Below are positions 1 through 64,000 of a DNA stretch of 64,000 bases, one piece after another; position 1 is the stretch's first letter; each line of letters begins with the position of its first letter. The DNA is from Yuukianura sp. NJ FZ-2021. Lineage: Eukaryota. The notes beneath the pieces are model-generated. The model saw only the letters and a program-made list of their open reading frames with translations. It was not told where the DNA came from and did no database searches. Position numbers and translations under genes: made by a program. The stretch lies in contig CM102287.1 of NCBI GenBank assembly GCA_046563655.1, forward strand, positions 8,618,001-8,682,000, in the 5' to 3' direction.

Positions 1-3000
1 AACCCTACTCAACGCACAAGGTTAGCCCTACACGAGCTCCCTACTTTCACATACCTTCACCCAGGCAGGACTAGGCGACCAACTTACGCCATAACCTTGC
101 TCTCCCCTCCCCTTGTCAGTCACAGCTTCCCACTTTGTAGCGTTACGCAATGCACCTTAAGCTTAAACTTATGCTTAGGGTAGAGTTCCCATAATGTTAT
201 AGTTACCACAACCAAAACCTGAGAAACGACAGTGTCCCTGTTCCATTCCCAACTCCCCTCAAAAATATATCAACCTAACCGAAAACATAACATAACCAAC
301 GCATAAAGTCCTTGCAAAACAACTCCACACTTTCAAAAAAAAACTTAATTTTCAAAAAAAAGCCTTTTAAAACAAAATTTCCTAACCACAACAGTTCGCC
401 ATTTACTACTCAAACACTTGTTGAAAACTTTCACTTTCAAAACTTTCCCCAACTCTCCAGAGCCAAACAACTTTTTTACATGACACATAATGTTAGTTAA
501 AAAAGACATTTCTATTGGAAAAGTTTCCAAATTGTTGTTTTTCTGCATTTTTCCTCGCAAAAACACATTTAAAAAGTAATTGCGTTAAGTGGTTCATGAA
601 TCATATCCTATAGCATTTTAGAAGGTGCCAAGTACTGGACCACATTTTTCAGCACCTTTTTTTTCCTAAGAAAACACAAAACCGCAATTGCGTTTTTCCT
701 CTTATCCTGCCGAAACCACTTACATTACAATCCTATTTGCAAATTTTTTGCAACACAGATATCTGACGCGCCAAAAAATTTTTTTGCAACATTCCAGCTA
801 GTACAAGTGGATTCGTTCAAGTTGTTGATTTTCCTAAGCCTATGCTCCACGTGTAGTGTTGTGACTGTGCCATTGCAAATATTACGTCCTCAGGAAAGCC
901 GTGCAAAAAGCTTGCAAAAACGAGGAGCTGCCGGAGTGCCAATGCCAAAAGCGTGCAAAAAGTTTGCGAAAACTCTTCCAGCCCACTTCGACTCTTCTTC
1001 ACCCTTCCTCCAGAGCTGAACTGGTGGGTTGAACTTTCCCAGCGTCTCTGACCTCGTGTAGCAGTTGAATCCAGTCCAACAGAATGGATCCTCCGCTGAC
1101 CTTGAGCAATACAGAATGGCAATGCCAAGGAGAGTGAGTCAGTGTCATGCCCATTCCCAACACACTACTTGCCCTTGTTCCTCATCTACGTTAGGTTAGG
1201 CTAGGTGGATGTCCCTGGTGAAAGGCCGCTGTTGCCTTGGTTCCATTGCCACGGCCAAGGGCACCGCTTGACCTCCACCTTCAGAGGACGCAACTCCAGA
1301 ACCCAGACGACCTTCACTTCCTTTCACAAGCACCAACTCAACACAAATACACTGTTTACCAGTGCACCTTCAATACATTCGGCCTCAAAACAATTTTTTC
1401 AATCAGTTTCATCACACAAACTGTTTTTAAAATGTTTCCAAAGAATTTCCAACAAAATTAACCAGAATTTTCCATAAGATTTTCAGAAGTTTCAACAAGA
1501 TTTTACCTCGTTTAAATAATCCTGTGAGAATTTTCGATAAGAATTCTCACAATTTCCAAACAAAACACGTCTCCCCTCAAACTACAATAATTTGAATTTT
1601 CATACAACAAAAATGCATTCATTCAACTAATTTCGGATTTAACAGCTTTTTGCGAACAAAAATTATTGAATAGAAAAAGTTGGGCGTTCAAACAAACTGC
1701 CAGACCTACGGTATGGGTATACTTCCTAAAAATTTTAAAATTTCTCAACCGGCAGAAAAGTAGTTTTCGTTTTTGACCAACTGCTGGACTCGTTTTTTCA
1801 TAATCAAGTTTTCTTTCTCAAATTCAGAAATTCAAACCAAAATTTTTGTAATAGCCCACGTGATTAATTTAAAAAGGCAAACAAAGAAAACTCAAACTAA
1901 TTTTTCATTCCGCACACTCCGCTTCCGTGACTCAATTAAATAAAATAAATAAGGATAAATTCAAACAACCTTTCCAGTGAAAGTCTCCAAAGAGCAACTT
2001 TCTCCTGCATGTTCCAAATCTAAAATTAAATTATCCGTTTCTCCTCAAAAGAAACGCATATCCTCTCCCATTGAAAATTCTACTAAAGTCGTCTTCTAAT
2101 TTCTAAAGAATTGATCCTATCCAATCCCATCCAACTCTTTCCAAATCTCACTAGCACGCAAATAGGAACCAAGAAAAAGACCAAATCCAGCATTATTGCT
2201 TCTGAACTTTAGGTCCATTCCAGCAGTATTCTCCCTTTGTAAACTCCTAGACTTTCCAAACCCATTTGGAAACGGATTTTGTCCATTTTTCATGAAGACA
2301 AACTGACTCTACTCTCATAGAAGTTCAAATCCAGTGGAACTACTAAAAGTACATTTCTAGCTGGAAGGTTAGGCTTTTGGTCCTTCTATAAAACCTAGAT
2401 TCGAAAACCTAAAAAACCGTTTTCCAACACTTTGGAAATCGGAAAAAGTCCAATCCGCCCTCTAACCCGCCTCCGCTCTTGTCATTTATTCAATTCAATA
2501 TAATAAAAATGTCCTCTAATACTCTTCTTATAGAGACATACCATAATCCAAACTATCATCCTCTTCCTAACCTTCTCCGTCTTCACTTCCGTCCACTTGA
2601 CCGAGAAAAGCGGGTTAGAGGGCACAGAAAGTAAAACACATTTTTCATTTTATCTTCTTTTTTTTTCAAAATTCAGCTTCAAAAAAGTGGGACGTTAATA
2701 AGGTTAAGTCCAAGAAGTCCTAACCTAAGGAGAGTCCTCCACACTTCTCTCGTCAGCATTTTCAAAACGAAAAATTGAACTTTCGAAATTGACTTTCACC
2801 AAATCTAGGTCTCCAGACCCCGTCCTCAAAATTCTATAAACCAAAAACCAATTTTTCTTCCCTTTTCAAAAAAAAAACCTTCATAACCTTTTAAACTCAT
2901 CTGCTTTGAAAAGTTACAGAACATCCATCATCCACAATCAACTTGGAGTACCTAAATCGCATGCTTTTCTAACATAAGCAAGATTCAATAGTGAAAAGAG

Positions 3001-3014
3001 TGTTTCGTTCTTAC

Positions 3015-6000
3015 CATTTGATGTTCTTGTGCAATTCTGGCCTTCCGCTTCTGCAATTCTTCATATTTCAGCTGCAAAATCAAACACAAAACAATTAGAA
3101 TTCAATTTCATTTTTTTAACACAAAAACGATTTTGAATAGTAGTGGTAAGTCTTTGGCCGATATTTACTTATAATTCAAAAACCGTGAAACTTTGAAACT
3201 AATTTATAAAATCATAAAAAGTGAAAATGAAAAAAAAATCGTTTGAAGATATTACACTAGCACTCTCGGGAATTTTTCGAGAGATCTTTTGATTTTTAAA
3301 ACAACATTCTTTTCGAAAACTTCGGCGTCTGGGAAAATAATACGTTGGTACATTGATTACCGGAAACTGAATTTATAATGACAAAAATTACAGGGAAATT
3401 TTGAAAAAATTTTTGAAACGGAGCGAAATGCTAGCAGACGGAGAGAATGATGAGCTAGGTTTTTAAACAACTCACCCTGTTGATCGTCTGAATAATTCTT
3501 TCATTGGACGGAAGTGAAGACATGGTAGTAACACAGTCCTGCGAAATTTGAAAAAAATAAAACCAGTTATAAGAAAGTCAAAATTTGAAAATCTAAAACA
3601 CAAGTTATTTTTCCGATCAGTTTGACCTCTGACCCCTAGTTAGCCAGCCTTCAATACTACCCCGTTCCTGCTAATGTACTTTCACTTTTTCAAAACAAAA
3701 TTTCAAACTTTGCAACTCTCCCCTTTCATTAAACTTCTACTGCCCTAATGCACAGAACCGTACAGTTTACAGCCTATTCTTAGCAAATGCAATTAGTCAA
3801 TTTGCTCTAATTAACCACCCTATTGTTCAAAATTCGCTTTCATCAATTACTCACACTTTACTCTCGCCGCAAAACCGAATTTTCGGATATGATCCACACA
3901 ATGCAGGAAAAAATGGCTTTTCCCTAGTAATTTCTAAAAAGAAATGCAAAAATACGTTTACTCTCATCGACAAAAGTCCAAATACATCCTAAAATAGAGT
4001 TCAAATTCTGAGAAAGTACTTTGGAATTGTCGACAATAAGTAAATACTAAAAGTCTCGTGAGTCATCTGCTCTTAAAATTTTATTTTCTATCTACTAACC
4101 TTTGCCTACATTTTCTCTAATTCTGTGACTCACTTCAAATAATTTTACAATGACAATAGAAAAATAAAATTTCCCCTTATTATTACTAACTCGACTTGGC
4201 GGACATATTTTAAACAAGGGTTAACTTTTAACGCAACAGTGAAAGTTAGATCAAGAATGCGATTTTAATCTGCTCCTTACTGCATACCAACTAAACAAAA
4301 ATCGGACTGCAAACACACGACGTGAACCTCCGAAATTTCCAAACGACGCTAATAAACCACAAGTTCAACATAATCTAAGAAATTCTGTTTTTTTTTAAAT
4401 TGAGGAATTTTGAACTTTGATTTTAGTAAATTGAGAAAACTTACGTGTTGGATATGGTTAGCCGATGCGACGTGCCTTTCCTCAGACGGTTGTTGTTGAA
4501 AAGACGCCGATTTCTGATTAATTCCTGCCTGCTGAAGTCTTGGTTTCGTGAGTACCGTAGTTTTGCGAGTAGCTTCTCCATTGCCATGAATTCTGAGTGT
4601 TCTAAAGAGTCTAGCTAGACCAAGTCTCCGACTCAATTTAGAAAGGTTAGCCAACGTTCGACATCCATTTGAACTCTGAGAAGAGGGTGATGATGGAAAA
4701 GATAAAACTTTTGGTCCATTTCCTCCAGTCGCTCCTACAAAACCAAACCAAAAGAAAAATGAGAGGAAACTCTCTGGGAGAAAATGAGGAAGAAAAACGA
4801 AAAAAGTAATTTGAGTAATTTCACGTCCTCGACTTTCTTTCTGTTCCAACCAGCTTGTTGGTCCGAACTTTTCAAAAGAAAAGTAGATAAAAGCGATTCA
4901 AGCGATTCCAGCGATCCTAAGACATAAAACTAACTTTGTGCCTCCCGCTCTTTACCACACATCCGCTGAACGTGTCCAATTACAAAAGACAATGGTTTTG
5001 CACCAAGAAAATTTGAGAAGCTTTTGCGCAAAAGAAAGAATGAAGAAAGAAGCTTTTAGTTTCGCACAAAAGAAATCGAAGCTCAAGTGAAAATTCGATC
5101 CGCCTTTTTCAAAATTCATGTCACCCAGAAAACTTTCTTTTGATTTTCAACTAGATTTTGGAAAATTCCTGTTCTCTTTTTTGAAATTGTGGACAAGGGA
5201 GAGCAAACAAGTGGAAATCGGTCTGTACTTTCACCGAGTTTATGAAAAATGGAAAAAGCTTTAGGAGAAGTGGAGAGTTGATGGTTGTAGATGGAGAAAG
5301 TCATAAAGCGATAGCCGTGAATTGCAAAAACATGTTGATGGCCCCCTAGGTGCTCGTAGTCATTCAAGTGGAAAATCCAACTTATGAAGAAATGGTTGTG
5401 GAGACGATGGTTGTTCCATTACTTTCTTCCTTCCAATGGGGTCCCATCAACATCAAACACATTCCGATTCCCCTCTAACCTCTTTTCTCTCTACAAAATT
5501 GGAAAAATATTTTAATTCAAATAATTCGCAACGCTCAACTTACGGTTCACCAAAAAATGGAATTTTCGCAACACTCTTTCCAGTTTAAATACAATCTCGA
5601 ATTCCTTTCGCCATCAAAAACTTTCATAACGCCTTCAATTTTGTAAAACTTGGTTTTACCTTCGAAAAAATTTTTAAACAAGCATTTCTATTTTAAATTT
5701 TAACGAAAACTAAAAAACTCCAAAACTAAAAAAGACAGAAACAAAGCTATTGGAGTAAGAATTCGTCCAAGAAAAAATAGTCCTAAATCTTAGAATTTTT
5801 AGATCAAATGCTCAGTAACCAAAAAAAAAAATTCCGAAAAACTTGACATAGGCTTTCGTATGCTGACCAAAACAAATATGCGAAAAAAAAATCAAATGAA
5901 ATCGCCATTTCAAAAAATACAAAAAACTGGTGAACTTTGAAAGAGATCAAAATAGCTATCACAACCCTATTCTACTAAACTACTAAAGTCGATTTTTTTT

Positions 6001-9000
6001 TCAAATTCTAAACTAAAAAAATTTTAGTTTTATTTAGCTTTTAAAGTTTCCCACTTTTCGTTCCAAATTGATTTGTTTTTCTTTTGAACTTATGAAGTTG
6101 GTTTGTATTAAATTCATTTCGTTTTCCCTCGTTCTGTTTCTCCTCTTACCCGATGAAGACGGAGAAAGTTAGGAGAAAGTTAATCTCGTCCTAGCCAGAG
6201 TCCCAGCACTTCTACTCTAAAATGAACACAGAATCCATGTTCTAATGTTCTCCTACTCCAAAGTTAGGCCAAAGGAAAGTAGTACTGGGATAATAAACCA
6301 TTATTCCTCGGAGACTAATCTTAAGTTAAACCTTTCCAGATTATGCACTCCCACTTCCACTTTCTCCTCCGCTTTTCAAATCTTAGTCTCCCGCTTTCTA
6401 ACCAACTTCCAAGTTAGAGGGATTGCAGATTGCAAAAGCATAGCAGCACAATCTCATTGTTCTCATAAAGCAACTCTTGTTTTCCAGCCTGTTGACGTCA
6501 ACCGGAAGATGGAAAACGGGGGGCTCAAATACCAACTTAGCGCTTCCTTCTTAGTCTACCGGATTTGAATAAAGACATAACATAACAAAAGCAATAACTT
6601 TCCATGGCTTTTTCGTCGACAACAAAACAGTAGACGTTAATTTGATCAAACCCAAAAAATCTTACAAATCCTATTAACACTAGCAATGACAAGAGAGTCT
6701 GGAGTTAGAAAACCAAAATGTCAACTGTGTCAAATTAAATTAAAACCTACCAAACTCCCAGAATTTCAGTATTTGGGGCCGAAGCCTACCAAAAATTAGC
6801 ACAACAAAATCTGATGTACGCAAATTTTAGTTCAAAAAATTAATTCGACTAAGCTGAAATACCATTAGCCTGCCAATTTCTGTTTAAAAGCAGTCGACCA
6901 TTTGTCCGTCTACAAAATTGCTCTTGACAGGATCTCAACCCTGCCAAACCATTTAATGCAGCTTATAATTTCTTCTCAACTTTATGCAACTTCTTGGTTT
7001 AAACTGTATTTAAACCAAACCGAAAAGAGGATGGGGTGGAGGAGGAGGATAAGAAAGTATAATATTCTGTGCAAAGGAGAAAGTAAATGTCCAAAGTAAT
7101 AAGGATTAGACTGCACTTTAGAAAGGGCTCCAGATTTAGACAAACTTTAGTTAAGAATTAAACTCTTTAGCAGCTTAAGTTCCTTCAACCTAGCCCTAAA
7201 CTTGCTTTTCCTTTTACACAGAACAATAGGATCCATCTATCTCCTCCGCCAAAATTCAAAATACCAAAATTCCACCACAAATTCAAATTCCATTAACTCC
7301 ACCGTCCAAAATGAAAATCTGTCTTCATCTGCTGCCCTCAATTTCCAGAACCTAAAACCCCGACTAGTTTAGCACCAAACAAAGGTGTTAAATAAATCTA
7401 ATTTAGAAATTTCATTTGAGCTGCCACTAAACCAAACTCAGAGAGTTTACCACCTAAACCCTAGCTAGGAACATCGTAAATTAAATACTGTTGGTTAGGT
7501 TTTTAGAAACAAGAGCAACAAAATTTGTAGTCAGAAAACACTGAAAGTCCAGCGGAGTTGTTTAGGAGAGAAAGACAATTAAATTCCAACGTTAAACTAA
7601 ACGGAGAAAGGAAGACAAGACAAACAAGGAATTGGACGACGAGATGAAAGAGATTACAAATTTAGCACGACTTTCACCCCACAACAAAAACGCTTTTGCC
7701 GCCGCCTCTAATTTGGCACAGTCTCCTCCGCCTGCGGTCAAAAACGCTTTTAGTACAAACAAATTCCTACGTTTTAAACCCAAAAACCTAAATTCTGAAA
7801 GTTCAGTCCAGTTCAGCTTCAACCACTTCTGAGCAAGTCCAAAATCATTCAAAAAATCGCACATTTTCAAAAATGTTTACCGCTTCTCACCAGAAGATTC
7901 AAAATCTTTCGAATTTCTTTTTGTAATCATAGGTTATGCCAGCTGAAAATTACCAAACTGTTAAAAAATACGTCAAACGCAAATCTTATTAAAAAAAACT
8001 CCTAAAACTTTAAAAATCATCTGAAAACTTTTCGTTTTGTTTTTACAAAAAAAAAACGATTTCATTTGCTTCCTTCCTATTTTCTTCTATTTCTCGATTT
8101 CCGGACTGGTGCAAGGTTGAAGTTAACACGGGAAAAGTAAATGCACCAAATTTGACCGGAGAAAGTCAATGACCTCCACTTCAAATTCACCTCAAATTCC
8201 GAAAATCCGAATTTAGTAGAATCAAGCTCAACCCATTATCGTTCCTTTCACCATTGTTTTGTACTCCATGTTCCTTCCACTTCCTAATTTCTAATCTTCT
8301 CAGCCTCCACTTTCACTTCTGATCTGATTTCCCAATCCCATTAATCCCCTCCTCTTACAAACAACTTCCGTAGCTTACGGCCTCACAAATCCAACAATCT
8401 AGGAACCTCGAAACAACAGAATTACTTCATTTGACCTCTGACCTTACACAGAACTTGCGAAAGTCTAGTATAAGGAAAGTCGTAAATTGGAGGTTGATAC
8501 ACAAGGGATTTATTTGTGGTTGGTTGCTGATGATAATAAAGCATCAACAAAGCAAAGCTTTCTCTCCCGCTCCCTAAATGAGAAAATTCCAATTAAGAAC
8601 TTACCTTTTCTGGAGCTTCCTTCCAGCACATTCACATACGTCGGCGTCGAATGGCTCGTAAGTAGGCTTGCACTTCGATGAAGCGGTGTTAGAGGCGCAC
8701 CGCCGCCGCGGTTTCCACGCACCGTCCCGTTTTCACTGTCTTCACAGCCCACCACACAGGAAAGTGAAGTCTTTGATTTAGACTTTCCTTTTGATCTAAA
8801 CGGAGAGTACCTGCAAAAAATTCAGAACAAAAGAACAAAGTTAAGCTTACTACCTCAAATCTCAGTTTTTCAAATAGAAATTCCATGTCACACAAAACTT
8901 TCTTAGCCTAAATTCTCAAATTCTCGTACCTTCTGTACCACACAAAAAGTCGCTTTAAGCGCTTGAACTCTGCTTTTCCCACTTTTTCTAAAAAATTTTC

Positions 9001-12000
9001 CTAACCACTCGGAGCAAAGTCTCGCCCAAATCTGTTTCAAGCCTCAATAACTCTTGTTCAAATCTTACAAAATCCTTAGGTTCAACTCTCTCCTTTTCGT
9101 TTTTCTGACTAACCTACTTTCTCTTTTCTCTTTCTCGTAAAAACCTAAAAAACGTAAAAACCTAACCCGAAATCAGTCAAATCCTCGACTATACTCATGA
9201 TTCTCCCTCATCCGTCACCACTAACAATTGAACACGTAAAAAAGAAAAGAAAAGAAAACAGAAGAACTAATCCATCCAATTTATTCTTAGCGTCGATATT
9301 TCTCATTTCCCAGAGGAAGGAAATCTAGGAAGAGACAAGTGAAGAAGAAAGATTGGATAGATCTCTTTCTTATACCAATTTCTACTTTCTCCTTTCCCCA
9401 TGCTACCTCCGGAACCAGTTTCCATTTAACTCTCCAAAGGAGAAACGTACATTAAGAAACTACTTTTTCTCCAAAACCCTTCCACACAATTTGAACTGGA
9501 AAGTCAAGAGAACTCCCGCCACTGCCGCAAAGTGGTGAAAGATAAAAGGACCCCGAAAATAAGAGGTGAACATCCACCTACACTTCCAAAAGTCCAAAGA
9601 AAGAAAAACCAAAAGACTTTGTCGTAATCATCTCTGCTGCCAGAATTTCATTTTCATCCAAAATTTTCGAATTTCATTGTCAATAACACTTGCCTGAGAC
9701 AAAATCCATCGAAAACAAAATTTCCACTTTGGAAAAAAAAAAAACAGTAAGAGAAAAAAAAACACAAATTCTGGGGAAAAAATCTTAACAGTCCTTCAAA
9801 AAGCAAAAATTTGATTAAAATGACAAAAATTTTAGCGTAAATGGAAATTAACTACTATAAAGGCGCGAAATCTACGACAAGTGAAGGAGAAATGTGTCGC
9901 TTTCTCTGACTTTTGTTCATTTAGGGAACAAGGAGAAAGAAAAGGGCGGGCAACAAGGCGCGCAGAACGGGCGGGCGGAATTCGGGAAATAATGCAATAA
10001 GACCAAAGAGCTCTTCGGTGTAAGGAATTCCTTAGAAGAAAACCTACTTTCTGCTTCTACTTCTGGAATGGCCTTTCTCTCTCTTAGTTTCGCTAATATA
10101 AAGTGAAACTACCATTGTCATTCTACTCCTTTCTTTCCATTCTCCACTCAACTGAACAAAAAGGAGGTCAACTTCATTTTGACCTTTGCAGAAAAACCTA
10201 ACTTCAAAAACTAGCCGCCCAACGACACATTTCGCTCAGATTTTTTTCTTAAAATTCTTGAATCTCAAGTGCTCTATGGAAAATGTAGTGCCTACCGTAA
10301 GGAGAACCGGAAAAACTGAAAAACCGTGAAATTAGTCTCATCCACGGTCAGAATATTTTTGAGCGACTTCTAATCATTGCATCGGCTACTGTAACTTATT
10401 ACGATCCTGCTTGACTTGTTTCACTGCAATTCAAGTCACAAAATTTGAAAATTGGACGATAGTTTTTCGAATTTCGAATTCTTAAGCGCAAAGATGCTAA
10501 GAAGACGAAAGAGACGTGGGAAGCTGAAGCTGTAGGTTTCACTCCTTAGAAATCTGCACTCAAGCGATAAGTGTTTCCAAAAAGGAACTTTTACCAGGGA
10601 GAAAGGCAAGGACTTAAGTCTCCTAGCCCATAAAGTCATGAGAAATGGAAAGTAAGTGAAAGTGAAGGAGGATGAATCCCTTCATGTGTAGAAATAATAA
10701 TTTGTTCCTGTAAATGGAAACGCGTCCTATTCACCTACCTTCTCCACCACCACCAAAAGCATAAGTTAACTCAACCGAAACGCCAACCTGGCTTCAGCAG
10801 CCTACTAATAACGTCTTACTTACTCTCCATGGTTTCACCAAAAAATAATTCAAAAAGAAAAATTCTCAAAATTTCGAATTTCTGCACAACATTAACGCTG
10901 TTCCAAATTTTCTACACCTCACACGAAAAGCTAAAATTAGCCAAAAAGTTGGAAAAGCTTTATGCCCATCATTTCTCTCTCTTTCGCTCAAAATATCTCA
11001 AACCCAACCTGTATTTACTATTGGCATCGAGATAATTTTTGGGATATTTTTCCAGATATTTCTTATGTCAGAAGTGTTACGAAATTGTCACTTACATTTT
11101 GGCTGGTGACGACTGGTAGTGTCGATTTCTCTGAATTGGCGGAGCGTAGTCATAAATGTCATCTCGGTCCATCAGGCAGCTCGAGGGCTACAAAAATACA
11201 AAAAAGACAAAATTGAAAAGGGAAATTGCAACTTCATTGTAACTTCTTTTAAAACATATTTTGAATTGTACATTTCCTCCATATGTTAACGTGATATTGA
11301 ATGAGGTAAACGGAGTGGGAAATGGGATTTAGATTTTTGAGAATCTTCAAGGGAAAAAAAGACAAGAAGACTATGGGAGTGTGAGCAGATGCCTTTGCAA
11401 AACGGATTTCCATCCATCTGAAATCAATAGGGAAATTGAAAAGTGTAACCTACGACTTTTCCTACACTAACTTTTCACATATGTGGAGAAAGTTAGTGTC
11501 AAGGGGGGAAGGCTAATGTCTTCTATTTCTCAAGTAAGGAAGTGTTGGAAGTTACTACACAAGGCACAACCTGCTGTTACAAAATCGTTTTCAACCCAGC
11601 ACCATCCGGAAACTTATGAGGAAATAATGTATCCGTTTTAATCCAATTTTAACTTACACTTTCACCAGGGGCACTTTTTCAAAAATTTTCCCAAAAACTC
11701 ACATTCGCCATTTGATTTTCCGTAAACTCCCAACTTACGGTATCCGGAAAAATCAAAACCGGTGGAAATCGAAAATCACTTTCAGGGATTTCCGATTTTG
11801 ATTTTTCGAGTATCAATTTCGAACACGATTTTCTAAGAAATTCTAACTTGTAGTATTGAGCAACAAAATTTTAACTTCGCTTGTCTGCAAAATTCAAAAA
11901 TCGTTCAAAATCGATTTCAGGTTTTTATAGAAATGCGGATTAAATCTAAGAACTAAAATTTTACGCGAAATTCCAATGTACAGTGTCTACGTGTAAATAA

Positions 12001-15000
12001 AAATTAAAAAATCGTTGAAATTTGAAAATTTCAGTGATTTTATTTTTTATCTTACAAAACCCAATTTCTATAAAATACAAAAAGCGAATTTATGACTTAC
12101 ACAACTGAACTTAATTTCATCAACAAAATATTAAAAACTTACGGAATAAATCCCCGGTGTGTAAATCTGTCTATTTCTGGTCGGAGTTGGGAGGTTGGGC
12201 GGTACGCCGACGCAGTTGAGTTCGTTGTCATAGCCGGGCGGTGGATTCAGTCCAGAAAGTCTGTCACTTTCACATGCACTGGACACGATAACATGTTCAA
12301 GGTACTGGTGATGTGGATACGGAAGATGTGTCGGTGTTCTGTAATTGTTTGGCCCTCCTCTACTGCCAATTTCCTCATAAGTATTATTCAGTTGACATTC
12401 CTCGTAGTCAAATTCTCTACAATTGATATTGGACGCCATACTGCCTCCTATGTGTTTCTTCGGAGTTGATCTCTGTTGCTGACCATAAAATTGGTTTGCC
12501 TCTATTGACGACAGCAGTCCTGACACCGTGGGAACCACCACAACGCCTCTTCCAGCGTGACCGTTCGCCAGCGGTTCAACTGCCACGGAATCTCTCTGTC
12601 TCCTGGACAATGTACTTGACTTTGGACTGGATCCAGACGAATGTCTCTTTGTCGTTGGCCTAATGTGATCATGAAGTCCACTTGTTAGGTTGAGATTAGG
12701 TTGGAGTTGCAGGACGTCCAGGCCACAGTTAAGTCCATTCCGATTAGACTTCTTAGCTCCAGCGTCTTTCTTTGCAAGACTGCTGCACGTCGGTGGCCCA
12801 CGATACCATCCGCCGTTTTTCAGCGTCGTCTTCTCCTTAGCAGTCGTTCCAGGCCCACCTTCCCACCAATGCTGCTCCTGACCTTCTTCTGGCGTTGTAG
12901 AACTACTGCCAGTATTCCTACTGCCAGTATTTCTGTTTCCAGTCGTTGGATTCCTTGGATCGTAGCACTTTCTCGAAACCAAGTCCGGTTCAATTCCCGA
13001 ACTCGAATCCAAATCTTCAGACTCAACTTTTCTGTGTGCTGTGGACTGTAGTACGCCAGATCCATACAAATGAGCACTTCTGAGACACCCTCCAATACTC
13101 TCCTGTGTCAATTCACTACTCAAGTGTTGTCCAAATGGTCTGGATGGGTCCGGATGCTGCTGGAAACACACACAAAAGACTAGGATGAAAATAAAGTTAG
13201 ATTTAAGGGGTCCAGACAGTTGGTGAAAGTACACTTGAGTCAAAGTAAAAGTTTAGGAGCAGCAGAAGGCTGGTGGTTGGTGAGTAAAATGCTTTTTTCA
13301 GAGTGTGCATACAGAAGATTCATCATGTTCCTCCTGCCACTTCTGTCAGTTGGGAGAGATTTAGTTTGTCAAGTTACATGAAAATGTAAGTTACATCTTA
13401 CATCACTCATGCAAATCAAGTACCTCGTTTTCCCCTGATTTACCGACATTTCAAGTTCTGCAAGCACATAATGCTGTAATAGACTTTGTAACATTCGCCA
13501 AAAAAAAGTTTTCGAAAGCAAACTTTCCCGGGTCACAGCGGGGTCACGGTGGTGTGCCACAATCTGCTACTTTTACTCCCGCGTTTCCAAAAAAAAATCC
13601 AAAATCCATCAACTTTCACTCGTCAGGAAGATTGACGCCAAAACAAATTTTTTGTAAAAATTTGTTTCGAAAAATGCATATGAAATCAGATCTCCTGATC
13701 CAAAATCGATAGAAGTAACTCTCGAATTCAAAGTTTCAAAAACCAAGTTTCAAATTTTGAAATAAAAAAAAGGCTTGCTTGTCTCTAATTTTGAAAACTT
13801 GTATCGAGTGCTAAAACTACATAATACCAATGCTTGATATCAAAATTTTAAAAACTGAGTTTCTTGAAAAAATAACTTTGACTCCTCTCAATAAAAAATT
13901 ATTCACAGATTCTGCCATTTCCCCTTTTCTTTTTATCCAGTTCCTTACTGATTCGAGTTTTTTTTAAATGCACTGGATATTAATTTCCTTCAAAATTTTG
14001 TAAAACCTATCCATTTCTCTCCAAAAAAAAACTTTTTGTCTTTTGCCTAAGCTGTTCCTCTTGAAACTACCGCAATTGCTAACCCTAAGCTCTGCCTTAA
14101 ATCAAGCTCAGTGCCACAAAGTGCTTCTAAAACTCAGAAAACTCGGAATACTTTCACCCACATTTTCTTCATTCCCTGTGCCAACTTCCGCATCTCAGAT
14201 CTCCTTTAACCCAAACTTTATAAAAAGGAACCCCTTCACTTCGGTCAGACTTTCCTCCAAAACAAGTTTCTCTTTTCAAAAAGCCATGTTACTTTTTCAC
14301 CTCCAAGATTTACTCTTTCCGTTCACTTTCCAACTAATGCCCAACTCTAGTCCTGATCTCCGCGTGACATAAATGGAGCTTCTGAGTAAGAAATAAACAC
14401 AAAAGCCAAGTCCAAACAGAAACAGAAATTGTGACATTGAAATCCTCAGCAAGATCCCAAGTCTTTGGCACTCCCGCCAACAATTTCTCCCCACAACACA
14501 CTTTTACCCCCTGTTTCGATGCATTTTCTCCATTGTATTTTGTGTTAGGTTAACCTAACCTTTTGTGTTAAAACTTTTTGCTTACTCCCACCAACTACTA
14601 CAACAGACAGATGGAAATGGAAAGCTAAGAGAGAAAGTCAGAAAGAACCACACGAAAGACAGACTCTGTTCTATTCCATTCCTATTATTGACTCTGGCCT
14701 CTCTGCCTTGACAGTTCAGACGTTTCGGATTTTCCTTCAGCTTGATTGCCCTGCCACAGCCCTAGCTACCGCAAATCTCCAAATAATTCCACTTCCAAAA
14801 AAATGCTCAGCCTTTCGCTTCCATTAGTTCAGCACGAAAACCCTAAAAAAAACTGCTACCTAGCATAATATTTGGAATTTTACGGTACTGGCTTCTCCTT
14901 TCACAATTCCTAACCTCCTCCATCATTCTGATCTCAGTTGATCCCTCACCCGACATTCAGTTTTTTTTTCTGTCCTGACTTTTGGACTCCGGACTCTTGG

Positions 15001-18000
15001 ATTCAAAATTTGGGCTCCGCTCAATTTTCATTTTCTCTGATACGGATTCCACTGAAAAGAAATTTCCGTCCTGTCGAATTTTTTTCAAAATCTCCCTTTT
15101 TTGCTTTCACTTCCACACGAATCACAAACAGAAAAGATTCGATTTGAAAGTTCCACAATTTCAAATTCCGTTTGTCATGATCCAACGTCGTACAAATCAA
15201 ATACTGATCTGTCCCAGTTCCAAGTCAACCTACATAAAAGTTGACTAAAACCATGGAAAAGTTGAAAACTTTTCTTGAAAAAACAAACAAACAAAAAGGA
15301 AACCAAAAAGCAAACAAAACTGCTGTTTTTTTTAAATTCTGAACTCTGCAGGATAAATATCAGGATTTTTTTTCAGTTTTGACAAGCAGCGCCCTCTTAG
15401 CCGAACGGTGTTTGGTTGCGTACAGTTAACAGGGTGACGCAGGTTCGATTCCTGTCGGGTTCATTAAAATCTCCCGTGCAGAAAAACGAGAGCCCAGCCC
15501 CCCACTTGTTTATAAAAATACCGGAGTCAAAATAAATTATTTTTAAAATCAATATTTAGTTTCCTAGGTAATATTTAGTTAAAAAAGACAAAAGTATTTA
15601 AACAAGTGGATGAGGAGCCTTTAAATGGGAGTAACCTCGTTGGCTCGGAGACTGACCCGGTAAGCTCATGTTGGTAGAGCTCCTGTCTGGCACAAGCAAA
15701 GTGGCGCTGCAAACAAAAAATTTTTTGAAAAACTGAAAAAGTTTTCTTTCGAAAATTAGATTTTTAACATAAATTGGAAATCATCAAAAGTATGCCAAAC
15801 GCTCCCAAAATTTTATGCTTCTCCCCTTCTAAGAAAAAAACAAAATTTTACTTTTGGAAACCTTAGCCTTTTCAACTTTTAACAAAACCTAATTGTTGCA
15901 ACACAAAACCAAGGTTTGGTCTTCCTGTTTGCCTAATAGAGCCATTCATTCACCTTCTTCTTACATTCTGACTCCGAAATTGTTCAAATATTTCTAAAGA
16001 ATCAAGAAAAACATAACAAAAACGAAAAACGAAACTTAAAATGGAGTGTCACACTTCACACAATAGGAAATAAGGTTCAAAATTTTGTATAACCGCTCAA
16101 AATTTCTATTCAATTCCACCACATTTCCCTTCAATTACTTCCAATTTGTCTTCCTATGAGACTCTCTCAAAGTGACAAATTTGAACAAAGCAACTCATAA
16201 ATCAATTTTACAAAACTAAACCAACCGAAAAACCTAACCTAAAGCCATACTTAACCTACCGTCCCATGCTACGGACTTCAACAAACCGAAAAGGATTCCG
16301 AAAATACTCACAGAATTCATTTCTTGGAATTTTGCCATATTTGGCCCAAAAACTCTAAAATTCAGTAGAGAAAGAGAAAAAAGACCAAACCTACTTTCCA
16401 TTTCAAAACGATTTCCTCAACACATCCCATTGCCCTAGAAAACTATAAACCAATGAAACCTAACGTTAAAAACTGTACTTTACCCTATGAATTTTATTGG
16501 AGAAAGTTTACAACTTCAGAAAAACTTTTCCCGCTCTTTCTCCCTTGTTTTAAATATTCTATTCCCAAAGTCCTCTAAAGCCAATTTCTGTCAATTACAA
16601 TCCATATGCTTTTACTTTTCCACTGTAAATACTTCAACTCCAATCTCAATCTCAAACTTTTCCTTTTACTTTTTCCTAAAAAGTAAAAGTAAAAGTTTAC
16701 CATTCACTACAAAATACTAAAGTAAAAGCACCAACTTTTGCCACATGCCACACGCCACTAGCTTCTAAGCTTCCTTAATTCTCTATTTTTGCTCAGATCT
16801 AAAAACCTAACTTACAGAATCCATTTCATTGAGCACACTCTCGTTTCTATTGTTTTCTGTTGTTAGGTTAAGACCTAACAGTTACACGTTATACTCTGAG
16901 CTTCCAAATCCATGAAATCCGCATTAGTATCAAGATAACTTCAAACTTCAACTTTACGAGAACGAGACAAGAGGGCTTCAGTTTTTTCGGAAGAAAAAAA
17001 AATCCACTTTCTCCAACAGAATTTCACTTTCGACTTTTTTTTCAAAAATTCTCCCTTTTTTTCCTCACAGCTTCGTTCGTGTTCTGCAACACTTTCTTCC
17101 AAAATTCTATTGCCAAGCTCCACAATTTTCTTCTTTCTCTTTTTTTGAAGGAGCTGAGACATGTATCGCCTCTCTTTTTTGCTTTCTTCCTCAATTTCGA
17201 TCTCTGTCCAACAACGTTAGGAGTTGCCTAATGGATAAACTTGAGGAAGTGAAAAGAAGGGAAAAAAACGAAAGAAAAAAAAGCCAAGTCGTAAAGTAAA
17301 TTGAAAATTAAATTAGAGGAAACGTCCTGAGCGTTGTGTTGGTTGTAAGAAGTTGCGGGAATAAGTAGAAACGGAAGACCACCTAAACTAGCCAAACTTT
17401 AGGAAAAAGTGCTAAGAAGACCATGAAACTTTCAACTTTTTGGAAAAAAAAACAACTTCAACCAAATTTTTTAGCTCCTTCTCAGGTGTTGGTTCTAAAA
17501 AGTTAACAATTAGTGTAAATTAGTTTTAAAATTTAAAACTTCCCTTTCTTTACCTTTCTTTTTTAGTTTTACCAAAACAAGCTGAAATTAAGCATTCTAC
17601 TTTCCTTTGCTTCTCACTTTAAAAAAATGAAAAAAAAACTAAAACTACCCAAACTGTTACCGCTCCACCAAATTGGTATTTTTGAAATTCTGTTTTTTGA
17701 AATCCACTTTTTTTGAAAATGATGCTTTTTGTTCTGACGCACTGTTAACTTTTGTAATTAACGAAACCCGAAACCTAATGTGTCCCAAAGCTGTACACTG
17801 ACAGTTCCTCATTTCAACTAGAAAACTAAAAAGCAAGCGAAAAAAGGAACGTCGCGAGACGCTGCGCTTCCAGAATTTTTAAGATAACAATTCCCAGTGG
17901 ACGTTCCATAAGTTTACAGACCGGTTAGGCCTCTCTCAAAATGTCTCCGCTCGTCTAGCCACTAGCCACAAAAACTTTCATCTTCATCCCCATGCATTGT

Positions 18001-21000
18001 ATGCACTAAACTAACCTAAACCAAGTAAGCTTGTGTCCAATTCCGCATTCTCGAAAGAAATTCAAAAAACCTTGTGCTTTTCAAAAGTCTAAATGAAGAT
18101 ACCTCCTGGAGCAGAATTTCTGAGCAGTTCGTTTCCCTCAAAAGTCAAATCTGCATGTCCCAACAACAGCAGAGATCCAGCCATTTTTTTTTCAAAAACT
18201 AAAAAAAGTGAAGCATCTCTTCAAGAAATCTTGAAATTCTGAACACAAAGAAGCCCAGGGTACAAAATTCTTTAAAAAATGGTATCCTCATCAGAAACTT
18301 TTTAAAAAAGACGATCTCTTCAATCAATTCTTTCCTCATGAGCTAACCAGACCAACCCTCCGTCGTAAGTTACTTGACTCTTGAAACTGCTTTTAAAAAA
18401 TCTTTTGAGCCAACTCATCATGTCATGAGGAGGCTTCCAGAAGATCCAAAACCAAAAATGCTTCTTTTGTTCTTCCAGAGAGACTATGACAGTAAACCAA
18501 CGTAACGAAGAAGCCAAAAGGTTTTGGTCATCCAGAAAGTCAGAGTCTGGCATCCTCCCATTGAATTACTAGATTGGTTATTGGTTATCCACCAAAAAAA
18601 ATTCACGTTGTAAAAAGTGAAAAGGAAAAAAAAACTCGAAAAAAAATGTTTATAGGAGATCCGAAAATGTTGGATCCAGTATGAAACTTTCAAACAAATT
18701 TTTTTTTTGGCTAATTCCTATGAGGGGAGATCGACTGCTTTTCAACGCCATTTGCTGCAAGCTTTTTTTAAAAAACACAATTAAATTTCCTTGCACAAAA
18801 TCAAAACGAACATTTTCTGCAAGTTTTTTTCTTGAAGTGAATTTTAAAAATTTGGTCACGTCAAAAAGTTAGAAAACAGGTCAATTTTTCCCATAGACCA
18901 ACATTTCAAGACGGTAGAGTACGCGTGAATCCTCGGCAAGCCAAATATATCCAAAAGTTGAATTTCAGCTGAATTTTTCAAAATTCCAAATCCTCAAAAA
19001 GTAAGTGTACAAGTGAATTTTTAAAAATTTGGTCACGTCAAAAAGTTAGAAAACAGGTCAATTTTTCCCATAGACCAACATTTCAAGACGGTAGAGTACG
19101 CGTGAATCCTCGGCAAGCCAAATATATCCAAAAGTTGAATTTCAGCTGAATTTTTCAAAATTCCAATTCCTCAAAAAGTAAGTGTACAAGTGAATTTTAA
19201 AAATTTGGTCACGTCAAAAAGTTAGAAAACAGGTCAATTTTTCCCATAGACCAACATTTCAAGACGGTAGAGTACGCGTGAATCCTCGGCAAGCCAAATA
19301 TATCCAAAAGTTGAATTTCAGCTGAATTTTTCAAAATTCCAAATCCTCAAAAAGTAAGTGTACAAGTGAATTTTTAAAAATTTGGTCACGTCAAAAAGTT
19401 AGAAAACAGGTCAATTTTTCCCATAGACCAACATTTCAAGACGGTAGAGTACGCGTGAATCCTCGGCAAGCCAAATATATCCAAAAGTTGAATTTCAGCT
19501 GAATTTTTCAAAATTCCAATTCCTCAAAAAGTAAGTGTAGAAGTGAATTTTAAAAATTTGGTCACGTCAAAAAGTTAGAAAACAGGTCAATTTTTCCCAT
19601 AGACCAACATTTCAAGACGGTAGAGTACGCGTGAATCCTCGGCAAGCCAAATATATCCAAAAGTTGAATTTCAGCTGAATTTTTCAAAATTCCAAATCCT
19701 CAAAAAGTAAGTGTACAAGTGAATTTTTAAAAATTTGGTCACGTCAAAAAGTTAGAAAACAGGTCAATTTTTCCCATAGACCAACATTTCAAGACGGTAG
19801 AGTACGCGTGAATCCTCGGCAAGCCAAATATATCCAAAAGTTGAATTTCAGCTGAATTTTTCAAAATTCCAATTCCTCAAAAAGTAAGTGTACAAGTGAA
19901 TTTTAAAAATTTGGTCACGTCAAAAAGTTAGAAAACAGGTCAATTTTTCCCATAGACCAACATTTCAAGACGGTAGAGTACGCGTGAATCCTCGGCAAGC
20001 CAAATATATCCAAAAGTTGAATTTCAGCTGAATTTTTCAAAATTCCAATTCCTCAAAAAGTAAGTGTAGAAGTGAATTTTAAAAATTTGGTCACGTCAAA
20101 AAGTTAGAAAACAGGTCAATTTTTCCCATAGACCAACATTTCAAGACGGTAGAGTACGCGTGAATCCTCGGCAAGCCAAATATATCCAAAAGTTGAATTT
20201 CAGCTGAATTTTTCAAAATTCCAAATCCTCAAAAAGTAAGTGTACAAGTGAATTTTTAAAAATTTGGTCACGTCAAAAAGTTAGAAAACAGGTCAATTTT
20301 TCCCATAGACCAACATTTCAAGACGGTAGAGTACGCGTGAATCCTCGGCAAGCCAAATATATCCAAAAGTTGAATTTCAGCTGAATTTTTCAAAATTCCA
20401 ATTCCTCAAAAAGTAAGTGTAGAAGTGAATTTTAAAAATTTGGTCACGTCAAAAAGTTAGAAAACAGGTCAATTTTTCCCATAGACCAACATTTCAAGAC
20501 GGTAGAGTACGCGTGAATCCTCGGCAAGCCAAATATATCCAAAAGTTGAATTTCAGCTGAATTTTTCAAAATTCCAATTCCTCAAAAAGTAAGTGTAGAA
20601 GTGAATTTTAAAAATTTGGTCACGTCAAAAAGTTAGAAAACAGGTCAATTTTTCCCATAGACCAACATTTCAAGACGGTAGAGTACGCGTGAATCCTCGG
20701 CAAGCCAAATATATCCAAAAGTTGAATTTCAGCTGAATTTTTCAAAATTCCAAATCCTCAAAAAGTAAGTGTACAAGTGAATTTTTAAAAATTTGGTCAC
20801 GTCAAAAAGTTAGAAAACAGGTCAATTTTTCCCATAGACCAACATTTCAAGACGGTAGAGTACGCGTGAATCCTCGGCAAGCCAAATATATCCAAAAGTT
20901 GAATTTCAGCTGAATTTTTCAAAATTCCAATTCCTCAAAAAGTAAGTGTAGAAGTGAATTTTAAAAATTTGGTCACGTCAAAAAGTTAGAAAACAGGTCA

Positions 21001-22704
21001 ATTTTTCCCATAGACCAACATTTCAAGACGGTAGAGTACGCGTGAATCCTCGGCAAGCCAAATATATCCAAAAGTTGAATTTCAGCTGAATTTTTCAAAA
21101 TTCCAATTCCTCAAAAAGTAAGTGTAGAAGTGAATTTTTAAAAATTTGGTCACGTCAAAAAGTTAGAAAACAGGTCAATTTTTCCCATAGACCAACATTT
21201 CAAGACGGTAGAGTACGCGTGAATCCTCGGCAAGCCAAATATATCCAAAAGTTGAATTTCAGCTGAATTTTTCAAAATTCCAATTCCTCAAATTTTCCGC
21301 ATGTTTCTTATAACAACGTCTCGATTTTCCGCAATCTTTTTATAACAACGCCTCCGTTCTGTGCAAGAAAAAAGCTTGCAGAAAATGTTCGTCCCTATTT
21401 TCTGCAAGGAATTTTTGCTTGTGTTTTTTAAAAAAATCTTGCAGCAAATCGTATTGAAAAGCAGTCGATCTCCCCTCATAAATTCCACGTTCCATAGTGT
21501 GAAAACTGAAAAGTGAAAATGAGCTTCAAACGCGTTTGAGCCAAAAAGTGAAAAAAACAGTTTTTGAATGGAAAGGTCCCCCTTCCATTCATTTTCAAAG
21601 AGTCCAAAAAAAATTCTGCGAAAAACGATTGGAAATGTCTTAAAACGTCCTAAAAAATAACAAGAAAAGAAATGTTTTTTCGAGAAAAAATTGTCAAAAA
21701 AATGTTTCAAAAAATGCTGAAAATATCGGCGATTGGAAGAACGAGAGCGGAGCAAAAGTGCCTTGCTATGGCTTGGAATCTCAACAAGCCCAACAGTTAG
21801 AGAGAAGCAGCAAGACAAGTGACGACGACAACTTTACCTGGTGGAGGAAGTTAACGTTGAACAATGGGCACTTGACAAGACAGCTTCAAGTGCCTCAAGT
21901 TGTTCAAACCAAAGGAGAAAGTTGTCGTCCCTTAATTATTCACTTCAACGGCTCAATCCTCCTGCAAGTTCCTAGTGAACTGCTGGATTTACGGAAAAAT
22001 AGATTAAGCTATCCAAACAGTTTAAAAAAATAATCAAAAAGTTAACTCACGCGTCTGATTGGATGATGATCCCGGAGCGGAGTCTTCGTCCCCTGGATCG
22101 CATCAGTCGACTGATCGTCGGCTGACGGTTGATGATGATGCTGCGGGGGTAATTTGCGTAGTGGAGTTCTGCTATTTGCAAAAACGAGTTGACGCTGATG
22201 TCTCTGCGGTGATAATGGTTCGTAGTACTGGTCTTCAAAGAATGGTGGGCCACAGTCACAGTCATCAATATCCTGGTAATCACTATTAGCTGCCGAAGAG
22301 TCTTCTACTTGACTACTGTTCCCAGTGGGTGGCAAGTATCTCTTCTGCAGACAGTACTTTATTTCATCTCCATTTTGAAAATGAGCTTGGTACTCCAAGT
22401 ACTTTGGTCTGGGATGTCCTCCTCCATCACTCTGCTCAAACTGACCACTGACTGCCGTTGTCGTCGTCGTGAAAGTCTCTTTTCCAAAATGAGAGAGTCG
22501 TAAATGACGAATCGCTTGAAGGAGTTCAATCTTCTCATGAATGTCTCGGACTCCGATTATTTCCAGATCAGATTCTCCCATCTCAGCACAAATCCGTAGA
22601 TCTTCATATCCATTTTGTACAAAAGGCTCAAAGTGGTGAGAGAGATCAAGTGAGTGGAGCCATTCAAACAGTTCTCTTTGTTTCACCAATTGACGACTCA
22701 TCAT
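3015..22704 (-). CDS. SAM-domain scaffold protein, SAMD5/SASH1 family (Drosophila SKIP-like); 3' part not found in the window
   Basis: Phase-consistent GT-AG exon chain: 22704-22051 (MMSRQLVKQRELFEWLHSLDLSHHFEPFVQNGYEDLRICAEMGESDLEIIGV..., a SAMD5-type SAM), 13159-12143, 11187-11096, 8810-8605, 4734-4445, 3538-3476, 3071-3015 (LKYEELQKRKARIAQEHQM). All junctions keep the frame open. No stop is reached, so the gene continues toward or past position 1. Confidence 0.8.
15386..15726 (+). mobile_element. tRNA-derived SINE or Pol III transcript-like element (intronic, antisense to host gene)
   Basis: A-box-like TAGCCGAACGG (~15398). T-arm/B-box GCAGG-TTCGATT-CCTGT (15439-15455). No proper acceptor stem. 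Ends in an A-rich tail and a T6 run (15721-15726). Confidence 0.5.
18719..21480. mobile_element. Non-autonomous TIR DNA transposon (IS3EU-like termini) carrying an internal tandem array
   Basis: Imperfect ~116-bp terminal inverted repeats at 18719-18834 and 21364-21480, starting TATGAGGGGAGATCGACTGCTTTTCAA. Flanked by a 6-bp direct repeat AATTCC (18713-18718 and 21481-21486). No transposase ORF. Confidence 0.85.
18835..21292. repeat. Tandem array, 176/177-bp unit, about 14 near-identical copies
   Basis: Units start at 18835, 19011, 19188, 19364, 19541, 19717, 19894, 20070, 20246, 20423, 20599, 20775, 20952 and 21128 (last one truncated). I see only three variable positions. Confidence 0.97.
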
Positions 22705-23391
22705 TTTCAAAAGCTGGACTGGAGGGTGACAGTGGTGGTCTTAAATAAAAAAAAGTTAAAAAGAACAAATGAGTATTGTACAGTTAATCCTTCCAGAGAT
22801 CACCAAGTTCATCAAAACTGCATCTCTCATCATCTTCAAACTGCAGGGAGCGTCACTAAAGTTAAGTTGACACAAAGATAAACACGTTATTTGTTTTCAA
22901 CGCCTCCCTCATCTTTCCATTCATCACATTTGCATTTCCTTGTTTTCTTAGCACTTCCAAGTACCAAATGACATTCACTCTCACGCACACTTGAACCACT
23001 AGTGTCAAAAGTGCATGATGTCCAAGTACTTACTAAAACTCTCACCAATGTCGTGTTTAGGAACTTGAAATGATGAAATGAATTCTTGGTGACGAAACTT
23101 TTTTCAACTTCTGTTCAAATGTTCCTTGTTCTGGAACAAAAACCAAGCTGTGTCACGAAATGTCGTCAGACGGAACACTTTTCATAGGCCGGAGAATCCT
23201 CTTCTGCGGAGAGACACCAGATGCAGTAGTGGTTGACAAAACTTTGTTTTAAATGAGCTAAAAAGTCTGTTGCCGGCGTTTCAAGGGCTCCCCTCTCAGG
23301 TCAATCTCCACACTTCCGACTTCTTTGGAACCTTCCAAAGGACTGAACTTTTCCCTCCGTCGTCTCTTCTTTTCACAATGAAATTCTCCCT

Positions 23392-23457
23392 GTGCCAAGC
23401 GAGATTCGAACTCGTACGTGCGGGAGTGGTGCGGGAGCGTTGAACCATCTGCCTTCC
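23392..23457 (-). pseudogene. Degenerate tRNA-like / SINE-head fragment
   Basis: Minus strand shows GGCAGATGG (A-box-like) and the T-arm CGAG-TTCGAAT-CTCG. No complete cloverleaf. Confidence 0.3.
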
Positions 23458-24758
23458 CTTTCTCTTTTTCTATCCAGCCAGAGAAGAGAGTCCTTTTCGG
23501 AAGTCAGGGGGTCCCTACAAAATCCAAAAAAAGAGGAATTTAGAATTGAGCTCCCTCGTTTCAGTGAAATGAAAATCAAGAGAATGTGAATATACCTTGT
23601 TCGTTTCGGCGGAAGCGGAGAAGCTAAGGCAACGCCTGATAATTTCCTCACTTCACTTAACCCTGCTCAAGAAGCCTCTTTGCCATTTGTGTCAACGTAC
23701 TAAACTGTCGTCGACTTTCACTGCACCACCGCCATCATCCTTCCAGCAAACCGTTTTTCCTAAAACAAATGAATCAAATGGAGGAAAGTATAGAGATGGA
23801 AACACTGTGGGGTCATAAATTCTATCCTAAATGCTTAAAGTGGACAGGGGAACAATCCATGTCCAATTCGGCAAATTAAGAGTTATAACGTCGACTCTGC
23901 CTCCCGATTCTTTTTATTATTCTCACAAAACGCCATGCATCACAGAGAGACAAAAAAAAACGATTTTGGTTTCATTCACACCCAGAAAAGTCCGATTTTG
24001 TTTTCATTACCGTTTTTTGCACGCGTCAAACCGAAACATGAAAATAATCCATTTCTAATTGAAAAATCCACTTTTTAGTAATAAGCTCAGCATTAATTTT
24101 TAAATCTAAGGAAAAAAAACTACAGTTTTAGTCAACTCGCGCGTTTGCAATTGAAAAACTGACAGGATAAATTAGCAATTACTTGCAGAATTAGTTTACA
24201 ATGGAATTCGAGGCCTCGAAAATGGAAGGATTGGTTAGCAATTTCGTGGTCTCCGGGCAATTATTAAAAAAATACAATCATTCTGATCTGACCTACTTTT
24301 CCAAATCCCAATCATATGGCTGAGAGCATAATCCCACAGTCTATAATTTTCTGCAGATCAAAGGTATTAGCAAAGATGCAGTAGAACGTACAAGGGCTGA
24401 AAAATTGCAAATGAATTCAGAGTTCAAATACTGTTTTTGACGTCGTATTTTATCGTTATGAACCTCAATTAGCCTATTGGCGATCAAAGACTTCGAAAAA
24501 CAAAAGCAAAAACGAAATTTCCCACGTCCACGTAAAAAAGAAGACGAAAATTTTATTTTCTCCAAAAATCGGAAATGGTTCCTCAAACTAGGAAAAGTGA
24601 AAGGTAATTGTTTTTTCTCCAAAACACGTTTTTTGAAGTCCGTGTGATTTGGAGTCGATTTGACATTTTTTTTCATCAAAAATTTTTTTGCCTTTCGTCT
24701 TCTGCTGTGAAAATGAGTTTTTCTCCCAAAAACGACAAATCAAAGTTAATTGCTTACC

Positions 24759-25644
24759 TGAAAACCATTTAGTTAGCAGTATCAGGTATCACCGTCATTA
24801 TCCATCTTCGTGGGCCATCATCGTCATCATTAAGTCCCAAAATGTATGTCCAGGCCAAAAAGCTGTTGTGGGCGTGCGCAGAGGACTGTTGGACAATGGC
24901 CCTATTCAATCCGGACTCCCATCACGCAGGAATGTCTACAACCAAGAAGCTGGACAGCGAGACTCCAGAATTTACATGAATCGACTCTTGTTATTTGTTA
25001 ACTGGTTGTTGTTCTTGTACAGCTCTCATCTGAGGAACAATACAACACAAATACTTGAAAATCCAGACTACACTTCACAAAAGTAAATATGTAATAAATT
25101 ATGAATCTCACCAGCATTTCATAGCGAGAGCTTGTTGTTCGTGTCCCAACAGCAGACTCTGAACTCTACGAACTCTTGTAAAGTGTACATCTTGCGAGAC
25201 AAAGTTTAGGATCATCCTCTTCATCACAAATCACGATCTGATTCTTACTTATTATTCTTCCTCAACAAAAACACGTTTTGGAGAATCTGAGGTGGTGGTT
25301 GGTGGTGGGTCTGAAGGCTTCTTGGTGTTTCTGTCCAAATCCATTCCCATGTTCGTGTTTCGTACTTGGTAGAAGTCTAGAATGCAACCGGATAACAACA
25401 ATACACGCAACAATAATGTTAGAATATACACACATTTTTCAAGGAGCATCTTAGGACGTACCAGAACTTACGCACAGTACACAGCTCTGCAGGAAATTAA
25501 CAATAGGCCTTGGAAAAAATGCACTTGAGAAAGGAAGAAGGAAATGGGCGGATCCGACCGTGTCGATGTAATACGTCTACCTGTCGCCAGCCCACTTGCA
25601 ACAATTAACCATCATCATCCGTCCAGCAATCAAAAGGAAGTCTC
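24759..25644 (-). other. Spliced, apparently non-coding exons (possible 5' UTR of the SAM gene, or a lncRNA)
   Basis: Several minus-strand AG/GT-bounded blocks (~25644-25581, ~25377-25250, ~25190-25113, ~25029-24759) with no continuous ORF. The SAM exon has its own acceptor at ~22740 upstream of the ATG, so upstream exons are expected. Confidence 0.3.
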
Positions 25645-26667
25645 TGCAAACTGTCAAAAATTCATATTAGTAAATACTTTTCAAAATTCAATAATAAAAA
25701 AAATTTACTAAAAAAGACTTTTACTAAAGCCACGTTTTCACAAAAACATATTTGATTTGAAAACTTTTTGGAGCTAAGTTTTCCAAAAAGTTGGTGTCAG
25801 ATTTTTTAAGAAAATTTTTTAGCGACTCTAATTTTCTACAATCAAAAAATCATTATTTTTTCACAAAATGAATTCTAACAAAAATAGCACGACCAGTTAC
25901 ATATTTTTTTTTGATTTCATGTAAGAAATTAGAAAAGGATTGACATGAAGCCAACAAATTCAATCACGAACCTAATTAGTTGCACTAGGCGAATCCCTTT
26001 GCAATAATCTGCACTTTTGTACACTAAAAATCTCAGATTAAAAGTGTTACTTCACTTTCACTTTTTGTTTTTAAATTCTTCCTTTGCCATTCCGTTCAAC
26101 TTACGCCAACGCAGTTACTTTACATTTTCAACCAAGTTCATCGTAACACTTCCACACTACACAAATCTGACGATTCAAAATTCCAATTTCCGAAAATCCA
26201 AAATTAAAAAAAAGTCAGTAGTAGAAAGTAGTAACTCCAGTAATTACATTTTTACTGCATACTCGAAATCAGTTTTCAAAATCTTGAAAATGTCAGTCAA
26301 AAAACAACAAATTTGACGAGCCCTGAATTTTAATATGGTCCGTACAATGAAAAATGGTGACTTCAAGGACACAAAGATGAAGAATGACTGCTCCACGCAG
26401 TGCCAATGACTTTTATAATTCCAACATGATCTGTGTCACACAAAATCCTTTACAACTTCTAAACTGTCCCTGTTCAAATCTCTTACTATTTTGATGCACC
26501 TCGCAGGATTCGAACCCCAAACACTTTTTGTCATCTTTGTAGGACTTCACCTTATTTTGGTCAAGTCCCCCCAACGTCTTGGCTCAAGTCCATGCTTCAT
26601 CATAACAAAAAACCAAAAATCTCTAATCCATGAAGATGAAGATCCGCCGGAAGCCATATGTCTCTAG

Positions 26668-26737
26668 CAGCCTAAACCTAATGTTACAGCAGCCTAACCT
26701 AACCAACCTAATGCCACAGCAGCCTAACCAACCTAAC
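26668..26737. repeat. Short minisatellite built from CCTAA (TTAGG-type) motifs
   Basis: cagcctaaacctaatgttacagcagcctaacctaaccaacctaatgccacagcagcctaaccaacctaac. Confidence 0.7.
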
Positions 26738-28949
26738 TTCTGTAAGTCTCGTCATCATCCAACCATTTCTAATTCAAAATCCTAATTTCCCTTGTACACC
26801 TACACCCTCTTTGGATTCAAAATTTCCAAAAAGAAGCCCTGCAGGAAACGTCAAACCTATTATGTTTTACAAACTACATTTTCTCCATCGTGTATTCTTT
26901 TTCGAATGCATTTTTTATCCCATTACACCGCTGGATACTCATTTCAGCTCAGAAGCCACCAAAGTTTAAGCTCTATTGGACAAAAAAAAATCTCCAGGTG
27001 AGTGGGAAGTTTAAAAAACCGGTTTCTTTTTGGCTCCCATTTAATGATACCGAAAAGTAAATAAAGATTCTCTGTCGCCGTCATTATTAAAGCACAAGAA
27101 GATGAACACTCACTTACGAGGCACTGGATCATCCTCAAATTTTGAACTTTTTTATTACTTTTTCCCTCCATTCATAAACACAGATGAGAAATGTTCAACT
27201 TTGACCTCAGGGGATGGAGCCCTAGTCGGCACACTAGCGCTAGACGCAACCTCAGCTCTCGTGAGACCAAAATGAAAACAATACAAAAATAAAAGTTCAA
27301 AGTCGTTTTCAGAGTTCATAATTTATGAGAACTCAAAATCTCATAAAAGGCCAAGTGGAAAATGCTTTGAATTCAAGACCCTTACTCCAAAGCACATTAC
27401 AATTATTACGTGTTTCATCTAAGTAAAAGGATCTCTGCTCACATGTAGCATTTTCAAATGAACCAAAACCTGCCTGAGACTCTCTTGGTATGTTAAAAAG
27501 TAGAAACTGAAATTGATTTTTCACTAAGATTTGGTAAGGTTGGACTTGCATTTTGAAAGAGTTGCAGAGGAGATGGGAGAAGTAATTCAGGAAAAGTCAA
27601 TGAAGTGATTCACGATCCCTGAACTTTCTCCTTCGATGGATTTTAAACTTTGGAAATTTGAAAAAACCGACTCAAAAGCTGTTTTAAAAAAAGAGAAAGT
27701 TGTGAATTTCTAGAGGCGCTTTGAAGGAATTTGAGTTTGGCACATTACATACGGGAGACGCTTCATCAAGGGCTCAAATGAAAGAGAAGATTAAAAAGGA
27801 AGTTCGACGAATGAACCTTGACGAATGACACATCAAACGAAGTTTTTTTCTGAATACTAGAAAAACTTCCGCATTTTGAATGAAGCGATTTAAAGCGTCG
27901 TCGCTCTCTAAGACGCAGCGATGCTAACCAGCAGTTTCCTTTAAAGTCAAATCAAACGTAAGGAACATATATCGAAAATTTGGGAGAAAAAAAGGTTAAA
28001 AAAGCAATGGGTAAAGTAATGTAAGAAAAATTTAAATTTAAAAATTTTCATAAAAATGCTTCAAATTTAAAAAAAAATGTTTAATGTTTTTTTTTTTACA
28101 TTTCATGTTAAAAAGAGAAGTTTTGGGAGGTTAGGCAGACCAGAAACATTTTTTTTCTATTTCTTCTTTTTTCTTCTGTTTATAAAAATGTTTTACAACG
28201 AAACTTTTCCAATTTGGCAATTTAAAAAGCTCTCGATGTTTCTGTGTTAAAAATAGTATAGTTAGTTCCCTTGTCTCGTGTAAAAAGTATAAAGAATTGG
28301 AGCAGAGACATTGTTGTGTTTGTAACTTTTTCCAATTAATTACTAATAAATTTGCCAAGTCCTTGGAGAAGTCATACTTTAATAGCCTTGCTGACTAAAT
28401 AAATGCGTGTAAATAAGTGAAAGTAATTAAGTTAGGTGTGAGATAAGTGATCAAGTGGCTGATTAGGGGGAGTGGTGGGGATTTAAGCACGAGTTTAATT
28501 AGGCACAGATGACCACCCCAACAGTACATCTCCACCGAACCAAAAACAGATCATCACCCCTAAGCAACACTAACAGCTCCCAAATTAATCACTTAACTCC
28601 TCCATGTTTTAACTTTAGCCCAAGTTTAACTTAGGCTCGATGTAATTTCATTAAAAAAAATTCTTTCCAATCTTACCGTAATCAAAAACCAGAAATGAAA
28701 ACATAATTTTCACTTTTCTTTTAACTCACGGCCTATTGAAGGTACAAAAGGAGCAAATTTGTGCAAAGACGTCTCAGTAAATCCTCTGCCCTCACCGGCA
28801 GCCCTTCACTTCAATCATCTTTCAAAATTTCAAAAGAGAAAGTCAGTTTGCAAATTGAAGGTTACAAGGAGCATTTCCAAGTATTCTTTGGAATTTTGGA
28901 CGACCGGTAAGGTCAAAGGTCACCAAACCGAAATTGGACAACTTCTACA

Positions 28950-31900
28950 ATGAAGAAGGTAAATTTTTACGCCTCTCCAAACAGCAGAATATTACAGTTT
29001 TCTATCATGGAAGTCAGAAAATCAAAAAAAAAATGCAAACAAAATTATTACAGAAAGTGGAAAATTTGCATGAAAAAAAAATCATTACAGAAAATCGAAA
29101 ATTTGCATGAAAAAAAAATCATTACAGAAAATCGAAAATTTGTACAAAAAAAAAATTAAAAAAAGGAAGTTTAGGAAATAACTAGCGTAAAATTTATTTT
29201 CCAAAAACTTTTCAAAAAAAAATTAGCAGTCTTGGATATTTAGCAACTTTCGATTTTACCGTAATAAAATAATACAACACGCCAAAAAGGTTTCTTCTTT
29301 TGAGAAGACTTTTGCATGCAACATTGCATTTTTGCAACAACTCTTCATAAATCTGCAGTAAACTGAAAACTCATAACGATGTTTGCAAGAAAATCGAAAG
29401 TTAATTGAACGTGACCACAGTTTCTAAACAACTCGTTCCCAAATGTCAAGGCCAAAAGCAAAAACTCCCACTGAACTTGCTCATTCTTACAAAATTATTA
29501 TTCAAATCTTCATAATAAATTATTATAAACTAACTAATTTGCTAAAAATTTTACGTTTCAGGGATCCGTACACCTACTACTGCTCGGAATATTCCTGGCA
29601 GTATCCATCAGCACATTAAATGCCGAACCTCCGCCTCCGAATTACAACTACAACCACTACGACGCGAGTCCAATGCACCACAACACTTTAGAGCATGACG
29701 AGTACGTTTCACAGCTTACGTATATTCCAGTATTGTAATCTCATGACCTTTGACCTCTTAATAATTTTCTTGACCTCTAGCGGTCAGCATGACCAGATTC
29801 ACGTCCAGGCAGAACATGACCACAGTCCTATAACAGGAGACGACTACGGCTTCAACGACCTTCACCCCAGCAATCCAAATCCATACAAAGGCCAAGGTCA
29901 AAGCTACACAAACTCCTACAGTCCACCGCCGACCAATCCAAACAACGTTTTCGGTTCTCCAAGCACAAACTACGGTATGACGGACCCCATGACGGGACTC
30001 CCAATGGAAATGGAACCGGCACTTCCAACGACTCGCGTTGTTACTCAACAGGGAATGCCGAACCAAAGACGTCCAGCGCCACAAGGACCAACGGCACAGA
30101 AGAAAACACCAAGCACAAAACCAGGAACGTCGCTGTTCTCCGGACTCCATTCGCCGTTACAAGCAATCAAGGACACGATTTGGCCGAACAAGGGGCGTCC
30201 TCGTCCATCTCCAGGGCCACAAGGAGGCTACAGTTCCCCACCACCACCGCGACCAACTTACGGAGTTCCACCGCCGCCACCGACTAATAACGCACCAAAA
30301 CCACCATCCGAGCCTTCGTACACACCTCCAATGACAATGACTTACGACCCACCAAGACCACAACCGACTTATACTAGCTCACCACAACCACAACCATCAT
30401 ATGTTGCTCCAATGATGAGCTACGATGTACCACGCCCACAACCTTTTAACAGCTGGCCGCAACCTCAACCTCAGCCATCTTATGGTCCACCGCAACCAAC
30501 TCACGAACCACCAATGCCGCAACCCACTTATGGCGCTCCGCAACCTCAACCAAGCTATGGACCTCCGCAACCTACATTTATGCCACCAAACCCAAGTTAT
30601 GGTCCACCGCAGCCAACAATGGGCACCCCACGACCTAGCTATGGCCCCCCACAACCTACATTTATGCCGCCAAACCCAAGTTATGGTCCACCGCAGCCAA
30701 CAATGGGCACCCCACGACCTAGCTATGGCCCGCCACAACCTACATTTATGCCGCCAAACCCAAGTTATGGTCCACCGCAGCCAACAATGGGCACTCCACG
30801 ACCTACTATGGCCCGCCACAACCTACATTTATGCCGCCAAACCCAAGTTATGGTCCACCCCAGCCAACAATGGGCACCCCACAACCTACAATGCTGCCGC
30901 CAAACCCAAGTTATGGTCCACCCCAGCCAACAATGGGCACTCCACGACCAACACAAGGCTATGGCGCTCCACAGCCAACACCTCAACCTGGACTTCCAAC
31001 CAACCCAGCTGAATGGTCAGCCCAACTAGAAGGGTGGGCTCCAGGTCCAGGCAGCTTCAGCGACAACCCCACCCCAAGCAAAGGTTCCCCACCACCCACA
31101 CCCCCAATCCTAACATTTGTCCCCATGAACATGCAACCAGCTAGTCCCTCTGGTGGCAATCCCGGCCAAAATACTCAACCTTCCGGCCCCACCATGATTC
31201 TGCCGTCCATCCCTCCATACACTGGAGCTCCAGCTATGACAGCCTACGAGGCCCCACCGATCTCTCGAATCCCCAACACCGGAGCAGGATACACTGGAGC
31301 CCCAGCTATGATGGCAGTCTACGACTCCCCACCAACGCCACGAATCGAAATGTCACCCCCGCCCCCTCAAAACACACCACCAAAGCCAATAGATATTATG
31401 GAAGTCCCACCCGCCCCACAAAACACACCCCCAAACCCTACAAATTATATGGAAGCCCCACGTAACCCATTCCCCAACGAACAACAATTTCTTCCTAACC
31501 CACAACAACAGCGCCATACTTTCCCAGTCAACAAAGGACAATCATTCACCTTCTCCTTCCGAAAGCCCCACCCACGAGGACCACCACACACTAAAATTAC
31601 GCTCAATTACAAAGGTTGATTAATCACAATTAATAATTACTTAATTACTCAATTACTTTCAACAATTAACATTCCCTTACTCTGTAGGTTACATGCCCCC
31701 ACCAGGAGTTCAACATAGTCCATCCAGCAAAGACGACTATGGCTACACTCCTACTTCCTACGACGGCGCAGGATTGGCCACTTTCGGTAAATACAAAAAC
31801 TACAGCCAAAAGTTCCAAAAAATGAAAAATCCTCCAAAAACTAACTTTTTTAAACTTTTTAGAATACGATCGCCGAAACTTTTTGAATCAAATGTTCCCC

Positions 31901-31972
31901 ACACCATCGCAACAACCAGGAACAAGCTACGGAGGTGGAAAACCAAATCGAAGGAAACACACTAGCTCATGA
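28950..31972 (+). CDS. Secreted proline-rich repeat protein (cuticle/extensin-like YGPP/YGAP repeats) with a 1-bp frameshift at ~30805
   Basis: Exons 28950-28958 (MKK), 29562-29701 (signal peptide GSVHLLLLGIFLAVSISTLNA), 29781-31614, 31688-31786, 31863-31972. 84-bp repeats encode PSYGPPQPTFMPPNPSYGPPQPTMGTPR. AATAAA at ~32187. Confidence 0.85.
29047..29157. repeat. 37-bp tandem repeat x3 in intron 1 of the Pro-rich gene
   Basis: attacagaaaatcgaaaatttgcatgaaaaaaaaatc (with minor variants) at 29047, 29084 and 29121. Confidence 0.85.
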
Positions 31973-32440
31973 GTCATGACCTTGTTGACCTTCATTTCTA
32001 AGTCACTTCTTGTCCAAAACAGCCTGAAATTTTTGTTTTCTGAAATTTTTTGGCACTTTTACACTATTTCCCCACTTATAACATTGCGATCTTACCCGCT
32101 AAGTTATTGTCTACTAAATTGCACCCCATCCTTCATTGTTTTTACTGTTAACTAAATGTCTATGGTTAATCAATACAACTGTGTTCAATAAAATGCACAA
32201 AATTTACTAAAAATGAAATTTCTCGTTGCCATGGACAACCGTCCTGTTCAAAATTCCTGGCCTACAAACAAACAAGTCCGAAACTAAAATTTCGCAATTC
32301 TTCCCAATCAGCACTTTTCGGATTTTCATAAGCAGTCCCCGGATTTCACAAAACCATTTGACCTTGACCTGAGTACCAAATTGGAACACGAGTTTCCAGC
32401 ATCAATCAATTTTTGTAATTTTTAATAAAACCTGCTCAAA

Positions 32441-34726
32441 ATGTATCTCCACAAGACGGAATCAACTTATGGACGTGTCGTTCCAAAACCAGAGGCTGAG
32501 GGAAAACCAAAGGAAGAAGCAATTGACGATACTCCGGTTCCCATTCAAGACCAAATTGAAAATTTGCGAACCAAAATCAATCTCAAAGGTAACTCAAACC
32601 ACAATTTACAAAACAACTATAAAAAAAGAAAAGGAATTTTTAAATTTCGAGAAATTCTTTTGAAATTTTAACTTTTTAGAACGCTACAACAAGGTCATCA
32701 GCGAAGAGCTTGAAGAGTCACGTCAAGGAGCTTCCAGCATCCTCTTTGACCTTTACAATGAAACGAGAGACCTGCGCTCACGGCTCATCGATGCGCTCAA
32801 TGCTGAGAAAGCGGCTGTTCAAAATGCGCTTCGAACACATCGCTTATTTCAACTGGCCATGACAGACAGATCAGCCTCCGTAAATTCAATTTCAATTCAA
32901 AAATTAAACAATTCACAAATTCCTCAAATTCGGGAATCTTTTTACTTTGAAGGTGGCAATTCCCTGGCTCCAAGATATTCTATTCGATGCTTGCAAAAAA
33001 TTCAATTCTCTCCTCTGCTACTTGGCTGCCAAGCGCAAAAAACTGGAAGAAGCGGAGTCCATGGTGGTCATGATTGAAAAATGGCCACGACCAGGCACAC
33101 TCCCGTGGGAACTGGAAGCCATCATTGAATTCATTCGAATTGAAAACCGAATTGAATCGGTCAAGGGTAAACTCAAAATTTCAAAAAATATTATCAAATT
33201 TTCAAAATTGTACCAATTTTTACAACTTTTTCAAAAATTTAAACCTTTTCTAGTCAAATTGGAAACAGCGACAATTCTTCATTCGAAATACTACGAAATC
33301 AAATTCATTCTTCGTGAAGAAGGTGGAAAATACTTGCCAACACTCAAAATTCTGGAAAATCAAGTTGACAATCATCGCAAAGAATTGGCCGGTCTCAAAA
33401 AAATGCTGGTCGAAGCATACAAGGTGAAAACCATAACCTAACAAATTTCTAAACATAACACAAAAAAATAGCCTAACTTAACCAAACCAACTTATCATTC
33501 TCAACTTTGCAAAAATTATAAGCGTTCTGATTGGTCGATTTTTAGTTTCTGGAAGATGCCAAACGGAATCAAGCTCTTACTGAGCGAGAAGCCTACGATA
33601 ATCGTAAGGAGCGCCGTCGTCAAATGGGCAAAATGAAAAAGGCTGTGGACAAACTACTGGCTGAAAACGCCAGTCCAATGCCGAACAAACGTCTTAACCG
33701 TGAAACTTTGAGCAACTTCGACTGGATTACTGGAAGTGAACAAGAAGTTGTCGTTACGGAGGAAATGCTTAAAGCCAAGACCGACAAAATTGAAATTTTT
33801 CAAGAACGAGCTCGCCGTCTGGTCGATTCCATGCGCGTTACAGACTTGACGCAGATTCCTATTCGGTAAAAACAAGTACATTCGAAATTCAAAATCATTC
33901 TTTCAAAACAAAAGTTAAGTTTGTTCCAATTTTTAGATTGAAAACTGTTCGAGCCTTGGGTGAGCACTTGGTAGCCGAGTTGGAAAGTAAAGAAAAGTTG
34001 AAAGAGGTTCTGCTCAAGCAAAAGGCACAACTCTACTTGATTCAATGTCACTTCCGCTACACTGGACAAAAACAAGAAGAAGCGTAAAACATTTTCCATT
34101 TCTCCAAAAAAAAATTGGACTTTCCAAATTTTGACTTTTCAAGGTCATTGAATTTTGCCATATTTTTTTTTCGTTTTCCAGTTTCTTGAATTCCCTTGCC
34201 GAGTCTGAAGCAAGTCGAGTTGACCTTGAGAAGCAAATCAAGGCCGTCAAAGACAAACTGAACTACTACGGCAACATTACGATTCAAATGCGACTTGCAG
34301 TCTTCGGAATCACACAATTTCTGGACGAAGGGAAGAAAAAGCGCGGTAAAGGAATTGAGCAAGACCTTCGAACGCAACTTCGTCACCTTCAAGCCAAATT
34401 CGCCATTTTGATCAAAAAAGTTAATCAACTCGAAAGCCTGTTCGCTGGAAAAGAAGCTGAACGTGACTACACTTCACTTCTCAAACCGCCGCCAGTTCCA
34501 GCACGACTCGTTCGTGTCGGTTCGCCAGTCGTGTCTGACGATTCTGACGGTAAGCAACACCTTAACATAACAATACCACTAATTTCCCCACAACTTAACG
34601 TTAACCTTTGACCTTGTTTTTTAAGATGACGAAATCTTGGACTCAAAAGTTCCTACCCGCCAACAAATCAAAAACAAAGGAAAACGAGTCATCCAACAGG
34701 CAATCCTGCGTCGCGGTCTCAGATAA
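32441..34726 (+). CDS. ODAD3: Outer dynein arm docking complex subunit 3 (CCDC151-like coiled-coil protein)
   Basis: About 8 exons. Coiled-coil sequence IENRIESVKVKLETATILHSKYYEIKFILREEGGKYLPTLKILENQV...KEL...EREAYDNRKERRR and the C-terminus DDEILDSKVPTRQQIKNKGKRVI resemble CCDC151. AATAAA at ~34797. Confidence 0.75.
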
Positions 34727-34881
34727 ATTCTCCAACTCAACATTTTACCACCATTTTCAAACTAAAAACTAAAACTAATCACACTAATATTTATATAATA
34801 AAGCTGAGCTGCATTGCAATTGAAATAATTTATATAACTACTATGGCTTTGACCAGCACTCCCTCGACGTAAGCACCGTAG

Positions 34882-37800
34882 TTAATCAACTGCAAGCAAC
34901 AAAAGAAGCAAAAGATAGGCAAAACAAGCGTAAAGCAATGCAAACATAATCGAACGTTTTGTGGCTTACCTTTGGTAGTTTTTCCTTGCTCAGTGATTTC
35001 GCGCATAGGAATATGCGAAGTCATGCTGCTTTTAGAGCGTAGAAACGCACATACGGTGAACATGAAGGCGAAAATCAAAGTACCGAAGAAGAACAGCATA
35101 AATGAAAAGTCGTCCATTCCGAAGTCTTCAGAAAACACCTGAAATTGACATTGGAAGTTTAAATATTAAAATAGGTTTTGATATTTATAATTTATGTTTT
35201 CGATTTGAAAAACTCACCATAAAGTATCCTGAAACGTCATCGAAAGTATCAAATTCTCCTAGAGCTGCTCGAAAGTGGTAGATGCCAGTTCCATAGACTG
35301 TGAATTTCAGTCCTTCAGCATTGTAGTATCGCTTGCCACGGTGAAGATGTTTGTCGCTGTTGATGTTGTCGAGGTACGAATTTCCTTTGCCTGTTCAAAA
35401 AACAAGGACAAAACTAAATAAAAACATCTCAAAATCGAACTCAATCTCAAAGATGTTCGTCGAAATTTTGAAATACTGTCCTGTTATTGCGTTTACTTGA
35501 TAAGCTGTAGTCCTCTCTTCCATTGACTTCCTCCACCCATACAACCAAGTGCGGTTTTTCCAAAAAGAACAATGGGTGCTGAAATGCAGGTTCCATTACA
35601 GGGGTGTATGTAACTCGAATGGTAAAGGAGTATCCTCGTCGCACTTTGTAAACCTAAAAAAAAACTCCGTGTTTTGTTTAAAAAGTGTTCCAAAAAGTTA
35701 GTTTTTTCCAAAAACTTAATCAAAATCTAAAAATTATAATAGAATACCGTTTCCTTGCAGTCTGTATAGAACGGATGATCGTCGAGCTTGTCTGCAGGAG
35801 TGCATTTACACTCCGCCCGGGTCAATTTGTCTTTACACTTGGAGTAAACACCTTACGAGGAGTAAACTTATATTAAAAAGTTCCGCAGAATTTTAGAACT
35901 GTGGAATCTGTAGAAACAAAAGCGTAAAGACTCACCACCGGAAACTTTGGATACTTTGTAGGTCGTCTTGTACATAGGTTTGGATGGATCAGAGTTATAC
36001 ACATTAGTAGAAATTGGAATGTTGACACCGTGGATGCTTGGAGGACGATAATTCACCTGGTAAAATATCAATTTTAGAAAGTTTTAGAAAAAAAAAATAG
36101 TTCCATTTTTTTTAATTCTGATTGAATTGGAAATGCTCTTACTGGAATTCCCACGTAAATTGGAACGTTATTTTTGTAGACACGCCCGTCTGCATGAGGA
36201 TTCAATATCTCTTTGGCTGGAATTTTTATCCTGCCGGCAAATTCAGAATAAAAAAAATTCTCGTTTTTGGACTTCTGAATTTCAAACTTTTTATCAAAAC
36301 AAGAACAGAACTTACGGATAATGAATTGTTAGACGTTGACCTTCCGCTCGCATCACTTGAAATATAAATGTGAGAGAACATGGCGTTTTGCAATTAGGCA
36401 GACAAGACAGTGCCCTGAAAAAGATATACAAAATTATCACAATTACAAAAAATAAAATAACTTTATTTTATAAAGCATACTGAACCTGACCAAACGTACC
36501 TTACAACAACGCTTGACTGTCCAATTGAATAACCTGAGTTCATACACTTTTTAATACATACACATATATGTATATCTTTACTGAAGTAAAGTTTATAAAA
36601 GCATTTTTACGAACTTACCAGTCGGCTTAACAGTTATTTCAATGCTTTGCGACGTCAACACTTTACGCAATGTTTGTTGAAGAGAAAGGACAGTCGGATT
36701 GGAGTTTGTCACCTTGAGTCTCACTTGTTGCATCATGACTTCCCCCTCTACAAAGTAAAACCAAATCAAATGTATATGAAATTAGAACAATGTTTTGTTT
36801 TAAGAGAGATTTACGTGGTAGAATAGCAGTGAGGGTGACGGTAAATGAAAGGGAATCATGGAGATTGAGAGCAATAACGCCTCCGCTTGATTTCAAAACT
36901 GGATTTGGTTGCAGAAGCAGTTCGAATAAACAATCCGACGGGTGCGTGTACCACGATGGAAGACTCGGATACCAGTCTTCGTCAGGCACATCAATTCGTT
37001 CCGATAGGTCACCAGGCAGTTTCTCCTCCAGATATTGCACAGACGCCATGTTAATGAAAAATCCCTCGTAACGAGCCAGGTCAATTTGCAGTTGACGGTC
37101 CACTTTGGCAGTTGCTACAATTCAGCATATTTCATAATTGTCGAAATTGGTACATAATCATAATCAAATCTTCTCATAAAGTTTACCTTTTCCGAAAAGA
37201 ATATCTTTCGCGTAGCGGTTACGTTGAACTGGGGGCTTTTGATCTGGTAGTGTAAACGTTTCCGGAAGTGTTAATAGTATGCTGAAGTGTCCAGGGATAT
37301 AGAATGTCCAGCCTACATAATGCGAAATTACGTCCTTGGTCCATGTGCTGCAAGCGGTTTCATTTGAATCTGAAAGAAAAACAGATGATTGTAGTAAGTT
37401 GTAACGAGAGTGGTTTAGAGTGAAACAGCAGGAACCTATGTCAGTTTTGTCGATGTAGATAAAGGCATCATTTGTTCTCGCATTTACGCTAACCTGCATC
37501 AACCAATATAACAAAGAATCCGAAACTACGAGAAGATTATTTTACAATTTTAAAATATTAGTAGTGACACACTTACGTGGGTAAAACAAGAGAAAGCATG
37601 CATTGGAATACTCTTGACTACATAGGCGAAAGCGACAGCAGAAAATGCTTCTAGCCAACTCGAATCCAAGAATTTGATATGCCGAATGTACAACTCACAA
37701 GTTGGTTCCGGTTGCTTCCCTGGTATTGTCCTCAAGCCTGTTTTTAAAAAAAATTGGACTTATACATTAGTAGTAGAGTAGAAAAAAAAATTTGAAGCTA

Positions 37801-40800
37801 AAGTTTTACAGCGGATTGTGTTTCCGACGTCCGTCCTCGCAAAGCCAATTTTATGTTCCATTTTGGCCTCATATATCACCTAGTACAAAGAAAAATATCA
37901 CAAAAACGTTAAACGTCAAAATGTAAGAATATTCTAATATTCATGACTAATCGTAACTTTACCACAGTGATTCCGTCAATAAGAAACGGACAGAGGCTCG
38001 GTCGAACGTCCTGAGCTACATACATGAAAAAAAAAGTTGAAGAACGTTTCTCCGTTAGTTAAAACCAAAATTGTATATCTTACATTGAAAAGGCAGAAAT
38101 AGTTCAGGCTTGATGTTAATCAGCGTCATTCGTGCTGGTATGGCAGCATGGGCTAAAAGCTTACTTTCAAAAACAGCTCGAAAAATATTAATTTGGGAAG
38201 CAAGCATTTTGTTGGCAAGATCAAAGATTTTTTGCTCAGTTAAATATATCAGCTCATCGTCCGAGTCCGAGTCTGCAATGTAAAGAGCATCTTCATACGT
38301 TTTCACTGTTACATTTTCCGGTAGCAGGGAATGTTGGTTCTTCATTCCACCTTCCATGTACCAAATTTGAATGTTTCCTTGATTACTAACGCGATAGAAT
38401 ATGCCTCTGGAAGCAAAAATTAAAGGTTTACAAATTAGATTACCACTATAAAAAATAAATTGGAGAAAACAATTTACAACCATTTCTTACTTCATTGCTT
38501 TTAGCAGTATTGGTCGAGCCAAGAACTCAAAAGTGCGGCCTTGTACGGACGTATAGACCGGTTGGATGAATCTATGTTGTAAAAAAACTGATTGTTTTTG
38601 GTAATTGATAGGGACAATGCTAGCAAAAGTTAACAGTTAAACTATACCTGGATATTTTGCTATCAAATCTTGAACTGGGAGGAACAAACCAGCCTTCTTC
38701 AATCGCCACTTCACGAACCTCCGGAAAATCATCGATGTGAACTTCATGTGCTCTGTAGTATGCTGAAACTTTCCCAACGAGCAGTCTACCAAAAAAATAA
38801 ATTAATTAATTACTAAAATAAATGTTCATGTCTACTGTATATTACATCACAAGAGAAATAGTTTAGACTTGCTTTGTATGATCGATGTTAACACAAATAT
38901 AGTAGCGATCCGGATGATTGAAGTTACAGTACTCAATTTCCTAAGAAAAGCAAAATTGCTTAGTTTTCGATTGCGAGTCATTAATTGATAGTTGTATGAA
39001 AAGACTTACCGAACTCAAGTATCCTACGGAAAGATACACAAATCGTCCACCAGATTCTGCAATCCAAATTTGATTTCCAACAAAATGAATATCCAAGGAC
39101 CCAATGGAGACTTCGATCTTTCGAAATTCAAAGTCGCTTGGAAAAACTTTTGGAAGAAATCCATCCCCAAGTTCGGTTGTTAAGATTTCGTAGTGATTAG
39201 GCTTGTCAGTCTCAGTTTTCTTTGGCATTGGTACAACGAAACGAACATACCAACGTATGTCTGAAGTGTAGGCTTCCAATGGCTGAGGAGGATTTCCCAC
39301 TTTGGCTACAAAGTCAAACTGATTCAGTTGATAGTTGTAGTAGGCTGATGAGAGTTCATGTATCAAGTCCTTGTCAAACATGGTTGCACCCTTGATGAGG
39401 AGAACCCACTCGGTATAAGGTTGTTCCGCATAGAGAACCGTCCAAGCAACTGGATTGCTCAAAAAATTGTCTGGACTGATCGTGTCATGGCTTATGACTA
39501 TAATGACGATGTCACGAACATAAGGTCTTTGCTGAATGTAACACGTCGGTAAATGATGAAGCTTGAAGGAGTGAATTAGAGGGTTGATTCCAAACGGCTA
39601 CAATAAAATAAAGAGAGTTTTTAGACATAATACGGTAGTAACGAGTGTAGAATGGGGAATAAGAATTCAGTCTCACCGTGAAGCAGTAGAACATGTCCCG
39701 TACGTTAGAGCACGGGTCAATTAGATGAAATGACAACAAAGGGAGGTCTGAGTAATCCGCAAATTGCAGTGGAGCAGAGGTCATGGGCTCGGACACGAAA
39801 ATACCGCGATTTGACACAGCGAGGATATGAGCATTTGTAAGTAGCAGGCTTTCGATGGTAGCACAATCTGAGTCGAGTTGAAAGTATTGGAAAGAAAAAA
39901 AATAAATGTAATTAGTGATAAAAGATATAAAACTGGTTAGCGACTAAACTAACCGTGAGGATACGACAAGCAAAATGCTCTGGTCATGTCAATCCAGTCA
40001 GGTCCAACATTGTTCATTGCTATTGGAATGGAGAGATACACGTTCGTCAGTGGACCCCATCGGGCCAGACTGCTATATTCTTGACGTTGTTGAACAATCA
40101 GGTAAAATGCGAACAAATCCCTGGCACAGCTTTGTAAAACGAACAAAGTCAGCAATCCATTAACAAGTTGTACTCCAGGGAGTACTAAGATGATGAAATG
40201 ATAATGGCTAAAAGTTGAAACTTCTTACCCGTTTTCCAGCATTTTGATATCATGCGGAGAAACTTCATGGTAGGTGTGGTTGAATTCGTCGGGTGGAGGT
40301 GGGTAAGCTGGACGTAAACTCATTGAAACGTTAAGAATATCTTCCCATGACTTCCAGAAGTCATCCGAATAGCGCCACCGGGCGAGAGGACAGGTAGAAT
40401 ACTCCACAACACTGAGTTGACGTTTCAGATATCCAGTGCCCGCAGGATACTCCACAAGAATGTCGTAACTAATAGAAGGAAGGATTTCGACAATATATTA
40501 TCAATCATAAGCTGATACAACCCTTTATAAAGTTAAATGTTCCAACTTACATTGGATTTTGAAGGTTCGACTCGTAGGATAGACGGTACAGGGTATGAAA
40601 TGATATGACATCGTTAGGACGAGCTGTAAACAGTATGGTGAGACTGAATGTCGTGTTCCGTAAAGTCGCTCCGGGTATAACTCCAGTTGAGTTGAGAAAC
40701 TTCCAGTAATATTCCTTGCGCAATGCCTGCTCCGTAACGTTCGTAATCGAACTGTCGTAGTACAACAAGTGAGCGTTCGTGACTCCTTCACTCGTATGTA

Positions 40801-41134
40801 TAAATGCATACTCGGAAAGCATAATCTGCCGTTTGGATAGCGGAGTGTAAGGGTCATACTCACGAGCGCTTGTGAACCTGAAACGACCAACAAACAATGT
40901 TTCCGTAAAATGCCACACAACCTTGAGTACGCTTACTAGTTACATTACACGTCTATAGTCCCAAGAGATCGTATAGTAGTATGTTACGTACATGTAGACG
41001 TCAGGAGCATTGTACTGGATTGCTGCCTTGTTCAACTTTTGGCCTTCACCATATTCCGTTCCAGCGATAAACAGTATCCAAATGAACATGAATGCTCTGT
41101 ACGAGTATCTGTCGAGTGATGGAAATCCCTTCAT
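34882..41134 (-). CDS. CATSPERB: CatSper channel auxiliary subunit beta-like (large secreted ectodomain plus C-terminal TM)
   Basis: N-terminal signal peptide (MKGFPSLDRYSYRAFMFIWILFIAG) and more than 20 short exons. The spliced C-terminal region VNYRPPSIHGVNIPISTNVYNSDPSKP...SKVSGGVYSKCKDKLTRAECKCTPADK...TDCKE...VEEVNGR...YNAEGLKFTVYGTGIYHFRA followed by a TM matches the order of recalled CATSPERB motifs (VNYRPPS, DPSKP, C-x4-TRxECxC, EVN, YNPSGL, FHFR). Internal exon boundaries are not all resolved. Confidence 0.8.
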
Positions 41135-41282
41135 TTCTCGTCAGTGCTGCAAAACAACCGGTAGCTTCTTGAAGGTGGAACGATTGGCAAGCAAACCAAG
41201 TCGTTGTCCTGCTGGAGTGGAGCTGGAGGAAGAGGAGAGAAGATCGACGACAACACTGGACAACAAAGGGCAGCAAATGACA

Positions 41283-41328
41283 ATGATGATGATGGGAAGA
41301 TATGATGATGATGATGATGATGATGATG
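41283..41328. repeat. (GAT)n microsatellite upstream of the CATSPERB-like start
   Basis: atgatgatgatgggaagatatgatgatgatgatgatgatgatgatg. Confidence 0.85.
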
Positions 41329-42308
41329 GTAAGACGCTGAGATGAAGACACGGCTAAATCGGTGGATTAATCGATTAACAACGGAGAACGGACTAACAAA
41401 CACTTGGGGACTCGACTGGGGAGATTTTTTGCCTTTCCTTTGTTTTTTCTTTGTCGCCTGTTTCGCTCTACTGAATTCAATTTACGCGCTTGCGTAAAAA
41501 CTTTGTCTTTATGTGTTCACGCATGACAAACAGACTGCAAGCGTATCAGGACTTTCAGGACACAAAACGCAAGTACGTTTTAAAAACGTTTACTGCGATT
41601 ATCGCAGTCCCATGTACTTAGAATCAAAAAACGTTTTACAATTTACCTGAATGCAGAAGGGGGAAACGTTTTTGTAGATGCGCCGAAAGAGAAAAAACGT
41701 TCTTATTGGTACTTTGCGGAAGAGAAAAAAACGTTTTTGTCGGCTGTAAAAACGATTTCGTTCCCACCGCACGTTTGGGGCGGGAATCCTGTTAAGTACA
41801 AAACGTCGTAATCGTAACGCTCCCTAAACGTAATGTTACTAAAGTTGATTCACAAAAATTCGTCCTTTACGTCTACTAATAAATAACGCCCGTCTACTAA
41901 AGTCGTTTTGGATGTCGAAGCTTATTTCTGGAAGACATTTCCTTCGGCACTCTTTATTTAAAAGCACAAAAATTGATTTAGCAGAACCAATCAATCAACA
42001 ATATAATGCGCGAGAAACATTAACACTTTAAAAGATGGACAATTTGCATGTGTTTTCAATTTACAACGAACATTTTTTCAATCCCTTAGTATCGGAATTT
42101 CGGTAAAGATCTACTACTCAGTACTAGTAACTTACAGTAATCTAATCAATAGAGAACAAATCAAAGGAAAGGTAAGTTAAGCGTAATGAAGTAGTACTCG
42201 GGCCATTTAGCGTCAGCCGAAGCCGCAGTATCAATTGGTTGGTAACTGTTTAACTGTTAGCCATGTTGATGGAAGTAGGATCCGTGTCGGGATTTCTACT
42301 ATTTATGG

Positions 42309-45305
<2,997 letters not shown>

Positions 45306-47412
45306 TTTTATTTTTGTTCAAATATCCGAGTATACTAGATAAAATTGCGAGTGGATTCCTTCCTCCAAACCTTGGTTCACTGGTTACGTCTTCTGTAACT
45401 CGAATTTTGTCCTCTATCGATCTGTAATCACAACAATAATAGGAGAGCATGTCACGCAGCAAGAGTTTTGAATAAGAGGTTATCGAAAACACGTTGGACG
45501 TCATCTAAGTCAAGTCCCCCAGGGCTATGAGTCACCAACTCATCGCGTTCGTCAATCAGCAGTGTCATTCTCAACAGACGAAGTAATTAAAAGATAAATA
45601 ACTCACCTGTCTCTGTCATACACGTTGAACAGGGACGTCACAAAAACGCCGTTAAATTAGAAACCACAAGTCGTCATCGCCCAATGCCAGCCAATGTCTA
45701 GCCACCCCAATCTGAAACTCCAAAACAAAAATACGAGAGATTAAAATCTTAACTGATCGATGAGGCTTGATACTGCGAATGTGAAAAGGTAATGCACTCC
45801 TAAGTCAACCTCGAATTGTTAACTACGCGCGTACTTTAGGTGACGTAAAATAACATTGACACAGGTCATCTCTGCTGGTGGGTCAATCAACTCTCTTATT
45901 TTTACCTCACTTTCAATTGCTAACTCTTCGTTGCTGTTTGATTTGGACATTTCATCTTACCTAACCTGACGTTTCAGTATGTAAATCCAGGAGGTACACC
46001 ACCTGTTATCTGTTGTTTTGGTGTTTTTTGAGGATGATGAAGCGAGGTGTGAACTGTCTGTTAAGTGGATTAGAAGTGAATTGAGTATGGAAGTGCAAGG
46101 AATCCAGTTAGTATTGGTTTATCTGTTATCCATTCTGCAATAACAAAACAACATGTTGATTTCACAATAGGGTGGGACTGGAACAAATCGGAGAGAAGTG
46201 GTAACCCGCAAAGGGGGAACGGAAAGGCGCGGACAGGCGTTAATTACTGAAGACATTGGAAAGAAGACATTTAATTGGAAAAAAAATTAAAAGTGAATGA
46301 AATTCGTCGAAAACTTAATGTCGTCAATTAAGATTACGGTCAATTCGGCTGAATCCGAATGAATTAAAGCTATTCACGCCCGTCTGAATCAATTTGCTAA
46401 GCAATTGCCTCAACCACTTTGAAAACTTGTAAATTAATTGTGTTAAACCCATGTATAATTAATGAATTAATAATTAAATTAAATTTTCATTCTAATAAAA
46501 AGTGAAAGTTACCGAGAGATCCATATTTAATTTTCTTTTTCCCGCCACTGAATTTGAATTCGACCCGTCACGATTAGACAAGTGAATTAGTTAATTTCGA
46601 GCGGGAAAATGGCCGCCGTATGAAATCTTCCAATGTTCAGATTATGCTTAGTTCAACTAATTTCAACTAAGCTAAGGCTAATTACGATAGTTAACGTAAT
46701 TAACTAATAGACTGTTAATTACCTTGTCTCACCGCCTTAAAGAATTTAATTAGCAATTAATTTAAATTAATTAGTAAGTGAATGCAGTAAATTGTAAAGT
46801 ATGCGGCGCCTCCGCCCAGTTTGGAGTAAGAAATTATTGGAGCCAAAACTAATTCAAATTTAAACACAAAACCCGCGAAACTTATTTGTTTACACTTTAG
46901 TGTAGACGTACGCGACTGTTGGATCAGTTGTTACCATCATTGTAACTGCTGTCATTTTGTAATCAGCGAGTGGCTAGTGAAAGTGGTTACCAAGCAAAAA
47001 TGGGTATGAATTTATATAAAAAAAATACCAGAATAGTCATTTCGTTGTAACTAACGAATTGGTGCAGAAACACTGGTGATGGTTACATTTTGTGGTTACA
47101 CGAAGAGGGCTTTGCTTTGCTTCACCCCATTGTGTTTCGTTTTTCGAGAAATTTATTGATCATTCAAAAACTGCAATTAAATTAAACTTAACTAAATTAA
47201 GTCAATTAGTTGATTTTCCATCACGAAAGGAGTTGAGTTAAGTACACAGTTTCGCAAGAGTTGTAGGAAGAAGGAACGAAAGGATTATAGGACGAACTAA
47301 CTTGAATCTGCCGTAGACAATCGATCAGAAGGTTAGCAAGTACAAGCCTTATTGCAATTCATTAAAAAGTGTTTGATTCTTTGATTTTGTTTCAGCAGGA
47401 AATAACAGAAAA

Positions 47413-47715
47413 ATGCTCCGATTCCTTATGCGGTACTTACTAAATCATCCGCAAATCATCGACAGAATGGCCAACTCTTACATTATGCGCCGTGCAGCAC
47501 AAATGACCGTATACATGTTTCACCGCTCAAAAGCAGCACTCGAAGACAAGGGAGCAGTGGACTTTAAAGAAAAAGTTACCAAACAAGTCAAGGAAATTAT
47601 GGATACAGATCCGTCACTGAAGATCAAGAGCTTCAAGAACACTTTCACCAACGAGTTCAAAAAAGAATGGGAGAAGGCGCGAGGAGGTGGGAGTGATCCA
47701 CCGAAGAGGAACTGA
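47413..47715 (+). CDS. NCBP2AS2: Protein NCBP2AS2 homolog (small, single coding exon)
   Basis: MLRFLMRYLLNHPQIIDRMANSYIMRRAAQMT matches the family N-terminus (L..HPQLVERL..S.PIRRAAQLT). Splice acceptor just upstream. Divergent from copine. Confidence 0.8.
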   Translation: MLRFLMRYLLNHPQIIDRMANSYIMRRAAQMTVYMFHRSKAALEDKGAVDFKEKVTKQVKEIMDTDPSLKIKSFKNTFTNEFKKEWEKARGGGSDPPKRN

Positions 47716-48869
47716 AACCGAACGTCATTGTTTTACTACGTCAAGGCCCACTTACGGCATCTTCGTGTCAACTCGTCATTTCACTTCTTGACCTCCAATT
47801 GCGATTGAAGGCCTCCTCAACTAAAGATAAGTAAGAAGTCAACTGACCCTGGTTCGAAATTTTTAATTATTAGGTTATGAGGTTAGCGAATAATTTTCGA
47901 CAGACGAAAAAGTCCATGTTCTTGATGCCTTTTAGACTAATCAGTGTATCGTGCACTGTCGAAAACAATATGAATGAGACAACGCACGAATAAACGTCAG
48001 TCGTCAATGCGAATCTTGCCGACTTTACATGACTTTTCTTTTCGCTCTCGTCACTCCCAATTTCCTCTTTCGTAAACATCCGTGAAGTTGCATTTTCGTG
48101 TGAAAGTTTTGCTTTTTATCCATTTGGGTTAGGATCATGATGTTAATTTACAAATTGTCACAAGCGTTTCGGATGGTTTGCTCTGTCCTAAACGTTTTTG
48201 TATTCATGGAATCTCTGATTTCTGAAAAACCAGGATGCTAACGTTAATTTTTTGTATTGCTGAACGCAAAAATAGCCACATCGGTCTAAAAAAAATCTTT
48301 GCGAAATTATGGTTCATTGGAATTCGAGAGGATGAAGCAACAGTTGCACAAAAGTTTTCGATTCTCAGTTTCATTTCAAAAGAATTGAAATGGAATATGA
48401 TACAGTAGTGGGGTTGCATAAATTTGGTTTGTTAATTGCTACCATCTTGTTTTGCTTTTACAATTTTACGACCAATGATTCATAGAAACGATAACCAAAA
48501 AGCATGATGCTGATGGTATTAAACTTCTGCGTACGCTAAACGCCACACAGAAATCTTTTTCGTGTATCTCCCTTCCTTTCTCTTCACTTCTTGCCTTGTC
48601 CTACTTCTTACTTTTTAAAATTAATGTTTTTATCATTTATCAAAGAGTCAGTGGACACGACACATCCAAGTAACTAAGCTATAGGCAAAACGCATACGAA
48701 ATAGAACTGTCACCGTTTACTTCTGGTGTAGTCACTTGACTCGTCGTCAGTCACTTCTTGTTGCTCAACTTGAAACAATTACTAACCTTTCGTCACCCCC
48801 ACCGTGACACTTTTATCAAATTGACAACAAACTTAACACTTCTGCTCCTTACCAGTTTATACCGTCGAT

Positions 48870-49661
48870 ATGAGGTCACTTGTTTTTGGAGTGTTGACCT
48901 TTGCTGTGACCTTGGCTCAACTGACCTCCGGACAACAAAACACAGCACACCCCGCCACGGTTTTACTAGATGAAGCTGACGAACCTACGCGACCTGATTC
49001 TGGGTGAGGAAAACGTTTTTCTACTTTTGTTTTTCGTTTTTCATGTCATGGGCTGAGAATATAATCAGAGATGTATCGATTTCGAAACGATTTAATTGCT
49101 TGTGTTTTGTTTGAATGATTTTTAATGTTGATTGTTCTATGCTTAGAATACTGGCGACACTGGAAAAGGCCTGGAATGAAGCCCTTGGAACAAGCGTTTT
49201 GGCGTGTATCATCATCATGCTGCCAGTGACCCTGTGCTTCCTGTTCTGTTCCTGTGTCATTTGTATTTACTTCAAGTGCTCAAATTCAAAAAGCTCACGA
49301 CGTGATTCAAGTGCCTCTTCTTCTCGCCTCGGTATGTCGTGTCCCTAATTTCAGTGACCCCTGACCTCTAATTTTTCATTTTTTTATGGCCATACACCGG
49401 TTTGACTCTAATTTCTTGGTTTCTTTTCAGGTTTGAAGTCTCGTGATGGACAATTGGATCCAATTCCACTTACTGGCTTAGTCCACTGCAACAAGTCGCC
49501 TTCTCAGGGATTCCTTCCGCTACGCCCAGTCGTGGGTAAGCTGCATCATGACTCGTTTTGATAACCATCTTTAACATGTAAAGTTCAATTAAAGTTAAAG
49601 TTAACGGTAATCACAAAGATATGTAACTTTAACTTCAGGTCGTCCTACCGCATCCACGTAA
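48870..49661 (+). CDS. Small type I membrane protein (signal peptide, single TM, juxtamembrane Cys)
   Basis: Exons 48870-49003 (MRSLVFGVLTFAVTLAQLTSG...), 49147-49331 (TM VLACIIIMLPVTLCFLFCSCVICIYF), 49431-49535, 49639-49661. Phases are consistent. Confidence 0.75.
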
Positions 49662-51035
49662 ATTGAACTGATCAATTACTTCCTTGATCTTGACCGTTTT
49701 GTGCTATTTGGCACGATCACCACCAAAATTCCTTTTACTGATGTAAACACGAGGAGATGAGCAGCAAAAAAAGATGAGCAAATCTCATTCATATTTGTCT
49801 TCCATGTCACGCCTTTTACAAGTTTCTTCTTCGGTCTCATTAGCATTGTTTTTACATTATTTAATTGACTAGAGTTAGCCAAGTGCTTGTCAGTTTTGTT
49901 GTTCTTGCTCTTATTCAACAATATTATTAACTTTAATTTATTTATTATTGTTTCCTTTGTATTTACTTTAACTTAGAATTGAACTGAATTCAACGGTGAG
50001 ACTGAAACATGTCTAACCTTTGACTTTTGAGAGCTACACTAACTATAATGTTGAATAAACATTACTCTAAATTACATTATGAAAAATCAAGAAACAAATA
50101 ACTCGTATTTTTTTTTTGCAAGAAAAACTATCCTGGTTTCAAAAATATGACGCTTGAGTATGCATTTTTAATATTCTTTTAGCCATTTTTTTGAAATGCT
50201 AAAAAGTAATCTCCCGTGTACTAAAACAAGTGAAAGCTAAGTACGGCTATTGTTATTTTTAGAAAATCGAGGTTGACCATTGTTGATTGTTATATTTTTA
50301 GATGAGCAATGAGCATTGTTAACTTTTCCATAAGCTTGTTGTCACTTATTGCCAATTTAATTTTCTGCAAACTCTGCAGGACTAAAAACTAAGCTCGGGC
50401 CATGCTAAAGCCTCTTTTTTTGAGTGGACTAAAATCTCTCCCCTATGTATGTGGAAGAGCTTATTCCACTTTCCGAAAGTTGCTTTTTGCACATGCTATT
50501 GTTATGTTGGAAATGATGGTTTCAATTGTTTCTGGTTTGGGATGTGTCCTTGTAAAAGTAGGGGTTGCACGTGGAATAGTAAATAATACAACATATTTAG
50601 GTTTTGGTAGAGAGAGCTTTGCAAAACTAACTAATGGGGATGCATGCATACCTTGAATGGTAATATTTTTATGTGAGATCAACAAAAGTAATTAATTTGG
50701 AAGGTGGTACGTAACATTTTCAGCTCTCAGCAACAGTATATTCTCACACAAGTTGAAATTTGGCAATGATTTTGGCATCCTCTGGTTCTGATTTTGCAAC
50801 TTGCGAATATTTTACAAAGTGTTGTTGCTGGTAGAAGCTTCGCTGGTGAGAAAATTCATAAAAAAAGGAAAAAGTTTGCCAAGGGAGATAATTTTTTCAT
50901 TTTGGTTTAAATTTGTACTTTGACCTCTGTGCTGCTAAGGTCAAATCGCTGTCATTTAAAATAGTTGTTCATGTGTAAGTTCTGCGCCTGCGTGGTGTGC
51001 TTTTAAACATTTTTCAGCGCTTTCAGTAAGATGCA

Positions 51036-51583
51036 ATGGATTTGACCTTGACAGCGTCAATCGCTGTTGCTGGAGGAACTTTGCTTGGAGTAATCGTTTT
51101 CTTTGTCATTATTTTGCTGCAGGAAATTAAAGAATTCAAAGGTAATAACTCCAAATTCAAAATCGATTTCAAAATTTTGACTTCTTTTCTAAAATTGTGA
51201 CCTCTTTTTTAGACAACCCGTTGCCTGTTGCGATCAATACCAAAAAGACTACAACTCAACCTGCTACTAAAACGCTCGAAGGTTTCAAGAAAAACTGCAG
51301 TGACTCTGTGTCTTTTCAAGGAGAAAGTAGTGCCACGAGCTCCACCTTGACGCTGGAAATGTCTCATGCTGGAGGAGGTAACGGTCAGAATACATAAACT
51401 GTTTTATGACTTTCATGATTTGACTTCAATCAATCAATTAATTGCAAACAATTGATTTTTTGTGTGCATTTAGATGGATCAAGAGAGAAAATTTCCAAGG
51501 ACGGTCGTTCTTCGTCAAAAACAAAAGACTTTTGCTACGACAATCCATGCATGGACCCTGCTGCAGCCGACTGTCATGTTTGA
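51036..51583 (+). CDS. Small single-pass membrane protein (N-terminal TM)
   Basis: Exons 51036-51141 (MDLTLTASIAVAGGTLLGVIVFFVIILL), 51213-51378, 51474-51583 (...FCYDNPCMDPAAADCHV*). Phase-1 introns. Confidence 0.7.
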
Positions 51584-52125
51584 AACTTTTGAACAAAAGA
51601 CTCACTGTTTTGGTCGTTGTTGACTCATCGTGTGGCTTTTTCTGGTCCACATACTTTCGTCATCACTTTTAAAGCTGGGACAATTCAAAGGTCAAAGTCC
51701 AGTGACACTTGGAGTTGTTTTGGAAACAAACTAAAGAGTTCTAGATTAGTTTTGTGGTTTCAAGAGTTCATCACCCATCACGCACTAAAAAGTGGCTTTT
51801 CCCTGTTACTTCCAACAAGGATTTTATTAGAACCATCTTCAACCTTGGAGCAATTACAGCCTAAGTCATGGACTGGTGATGACGAAAGTGAATCTCACGC
51901 TCAAGACTAATCTATCACAGTTTCAGTTTTTGAGTGAAAGAAAAAAGCTAACTACAAAACAGTTAGTTTTAATCCAACTTTAACCTCTGGCACGAGGAGG
52001 AGGTTATTATAATTGTCCCACTTCAAAAAACTGTCCAACAAACTGTCACTTCAACACTTGAAAAAAGTCAGTTTCAATTTCAAAGCAAGAGTGAAAGTGA
52101 CAGTGTCGCTGGCGACATCAGAAAA

Positions 52126-52751
52126 ATGGTTGTGCTGAAGTGTCGCCATCTGGCTGTGCTTGGTTGTTTCCTAGCAACGGCAGCTATAGCATCCTCTGGT
52201 GTGATTAATCCATCCACAACGGCGTCCCTGTCTTTAGAGTCGTAAGGAAACATTTTGAAGATTTTAATTTTCGAAATCTACAAACCAGTTTCAAAAAGTT
52301 ACGAAATGATCTTTTGAAATTTTAGAAATTCTACTTTGAGGTCATCTGAAGCCGAGGTCACGGTGACCCCCACGGCTACTCGTGCATACTGGATACGACG
52401 TAGGCCGGACTACAAACTTCTGTACATCAGTATCCCCATTTCAGCTGGAATTCTTTTGGCAGTGCTCATCTTCTTCCTGTGGGTGTTTTCTTCTAAACCA
52501 GAATCTCCTCAAGATAACTACGACTATGACAGTAAGCTAATCAAAAGCAAAACATAACTTATGCTGTAGTCACCCCGTGACCTTTGACCTCTAACACATG
52601 AAACTTTTTGGATACTTTAGGATTAGAAGAAGAGGTGGTTCCAGGACCATCAAACAGTGCCGGGTCACCGACGCATCCCGTTGTAGACCAAATCTTTGAC
52701 CTGCCTTATACAAATCCAGTTGAAGTCAATGATGATCTCCCGACAGTCTGA
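52126..52751 (+). CDS. Small type I membrane protein (signal peptide, S/T-rich stalk, TM)
   Basis: Exons 52126-52241, 52326-52531 (TM LLYISIPISAGILLAVLIFFLWVF), 52621-52751 (...LPYTNPVEVNDDLPTV*). Confidence 0.75.
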
Positions 52752-53621
52752 AATTATTGTCTAAGTACCGGAAACTACTTGTTTCGGTTAACGAGAGTGC
52801 CAATTGTGCATATTTTCCAGTTGACTCAACCGTACTGTGACGATGAATCATTATGTCTCAATCGCAACTGAACAAACCTTCCGCCATTTTGAATCCATTT
52901 TACTCATTCCAGTTCCAGTACTGACCATTTGTATCAAAACTTACGAAAGTTTTTTGAAATTTTAGAAAAACTTTTCCTAGAAAGTAATTTTTTAAACGTT
53001 ACGACATAAACTTAGAGTGGTTTATGAAATAAGCATCGCTTTTTAAGTTTTTTCAAACTTGCTACTTTTACTTTTAATTTATGAATCGTTTTCCAAACTT
53101 TGTATAGAATTTTGTTCAAAATCTTCCAACTTTTGTAAACTGTCCAATTTCACACGATAGATGTAATAAATTCTGTTTTCTATTAAATTCTATTAAACCA
53201 GCAGTTTTTCAAAAATATTTGCTAAATGTTAGATAGTAAATGTTGGGATTAATTGCGAAATTAAGCTAACTTTGCAAATTGTTATGTTGAATTTTACTTT
53301 ATGTTATTCTGTTTACCGTGGAATAGTTTGCAGCGATAGAGCGAATTGTGTTCAACCGCAACCAAAGGTGCTGATACAGTAATTCGCTTTGTCAGTGTGA
53401 CGCTGTTACGGATGTGGGAAACCGCAGAAGCAGCACATCAGCACATGAGCGGAATTTGTAAGTCCTTACGTAATAGTTGATCAGTGACCTTTAGGTCGAT
53501 CTCACACTAACGTGCAAAATTTTAAGAGAATTTGCAAATTTTCAAGTTTTCGCAATAAGTTTGTTCAACCAAATTAGTTTTTGATTGATTTTGAACCAGT
53601 TTTGAATTCAGCTGAAAGTGA

Positions 53622-54048
53622 ATGGCCAGGAAATTAGAAACGCTGCTCTACTTGTTCTGGATTTTGCATCCGTCCAATTCCCATTTGCTGGAAGTCGACA
53701 GAAGTCTCAAATCCAAATTCGCAATTGAAATCAGGCAATTTCTCAAAATTATGAAAAATTTGTTACGCATTGTTTTCAAATTCAGTTTTGTGTGTTTTCA
53801 GCCAAAGTGACGAAGAATGGGTGAATGGACTGTTTAGAGAATACGGGCCACGCGACGTGTCAACTGGGACTGTACCAATGTCGACGACCACCGTAGTGTT
53901 AACGGCGCTGATTGGACTCACAACGGCCACGGTGCTGGTCGCCGTGTGCTTCTACGTTGTGTCCGCCTTCGTCTCGGACTGTGTCCAGTGCAATCGTGCC
54001 AATTCGGAAGTTCATGCAGACGCGGAGTCGCAAGCGCAGTCAAGTTGA
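53622..54048 (+). CDS. Small single-pass membrane protein
   Basis: Clear last exon 53802-54048 with TM VVLTALIGLTTATVLVAVCFYVVSAFV. Joining the signal-like first exon (MARKLETLLYLFWIL...) needs a GC donor at ~53735. Confidence 0.55.
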
Positions 54049-54166
54049 TCGAAGTTGAACTTGATTACATCGTTAAACTAACTTTAATAGTTTCCGACTT
54101 AGCCATAAAATAGGTTTAGATTTGTGACTGTGATGGACAAAATGTCCAACATTTCAATCGAGTCTG

Positions 54167-54658
54167 ATGGCTTCTGCACAACGTTGTACCTGTGTTGCTC
54201 AAAAAGCGGCATTTCCTAGTCTTTTCCTTGTGACCTTGACATTGACCCTGGTTTTGTTAACGTTAGAAGGCTCCTTAGCGTCGGAATTGGATTACAGTGA
54301 AGAAAAAGAACACACGAGATGGGAAGTGATTACGATTGAACTGGAAGATCGACGTCCGGAGTCCAGTGAACGACGACGCAAGCGTGATACCGTAACGATA
54401 GAATTCTTAATCAGGGTTTCCGACAATGCAACTTTTGAAGAGTACCTAAAAGCGTGCATGCAAGGTACTTGACTAATTTTGAATTTTAAAAGTTTCAAAA
54501 TTTTAACAGACTTTTTGAGTTTTTTTTTCACTCCAGGTTTGACCGGAGTGTTTAATATAGACAGTCTGCCCGTGTACTACCAAGCGGCAAAAGTCTGCCA
54601 CGACAGCGCCTTGCGGTCGTTTGCGGAACTACGAAAGAAGAAGGCACTCACCTCTTGA
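54167..54658 (+). CDS. Secreted prepropeptide (signal peptide, acidic pro-region, RRRKR site, 2-Cys mature peptide), paralog A
   Basis: Exons 54167-54464 and 54537-54658. Predicted mature peptide DTVTIEFLIRVSDNATFEEYLKACMQGLTGVFNIDSLPVYYQAAKVCHDSALRSFAELRKKKALTS. Confidence 0.75.
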
Positions 54659-54887
54659 CCTCAATTTGTTTGCTCCACTTCAATTAGCAATTTCAAGGAA
54701 AAAGTATACTAAACAATGGTAGTATTAATTCAACTTTAGTACTAAACTGAATTCAACGTTAGCTGAATATTAATTGTTTAACAACCAACTCAAAATGGTT
54801 TAATTAAATTAATTGTTCCAAAGAAACTGTTATTACAGAAAGTAAAGTTTAAGAATGTCATAGAGGTCGCACCAGAATATTTTCGAA

Positions 54888-55501
54888 ATGGCTGCCGCAT
54901 TGACTGACGTTTGTTTCCTGGTAGTTTTAGGTTTAAAGTTGAACATGGTGCACTGTTTTGTCTTACCGCCAACAGTAGGAGCAGTACGCGAATTAGACGT
55001 AGATCAGGATCCGGATTTGCTAAAAAGCCCAAAGAGTTTTCAAAATTTCAATATTTTCCAAAAGTTCAAACATTTTGGCATTGGGCAACTACGCTCCAAC
55101 GTTTTGCGAAGAAAACGCCAAACTTCTAACACTAATAGTACTACTGAAGAGGAGCGTCCTTACTCTTTCACAAACATTTATGACCACTGTACCAAAAAGT
55201 GCGTCGATAGTAAGTGCTTAAAGCAAAGTGCTACAACACACTTTAATCCAACATAATCTAAACTACAAACAGTTATTCCAACAATTACCAACGTAATCAA
55301 CTTATTTTTGTGACTTTTGTAGGTCTACGTAAGCATTATTTTGAAACTACTGGTGAATTCTACCAGGCTGTCAAAGTTTGTCATACTGAAGTTCAAAATT
55401 TCTTGAAGAAAACTATTAACACCTTACATCCTTCGTTACGCACGCCTTCTGACTGCGTGCGGAAACTTGCTAATCCTACTAGACAAGTTCGGAATCCCTA
55501 A
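54888..55501 (+). CDS. Secreted prepropeptide (RRKR site, 4-Cys mature peptide), paralog B
   Basis: Exons 54888-55209 and 55323-55501. Predicted mature peptide QTSNTNSTTEEERPYSFTNIYDHCTKKCVDSLRKHYFETTGEFYQAVKVCHTEVQNFLKK...DCVRKLANPTRQVRNP. AATAAA at 55565. Confidence 0.75.
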
Positions 55502-55662
55502 CTTCAATTATTGAAGCGTAACATTAATCTAAGTAGCTGTACAATATTTATATAACATATTTTAAATAAATGCGTTTGAAAGAATTTCCCATCATTTATT
55601 AACTTTTCTTATTAAAAGTGACTTTTACATTAAAATTTGTACCTTGTGTATTAATGAGTGTC

Positions 55663-56412
55663 TCAATTTGCTTCTATGACCTCTCCAACAACAGCTACTG
55701 CTTCAATTTCAATCAAAGAATTCTGTAAAAAAAATAAAAAGCTTATGAAAAAAGTTTAATTTAACTTTTTTAAATGTAATTTACTATTTTTTTAAATTTT
55801 ACAAATTTTTTCGTACCTTGGGAAGGACGGAAACTTGGTAAGCAGCACGGGCAGGAAATTTTTCTTTAAAATCTAATGCAAAACAGGAAAAAAAGAAGTT
55901 TTTTGGAAATGCAAAATTCGGAAATTGAACATTTTAAGTTCAAAAAACGAAAATTTTCTTACATTCTCCATATACTTTGTTGACGACTTGGAACGTGCTA
56001 AAGTCTGACAAGAGAACAGTTGTTTTCACGACTAAAAACAGAAAATGTTGACTCAACTGAAGTTAATTTTTACTTAATTAAATTAATTGACTAACTAATT
56101 AACATGTCAGCTTACCATTTTTGTAGGAAGTTCCTGCTTCTGTTAAAATGTGACCAAGATTGTCAAGTGCCAATCTTGTTTGAGCTTCAATTCCTGTAGC
56201 CAGTTCTCCTTGTACGTCCATTCCCAGTTGACCTGACACATAAAGAGTGTCATTCACCAGCACTCCTTGACTAGTTAAAGTTAAATATATACTTTAATAT
56301 ATTAATTTAGTTTAACATATTTTAATTAAATAGTTTAGTCTTACCTGTAAGGTGCAATTGGTTGAGGAGCTTTTGGTGTAGAAATAATTCTGCGAATAAT
56401 TTTGCTGGCCAT
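55663..56412 (-). CDS. RIDA: RidA reactive intermediate imine deaminase (YjgF/YER057c/UK114)
   Basis: Spliced MASKIIRRIISTPKAPQPIAPYSQGVLVNDTLYVSGQLGMD...VVKTTVLL...FPARAAYQVSVLPKNSLIEIEAVA. Catalytic Arg is present in PAR. Confidence 0.95.
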
Positions 56413-57376
56413 TTTCCCACTCGTGTCTTTGATGCTGAATATCTAGTTCCTTTGAAGTTTAAATTCTGTCTGGAACTTGAGACTAAAAGATATTACATGA
56501 AGAAATGCTTTCGAAACTAAGTTACAGTTAGGAGGTTATCTTGCACAAGGTCAAACTCACCACGGTGATAGGAAAAGACACAATACAAGGTCAAAAGGTC
56601 ACCAAAGGTCAATTGAAATCACGACACTCTCTCATCTATGCGTCTCAACAACTTGTTTTATGTTACAGACTTACCACTTTAGTTTTGCTTTTGCTTTGAA
56701 GACAAAGTTTTTGGAAAATTTTGGAGTTTTCAAAACAGCGAATTTTGAAACCTTGTTTCACATTTTTAGCGGCTAAAAATACGGAATTTTTTTTTTGTAT
56801 TAGCTTAGCTGTGCGGTGCAGTTTTTTCCGCACAATTAGCTTCCTTTTAATCTGTGATCGTCGTTTTGATATTTAAATTTTCCAGTTTTAGACAAAAAAT
56901 TAGCGGTTTTATGTTGTTGTAAGAAATAAATTGTACAAAATTTTCCTCGTTCTGTTTTTTAATTTTGGTTTGTATTTTTTGAAAGATTGGAAAACTTTGA
57001 AAATACAAATGGAAATTTTCACTTTGTGGTTTTGACGAGTTCAACCAACACTCCAGAATTAGATGAAAGTTAGTCGTGTCTCAAGTATTATCAAAACACA
57101 AACAAAAAAGGTACAGACTTTGCAATTTTTTTTGTGTTGTTTGACTTAGGTAAATAGAAAAAACAAGTTTTTTCAGTGCAATTTTTTGGATGATATACGC
57201 AATCTCGTGCCTCTTCTCTTGCAGTCGGATCCGACTTTTCAAAGTATAGAAAAACCAAAATTATTGAGCTGATTCCGTTCCAGTTCTCATTCATCTCGCC
57301 TTACAAAAACATCTCACTTTTTAGTTCTAAAGAAAGAAGGAGAGGTCAAGAGGTCAATCACAAGTTAACACACATT

Positions 57377-59072
57377 ATGGCAGTTAACACACTTCTACTA
57401 GACTTTCGTCTTCCACACAAACACACCCAGTGTCTACAAGGTAACTAATTCAGTATAACTTAACATAGCAAAACTATCTTAAACATGATAGATTAATGAA
57501 TAGTTGTCACATTTTATACCTAACCTGTATTAGTTAATTGTAATTAACTAATTTTTACTGCTGTACTTTTTTGAATGCATTACCTTTAACTTCAAGTTTT
57601 TGAATTTTAACAGAAATTGAAGCAATAGTTTTGGAAGGATTTGAGCAATTTGCAGAATTTGGGCAGAATTCAATTCAGCGAATTTTTAGTGACGCTGAAT
57701 CGCTGTCACTTTTTAAAGGACCGAAAGAATCGCTGATTACCGTGAAACTGTACCGGGAGAGGTCATTGGTCACAGTGACCGTTGAATATTACCTGGCAAC
57801 TGAACAGGAACCACTGTTAACATATACGGTAAAGTTCCAATTCCAAATTTTGTTTTTGTTTTTTTGAAATTTGAAAAAGATTTTTGAACTTTCGTTTTTT
57901 AGGATTGTTGCACACTCGAAAAGCAATGGAGTTCTGCAACCGGAGAATCAAAACCCGCTAAGACTCTGCCACGCGTCTTTCGTGGAGGAGCGCTGGATGT
58001 TTACGTTTGTACAACAGGTAATTCTGAATTTTTTTTAAAAATTTTGACATAAAATTTTATGAAATATTGAAATTTTTGAATTTTGTAGATGGACGCCTAC
58101 TGGAGTATGACATAGAAGAAACTTGTTTAGACGTTCAATCGAAGTATCAGCATGTTCAAATTTTCAAAACGAAATCTTTTGGGAAAATGTTGGTCCTAGA
58201 TGACGATCCAAGTAAATTCAAAATTTTGACAATTATTTTTTTCCAAAATTTGAAAATTCAGTTTTCCACGAATTCCGGCGTATTTTTCAACTAGATTTGG
58301 CCGAATCAGATTCCATTTACACCGAAGCGTTGATGCGACACGGAATAGAAAATTACGAAAATTCGGAAATTTTGATTCTTGGTGGCGGAGACGGCGCGTT
58401 ACTGGCTGCATTGCTACAAGAAAATCCTAAAAAAGTTACCATGCTTGAGGTAAAATTTGAAAATTTGAGTTTTTCGAAAAAATTTGACCTCACGTGACCT
58501 TTGCCATTTTGGTTTCAGATTGACGAAACTGTGATGGACGCTTGTAGAAAGCATCTTCGCTCAGTTTGTGGATCGGTGCTGGACCAACTGAAAGGTCCAA
58601 ATTATGAGGTCAGTAGCAAAAAATTCAAATTCAAATTCAAAAATTTTGGAAAATATGGATGTCAAAGGTCAAATATTTTGATTTCCAGATTATCATATGT
58701 GATTGTCTTCCTGTTATGACTGAAATGCTACAACGTGGTGTTCAGTTTGACTTTGTTTTTGGTGACCTCACGACAATTCCAGTAACACCGAACGGAACGG
58801 TCAACGACACTTATTCATTTGTCTCCGAAGTTTTGGAAATCGGTTTCAAGCTTTTACGTCCAACTGGAAAGTTCATGACTCACAGCGCAGGCAGTTCCGG
58901 ACCAGAATCGGCTGAAATGCTTGAAAGTCTGCTCAAATCCAAAGGTCAACGAGGTCACCAAGGTCATTCCGTCGAAATTTCCAAGAAAATGGAATTTGTT
59001 CCTTCCTTTAGCGAATACTGGGCATTCTATGCCGTAAGTTTTACGGATCAAGTGCAACCACCTTCAGGTTGA
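57377..59072 (+). CDS. SMS: Spermine synthase
   Basis: Multi-exon. Contains MAVNTLLLDF, DGRLLEYDI, SKYQHVQI...LVLDDDPNLAESD, ILILGGGDGALL, VTMLEIDE.VM.AC, FGDLT and FVPSFSEYW.F. Confidence 0.95.
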
Positions 59073-60226
59073 TCAATGCGACATTTGGTAGACAACAATT
59101 TCATCGACACGACATTTCATCAACTCCAACTCCGTATTCCAGCTCGATTACTTCATTAATTAATCGTTCCATTTCCTCCAATAACTACCTCATTTCATTT
59201 TGTAAATGAATTGTTTCATTAGTATTTCCACTTTAGTTGGTTCGGAAAAATTTTGAAGTTTAATTAGTATCTTTAGCGCAGTCGTCGACAAAATTCTTTT
59301 TCGCTTTTCTTGCTCAAATGTTCTTCTGCATCCAAAAATGGATTTAGTGTTGCTAGGTGTAACTTTTCAAGTAACTGTTTAAGTAGGTCATGTTGCCTTG
59401 AATGTCTTGGATTAAATTATCACTTTGTCTCTAAGGTCATTCCACTTTCGCTTTGGTCAATTTATTGAACCAACTTTCACCTCATACAAGTTCATTGTTA
59501 GTTAACTTTCATCCTCCGTCCAGAAAACCTCTCACGCGATACGTTCTGTTCAAAGTCTTCGAACTTCTAAAGTTTCAAAAAAAATTCCAAAGTCAAATTT
59601 AAGCTTTCAGGGAGAAAGTTTTACATTTCAAATCTTCAACAAAACCGCAACAAGATAGAAATTTCCGACTATTTTCGAAATAATTTTCTACGCCGAATTT
59701 TTTTTGGAATTCAATTTTTAGTACGTGCGGCATGTTTTTAAGAGTTATATCGCTCGAAGGACAAAGCAATTTGAAAAGTTTGGAACTTTAATTACGTGCC
59801 ATTGTATGTTTGTCTCTGGATTTTCTGCACTTTGGCAGTGACTCAGCAGTTACAAATAAATATTCATAAGTTTCTTTATAACTCTTCCTGTTTATTCTGG
59901 ATTCACAGCCTTACTACCTAAAATTTAAAGCTCCTTGTGTAAAGTCATACTGTAGTCGTCGGTCATCCTGCTTCTGAAACTGCTGCAGAAAACTCATAGC
60001 CAGAATCCAAGTAAGATCATCTGTGCTATCTCATTCATCTCTCAACAAAGAGCCTCACTTAATACCTAGAGCTTTTGGTATTTTTATAAAAATTCTTTCT
60101 AGATTTTGAAAAACATCGTTTCTAAGTGTAATTTGCCCTTAACCAAAATTGTTCATTAGACGCGGCAGGGCAACCTACCATTATTTTCTACAAAACATAG
60201 CAGAACTGATTTTCAAAATTTCGACA

Positions 60227-60632
60227 ATGGCACTCAAGGTAACTATCCGTCCACTTCAAGTTTTCGGTTGCTTCCTGGTTATGGTCGCAACGTTGATTTC
60301 TGTTTCATCAGCTGCTCCTGCTCCCAAACCGGATTTCATTGATGAATGGAACACAAAGTAAGTGCAATGACCTCAGTTTGACCACAGTTGAGGAAGTTCA
60401 GTTAAGTTTAAGTATTTCACTAAAGTTCACTTCTACTTCCACTTTTTTGAATTTTAGCAAAGTTCATCAGGTCAAGGCTGAAGACGGAACTGTCTATGAA
60501 CTGAGTACGAGAGACATCATTTTGATCAGCGTCGCAGCGATCATCATCTTCTTCATCCTCGTGTGCCTCATTGGATACTGTCTCTGTGAATGCGTTCGCA
60601 GTATCATTTGTTGCATTTGTTGTTGCGAATAG
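60227..60632 (+). CDS. Small type I membrane protein with Cys-rich tail (shisa/CYSTM-like architecture)
   Basis: Exons 60227-60357 (signal peptide ...VSSA-APAPKP) and 60458-60632 (TM, then CLCECVRSIICCICCCE*). Confidence 0.8.
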
Positions 60633-62051
60633 CATATGCTGACACACCACACGCTAAGAAAGATGTAAGAAATTACGAAATTAGGCTTAGGTTAACGTTT
60701 TATGATAACTTAACAATAAACGATAATCGAATGTAATCGCAATCGAAATAACTTTTAACCATAATGGCCTTAGTGTTAACGTGGCAAATATAAAAATAGA
60801 TTCTTTTCTTGTAAAAATTTCGATTTGCACGTTTGTAGACAACCTACGATTTTTTCCAATGTTTCCATTGTATTTTATTGTACTTTTTTCGCTTTCATTG
60901 TAATCTTGAGATTAGAAATGAAGCAAAAAGCACTCAAACGGTTGTGAATTGTAAACTTTCAATGTGTTTTTGACACTTCTAGGTTTTAAGAATCGCATAT
61001 CAAGTTTTATGTTTAACTTTCTAATTTGTGCATAACATAATTCATTCCAGGCAATTTCAATTTTGGCAGCTCTCCAAATTTCAGAGTGATGCAAGGCTAG
61101 GAATGGCTTTAAATGTCATTGTTCATTGTATAAAGACTAAACTGAGATAATGTGCAACTATAACTAACAGTACAATTAAAATTAACTAACAGTTAGGAAA
61201 GCTTATCCAAATGTTAAATGCGTCGTAACAGTTTAAGACCAAGATTTGTTGAAGAAACGAATCTTTTGAGTGACCAATGTCGTAAAATTATTATAATACT
61301 GGACGTATTTGTCTCAATTTGTGCCTTTCACTTAATGATTAGCAAATTTACACTTTTCTAAATTCTAGATTCCATGTTCAAAGTGTAAATTAAAAAATTG
61401 TATAGCTAAAATTAAAAGTTGAATTTGACAAATTGGAATCCGGGTTTGAAATTTTGATGTTGAGAATAAACGTCACTCGAAAAAAATCCCATAGAGTTTA
61501 TAAATAAAAATCAAAAATTTTGTTTAAAAAAATCCGCCTGGCGTTGAACCTTATGTCTTATTATTCTGATTTTTTGAATTCTAACTTTTTTTTTCACCTT
61601 TTTGTCTGCAAATTGGATTTGAAAAATTTAAATTGTGTTAAACTCCATCAGCGTAAAGGAAAGCATTTTTAATTTTGAAGTATGATACGCCGAAGGCATT
61701 TGAAACTGTGCTTTTGGTGCGCAGCGATTCCAAGAAACTCTAAGTTTAGAATTGATTACTTCATTAATATGGCGCTTCTAGACCATAAAAATTGACAGTT
61801 GCAAATTTAATAACTGGACAGTTGACCCCTTCGGATCAAACAATAGAAAATTTTCAGTTAGCAATTCTTCCCTATCTGTCTAAATACTCTCCGAACATTT
61901 TAGTTATTTGTAGCAGAAAATACTAATAACCTTGCAGGATTGATTTTGATTTGGCTCTTGTTCTCTACTGTCTACTGGTTAAAAATCGGTTCACCAACAA
62001 CAATCGCTGCAATTTTCAAAATCGCAACAATTTAAAAACTTGGTGCTGGAG

Positions 62052-62574
62052 ATGGACCGAAATTCGAGCAGAATCGGCAAAACTATTTTCAAATTCCGTG
62101 CAGAAAATTGCGTCTTCTGTGTCGTTCCATTTTCTCGCGAATTCCGTAAAACTTCGGCTCCAGATACCTCGGGAAAGGGGAATCCGAATCGCAAGGAATT
62201 CAAACGACCAGGGAAAAAGTAATTAATATAATAAATAATAAATTAATAATAAATAATGAATAATATATTAATAATAAATAATAAATTAATCATTGACATT
62301 AACATCTACAATTTTCATCTGCTCATTCCCAACAGCTTAAATAAGTAGAACTTTATTTTATTTCAGTGCCACTGATGCACCTAAAACAACATACACTGCA
62401 GACAAGGTTACAACTACAGGAATGCTCATCTCATTGGCCATAGTGTCTATTATGATTTTGATCCTGATGACCTTGATGACCTGGACGTTCCACCAGTGGG
62501 TCAAGGACACTTATGCACTCATTAACATCAAACTCCGTCGCAAAAGATACGATACCAAAATATTCACAGTTTGA
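62052..62574 (+). CDS. Small single-pass membrane protein
   Basis: Last exon 62366-62574 encodes a Thr-rich stalk, TM MLISLAIVSIMILILMTLMTW and tail RRKRYDTKIFTV*. A phase-2-compatible upstream exon lies at 62052-62218; the start is uncertain. Confidence 0.55.
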
Positions 62575-63074
62575 AACATATTTCAAAATTCAGTTCTAAG
62601 CATTTCAGAATCCGATTTGTTCCAAAACTTCTTCAGTCTGGTTCGTGACTTAAAAATTCCGAATCAGCAATTTTTGAAAGTGTTAACTGTCCACTTCCAG
62701 AAGGCGTCGTCAGTAAAGAAACGTGTGATGAACCATTGTTCTAAGGATTGTTTATACATTTCATTCTTCGAAGGCATTACTTTTCAGCACTATTTTTATA
62801 GTTGACACTTTAAAAACTGTCCTTATCGTGTCTTTTGCCCTGGGAGGACAAAAGGACAGACTCTTCTAGTAGTTGCACTAATTTTTAAGTCGTATTTCTT
62901 CTTGGCCACTGCATTACTTTGTGCCTTCTCCAGACGAAATTTATTGGGTTTGGCAAGCACGTCTCAAAAGTCACCGAAACTTGAAGGTATTGTGTTATAT
63001 AACATATTTTAATTATTATAATGATCATTAAATATTTAAATATAAAGTATAGTATAATACGGAAGCTGTTGGAA

Positions 63075-64000
63075 ATGAACAAAACCGAAATGGTGTGGGA
63101 AGGAGAACGAAACTTTTATAAACTTCGTCACAGACTTATGCTGAGAGAAAAAGTTGAAGCCATAGGAGTGGCATTGTTCGATTTCGTAAGTCTATCTTTT
63201 CTGAATTTTGAAATATTTTGAAAATTGGTTTCCGAAATTTTGAAATTAGTACGTTTTGGATTTTACAGATTGTAGGTTTCGTTGGTACAATTGCTTGTGT
63301 AGCGCAAATGGTTGAAACTAAGTCGTTTTTTCCATTTGTCGCTCCCGCTGGATACGTTGATGACATGGAAGGTTAGTTCAAACCAAAATTTTCAAAAGCA
63401 CAAATTCAGGCTTGATTTTTGGAAAAAAAACTTTTCGGAAAATATTTTTCAAAATTTTAGGACCAATTTCAAGACGACTGCTGTACTTGTCATTCTACTG
63501 TACTTTCCCATCACTTCTCATTTGCTCCATTCTCCTGCTCGCTGGAATTTTGATGGTAAGATTTTGAAAAACTTTGAAATGAAAAACAAGATTTGCACAA
63601 AATTCAGAAACTACAGCTCTTTTCTTTTCATTTTAGCGACGAACTTGCTGCATCAGTTTTTGGTACATCCCGAACGCACTTGGATTGATTCTTCACACAG
63701 CGCTTGTCGTAATCGGCGCAGTTTTGAATGTGTGGAGAGTGTATGCCATCAGTGGCTCACTTCTGGCTTTTAGAATCCTTCTTCTTGCGAAAATCTACAA
63801 TTTCCAGAGAGCTTTAGCATTTGACCGAGCTGAAGACAAGTTGCTTGATGACCTTTGTCTCCAGAGCCTGGAAGTTGAAGAAGCATGTCGACGACAATTC
63901 GATGACATGCGTAAGGTCAATGGTGAAATTGTCAAAGAAACGAAGGCGGTCACCCGAGCTGTTCTGAATGACATAGGTCAAACTGTTGCCAATGATGGTC
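63075..64000 (+). CDS. Four-TM membrane protein (LAPTM/DUF4728-like topology), truncated by the window end
   Basis: Exons 63075-63185, 63269-63371, 63461-63555 and 63637->64000 are in frame. Four hydrophobic segments including ICSILLLAGILMRRTCCISFWYIP, then a charged helical tail. Confidence 0.65.

Follow-up and report, generated by a model that had tools for sequence, protein, structure and literature searches.

Within the window, by which is meant the whole stretch of 64,000 nucleotides that was analysed, the CATSPERB gene occupies the minus strand and runs from an ATG at 41134 to a TAA that ends at 34882. Six-frame reading combined with the picking of splice junctions yields a model of 25 exons and a coding sequence of 4,248 nt, which translates into 1,415 amino acids and whose terminal stop is the only one. 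These are the limits between which the original prediction had placed an intact multi-exon gene of roughly 1,400 codons, and no frame-disrupting stop was met in any of the 25 exons. The 24 introns measure 67-114 nt (median 83.5), 23 of them being of the GT-AG type and one of the GC-AG type, and all junctions are ab initio predictions. An alternative donor for intron 1 at 40943 and a candidate further intron within exon 14 (Table 1) set the plausible length of the protein at 1,393-1,431 residues. An in-frame stop is located 7 nt upstream of the ATG, no X-box-like motif was recognised upstream of the gene with a pattern of our own, and a (CAT)n microsatellite occupies positions 41280-41330, approximately 150-200 nt upstream of the ATG.

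The gene is real and looks intact. Its GC content is 43.6% in the coding sequence versus 28.3% in the introns, and, when read in its other two frames, the spliced coding sequence contains 59 and 77 stops. According to a simple consensus score devised for this analysis, the chosen donor/acceptor pair is the best among the in-frame alternatives for 23 of the 24 introns, the exception being intron 20, where the acceptor used retains a cysteine that aligns with the protein CAL8116875.1 of the springtail Orchesella dallaii. The scores are weak at introns 14, 20 and 21 and, together with the single GC donor and the ab initio nature of the junctions, they would fit a recently decaying or mis-modelled gene, in which part of the open frame came from the choice of junctions and the real product was truncated. 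Such decay or mis-modelling is very unlikely in view of the tight sizing of the introns, the register kept with the Orchesella protein over 23 of the 25 exons and the density of stops in the other frames.

Several other features surround the gene. Upstream of it, a C2-domain gene, which we take to be a copine, occupies the minus strand with two C2 exons at 44299-45194 and with similar tandem C-terminal exons at 42309-42479 and 42720-43007, an arrangement that suggests alternative last exons. A multi-exon gene at 32664-34725 (plus strand), coiled-coil-like by eye and with no significant Pfam match, converges on CATSPERB; the stops of both genes are approximately 160 nt apart and their 3' UTRs may overlap. 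The window also contains long ORFs rich in Pro, Gln and Thr that include tandemly repeated units (29692-31619, plus), a segment with 52% GC (30001-32000) versus approximately 37% elsewhere, a SAM-domain exon (22042-22740, minus) and an exon at 58617-59072 (plus) that has no Pfam match and presumably resembles spermine synthase.

Table 1. Features of the CATSPERB locus (window positions) and partner loci elsewhere in the genome
Feature	Position	Strand	Remarks
CATSPERB exons 1-5	41134-40992, 40877-40551, 40468-40229, 40129-39954, 39867-39677	minus	
CATSPERB exons 6-10	39597-39010, 38940-38873, 38785-38648, 38571-38491, 38406-38084	minus	
CATSPERB exons 11-15	38015-37963, 37879-37810, 37737-37577, 37493-37187, 37114-36815	minus	
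CATSPERB exons 16-20	36747-36619, 36533-36500, 36414-36316, 36230-36143, 36056-35936	minus	
CATSPERB exons 21-25	35851-35748, 35653-35497, 35390-35218, 35138-34970, 34889-34882	minus	
Intron 7	38786..38872	minus	sole GC-AG intron, 87 nt
Candidate further intron within exon 14	37435-37370	minus	in frame, 66 nt; acceptor strong, donor weak; Orchesella protein shorter at this place
Putative signal peptide, aa 1 to ~29	41048..41134	minus	hydrophobic core aa 14-24; hydropathy only
N-terminal domain region, exons 2-3, aa ~60-200	40229..40877	minus	matched to mouse beta 67-179 via Orchesella protein
Beta-propeller region, exons 4-8, aa ~240-620	38648..40129	minus	own profile match aa 295-461; Orchesella counterpart with PF21548
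Expected head-domain region, exons 9 to mid-15, aa ~624-1030	36900..38571	minus	aligns with Orchesella
Ig-like domain region, aa ~1030-1140	36316..36900	minus	own two-sequence profile, weak match aa 1033-1110; inside 36%-identity Orchesella alignment
CATSPERB C-terminal (stem) domain PF15149, exons 20-23	35218..36056	minus	profile positions 37-78, 80-118, 132-163, 178-217 in order
Single TM helix, aa ~1368-1390	35040..35108	minus	followed by ~25-aa cytosolic tail; hydropathy
CATSPER1	C2:9.107 Mb		Asp pore motif, open channel core
CATSPER2, two in tandem	C3:10.424 and 10.427 Mb		Asp pore motif, open channel cores
CATSPER3	C4:14.952 Mb		Asp pore motif split by intron, open channel core
CATSPER4	C8:14.212 Mb		Asp pore motif; S1-S6 within one open frame
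Gamma	C5:10.309 Mb		PF22846, 29.4-32.4 bits (cut-off 27.6); TM exon downstream
Theta/TMEM249	C5:6.043 Mb		two exons, PF15158 positions 1-93 and 97-136, 24.4 and 15.6 bits (cut-off 25, whole protein)
SLC9C	C2:7.355 Mb		NHE + voltage-sensor + CNBD parts
sAC (ADCY10)	C4:10.155 Mb		tested exon matches sAC structures only

With regard to its layout, the predicted protein would consist of a signal peptide, a large ectodomain, one C-terminal transmembrane helix and a short tail, an arrangement that on hydropathy matches that of CATSPERB. The leader and the helix, both of which had been anticipated, are its two most hydrophobic stretches. Since 14 further single exons (2-6, 8, 10, 13-16, 18, 19 and 24) have no CatSper family match in Pfam, the assignment of the N-terminal domain is indirect. 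The Orchesella protein itself matches PF21541 (CATSPERB_1st) at 24.9 bits, under the cut-off, and PF21548 (CATSPERB_2nd) at 27.6 bits. Profile searches did not detect the head domain PF22830 either in the model or in CAL8116875.1, and the region of the Ig-like domain PF22831 is seen weakly, at residues 1033-1110. In all likelihood, the protein is a type I membrane glycoprotein in which the leader is followed by an N-terminal domain, a propeller, an enlarged middle that would correspond to the head, an Ig-like domain, the stem, the transmembrane helix and the short tail.

To judge from its sequence, the protein is CatSper-beta. The family profile PF15149 (CATSPERB_C) matches 4 of 14 ORF pieces in profile order (E-values 2.5e-13, 6.6e-7, 0.13 and 4.2e-4), while gamma, delta and epsilon families have no Pfam match among the same pieces; on single exons it reaches 50.4 and 29.4 bits, above the curated cut-off of 27. 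The beta-specific motifs that the original prediction had noticed towards the C-terminus are all present and in order, in exons 20-23. A search of the 98.7 Mb of the genome, in 22 contigs, found matches to PF15149 at this locus only, which sets a lower bound on their number. Exon 20 finds beta chains alone in the PDB, namely 7eeb_E and 9ubw_E, and matches 71 cluster representatives, 29 of which were looked up: 17 are named as CatSper-beta or as its C-terminal domain, the other 12 are unnamed, hypothetical or PKD-named, and none bears the name of another subunit. Beyond approximately residue 990 towards the N-terminus, among 72 proteins compared, many of them fragments, the only one aligned is that of O. 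dallaii, and a word-based homolog search with exon 6 passed none of 204 candidates, while a search of the Atlas with the same exon yielded nothing usable.

The proposed comparison of an AlphaFold model with mouse beta was carried out on the Orchesella counterpart (residues 32-1000, which exclude the stem), and it agreed with the beta identity for the propeller and failed to fold the middle region. The AlphaFold2 model matches the same two beta chains best (7eeb_E and 9ubw_E, with an E-value of 2.7e-14), and the chains 7eeb_F and 7eeb_H, which we take to be gamma and epsilon, rank below them. This ranking comes from a model with a mean pLDDT of 47.6, usable around the propeller only and below pLDDT 50 at residues 613-969, and built from an input alignment that included beta homologs.

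The closest known relative is the O. dallaii protein already mentioned (1,546 aa), named in UniRef as a CatSper subunit beta C-terminal domain-containing protein. It aligns with residues 94-990 at 26% identity (E 2e-68) and with residues 1010-1403 at 36%, collinearly over the exons kept in register, and it has the same succession of leader, ectodomain and transmembrane helix. The protein described here is 131 residues shorter, its approximately 90 N-terminal residues cannot be aligned, and it lacks an insert of approximately 100 residues that precedes the Ig-like domain in Orchesella. Mouse CATSPERB (1,109 aa) shares the stem motifs, the predicted topology and, via Orchesella, four anchors in the same order, whereas it is approximately 305 residues shorter and has a head domain that is unrecognisable by profile here. 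Other betas are similar in length to that of mouse, with 1,108 residues in Nematostella and 1,096-1,147 in Latimeria.

As for where the extra length sits, Orchesella-to-mouse anchors were chained through the BLAST alignment, three of the anchor blocks being individually non-significant but collinear. The resulting offsets relative to mouse beta are +31 at residue 98, +58 at 282, +107 at 509, +105 at 548 and +304 at 1174, a pattern that an independent MAFFT alignment with Latimeria reproduces. Approximately 30 of the extra residues are thus N-terminal and approximately 200 lie between propeller and stem (aa 548-1174), so that about two thirds of the excess falls in the stretch where the head domain is expected. 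An additional N-terminal ectodomain, as first suggested, does not agree with this distribution, in which only those 30 residues or so precede the first domain. We consider it highly probable, from the alignments, that the extra 300 residues or so represent internal expansions common to Orchesella, with no new N-terminal domain. The betas of the non-animal eukaryotes Chromosphaera, Polyrhizophydium, Diphylleia, Hondaea and Rozella likewise have a PF15149 stem and are also long (1,261-1,384 aa), and those of the first three carry an N-terminal PKD domain, which was unseen in the animal betas scanned. A PKD or other extra N-terminal domain was rejected for the present protein, as it is absent both from CAL8116875.1 and from exons 2-3.

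The similar length class of the fungal and protist betas would be compatible with a horizontal acquisition of the gene from a fungus or a protist, and so would its long branch and the weak support of the animal clade. In a FastTree phylogeny (24 sequences, 390 columns), the model groups with Orchesella and two unnamed sequences on a long stem with a support of 1.0, support for the animal clade is only 0.60, and Limulus falls outside the springtail-like clade. Against such an acquisition, the N-terminal PKD domain of the three long non-animal betas is missing here and in Orchesella, and an IQ-TREE run that ended before a tree was drawn separated six non-animal from four arthropod rows at 98/95, 26 ungrouped rows being uncounted in this split. 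Moreover, further arthropods outside the winged insects show the same retention: NCBI already names a Limulus beta (XP_022243644.1), and the source data behind Fig. 3 of PMC12638846, in the part consulted and read by column position, list beta entries for Folsomia, Orchesella cincta, Campodea, the two barnacles Amphibalanus and Pollicipes, and Limulus. A whole set of CatSper-related genes, described below, is present in the genome as well. Horizontal acquisition is accordingly the least probable of the alternatives weighed here, its chance being close to negligible, and vertical descent is likely from the sequences compared, albeit not proven by the tree.

The original prediction also held that the lineage retains a CatSper complex, and the genome indeed contains CATSPER1-4, gamma, theta, SLC9C and sAC (Table 1). 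The pore subunits were picked out of 131 Ion_trans matches as single-repeat channels with a selectivity filter of the CatSper kind. When only single-repeat chains of the PDB are considered, the fragments of CATSPER1, 2 and 4 each match the expected subunit best, although four-repeat Cav/Nav chains outscore it in total; the CATSPER3 piece matches CatSper3 only. The channel cores of CATSPER1, of both CATSPER2 copies and of CATSPER3 splice without stops, in a procedure that selects stop-free junctions and with some weak scores. The two CATSPER2 paralogs (C3:10.424-10.428 Mb) are 85% identical over the pore exon. A second SLC9C-like locus, at C2:23 kb, was seen over its voltage-sensor exons only. 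Not every search recovered its target: a pore pattern for CATSPER3 gave 10 matches versus 7 in the control and the gene was found instead among the Ion_trans matches, and sAC surfaced only among weak PF00211 matches, having been missed by a sequence pattern (12 matches versus 12 in the control) and by an AAA_16 search, two loci of which presumably encode Cdc6 and a NACHT-type protein. Among the partners suggested for a search, delta and epsilon gave no match in Pfam searches of the genome. A search for ARMH2, a member of the cytosolic subcomplex, was blank as well, and all of these are weak negatives from searches that had no positive control. The co-occurrence of pore and regulator genes indicates that the channel is retained and that beta is no orphan; a repurposed, orphan subunit is ruled out by the presence of CATSPER1-4.

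Some other loci of the genome deserve mention in their own right. Channel pore exons with identical translations, which we assume to be ryanodine-receptor-like, occur 530 kb apart at C4:8.012 and 8.542 Mb and would reflect a recent duplicate or one of the assembly. At C3:2.549 Mb, a long intronless ORF on the minus strand, presumably related to the riboflavin-pathway deaminase/reductase RibD, adjoins a gene on the opposite strand that resembles two-pore channels, and is a possible case of horizontal transfer. Finally, a multi-repeat Nav/Cav-like gene at C4:3.19 Mb has unusual pore-loop sequences.

One candidate CatSper channel locus turned out to be Shal/Kv4, and a Shal exon bears on the identity of the host, which had been put down as a likely arthropod. 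Among the 120 matches listed of 1,459, it shows 92-94% identity to the best insects, 87-90% to crustaceans and 85-89% to the best myriapods and chelicerates, the top-scoring match being that of a mollusc with 81% identity. This comparison narrows the host to hexapod-like Pancrustacea. Shal alone cannot separate a springtail from an insect, because no springtail Shal is present among those 120 matches. The attribution to springtails, which is probable, draws instead on the collinearity with the Orchesella protein, on the tree and on the pattern of retention already known. Overall, the gene is very probably a vertically inherited CATSPERB ortholog, found at one locus, of a non-insect hexapod that is probably a springtail.

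The retention of CatSper in springtails is already known, both in print and in databases, so that the surprise implied at the outset was overstated and the find is a sound but fairly ordinary one. CatSper has been called absent from the protostomes sampled, yet the sections consulted of the same paper mention a springtail CatSper4-like EST (PMC2572835), and those of PMC13674862 include Orchesella cincta among the CatSper-bearing species. In the source data of PMC12638846, the 64 winged-insect rows in the part examined and both Bombyx rows are blank. The same table has no CATSPER2 entry in the rows seen for its two springtails, in contrast to the two tandem genes found here, and these blanks are probably a matter of orthogroup assignment. 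No study devoted to the structure or function of springtail CatSper was found, with subscription papers and bioRxiv supplements being places that could hold one. The residual novelty thus lies in the internal expansion common to Orchesella and in a hypothesised link to the activation of stored sperm.

The role of beta can be approached through the mouse, in which, according to the portion consulted of PMC13484710, beta touches both delta and gamma within the canopy outside the cell; when beta, or the interface that it shares with delta, is lost, the entire channel disappears together with the current and with hyperactivation. Along the flagellum, CatSper units are arranged in zigzag rows (PMC9205950, as far as consulted), and SLC9C and sAC, proposed as activators, co-occur with CatSper across animals in the parts seen of PMC6660944, whose supplement text, in the portion consulted, contains no arthropod names. 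By analogy with mouse, beta would pair with delta and gamma into the canopy, which would have to form first for the CATSPER1-4 pore to assemble and reach the flagellar membrane; alkalinisation driven by SLC9C and cAMP made by sAC would then open the channel, and the entry of Ca2+ would start or reshape the flagellar beat. We therefore infer, from this analogy, that beta may act here as the canopy scaffold of a pH/cAMP-gated flagellar Ca2+ channel, whose likely job in a springtail would be the activation of coiled, stored sperm in the female.

A different possibility is that the complex has been kept but serves chiefly, or additionally, in places other than sperm such as sensory cilia, where beta would be a canopy scaffold. 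Folsomia candida is largely parthenogenetic, which would suit such a role, and beta homologs occur in non-animal eukaryotes as well. This springtail still has beta and pore entries in the part consulted of PMC12638846. The presence here of the sperm regulators SLC9C and sAC, in the pattern described in PMC6660944, and the sperm phenotype of mouse mutants (PMC13484710) argue for sperm instead, and a non-sperm role is improbable, if less so than decay or horizontal acquisition.

Returning to a function in sperm, an activation via ions through preferential membrane sites has been suggested for some collembolans with coiled sperm (PMC3765205, in the part consulted, citing Dallai et al. 2003), and a connection of CatSper with these sites is put forward as a hypothesis. 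In its most specific form, which is speculative and on balance doubtful, springtail beta would have gained 300-440 residues over the mouse and sea-anemone betas, mostly in the outward-facing middle (head), giving rise to a canopy module particular to springtails and able to sense cues from the spermatheca; the 'preferential sites' through which ions were proposed to activate coiled sperm would then be arrays of CatSper assembled on this module.

With respect to the family, the present analysis contributes a beta model over its full length and an almost complete inventory of CatSper, SLC9C and sAC genes for a hexapod, and it corrects the placement of the extra length of beta. It also reinforces the view that arthropods did not lose the channel as a group and that its loss took place either in the line leading to the winged insects or among them. 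Since springtails are amenable to culture, the link between CatSper and the activation of stored coiled sperm can be put to the test. If true, it would assign a molecule to an ultrastructural observation of long standing, and it would provide an arthropod system in which CatSper is tractable and which has two CATSPER2 paralogs.
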